From the NCBI RefSeq assembly GCF_006345805.1, contig NW_021826422.1:1-12954 (forward strand): DNA of 12,954 nucleotides, given 5' to 3'. Shown here in pieces: positions 1 to 12,954 of the stretch (within the stretch, counting starts at the first letter, position 1; each line of letters opens with the position of its first letter). Both the position numbers and the translations under genes were made by a program. The notes under the pieces were generated by a model. It was not told the origin of the DNA. It was given only the letters and a program-made list of their open reading frames with translations, and ran no database searches. This stretch comes from Octopus sinensis (Eukaryota).

Positions 1-8
1 AAGTTTTG

Positions 9-39
<31 letters not shown>

Positions 40-50
40 AACAATAACAA
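9..50. repeat. (CAA)n microsatellite
   Basis: Tandem caa units with a few caata variants. Confidence 0.95.
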
Positions 51-307
51 CCGAAAGTTGAAAGAGGGGGGGGAATATGGAAGAATGATTGAAACAATTG
101 GTAAACGGTATATATTTCTAAAGCACAACTGGTGTGTGTCAAATTTATATTTTCTTTTATATTTATGAATCTACGTTTTCTTCATTTTCTTTATTCTTGG
201 TTTTGTTTCTTCGACATTTTATTTTAATTTTTGTTTTTGCATTTTTCTTTTCTGGATTTACATTTACTTTCCCATATTTTTAGATTCTGCACAAGTTTCT
301 TACAGGA

Positions 308-403
308 ACCACCACCACAACACCCACCACACCACCACCACACCCACCACCACCACCACTACACCCACCACCACCACTACTACTTCTACTATTACTACTA
401 CTA
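308..403. repeat. compound (CAC)n/(TAC)n microsatellite
   Basis: accaccac... grading into tactactac; explains the poly-Val ORF 300-503. Confidence 0.9.
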
Positions 404-519
404 ATGATGTAATTTCTTTATTAGTGTCAAGGACATAAAAGGAAGAAGTGTGCCACACAAAATGTGCTCTGATATACATATACGCTTTCATACACACACA
501 CACATGCCTTTATTTTTGC

Positions 520-694
520 ATTTGCTCACCCCACCCCCGGTACCACTTTGTAACCGGTGTTGGATTGTTTATATCCCAAAAACTCAGTGGTTTGGCAAAA
601 GAGATCTATGCAATAAGTACCAGGCTGGAGCAATTTGTTCGCCTGGAGTCATCAAGTTGGGTACCCCACAGGACCGCAAGTCAATAACGGAAAC
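520..694 (+). mobile_element. degenerate 3' half of SINE family C
   Basis: gtggtttggcaaaagagatctatgcaataagtaccaggct...gaccgcaagtcaataacggaaac aligns by eye with 4074-4194 (gcggttcggcaaaagacaccgatagaataagtactgggct...ggccgcagtcaaatgactgaaac). Confidence 0.7.
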
Positions 695-1091
695 GCGTAT
701 AAGTTGGAAGTTATATGCGTATGTGTGTGTTTGCATAAGTACTCAATCATGCACACACACACATACGCACACATACATGCATATACATGGATACACATAC
801 ATGAGGCAAATATTGGCTACTACTCTCACGACCCAGCAGCCAACCGAAGGAGATTAACGCACAGCAGCATGGGAATTTTGTAAGAAAGATGTGAAATTAC
901 AAAACTGATACCATAACGGATTCATTTGATTAAAAAGAAAATATATTTCCCGTTGTCATACAGCATGACTAAATCGACTTAAAACAGGTGAAACCTGTGT
1001 CATATTTTGATTAGAATGTAAATATATTATTTCTGCGACATATGATCAAATTCTTATGATTTACCGCGTTTTGTGTTTTTGACACAAAAAA

Positions 1092-1182
1092 GCAGAGATC
1101 TGGCAGATTATTCCGTACCGGAAAAAAAAAGTGTTGGGTGGCATTTATCCGACTCTATGTTCCGAGATCAAGTTCCGCTGAG
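1092..1182 (+). mobile_element. degenerate 5' (tRNA-like) fragment of SINE family D
   Basis: ctggcaga...ggcattt...tatgttccgagatcaagttccgctgag matches 4680-4760 (ctggcaga...ggtattt...tacgttctgagttcaaattccgccgag). Confidence 0.6.
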
Positions 1183-1422
1183 AATATTTGCATGAGAAAG
1201 AGGAAGAGAAAAGGGGAAGGGAAAAAGGGAAGAAAAAAAAAAACGTAAATGATACACAGGTAGATACAGAGCAATACACAAACACTAGACATATATGCAC
1301 TTACTTCTGATAGCTATGAGAAATAGAGAAAGATGCAAAATAATAAATAAATAAATAAGTAAATAAATAAGCCCAGCATGGCCACTGCTCGTGAGCGTGA
1401 AACTATATGAAATATATAGATG

Positions 1423-1423
<1 letters not shown>

Positions 1424-1464
<41 letters not shown>

Positions 1465-1475
1465 ATATATATATA
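1424..1475. repeat. (TA)n microsatellite
   Basis: Tandem TA. Confidence 0.95.
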
Positions 1476-1686
1476 CTGCCACATATCTGTGATATGTAAA
1501 ACAGAGATGGAAAAATAAAGAATGAAATCATATAAAGGGCATGGATACATATGAAGTGAACCCATATACACACAGACAAACACTCACACATGAAATATCA
1601 TGGACGGCCGTATGCTGTCAGCAACACAACTAACACGGTCTTACGAGTAGCAAAGGACCACGTTTCGTACTTCTCCCACTGGACGA

Positions 1687-2078
1687 TGGATGGAAGCACT
1701 CCGTCGGTTACGACGATGAGGGTTCCGGTTGATCCGAATCAACGGAACAGCCTGCTCGTGTGAAATTAACGTGTGGCTGAGCACTCCACAGGCACGTGCA
1801 CCCTTAACGTAGTTCTCGGGGATATTCAGCGTAACACAGAGTGAGTGAAAGGCCGGCCCCTTGATGAAATACAGGTACAACCGAAAACAGGGAAGTAAGA
1901 GTGAGAGAAAGTTGTGGTGAAAGAGTACAGCAGGGATCACCACCATCCCATGCTGGAGCCTCGTGGAGCTTTTAGGTGTTTCGCTCAATAAACACTCACA
2001 ATGCCCGGTCTGGGAATCGAAACCGCGATCCTATGACCGCGAGTCCGCTGCCCTAACCACTGGGCCATTGCGCCTCCA
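1687..2078 (-). mobile_element. full-length tRNA-derived SINE (head A + tail X) with TSD
   Basis: Minus strand begins TGGAGGCGCAATGGCCCAGTGGTTAGGGCA (A-box TGGCCCAGTGG), has a B-box-like GGTTTCGATTCCC and a short (TCCA)n tail. Flanking direct repeat CACTGGACGA at 1677-1686 and 2081-2090. Confidence 0.92.
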
Positions 2079-2182
2079 CTCACTGGACGAAGACCGCTAC
2101 GCTCAACAGCAACCGCAGCAGCAGCACAATGGGGTGACAGGTTGGAGTCGAGGGGAAGGCCACACTGCTGCTAAGATCTATG

Positions 2183-2217
2183 ACACACACACACACACGC
2201 ATACACACACACACACA

Positions 2218-2254
<37 letters not shown>
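2183..2254. repeat. (CA)n microsatellite
   Basis: Tandem CA; source of the HTHT/VCVC ORFs. Confidence 0.95.
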
Positions 2255-2256
<2 letters not shown>

Positions 2257-2638
2257 GGACACAAATGCATCCACATATAAAGATACACATCTTAGAAGAA
2301 AAGAATGGACTGGAGCAAGAAGACACACGGAAACGAAAAGTATCACTGAAGAAGTCACAGATGTGTGTCGAAAAATTTCCGGACGATGAACAGTCATTAA
2401 ATAATAAAATCACAGTAATGAAAGAGTGAAGAAAAATTATAGTACGTGTGTTTATTTGGGAAACAAAAAACAAACAAAAATAAAATGACCATCTCGAAAT
2501 AAAACAATATATATATATATATAATATTATATATTATATACCTGAATAAACATAAATGTGAAACAAGGTGGAAAAAAAAGAGTACTAAAATACCATGGTA
2601 GATAATATGCTTTATTTAAAATAGCAGAAAATTCAACA

Positions 2639-2738
2639 ATATATATATATATATTCATATTCATATATATATATATATATATATACATACACATATATAT
2701 ATATATATATAATACATACATATATATATATATATATA
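2639..2738. repeat. (TA)n compound microsatellite
   Basis: Tandem TA with interruptions. Confidence 0.95.
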
Positions 2739-3045
2739 TCACGTGATCACGATCACGTGACCGACCAGTCTAACAGATGTAGTTACACATCGCTGGTCAC
2801 AATGCGTTCGCATTGTTTAAGCCTTCGAATGACGCCACCCCGCTGGCTAAGCGAGCAGGCCAACAGAAGAAAGAGTGGGATAAAGCGTGGTGAAAGAGTA
2901 CAGTAGGGATCACCACCCCCTGCCGGAGCCTCGTGGAGCTTTTAGGTGTTTTCGCTAAACACTCACAACGCCCGGTCTGGGAATCGAAACCGCGATCCTA
3001 CGACCGCGAGTCCACTGCCCTAACCACTGGGCCATTGCGCCTCCA
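2739..3045 (-). mobile_element. full-length tRNA-derived SINE (head A + tail Y)
   Basis: 2862-3045 is highly similar to 1886-2078 (same A/B boxes). The 3' part 2739-2861 is unrelated to tail X and ends in CACGTGAT-like repeats. Possible TSD tatatatatca (2731-2741) / tatgtatatca (3046-3056), but it lies in a TA tract. Confidence 0.9.
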
Positions 3046-3792
3046 TATGTATATCATAATGCTGAGAGGTTTCTCCTCTATAATTCAGAGTGCTGTGCCT
3101 TAAAGTACCCACCAATATTTGTTCCATTACTTGATAAATTGTGATGTCTCGCTGACCATTGAAATTTGCCTGTTTTTTTTAGCGCATGTGCAAAGTGAAT
3201 TGGATTGGATTTCAGATTCTGAATTGAAGGACAAATGACAAGAGATGGGAATGCAACTGTGCATATTTGGTGCACAATGTGCTGGCATGGTTGCATATCA
3301 ATGCAACTTCGCAGGCGCTGCTTTGACTACCGAACTTCTTAGCACCGAATGACTACAACATCTGAATCTCTGACCTTACAAGACTCTTATTACTGATTAT
3401 CTCGTAGTAGCCAGACGTTTTAAGTGATTGGTAATGAATTTATCTTCACTGCAATGTACGTTGTGCTATAATATCTGCGCACGCGCACGCACAAACCCGC
3501 ACACTCACACATAAGTATATTATACACAACACAACTTTAAGACAAAGAAACGAGTATAGTTCCACGCGCTGTTATGACGTCGAGCACCTTCTTCTGAATT
3601 GGTCGTGTAATACAAAAGAGGGGAGGAAAGAGGAGAAAGAATATGTATGAAAGAAATACTTTACGCGGAAATGTTCACATGGCACTGGTGTAGATGATAC
3701 CTGCTGACTGACCAGAAGTTGAAGGGTGGCGGGGTAGGAGGAGTGGTCACAGTAGAGAAAGAATCAGAGAAAATAGATGCGTTCGTGTACAT

Positions 3793-3954
3793 AGGCGCAG
3801 GAGTGGCTGTGTGGTAAGGAGCTTGCTTACCAACCACATGGTTCCGGGTTCAGTCCCACTGCGTGGCACCTTGGGCAAGTGTCTTCTACTATAGCCTCGA
3901 GCCGGCCAAAGCCATGTGAGTGGAGTTGGTAGACGGAAACTGAAAGAAGCCTGT

Positions 3955-3988
<34 letters not shown>

Positions 3989-4230
3989 CGTGTGTATATG
4001 TTTGTGTGTCTGTGTTTGTCCCCCTAGCATTGCTTGACAACCGATGCTGGTGTGTTTACGTCCCCGTCACTTAGCGGTTCGGCAAAAGACACCGATAGAA
4101 TAAGTACTGGGCTTACAAAAAGAATAAGTCCCGGGGTCGATTTGCTCGACTAAAGGCGGTGCTCCAGCATGGCCGCAGTCAAATGACTGAAACAAGTAAA
4201 AGAAAAAGAAAGAAAAGAATAAAAGAAAAA
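3793..4230 (+). mobile_element. tRNA-derived SINE family C with internal (TA)/(TG) microsatellite and A-rich tail
   Basis: A-box TGGCTGTGTGG 3804-3814; B-box-like GGTTCAGTCCC 3847-3857; CORE-like ccttgggcaagt. Internal microsatellite at about 3957-4015; AAAG-rich tail at 4190-4230. Other copies at 520-694, 10830-11823 and 12837-12954. Confidence 0.9.
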
Positions 4231-4403
4231 AATATCTGTATGGGTATTGTGCCAAAGTAGTCGCCTGTGTGTGTGTGTGTATCTATTATATGTACAATGT
4301 GTGTTTGTGTGTGAGTAGGCAAAAACATGTCATTCCCTAATATGTATTGTGAATGTGCTTGTATGTCTGCTCCCGAGGCTGTTTTGAACTAAAGCTAAAG
4401 TGC

Positions 4404-4648
4404 CACTCTGTCGGTTACGATGACGAGTGTTCCATGTGCAAGTGGCTGAGCACTCCACAGACACGTATGCCCATAACGTAGTTGTCAAGAAGCATCAGTG
4501 TAGTACAAAATGTGAATTACTGGTACAGCCTGTATTTGTCAGCTGAGTAAACTGGAAAAATGAGGAATAAAGTGTCTTGCTCACAGATACAACACTCCAC
4601 CGGGAATCGAACGCACGACATTACGAACCTGAGCGTTATACTCCGACC
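4404..4648 (-). mobile_element. old, internally deleted SINE (head B + tail X)
   Basis: ctctgtcggttacga, gtgcaagtggctgagcactccacagacac and aataaagtgtcttg all match 11136-11454. Confidence 0.8.
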
Positions 4649-4667
4649 GTATACAGTTAATGGATGA

Positions 4668-4901
4668 TAGGGCGCCGAGCTGGCAGAAACGTTAGCGCGC
4701 CAGGCGAAATGCTTAGCGGTATTTCGTCTGTCGTTACGTTCTGAGTTCAAATTCCGCCGAGATCGACTTTGCCTTTCATCCTTTCGGGGTCGATAAATAA
4801 AGTACCAGTTTCACACTGGGTCGATATAATCGACTTAATCCGTTTGTCTGTCCTTGTTTGTTCTCTCTGTGTTTAGCTCCTTGTGGGTAGTAAAGATATA
4901 A
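4668..4901 (+). mobile_element. tRNA-derived SINE family D with 17-bp TSD
   Basis: A-box-like TGGCAGAAACG; B-box GAGTTCAAATTCC. TSD atacagttaatggatga (4651-4667) vs atacagtcaatggatga (4902-4918), 16/17 identical. Confidence 0.9.
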
Positions 4902-5490
4902 ATACAGTCAATGGATGACTACTGATGTATGTATGCGTATGTATATGTGTATAAATTTTGTTACATTGGGAAGAGGCTACATAGAAGCATGAGGAAATAT
5001 AGCTCATGTGTGTATGTGGATATGTGTATATATGATGCGCGTGCAAGCGAGAATGTGTTGATGGTTTCCGTTAGATGTTTTTCTCTGTTAGGTATAATCG
5101 ACATTTATGAGACCCATTGATGACAGCAGTGGCGTATTAATGAGCGGCAGTTCATTGTACAATATTTTTTGCCTTGCACCTTCAGATTTATTTAAACAAA
5201 GGTGTGATTTGCTTTTTGTGTGTTTTAGATTTTACTGCTTTTAAGATTTTACTGCTTTTAAGGCCGAAACACATTTATTTTGTTTTTATATCATCAGTTG
5301 AAGAAACCTTGGCTCAATATATCAATGAGAAGGTGGCGTGTATGTGTGTGTATGTGTGTGTGTGTGTTTAAAAGTACAGTGTGTGTTTCAAGTCTCTGAC
5401 CATCGCATGAGAACATTGGTCGTTGAGCTGAGATCCAAAGTGAGGTTTCTGGCGTGAAAATGAAATACAATGCTGTTCTCGGCAAAACTG

Positions 5491-5493
<3 letters not shown>

Positions 5494-5537
<44 letters not shown>
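5494..5537. repeat. (CA)n microsatellite
   Basis: Perfect tandem AC directly abutting the palindrome. Confidence 0.95.
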
Positions 5538-5539
<2 letters not shown>

Positions 5540-5601
5540 AAAGAAAATGGAAAGTGAGAACACAAAAAAATCAATTTATTTATCTAATAGACAATTTCAT
5601 G

Positions 5602-5694
5602 TTGCCAACGCACGTTTCAATTTTTCACCTTCATTCATATTTTATAGCTAAAATTGCATCATGAATTTAAAAGGTAAAAATCTCTTCAGGGCAA
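5602..5694 (-). ncRNA. minimal type-I hammerhead ribozyme motif
   Basis: Minus strand reads TTGCC-CTGAAGA-GATTTTTACCTT...AAGGTGAAAAATT-GAAA-CGTGCG-TT-GGCAA. This gives a perfect 5-bp stem I, intact core, long stem II, near-palindromic minimal stem III and a GUU cleavage triplet. Confidence 0.75.
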
Positions 5695-5783
5695 AAATTG
5701 ACATATATTCATTTACATCCTAATGGATGCAAAGTTCATTGAACTTTCTATCCATTAGGATGTAAATGAATATATGCCAATTT

Positions 5784-5876
5784 CTGCTCTGAAGAGTTTT
5801 TTACCTTTTAATTTCATAATGCAATTTTGATTATAAAATATGAATGAAGGTGAAAAATTGAAACGTGCGTAGGCGA
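5784..5876 (+). ncRNA. minimal type-I hammerhead ribozyme motif (mirror copy)
   Basis: TGCT-CTGAAGA(5789-5795)-GTTTTTTACCTT...AAGGTGAAAAATT-GAAA(5860-5863)-CGTGCG-TA-GGCG. Stem I is 4 bp with two G-U pairs; cleavage triplet GUA; AATAAA at 5898-5903. Confidence 0.68.
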
Positions 5877-5954
5877 CATGAAATTGACTATTAGGTAAAT
5901 AAATTGAGTTTTCTGTGTTCTCACTCCCCATCTACTTTATATTATATTATATCA

Positions 5955-5965
5955 TATTATATATG

Positions 5966-6004
<39 letters not shown>
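5955..6004. repeat. (TA)n microsatellite
   Basis: Tandem TA between the two fold-back elements. Confidence 0.95.
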
Positions 6005-6015
6005 CTGAATGATTA

Positions 6016-6278
6016 AGATAAACACACGTTTATATTATTAGTTTCTATGTACGTTTCACCATTATAACTGATTGGAACCGTTCCAAGGGTAGAAGGATGC
6101 TTCATCAGGGAAGATTTTACTACAATGTATTACATATAGCTAGAGTGCAATAAATAGTTTCCTGATGATCCGAGCTGATGTAGCATCGGATGATACTTGG
6201 CACATTGGCATTGGGGACCCATGCAACCACAATGGTGAAGCGTACGTAGGGAGGAATAAAGCAAACTTGTGTTTGTCT
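6016..6278. mobile_element. second fold-back element with two divergent degenerate HHR motifs (Penelope-like relic)
   Basis: Gapless inverted repeats 6016-6063 / 6231-6278 (37/48 identical), each reading outward AATGGT-GAA(A/G)-CGTAC(A/G)-TA. CTGATGA cores on minus (6102-6108) and plus (6162-6168); AATAAA at 6255-6260. Confidence 0.7.
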
Positions 6279-7848
6279 CGGTCTCTCCGACACTTTCTCG
6301 GTATGTTTTAATTAGTAATACAGTACTTAGTATAGTTGTTACTTAACCTCTACATTAGAAGCTGTCTGGATGATGAGAATCTACGCTGTGTTCTAAACAT
6401 AACAATTTCAGTCGTACATGAATTTATACACACACACATGTACATATATAAATGTATGTCTGTCTGTGTATTAAACCCGCTACACACTGATATGTCTGTA
6501 TGTTCTTCTGTCCGTATATCTGCTGCACTGTCTTGAGGCTATCAGTTTCCCGTCTCTTTATCTCTCTCCCTTTTATATCTGTCTCCACATCTGCTTCTGT
6601 ATCTCCCAGACAATATGTAATATAGTTTCTTAATCGTCTGTGTTTTCATATGTTCATCTTAACATCTGTCTGTCTGTCTCTCTCTCTCTCTCTCATTATA
6701 CAACTATACCAACATACATACAAACGCGTACATACATGTATAATTAGTCATAAACACACGTACATATATACATATTTGCCCATTATTACATACACACACA
6801 CACATATATATATAAATACACGCGACACAAACACACACATATATATGTGTATTATTTATATATAATAGAATATGTATATATACTTGTCGGTATATCATAT
6901 ACACATACTATATGTGTATTTGATATTTGCATGCGCGTGAGCTCGCACACCCACACACACATGTGCGTGTATATACGTTTGTATTTCTGCTTATCGACGT
7001 CTATCTTCTCGTATAAGGCGTGTTTGAAAATTACAGCCAAACTTTGCAGGTAACAATTCAGTTGAACATTTAAGAGTTATTGATGAACATGTTAAGAATT
7101 TAAGAATCATTTGATTTCCTTTGTGTTCTGGATGTTGGAAGGCGAATAACTGTCGCAGATTCTAGTGTTTATTGACGTAATACCGATATAATTTCTGTCT
7201 GTCTCACCAGCTGAAGAGTTCTCGACTCAAAATATCAATGCTTTATTAAGGCACTTTACACTGGAGCCATAAGGAGTAGAATCATTACAAGAACACAGCG
7301 ATGATGGTTTAGAACTGATTGTGTTGATGGTTTTACGTCTTGTTTCATTTATTCTTGACCGGAGGCAGCAAAATTCTTAATGCAAAACTTTTAGACTCCG
7401 TTTTTTTAAAAATATTTTATTAGAAAATTCACTGGCATCTTCCATAGACTAGAATTCTCATCGACAAAGTAAACGCAATGGTTTACTCTACGCAAAACGG
7501 GATTTAAACGAAAAAAGAATTTTCTTTCTCTGCGTCTGCGCTATTGTGGCATTGCTTGTGTTGTCTTTAGTTTTAAATCTACTTTCTACTAAACCGTTAG
7601 TATAATAAACATGTGCACCTGAAAGATATGGGAAGAGATTATTGGAAGTCCATCAATACAGGTAGAGATTTTAGGAGTCCATCTGCTAATGTTATTCACT
7701 TCATTTTTTAAAAATACTGTCGAAAAGTGTTTATATAATGTATATATCGCAATTTTTATTTATCGTGAAATTATTTGTTGGATTATTTAGTAAATCATAT
7801 GACTAAAATATTTAGGAAATTTCGTATTGGTGTTCACTGCAATTATTG

Positions 7849-8119
7849 CAGTGGTTCCCAAACTTTTTCGGGTTGCCGCCCTCGTGACATCCCCATCCCA
7901 ACTAACCATCTCAAACACAGACCCGTTTCTGAAGCAAATTCGAAGCAACTACATTTCACAAATAAAAATTAACGTAATGAACCCATTATTTGATTGTTTT
8001 TACATGAATCGCTACCCCATTATCGCCCCACTTTTCATCAACGTCCCTCTTGGAACTTTCCACCATCCCTAGAATGTATGTGTGTGTGTGCGCAATACTG
8101 CCCACTTTGGGAACCACTG
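7849..8119. mobile_element. non-autonomous hAT (Charlie/Buster-like) MITE, 271 bp
   Basis: Perfect 14-bp TIR CAGTGGTTCCCAAA (7849-7862) / TTTGGGAACCACTG (8106-8119). 8-bp TSD aattattg (7841-7848) / aattattt (8120-8127), with central TA. Confidence 0.92.
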
Positions 8120-9204
8120 AATTATTTGTCTAAATTCTCTAAGGATATCTTTTAATAGTCCTCAGAGAGCGGGGCATTTTCAGAATCTCAGTTTGTTTTC
8201 AGGCACTTGTCACTACAAATGCCTTAATTTTAATGGAAAAATACCCGAAACTCACAGTTTTCTTCCATTGTAATATCCGTGGAGACATTGAGGAACTTAT
8301 CAGGACTATACCTTACTTCAGACAGGTTTCACGGAATAGCAATAAATTTTCGGGCATGTATTATATCTAATATCAGCGTAATTAATGATAGAGAAAGAAC
8401 TACCAAACATTAAACCCTTTGGATGCAAGGTTGGGTGGTAAAGAGATAAAACTGAAATATAAGAAACTGAATGGATTTGCAAATAACTTTATATTCTATG
8501 CTATTAAACCGCTTCCTTGCCAATCTGCGATTATCTCATAATGCTAAAATGGCGTTTGAATAATTTTTAAATTAATGGAACCTAAAATAGGTTTTCTAAA
8601 TTTACCTAATTGATTTTAGGAAGGATTAATGAGTCTAAACATGGAATTAGATTAATTTATCCATGTAGACTTTCGAATGTGATAAGATTTGGCGCTGGGC
8701 CAGATAGTCACCTACGTAAAAATACACACACGTGTATATATGTTACACACACACACACACACACACATATTATATATATGTATGCCTGCATGTGTGTGGA
8801 TATATAGAGATGTATTACTGAACAGGTGAATAAACACGCAAACACGAGGACAATAAACACACACACCAAACACACGATTAGATAGAAAGCTACACGCATT
8901 TACATAGGAATAGACATTTATAGATACAGATGAAAAATAAAATATTAAAAGATAAATTCACAAATTCAGACATGGATTAACTGATGAACTAATATTTGCC
9001 TGAGCTCATGCGTTAGCTGCAATGGAGATCTTGTACAACCAAGCTGCAAAAATAGTACTCACTATATTTTCGAGACATTATTTCTCGCTTATATAAAAAC
9101 TGACTGTTTCACAATTTATTCCGCTTCTGGCCGCTTGCTATTGACAATATATGCTGCCAACAACTCTATGTTACATCATGATTTAAACCTGTAATTATCA
9201 ATTA

Positions 9205-9256
9205 TTCAACAGCGGCTGACGACGTGAATATTCACCGAAACCTTAGGTAGCTTGAA
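9205..9256 (+). ncRNA. isolated degenerate minimal hammerhead-like motif
   Basis: CTGACGA (9216-9222), c, GTGAAT/ATTCAC, c, GAAA (9237-9240), CCTTAGG, TA, GCTTGAA. The last pairs imperfectly with upstream TTCAACAGC. Confidence 0.5.
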
Positions 9257-9411
9257 GTAAATATTAATAGTTTTCTGAATGTTATTTATTTGATTCACAC
9301 AGATGCTACGTTTTAGCACCAACTCTCAACTGAATAATTGCGTGGTCTTGTTTTTAAGTAGTTTGCTTAGATAAAATAAACTTGCATTGTTTTGGTTCAT
9401 AGTCGTATGTG

Positions 9412-9414
<3 letters not shown>

Positions 9415-9447
<33 letters not shown>
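9415..9447. repeat. (TA)n microsatellite
   Basis: Tandem TA. Confidence 0.95.
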
Positions 9448-9451
<4 letters not shown>

Positions 9452-10157
9452 TATATATGCGCATAATCTTATACCTATCAATACACACAGGCATATATAT
9501 ATATATATATATGTAGTGTGATTATTTATTTCTATATATGCATATATTAAGTTATTTATTCCTTCATGAGCATATTTTTATGTAGTCTATATGTGTATGT
9601 GCATACATTGTGTATATGAGTGTGTTGTGTGTATGTGTGTTGTTTTCAAGTGCTATGTATGTACGTGAGAGATAAATGTTTATTGTCTTTGATGCTGCAT
9701 AACTCTACTTTCATATTTTCAAACACACCTCTTAGATCGTAAACAAAGTGAAATCACGTGGTACGCTCAGCCTAAATCTGCCTGACCTGGAAATAAAAAT
9801 TCCTATAAAGAGAACAGAGAAGAAAACAAGCGAATAATACCATATGTTGCTTCATAGGGAATAATTCGTTTACGGTCAACTCATATTCTTCTATTGTGTT
9901 GTTAAAGAGAAAAACAACAGCAAACGATGAATATTCGCCCTATTTCTGTTTGTGATTTATACGCGTCGTTTTGTTTTCTCTTTTCCATTTTAACATTGTC
10001 TTTCTTAGTATTCTTTGGAGACTACCTAAACCTATTTCCTCTTCCGGAGCTGAAATTCTTTCAGGTTAGTAATTAAATAACTGTTCATATATAACGTTTC
10101 ACTGTAGAATGTTCAAATATAGCTTCAAGCTGCTGTGTATATGCAAGGATTAAAACG

Positions 10158-10428
10158 ATATCAAAACATTTGATACGTGCTTGTGGTATAAGGAGATTAA
10201 TACGGCGAGTGCATATTATAGGGAAAACGTGACGTATATCTTGGGGAATTAATTACACGGAGATATGCAGAAGTAGACGTGAGGTCGAGTCCCATCAGCC
10301 TTTCACTTATCTATTCAGATTTAACAATGAACCGTAAACGTTGCCTCAACGTCTGCAAGAACATATGTGAGGGCAAATATTATATCAAGAGATTTGCTAC
10401 GTGCTGGACTTGAAGGAGATTAATACGG
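10158..10428. repeat. diverged direct repeat pair (~48 bp, ~224 bp apart)
   Basis: 10158-10205 vs 10382-10428: first 24 nt are 21/24 identical; the last 16 nt (AAGGAGATTAATACGG) are identical. Confidence 0.7.
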
Positions 10429-10829
10429 TGGCTGAAGTCTCTACGTAAAAAAAGCTTAAATAAAGCGAAATGTTTAAAAGCTGGGAGTACGCAGGTGAAC
10501 GCAGGTTCCATTTCAGACCTCGTCGTATTATTATAGTTGGTTCTGTCATGTGACCGGCTATATATACAGACAACGGTGGTCTGTTTGTATGTTAACAAGT
10601 GTAATAATAAATATCTGCTCAGTTTATTTATTTGAAAATATAGAATTCAAGTAGGAGGTGGGAAAGGAAAAGGCAGAGGTATTTCAGGTGAAAGTAATTT
10701 AATCAATATGAGTGTATCTTAAGAAAAACGAAAGGAAATAATCGTTCATCGAAGTTAAAAATGTGACTAATTTTTGTTTTCGAAAATTAAGGCAACGTGT
10801 GTGCTTATTGGCGTAAAAGTATTTTATTG

Positions 10830-11050
10830 TTTACATTTTTTCAGTTATTGGATGGCAGCCATGATGGAGCACTGCGTTGAAGGGTTTTAATCAAACAAAT
10901 CGATCAGATTACTTGTTTGCTCTAAAGTTTGGTACTTATTCTGTTTGTCACTTTTGCCGAACCGCTGATGTTATGGGAGACGTAAACAAACCAATACTGG
11001 TTGTCAAGCGGCGTGTGTGTGAGGCAAAGACAGCCACAAAGACACACGCA
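10830..11050 (-). mobile_element. 3' half of SINE family C
   Basis: Reverse complement of 4000-4200, e.g. gccatgatggagcac, gtacttattct, cttttgccgaaccgct, gacgtaaaca, ggttgtcaagc. Confidence 0.85.
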
Positions 11051-11054
11051 CATT

Positions 11055-11079
11055 TATATACATATATATCTATATACAT

Positions 11080-11128
<49 letters not shown>

Positions 11129-11133
11129 TATAT
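11055..11133. repeat. (TA)n/(CA)n microsatellite
   Basis: Tandem repeats at the position of the internal microsatellite of SINE C. Confidence 0.9.
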
Positions 11134-11135
11134 AA

Positions 11136-11452
11136 GGAGCTCTCTGTCGGTTACGACGACTAGGGTCCCAGCTGATACGCTTGCTGATACAGCTTGCTCG
11201 TGAAATTAACGTGCAAGTGGCTGAGCACTCCACAGACATGTGTACCCCTAACGTAGTTCTCAAGGAGATTCAGCGTGACACAGAGTGTGACAAGGCTGGC
11301 CACTTTGAAATTCAGGTACTACTTATTTTTGCCAGCTTAGTGGACTGGAGCAACGTGAAATAAAGTGTCTTGAGCACAACACGTCGCCGAGAATTGAGCT
11401 CACGACATTGCGATCATGAGTCGAATGCCCTAACCACTAAGCCACGCGCCTT

Positions 11453-11454
<2 letters not shown>
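11136..11454 (-). mobile_element. full-length tRNA-derived SINE (head B + tail X)
   Basis: Minus strand begins TGAAGGCGCGTGGCTTAGTGGTTAGGGCA (A-box TGGCTTAGTGG). 11138-11319 matches tail X of 1695-1878. Flanked by tacacacacaca on both sides. Confidence 0.9.
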
Positions 11455-11484
<30 letters not shown>

Positions 11485-11654
11485 ACATGAATATAAGTCG
11501 AAAGAAATTGTTGGTATTTTTTTCTTTTATAATATAATATATTATATTATAGTATAAATAAATTGTTAGGTTGTCAATTCTATTTCTGTATTTAATTAAT
11601 TGTTTATATATATATATATATATTTACAATCCTATCTGATTTATATATTTGCCT

Positions 11655-11823
11655 ACTAGAGGCTTCCACACAATTTCTGTCCAGCATATTCACTCACAGG
11701 ACACGGGTCGAACCCGGGATGTCATTGAAGATACATGTGCAATATCTCTCACAATGAAGCAGAATCTAGAGCTGCGTGCTTACAAAACAGGAGCATCGTA
11801 ACTGCACAACAATACTTGCGCCT
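11655..11823 (-). mobile_element. highly diverged 5' half of SINE family C
   Basis: ggcttc...tttctgtc...cactcaca...gaagatac...cttgcgcct is colinear with the reverse complement of 3793-3955. Confidence 0.6.
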
Positions 11824-12145
11824 TTGGAGTGAATTAAAGCAAATCGACTGCCAAACAATAGCTGGGGCATGCTTAACAATTCAAGAACTCTGGAAGCCAT
11901 ATATGCCAGAAAAAATATGTCATTTATTTAAAGAAATAGACGTCCACACACACCTATCAATGAAGGTATCTTCCCGCTCATCTCTCTGTCTGTCTTTCTT
12001 TCTCTCTTCTCTCTTTATACTTTTTTGAAGTTTTCTCTGGTCAGCCAAAGCATGAACGGCCAAGGGCGAAACTTGAAGTAGACTATCAATATTAATGTTG
12101 CAATATATACATATATACACACACACATATAGATATATACAAAAA

Positions 12146-12184
<39 letters not shown>

Positions 12185-12354
12185 ATATGGTAAGCAGAGT
12201 TGGCGGTTGGGATAACCATCTAAGGGATAATAATATCTGTTCTTACTACCGGTATCATTTACATATGTCAACTCTGGGCATGAGCTTGCATTCACACTAT
12301 GCTCATATTTTACATGTAATAACTGAATAAACAGAATTTTATCAGGAATCAAAG

Positions 12355-12798
12355 TTTAAATAAAAATGGAGAAAACTTTTGATCAACAAACAAACAAATT
12401 GAACAACATGGTTTAATTATTTTAAAATACAAAACATAATATATGTTTTTACGGCCGTTTCGACCTCCTATGTCAGTCGGTGCTGATAAAGAAAATTCCT
12501 AAAATAATATTCGTCATCTTTGTAGCACATTCGATCTAGTACATTGAGCTTCATCATTCACCAGAGAGAATACAAATACATAAAATAAAAGAAGGAAGAG
12601 GAAAGAACAGGGCCTCGAGATGTGGCCAGATTGATCAATACATTAGAATGATATCATTTTGAAGTGTGAAGCATGAAGTCGATAGGCAGCCGAAACGGGC
12701 GTAAGAAATGTTATGTTATGTTTTGTAATAAGAAAATAGTTAACCGATGTTGGTTAATCTGTTGATCAAAAGGTTTCTCCATTTTCTGCTTATTTGAA
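12355..12798. mobile_element. third fold-back element with ~115-bp inverted arms carrying HHR 3' halves
   Basis: 12363-12388 vs reverse complement of 12760-12785 are 25/26 identical. Arms contain tacggccgtttcg (12450-12462) and cgaaacgggcgta (12691-12703), i.e. outward GAAA-CGG(C/G)CG-TA. Spacer is about 210 bp. Confidence 0.75.
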
Positions 12799-12801
12799 TG
12801 T

Positions 12802-12833
<32 letters not shown>

Positions 12834-12836
12834 TAC

Positions 12837-12954
12837 GTGGTTTTGTGGTCAGAGGCATGCTTCCAAAACACATGGTTCCGGTTTCAGTCCCACTGCGTGG
12901 CACCTTGCGCAAGTGTCTTCTGCTATAGCCTCGGACTGACCACAGCTCTGTGTG
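12837..12954 (+). mobile_element. 5' part of SINE family C, cut by the window edge
   Basis: cacatggttccggtttcagtcccactgcgtggcaccttgcgcaagtgtcttctgctatagcctcg is near-identical to 3835-3899. Confidence 0.9.

Follow-up and report, generated by a model that had tools for sequence, protein, structure and literature searches.

We found that a stretch of Octopus sinensis DNA of 12,954 nt (contig NW_021826422.1; analysed over its whole length and referred to as the window) contains three fold-back elements, E1 (5539..5939), E2 (6016..6278) and E3 (12355..12798), which we consider likely, with a probability of about 0.7, to be head-to-head pairs of the 3' termini (pseudo-LTRs, pLTRs) of Penelope-like elements (PLEs), devoid or nearly devoid of ORFs and representing three different families. 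The evidence for this reading comes from the inverted arms, from the hammerhead-type motifs within these arms, from the contact with microsatellites and from the analogy with published PLE anatomy, and is presented in that order.

Inverted arms of the three elements

After masking of the microsatellites, E1, E2 and E3 headed the list of local inverted repeats in the window, with scores of 283, 83 and 41 (the next-ranked repeats scored 32 and 27), and the inverted arms that had been claimed for all three were thus confirmed. The arms of E1 (5539-5738 and 5740-5939, 200 nt each) are 90% complementary and separated by a single nucleotide at 5739; they differ at 21 of 200 positions, and 14 of these 21 differences are transitions. 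The other two fold-backs are diverged, by some 25% or more and with indels: in E2, which is centred near 6135, the outer arms (6016-6063/6231-6278) show a complementarity of 77%, and in E3 homology is clear in the outer arms (74% identity across 112 columns) and weak in the inner parts. The arm alignments outscored all of 300 shuffles. The symmetry with respect to the centre was weak in E2 and in the inner parts of E3 (13 and 47 of 1000 shuffles, respectively, scored equally well), and hence a palindromic head-to-head junction is clear in E1 and weak towards the centre in the other two elements.

The original prediction also held that the elements share little primary sequence, and this stands: 11 of the 12 arm comparisons between elements were not significant and the remaining one, between the left arms of E1 and E2, was borderline (4 of 300 shuffles). 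Likewise, no significant end-to-end similarity was found among the elements (ends of E1 versus E3; whole arms for all), and there were no further copies of any of them within the window. The sequence CCATTTT was considered as a 3'-terminal motif common to E1 and E3 and rejected (127, 372 and 194 of 1000 shuffles).

Outward-facing motifs in the arms

The pattern GAA[AG]CGNNC[GA]T[ACT] has six occurrences in the window, one in each arm and all facing outward, with starts at 5618 (-) and 5860 (+) in E1, 6057 (-) and 6237 (+) in E2, and 12461 (-) and 12692 (+) in E3. In shuffled sequence the mean was 0.16 and the maximum 2 (n=500), where it should be kept in mind that the pattern had been tailored to these data and that the two arms of an element are mutual copies. 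A less closely fitted pattern gave seven matches (five in the elements, two in copies of another repeat) versus a shuffle mean of 1.67, and the loosest form, GAAA-N6-UH, was not enriched (37 versus 29.7). Only about four independent motif events are therefore represented, so that the weight rests on the location of the motif and not on its count. The claim that every arm carries an outward GAAA-palindrome-UH thus holds in position and orientation for six of six arms, with the reservation that the right arm of E2 reads GAAG. The three highest-scoring inverted repeats of the window all carry this half-motif, and it is absent from a hAT-like MITE at 7849-8119, which has short TIRs and 8-bp flanks that match at 7 of 8 positions. 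The paired GAAA motifs lie 180-242 nt apart.

The inserts between GAAA and UH differ in their capacity for self-pairing as helix III, which was considerable for E1 (-8.8 kcal/mol), the right arm of E2 (-10.4) and the left arm of E3 (-14.1), and weak for the left arm of E2 (-4.6) and the right arm of E3 (-3.3). CUGANGA cores lie on the inner side in the first two elements, as had been noted (E1: 5689- and 5789+; E2: 6108- and 6162+), and the order CUGANGA...GAAA...UH is found in both arms of E1 and in the left arm of E2, is altered by GAAG in the right arm of E2, and is absent from both arms of E3. A full type I hammerhead descriptor recovered one core with strict settings (left arm of E1; one was reached in 1 of 500 shuffles) and two with loose settings (both arms of E1; two were reached in 0 of 500), and none in E2 or E3 with either. 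The identification as hammerheads therefore holds for E1, holds in part for E2, and is reduced to a half-motif in E3. An Rfam scan of the window returned no hammerhead family among 70 matches with E up to 10; the miRNA-like matches in it were all under the gathering score and reflect hairpins or microsatellites. An exact-pattern scan of bacterial and archaeal genomes gave 0 matches, and a blastn search against phages gave none.

The complete hammerheads of E1 and the half-motifs of E3

E1 is the only element of the three in which helices I, II and III all surround the core. The left hammerhead (5589..5703, minus strand) comprises: CUGAAGA (5689-5683), helix II (5682-5619), GAAA (5618-5615), CGUGCG and UU (5608-5607), with a helix I of 4-5 bp followed by a bulge and a distal helix, and a predicted cut after 5607. 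The right hammerhead (5775..5889, plus strand) comprises: CUGAAGA (5789-5795), helix II (5796-5859), GAAA (5860-5863), CGUGCG and UA (5870-5871), with a predicted cut after 5871. Helix II is unusually long (64 nt), the two cores lie about 100 nt apart, and none of the 14 core positions is altered. For the left unit the centroid fold is the hammerhead fold and the constrained fold lies 1.7 kcal/mol over the MFE (3.8 kcal/mol for the right unit); the stability of the left fold is not unusual (z -1.1).

In E3, the left (12450..12461, minus strand; GAAA-CGGCCG-UA) and right (12692..12703, plus strand; GAAA-CGGGCG-UA) half-motifs come without a recoverable core or helix I: the 110-nt stretches that precede GAAA contain 23 near-cores (≤2 mismatches), none of which offered a helix I of more than 2 bp. 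Two further readings of this element were rejected: a type II topology, suggested by a hairpin after UH in the left arm but lacking, by inspection, a core beyond that hairpin, and an inner frame of 40 aa as a PLE C-terminus, which had 2 matches among 1.84 billion proteins, both in multiple stretches inside long proteins and not as a terminal domain.

The crossed helix I of E2

E2 contains hammerhead-like motifs at 6039..6115 (left, minus strand; CUGAUGA 6108-6102, GAAA 6057, CGUACA, UA) and 6155..6255 (right, plus strand; CUGAUGA 6162-6168, a second pseudo-core at 6175, GAAG 6237, CGUACG, UA), both without a canonical helix II; the predicted cuts lie after 6046 (minus strand) and 6248 (plus strand). 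The cores are 54 nt apart, with 53 nt between them. Helix I pairs crosswise between the arms (13 of 14 positions versus 8 of 14 in cis): the left 5' strand (6115-6109) pairs with the 3' strand of the right arm and not with its own, and the right 5' strand (6155-6161) pairs at 7 of 7 positions with the 3' strand of the left arm (6045-6039). The summed energy of helices I and III is accordingly -26.2 kcal/mol for left with right, -4.6 for left with left and -16.0 for right with right, while the four mismatched pairings between E1 and E2 gave -10.5 to -14.9; these are sums of duplex energies that ignore loop costs. In simulations of the random decay of a single palindrome the crossed pattern arose with P 1.5e-5 to 1.4e-3 (G.U allowed) or 4e-4 to 8e-3 (Watson-Crick only), for a statistic that was chosen after the pattern had been seen. 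The crossed helix I is a new detail, and an inversion of the spacer, for which the central segment between the two cores (6109..6161) is the candidate, is more likely than an obligate heterodimeric double hammerhead. A GIY-YIG-like coding origin of E2 (frames through the hammerhead read ETYI/EAYVG) was rejected: the letters derive from the ribozyme motif, just one synonymous change was seen on inspection among the 10 codons that differ between the arms, and the 48-aa frame had no homologue.

Microsatellites and insertion sites

The window is AT-rich and microsatellite-dense. An (AC)22 microsatellite (5494..5537) adjoins the left end of E1 at 2 nt, a TA tract that is first degenerate and then pure (5938..6004) is common to the right end of E1, which adjoins its degenerate start at 5938, and the left end of E2, and a (TA)n tract (12802..12835) adjoins the right end of E3 at 4 nt. 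The six element ends lie 2, 27, 12, 150, 178 and 4 nt from a pure dinucleotide tract; of the non-microsatellite positions, 6.4% are within 15 nt of such a tract. One end of each element is thus at a tract, as claimed, whereas the other ends of E2 and E3 are far from any, and E1 and E2 use the same TA tract. The proposed microsatellite targeting fits published PLE anatomy well and may hold, with this common tract as a caveat. No target site duplication (TSD) was identified at E1, E2 or E3, and none of 8-9 bp in particular; a duplicated TA may flank E1. A PLE tail of 30-40 nt could not be clearly told apart from decayed microsatellite at the elements, and no tandem period was found at these loci, the motifs being on opposite strands. 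A repeat-derived frame of the window has a match in Octopus bimaculoides, to a protein with 69% identity (E 1e-16).

Probable relation to Penelope-like elements

What is known of hammerheads in pLTRs, of their action as dimers, of inverted head-to-head copies and of a (TA)n bias was taken from the literature and is applied here by analogy. The supplement of Cervera & de la Pena 2014 (PMC4209133) gives a PLE hammerhead consensus, CUGANGAH-helix II-GAAAN-palindrome-NUH, with which the architecture seen here agrees; among its examples, helix II is closed by G.U in Lottia, and the core lacks the extra nucleotide in Saccoglossus and Marsupenaeus. The paper describes minimal hammerheads that occur in pairs, one on each strand at a spacing of about 100-700 bp, and ties them to truncated PLEs. 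Inverted pLTRs of about 180-220 bp that meet head-to-head at a palindromic junction have been ascribed to self-priming (Arkhipova et al. 2013, PMC3846280), and Craig et al. 2021 (PMC8557442) report inverted 5'-truncated PLE copies, a preference for (TA)n and, for insertions in microsatellites, TSDs that cannot be discerned. Since opposite-strand pairs, palindromic junctions and a (TA)n bias are all found in the PLE literature, E1-E3 are not a new class, and the "structurally defined class" of the original prediction was overstated as a novelty (PMC4209133, PMC3846280). The density requires no hidden class either: the elements together make up 1,108 bp or 8.6% of the window, close to the share of annotated PLEs in O. 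vulgaris (6.83%, 190 families), where Unknown repeats take up 15% of the genome (PMC13282606 supplement).

A direct connection to PLE proteins was not found. The window contains no RT-EN ORF; a Pfam search with 26 frames (the 25 least repetitive of the 68 listed window frames, and the E3 frame) gave no RT or GIY-YIG domain and nothing over the cut-off; protein searches with element or neighbouring frames returned nothing PLE-like, and the frame upstream of a solo motif at 9216 had no protein match. None of five element motifs was present in the PMC8557442 supplement as listed, and among the Octopus PLEs in its listed rows only Naiads, which lack canonical hammerheads, have a (TA)n preference. 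Because no RT/EN link was found, we infer the PLE derivation and the microsatellite targeting from the fit to published anatomy, which is good.

Alternative explanations

The palindromes might be self-propagating, non-autonomous double-pLTR units that are moved by PLE proteins in trans, with the E2 arms forming an obligate heterodimeric double hammerhead from two divergent transcripts and both ribozymes under selection. We regard this as unlikely. pLTRs do serve as cis-acting sequences when elements are mobilised in trans, the presence of a bidirectional promoter has been suggested (PMC3846280), and in a double hammerhead with helix III between the units each 5' helix I strand pairs by geometry with the 3' strand of the partner (cf. 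PMC4209133), which is what the energies of E2 favour and what random decay of one palindrome would seldom produce. However, inversion of the spacer yields the same pattern without function, E1 has no such preference (-24.3 versus -27.4 and -21.8), the second site of E2 is defective (GAAG; a mismatch in helix III) with a non-canonical helix II, two promoters would have to fit into the 53 nt between the cores, and the simulation statistic was chosen post hoc. The more far-reaching proposal, that Octopus has self-propagating ORF-less palindromic PLE derivatives with co-evolved hammerheads, of which the E2 family cleaves only as a left-right heterodimer from divergent transcripts, is very doubtful.

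It is also quite unlikely that some or all of the elements are non-autonomous DNA transposons (foldback elements or MITEs, e.g. Mutator- or Tc1-like with a TA target) with ribozyme-like motifs that arose by chance or were captured. Such an origin would be most plausible for E3, which lacks the catalytic 5' half, and it would agree with the long terminal inverted arms, with E1 being readable as TA-flanked and with the activity of TIR elements in O. vulgaris. Against it stand the full hammerhead of E1, expected by chance in about 1 in 500 such windows, the half-motif that sits in the three strongest inverted repeats and is missing from the hAT-like MITE, the absence of an 8-9 bp TSD and the lack of significant similarity between the element ends. 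Fold-back artefacts of assembly or sequencing, or chance hairpins in AT-rich DNA, might be suspected from the near-zero spacer of E1 and the composition of the window, but are highly improbable in view of the transition-biased differences between the E1 arms, the divergence and indels of E2 and E3, and the arm alignments that no shuffle equalled.

Proposed origin and implications

For pairs of PLE termini, the preferred reading, the following sequence of events may be envisaged. A PLE-encoded GIY-YIG endonuclease would cut an AT-rich or microsatellite target, RT would begin its copying of the element RNA at a point 30-95 nt downstream from the hammerhead site, and, once synthesis had stopped early, self-priming or a template jump would add an inverted copy. 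The result would be a palindrome with two outward-facing ribozymes. Purified PLE protein has been reported to cut and extend both strands at AT-rich DNA, with the RT start downstream of the hammerhead and cleavage not needed in vitro (PMC11167929). E1, whose equal arms enclose a 1-nt centre, would then be the clean product of one event, E2 the junction of two already diverged ribozymes whose centre was most likely flipped later, and E3 an older or more decayed case; in the parent elements two ribozyme units would act together, as a dimer formed through the palindromic helix III. At the E1-E3 loci the ribozymes are probably inactive, because in a read-through transcript the antisense arm would be made before the sense arm, and the hairpin formed by the two arms is far more stable than the ribozyme fold (in E1 -246 versus about -19 kcal/mol).

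The elements modestly extend the known range of PLE-type hammerhead pairs, to a cephalopod and to a form with a long helix II, and their structural signature could serve to sort repeats that are labelled 'Unknown' or MITE. Minimal palindromes like E1 offer exact junctions and ends, which over many copies could be used to weigh self-priming against template-jump models, and so bear on the question of how PLEs make inverted copies (PMC3846280, PMC8557442). Should the crossed helix I of E2 be a family trait with cleavage by the heterodimer only, it would represent a ribozyme logic that we did not find in the literature searched, tie cleavage to bidirectional transcription, and be evidence that PLE hammerheads are under selection and not passengers. 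If transcribed, the long hairpins might be dsRNA substrates for editing or silencing.

Comparison with known systems

The elements most resemble the dual hammerheads of truncated PLEs (PMC4209133), with which they share the type I topology, the short palindromic helix III, the lack of an ORF, the placement of two motifs on opposite strands no more than a few hundred bp apart and the sequence diversity between families. They differ in the 6-nt CG..CG insert of helix III and, for E1, in the lack of an extra nucleotide after A9 and in a helix II that is far longer than in the published PLE examples compared, which have short hairpins in the alignment. The crossed helix I of E2 is not described in the text consulted, and that paper gives no detail of orientation or palindrome for the dual motifs. 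With the inverted pLTRs of EN+ PLEs (PMC3846280, PMC8557442) they have in common: repeats of about 200 nt placed head-to-head, a palindromic junction, a probable insertion at microsatellite or AT-rich sites and a TSD that is often not discernible; the published inverted pLTR adjoins an ORF-bearing element, whereas here two termini stand alone, and neither a tail nor a TSD was identified. Non-LTR retrozymes (PMC7229834; bioRxiv 10.64898/2026.07.22.740005) are likewise small and non-coding, with a type I hammerhead and a proposed PLE derivation, but are head-to-tail tandem repeats that give circular RNA, whereas E1-E3 are inverted, so that a single transcript never has both ribozymes in sense. 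MITEs and foldback DNA transposons, finally, are also short and non-coding with long terminal inverted repeats, and differ from E1-E3, for which no TSD was identified and which have arms that reach the centre and carry ribozyme motifs inside these arms.

Three fold-back elements with a common outward motif

The inverted repeats E1 (5539-5939), E2 (6016-6278) and E3 (12355-12798) were recovered where originally predicted and are the top three of the window once microsatellites are masked (scores 283, 83 and 41; next best 32 and 27), with an arm-versus-arm alignment inside each element that exceeds 300 of 300 shuffles. Little sequence is common to them, as 11 of the 12 between-element alignments fail to beat shuffles and one is borderline. 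An outward GAAA-palindrome-UH had been claimed for every arm; GAA(A/G)-CGNNC(G/A)-UH does point outward in all six (a pattern fitted post hoc, to arms that are not independent of each other), yet the right arm of E2 reads GAAG. That pattern is absent from the window outside the six arms, while a looser one gives 7 matches, about 4 of them independent, versus 1.67 expected, and therefore the weight rests on the location of the motifs. The supposed contact with microsatellites holds for one end per element, found 2, 12 and 4 nt from a dinucleotide tract (6.4% of background lies within 15 nt). The tract beside E1, however, is also the one beside E2, and the opposite ends of E2 and E3 lie 150 and 178 nt from the nearest.

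The surrounding sequence is AT-rich animal DNA, dense in microsatellites, and contains no recognisable coding sequence (frame listing; Pfam on 26 frames). Short interspersed repeats of several families, presumably octopus SINEs and containing tRNA-like parts, occur at 1773-1864, 4442-4533 and 11217-11308, at 1989-2078 and 2956-3045, and at 3803-3918 and 12837-12952, and often adjoin microsatellites; a weak tRNA match lies at 11385-11446. A frame spanning an interspersed repeat matches an Octopus bimaculoides protein (69% identity, E 1.1e-16; sole match, 2 candidates), which makes an Octopus host probable. A 17-nt unit is tandemly duplicated at 5223-5262 (2.4 copies, 95% identity).

Hammerhead content of the elements

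E1 consists of two 200-nt arms around a single base, each containing, in outward orientation, a full predicted type I hammerhead: helix I (4-5 bp proximally and, past a 4-nt bulge, a distal helix), the core CUGAAGA, a 64-nt helix II, GAAA, and a helix III of two pairs with a near-palindromic loop, followed by UU or UA. A strict type I descriptor matched the left arm alone (1 of 500 shuffles had a match), and a loose one matched both arms (two matches in 0 of 500 shuffles). The centroid fold of the left arm is the hammerhead fold, its energy is unremarkable (z -1.1), and in an Rfam scan with E values up to 10 none of the hammerhead models matched. The arms differ at 21 positions, which are scattered, show no compensation and leave the core untouched, the pattern that neutral decay would produce; E1 would be about 16 million years old, provided that its arms matched fully when it inserted and that the octopus rate used in PMC13282606 holds.

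E2 carries a CUGAUGA core in both arms, but canonical helix II is closed in neither, and no helix I forms in cis (1 bp on the left; 4 bp, including two G.U, on the right). Crosswise it does form: the right 5' strand pairs with the left 3' strand at 7 of 7 positions, and the left 5' strand with the right 3' strand over 6 consecutive pairs. Judging by the sequence, E2 contains two different helix I duplexes that evolved separately, because the crossed helices are set apart by double-sided changes and simulated decay of a single palindrome reached the cross-minus-cis excess, a statistic picked post hoc, at P 1.5e-5 to 8e-3 (12 settings). Reversing the inter-arm segment in silico restores cis helices of 7 and 6 bp, and we favour an inversion of that segment, swapping the 5' strands, since it requires no selection, the two motifs occupy opposite strands and one of the active sites is defective. 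Alternatively, the crossed pairing might be the intermolecular helix I of a left-plus-right double hammerhead, modelled at -26.2 kcal/mol versus -4.6 and -16.0 for the homodimers (helix energies only); the opposite strands and the defective site speak against this, as does E1, where no such heterodimer preference is found. The further step to a palindrome that propagates itself and whose ribozyme is an obligate heterodimer seems improbable.

At 6169-6191 in the right arm of E2 a 13-nt insertion, which looks like a local inverted duplication, forms a hairpin with downstream sequence, giving rise to a second pseudo-core at 6175. Open frames start at the AUG within CUGAUGA in the right (6165-6308, + strand, 48 codons) and left arm (6105-6013, - strand, 31 codons); neither frame has a coding signature, and a homologue search gave nothing. 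An ORF start inside the hammerhead occurs in some Penelope-like elements (PLEs; PMC11167929).

The outer arms of E3 are clearly homologous, the inner parts barely so. It retains only GAAA-helix III-UA, and none of its 23 near-cores has a helix I above 2 bp; this leaves two readings of E3, a decayed member of the E1/E2 kind or an unrelated foldback. Double hammerheads, as predicted, are hence complete in E1, partial in E2 and reduced to a half-motif in E3.

A solo decayed motif at 9216-9250 (+ strand; CUGACGA, palindromic helix II, GAAA, near-palindromic helix III), with the (TA)n tract at 9414 about 165 nt further on, is possibly a single PLE end; it fails the hammerhead descriptor, and a protein search with the frame upstream found no homologue. 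The site at 2346-2385 (+ strand; CUGAAGA, an extra A, a 5-of-6-bp hairpin and GAAA), which follows a (CA)n tract at a distance of 90 nt, resembles a minimal hammerhead but has no helix I in register.

Origin of the elements

We consider it most likely (probability about 0.7) that E1-E3 are head-to-head pairs of PLE termini. The PLE protein would cut AT-rich or microsatellite DNA, reverse transcription would begin shortly downstream of the hammerhead, and early termination followed by self-priming or a template jump would add an inverted copy. Published work describes cleavage and extension of both strands at AT-rich DNA, with reverse transcription starting downstream of a ribozyme whose cleavage is dispensable in vitro (PMC11167929), and self-priming deduced from head-to-head palindromic junctions (PMC3846280); by analogy, we infer that these steps carry over to E1-E3. 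At these loci the ribozymes probably stay silent, because read-through RNA would pair arm with arm (computed folds of -246 kcal/mol versus about -19 for the ribozyme); only transcripts initiated near the element centre would free them. Three points count against PLE termini: Pfam on 26 window frames and protein searches with element and neighbouring frames gave no link to a reverse transcriptase/endonuclease; the 64-nt helix II of E1 is atypical for PLE hammerheads; and the (TA)n-targeting PLEs of Octopus, among the rows listed in the supplement of PMC8557442, are Naiads, which lack canonical hammerheads.

Comparison with known systems

As an example of a DNA transposon in this window, a MITE at 7849-8119 that we take to be hAT-like differs from E1-E3 in its short TIRs (beginning CAGTGGTTCCCAAA), its near-identical 8-bp flanks (7 of 8) and its lack of a hammerhead motif. 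Among the literature full texts listed as matches, with subscription papers mostly outside, we found no ORF-less palindromic double-hammerhead families, no description of octopus hammerheads and no natural crossed-helix heterodimers. The original prediction of a class of small non-coding double-hammerhead elements captured a real feature, but was partly over-read, and the general architecture is already in print. Dual minimal hammerheads on opposite strands, some 100-700 bp apart, are related to truncated PLEs (PMC4209133), inverted 5'-truncated PLE copies and a microsatellite bias are reported (PMC8557442), and palindromic junctions are described for PLE pseudo-LTRs (pLTRs) about 200 bp long (PMC3846280). 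PLE coverage in O. vulgaris is 6.83% (PMC13282606), similar to the 8.6% of the window taken by E1-E3 together. E1-E3 are neither tandem retrozymes nor autonomous PLEs; they behave like PLE terminal pairs, of which they are candidate members.

Follow-up and report, generated by a model that had tools for sequence, protein, structure and literature searches.

The window, by which we mean the whole stretch of 12,954 nucleotides of Octopus sinensis DNA that was analysed, has as its longest inverted repeat a palindrome of 401 bp, in which two arms of 200 nt meet at a 1-nt centre and differ from each other at 21 positions without a single insertion or deletion (Table 1). This gapless palindrome had been described in an initial annotation of the DNA and is borne out in every dimension, together with the (CA)n and (TA)n tracts that were said to enclose it. 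The arms stand head to head, without a tandem array, and each RNA strand of the palindrome carries one hammerhead only. Neither an ORF or host gene nor the RT/GIY-YIG gene of a Penelope-like element (PLE) was found in the window, and the flanks of the palindrome contain no target-site duplication. Dispersed over the window are SINE-like repeats (1773-1864, 4442-4533 and 11217-11308; 2014-2067, 2981-3034 and 11391-11444; 3803-3918 and 12837-12952), which resemble octopus SINEs, and a weak tRNA match (22.8 bits) lies at 11385-11446.

Table 1. Features at the palindrome, in window coordinates; family positions count from C3 of the hammerhead core.
Feature	Position	Strand	Remarks
(CA)n tract	5494..5537		left end of palindrome; likely a degenerated microsatellite target; comparable flanks at other copies
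Palindrome arms	5539-5738 and 5740-5939		90% complementary
Left arm	5539..5740	-	5'-truncated 3' end (pLTR) of a likely Hydra-type PLE; family about -51 to +151; ends at site A; subfamily alpha
Left type I hammerhead motif	5590..5702	-	core 5689-5683, stem II 5682-5619, GAAA 5618-5615
Left stem III	5615-5608	-	self-complementary; predicted cut 5607/5606; descriptor passed
Head-to-head junction	5738..5741		aligned to the family sequence, arms overlap by 1 nt at 5740
Right arm	5740..5950	+	same pLTR segment, about -49 to +162, into TA-rich target
DPE-like GGATG	5758..5762	+	mirror copy 5720-5716 on -; putative function
Right type I hammerhead motif	5776..5888	+	core 5789-5795, stem II 5796-5859, GAAA 5860-5863
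Right stem III	5863-5870	+	predicted cut 5871/5872; core intact, stems damaged, descriptor failed
(TA)n tract	5938..6004		right end of palindrome; usual target of the PLE family

The hammerhead motifs were scored with a type I descriptor of our own, which demands the core, four pairs in stem I, four pairs in stem II and a self-complementary stem III, and which matches random window-like sequences at a rate of 0.003 per sequence (300 trials), so that the motif exceeds what chance would give. The right arm fails it owing to a U.U mismatch at the second stem II pair and a weakened stem I. Thus, of the complete hammerhead proposed for each arm, the motifs are in place in both, but only the left arm passes; core and three helices are found in that arm and in the family consensus, the right arm falling short in stem II. 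The perfect UUGCC/GGCAA stem I attributed to the left arm is indeed present, but it departs from the family consensus (GGCGA), as the U at the cleavage position of that arm departs from the consensus GUA. The ttcata/tatgaa pairing said to prolong stem II and both predicted cut positions were recovered; the motif cannot be called minimal, since its stem II spans 64 nt. CUGAAGA, at the core coordinates of Table 1, and CGUGCG are present in both arms, and AATAAA stands at 5898 in the right arm and at 5580 in the left. When Rfam was consulted, as had been suggested, no hammerhead was matched on either arm at E<=10 and none in the window at E<=1, and the folding z-scores of the two arms are -0.9 and -1.2, against -4.3 and -3.5 for the consensuses. 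The expectation that read-through would bury the ribozyme in a long hairpin is supported by a predicted fold of -246 kcal/mol. As judged from its sequence, the window keeps at most one still plausible hammerhead, that of the left arm.

The origin of the arms can be traced in longer copies. A search with the arm gave 47 matches from the best 40 of 299 candidates, the other loci being 76-87% identical. At one locus (L031) a broken YRDD-type RT is flanked by two inverted arms, at another (L129) the arm is preceded on its own strand by RT, thumb, Cys linker and GIY-YIG, and in 8 of 30 endonuclease loci an arm lies at most 1.5 kb downstream, again on the same strand. These longer copies confirm the proposed adjacency of the arm to a PLE RT/GIY-YIG gene and lend support to the reading as a collapsed PLE, the arm standing downstream of a broken RT and GIY-YIG gene; the type I hammerhead of Penelope type with a palindromic stem III is likewise upheld. 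The nearest Atlas clusters include a GIY-YIG one (0.94; PF01541 on 52% of its members). The features of EN+ PLEs are found as follows: RT and then GIY-YIG in one ORF, broken in the family copies and intact (947 aa) in a young sister family, and a hammerhead in the pLTR. That sister family, of Hydra type (L171:3998-6838, L172-L175 and L189; G000:C17:13314500 and others), has intact ORFs of 770-947 aa with asparagine-rich inserts, near-identical inverted arms of up to 3.9 kb and 775 exact matches to the pLTR motif.

For the Hydra clade, Craig et al. 2021 (PMC8557442) list DKT, CxC-x5-C, CxxC/CxH, RWK and the lack of CCHH. DKT was found in L130, and CxC-x5-C, CxxC and CxH in L142, L144, L147 and L024, L129 having CxC-x7-C; no CCHH occurs in the window's family, which inserts into (TA)n. 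The N-terminal RWK is seen in the sister ORF, and no intact N-terminus was found for the window's family. A PLE of the Hydra clade is therefore likely, as far as motifs can place it. The Neptune clade, which was the first reading, and the alternative of Neptune or Nematis were dropped after this motif check, the CX2-5CxxC linker and CCHH not being found. Pfam returned no RT or GIY-YIG family, whether for the broken family peptides, the intact sister ORF or the 20 homologues scanned out of 150 listed, and a PDB sequence search and one protein search gave no match. No intact parent of the window's family was found, every copy seen being broken. We regard the PLE identity of the palindrome as very likely. 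Three observations may be added: another insertion of the window's family (L145; G000:C2:105075497-105078820) holds an endonuclease piece between two outward-facing arms; L031:2437-2614 is an unrelated palindrome of 179 nt, 95% self-complementary; and a protein bearing an ankyrin-repeat name (P0173, Octopus-named) has a piece 68% identical over 21% of the sister ORF, either a gene-model artefact or a captured exon.

The hammerhead motif is likely genuine for the parent element, because six other sequence families keep the core and a palindromic stem III while their stems differ. In 61 loci around related RT/endonuclease matches the descriptor gave 18 matches, against none in ten randomised sets, and these 18 fall into the six families, with the same core, stems that differ yet pair, and stem III palindromes of differing sequence; the grouping is our own, the stems were compared by eye without a statistic, and a link to a PLE gene was made for only some of the families. 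Type I hammerhead families whose stem III is palindromic were noted at L189:1085 and 220, L186:2947, L179:2295 and 1715, L135:8414, and L166:2913 and 835, with stem II ranging from a minimal 12 nt up to 76 nt and with parents that are identified in part; most of these hammerhead families have an unusual stem II of 60-76 nt. The sister-family motif matches Rfam Hammerhead_1 at E=0.0033 and 22 bits, which is under the gathering score of 34. Instead of the G10.1-C11.1 pair of type I hammerheads, 48 of the 56 aligned copies have an unusual G.U, as does the young sister family, while the relatives L166 and L135 have G-C.

In the 56 of 77 copies that were aligned (those omitted being mostly copies with larger indels) no stem covariation was detected, RNAalifold gave no consensus structure and pair counts were no better than in shuffles (90-252 of 500). 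Intact cores are found in 33 of all 77 copies. The substitution rate is 6.6% in the core and 7.8% at other sites (p=0.24), with 26% at CpG, which means that the core is preserved no better than the rest. The stems are slightly better conserved than the sequence outside the motif (7.2% vs 9.1%, p=0.0007), which is not strictly neutral and could stem from search bias or subfamily structure. AATAAA belongs to the family consensus and is absent 3' of the motif in the sister family.

Two fixed sites mark the ends of family copies, site A lying at +151 to +162 and site B at about +345, and the interval of ~190 nt between them corresponds to the PLE tail. After 8 of the 47 rows, themselves from the best 40 of 299 candidates, had been dropped as second arms or pieces, 39 loci were left, of which 20 end at A (counted at +145 to +172, one arm per locus), 13 at B (from +330 onwards) and the remaining 6 at other places, the surroundings being mostly TA-rich repeats. 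Two-arm loci are arranged head to head, and the tail is one-sided wherever both ends are readable, with the exception of the window, which ends in A on both sides and in whose flanks a tail search found no B tail; by our own count from the listing, at least 17 other two-arm loci are asymmetric in this way. The inverted, 5'-truncated copy with a one-sided tail that characterizes EN+ PLEs is thus seen in the family, and the window has the inversion without the tail. As for the relation between the arms, 40 of the 77 copies belong to a subfamily alpha, 33 to beta, which leaves 4 without assignment; the two arms of the window belong to alpha and have five derived changes in common, one of them unique among the 77 copies, a number of shared changes reached by 32 of the 780 alpha pairs. 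Elsewhere, the arms of assignable two-arm loci match in subfamily in 8 of 8 cases. With both arms alpha and five derived changes in common, a single event is indicated: the arms come from one source and likely from one old insertion, and have likely been decaying since. Taken together, the palindrome most probably, at roughly 85%, represents two 5'-truncated, hammerhead-bearing PLE 3' ends, likely joined head to head in one insertion and now likely inert and decaying.

Where such arms begin may have a reason of its own. At family position -60 an initiator-like TCAGT is found, with GGATG at exactly +28 from it, and the GGATG at 5758..5762 resembles the DPE consensus. TCAGT is missing from both window arms, so that neither holds the putative start site. 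Since 5' ends lie at -72 to -40 in 15 of the 39 family loci, a start site near -58 might explain the starts of the short arms in that range. It is offered as a hypothesis, because the sister family lacks the same pattern: its starts peak at -82 to -116, and it has more palindromes near -140 (11) than near -57 (5 loci, which probably represent 4 events). The corresponding junction test in the window's family gave 1 against 0. Penelope, according to PMC2377424, has an internal promoter.

The sister family offers younger junctions in number. From the first 100 of its 775 listed matches, 91 arms were examined, which form 64 loci after the removal of 6 duplicates. Among these listed matches, 41 of 42 head-to-head junctions pair an A end with a B end, the second end of the remaining one falling outside the stretch. 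The two arms start within 5 nt of each other in 14 of the 42 (permutation mean 1.6; 0 of 20000), and among the other 28 the longer arm is the A arm as often as the B arm (14 each), again among the matches listed. Paired arms there have 0.8 variants in common, compared with 0.1 for a random pair (45 pairs, matches listed). The junctions consist of short overlaps, short palindromes or templated inserts, and one palindrome (C23:14873417) has a 1-nt centre, as in the window; the tail measures about 120 nt. Given these 14 near-perfect palindromes and the A/B polarity, palindromes of this kind are routine insertion products. Furthermore, there are at least 16 tiny sister insertions, some probable duplicates included, whose centre falls on stem III or the cut site and which all combine an A end with a B end (examples, within L279-L318, are G000:C4:159166026, C8:55028923 and C11:72466206). 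Where the centre at this stem III hot spot is asymmetric, the loop lies in the B arm at 8 of 10 loci (p about 0.02-0.05). The predicted cut coincides with the start of three sister arms and lies within 1 nt of a fourth start (L272, L273, L302 and L294), while the 3 matches to a control position included no true junction; a further candidate, L300, proved to be an internal rearrangement. These numbers, which would bear on cleaved RNA as a template, are small, and the cut-site starts are a weak hint of cleavage in vivo.

For the window copy, we lean towards a route with two primings. The protein of the element would nick both strands of a (TA)n target, and each nick would prime the copying of uncleaved sense RNA, with A as the start for one nick and B for the other; both cDNAs would stop, at a point that in the window lies about 50 nt 5' of the hammerhead core, and would then be joined at the 3' end via microhomology, amounting there to 1 nt. 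Two primings followed by end joining are preferred because of the A/B ends of the sister family, its longer A arms (at least these 14 pairs need two primings on RNA) and the agreement with PMC11167929 (Frangieh et al. 2024), which describes two internal RT start sites, the cutting and extension of both strands, uncleaved RNA as the main template and a predicted dimer; sister arms span the predicted cut site, which likewise points to an uncleaved template. Against priming at A and B stands the window itself, whose A/A ends without a tail are unlike all 41 resolvable sister pairs. Its B tail may have been lost later between the TA-rich ends, or A may have been used for both primings. It is the parent element to which the hammerhead would have been of use, probably in dimeric form by way of the palindromic stem III, and any read-through RNA at the window would mask the motif in a hairpin of 200 bp.

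The same layout would arise if the 3' end of one target-primed cDNA folded back and primed its own copying, the mirror arm being its copy and ending at A, a course we consider possible though rather unlikely. It would explain the near-perfect symmetry and the common private changes, and many symmetric sister junctions sit on short palindromes; self-priming on an antisense template is proposed for Penelope palindromic junctions in the Discussion of PMC3846280. The sister loci centred on stem III or the cut site also speak for it, and the loop in the B arm at 8 of 10 favours self-priming for those loci. However, in the 14 of 42 sister pairs in which the A arm is the longer one, it cannot be a copy of the B arm, and the family sequence at the window's centre gives no templated stem but merely the 1-nt overlap. 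Extending the two-priming route, one may speculate, with less confidence still, that a dimeric enzyme primes the target ends at two RNA sites, always one A and one B, on templates from a single source that are perhaps paired by stem III, the hammerhead setting the arm joins by pausing. A hammerhead acting as a template-pairing and pausing device would account for the cluster of palindromes at stem III and the cut site, and, if this were true, PLE insertions would be a fossil read-out of PLE integration. No paper on the sister junction rules or on the joined mechanism was found in a literature search that covered few subscription papers.

Contigs from three of four sequencing runs, belonging to separate studies, bridge the centre of the palindrome: that of X1, which may be the source sample, covers 5700-5842 and that of X2 5699-5885, both with 0 differences from the window, and that of X5, a run labelled as another organism, covers 5694-5885 with 6 differences. 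X3 yielded no bridging contig in the 80% covered. The presence of the junction in a run labelled as another organism could suggest that the host has taken over the insertion as a functional hairpin or ribozyme RNA, whether as a source of small RNAs, an editing substrate or a cutter of transcripts, and so could the zero indels across 200 bp and the 11 core positions free of mismatches between the arms. We consider this very improbable: mismatches would spare the core by chance with a probability of 0.30, 12 of the 21 lie inside the motif, the window has no ORF or host gene, and the X5 contig (one contig, depth 6.6) has C5789G, that is, C3G in the right-arm core, a change reported in PMC11167929 to abolish cleavage.

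Highly improbable, too, is that the 401 bp move as a unit, in the manner of a retrozyme, as a non-autonomous, self-symmetric ribozyme element. Animal retrozymes do derive from PLE pLTRs according to a preprint (10.64898/2026.07.22.740005), and five other near-palindromes of the family have centres within about 30 nt of that of the window. Yet all of these centres differ, the other near-palindromes keep a one-sided tail, the arms within a locus have a common subfamily and private changes, and the window shows neither a tandem array nor a target-site duplication. The self-symmetric, non-autonomous family that the initial annotation had contemplated is therefore not supported: the arm belongs to a longer element, since 23 of the 39 loci reach at least 24 nt, and in most cases hundreds of nt, past the window's centre in the upstream direction, and the centres of other head-to-head pairs differ, so that no palindromic family exists among the best-scored candidates. 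The proposed search for dispersed full palindromes sharing ends and centre found none among these candidates, and the exact 12+12-nt junction pattern occurs at the window only. The symmetry of the palindrome is a by-product of insertion. Finally, that it is an assembly fold-back on a small unplaced contig, a worry already voiced in the annotation and fed by the window being an entire unplaced contig of 12,954 bases from a 2.7-Gb genome, has practically no chance of being right, given the 21 differing sites and the bridging of the centre in three studies.

The window locus itself is of little import, opposite-strand hammerhead pairs near PLEs being already in print: Cervera and de la Pena 2014 (PMC4209133) recorded such motifs in pairs, 100-700 bp apart and on opposite strands, and these motifs may already figure in the hammerhead supplement (S2) of PMC8557442. 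Where an animal genome contains a palindrome with hammerheads, a PLE insertion product is the reading to consider first. The junction statistics of the sister family are the more interesting by-product of this analysis. With its intact ORFs and about 775 arms, that family is a good candidate for mechanism work, and its countable rules, namely strict A/B polarity, coupled arm starts and a junction hot spot at the hammerhead core, can test models of inverted PLE insertion.

When compared with known systems, the family is most like the Hydra clade EN+ PLEs of PMC8557442, with a C-terminal GIY-YIG, DKT, CxC-x5-C, CxxC/CxH, no CCHH, (TA)n targets and a hammerhead. The supplement of that paper lists Hydra-1_Obim from Octopus bimaculoides, with no pLTR noted there, whereas the window's family has frequent inverted ends. 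The hammerhead shares with the PLE type I hammerheads of PMC4209133 the core CUGANGA/GAAA/UH and a palindromic stem III suited to dimers, the metazoan PLE motifs being described there as of low, dimer-dependent activity. It differs from them in a stem II of 64 nt instead of 7-8 bp, a 10.1-11.1 pair that is G.U and not G-C, the lack of an extra base after A9 and a stem I that continues for 8 bp past a 4-nt bulge. With non-LTR retrozymes the palindrome has in common that it is non-coding, PLE-derived and equipped with a type I hammerhead. These form head-to-tail arrays with two hammerheads on one strand (10.64898/2026.07.22.740005), and this class was rejected for the window, which is head to head with one hammerhead per strand and lacks an array with at least two on one strand. 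Poseidon from Anolis (PAc; PMC11167929) resembles the family in having two RT start sites 3' of the hammerhead that define the tail, an AT-rich target and uncleaved RNA as the copied template, but it belongs to a different clade, and the joining of inverted arms is not described in the accessible part of that paper. Canonical PLE insertions (PMC8557442; Arkhipova et al. 2013, PMC3846280) show the same head-to-head inverted repeats, palindromic junctions, one-sided tails and AT-rich targets, with tails of 30-40 nt compared with ~190 nt in the window's family and ~120 in the sister family; unlike them, the window keeps just 200 nt per arm and no tail. The locus is thus of a known kind, a decayed transposon stump and no new mobile element.
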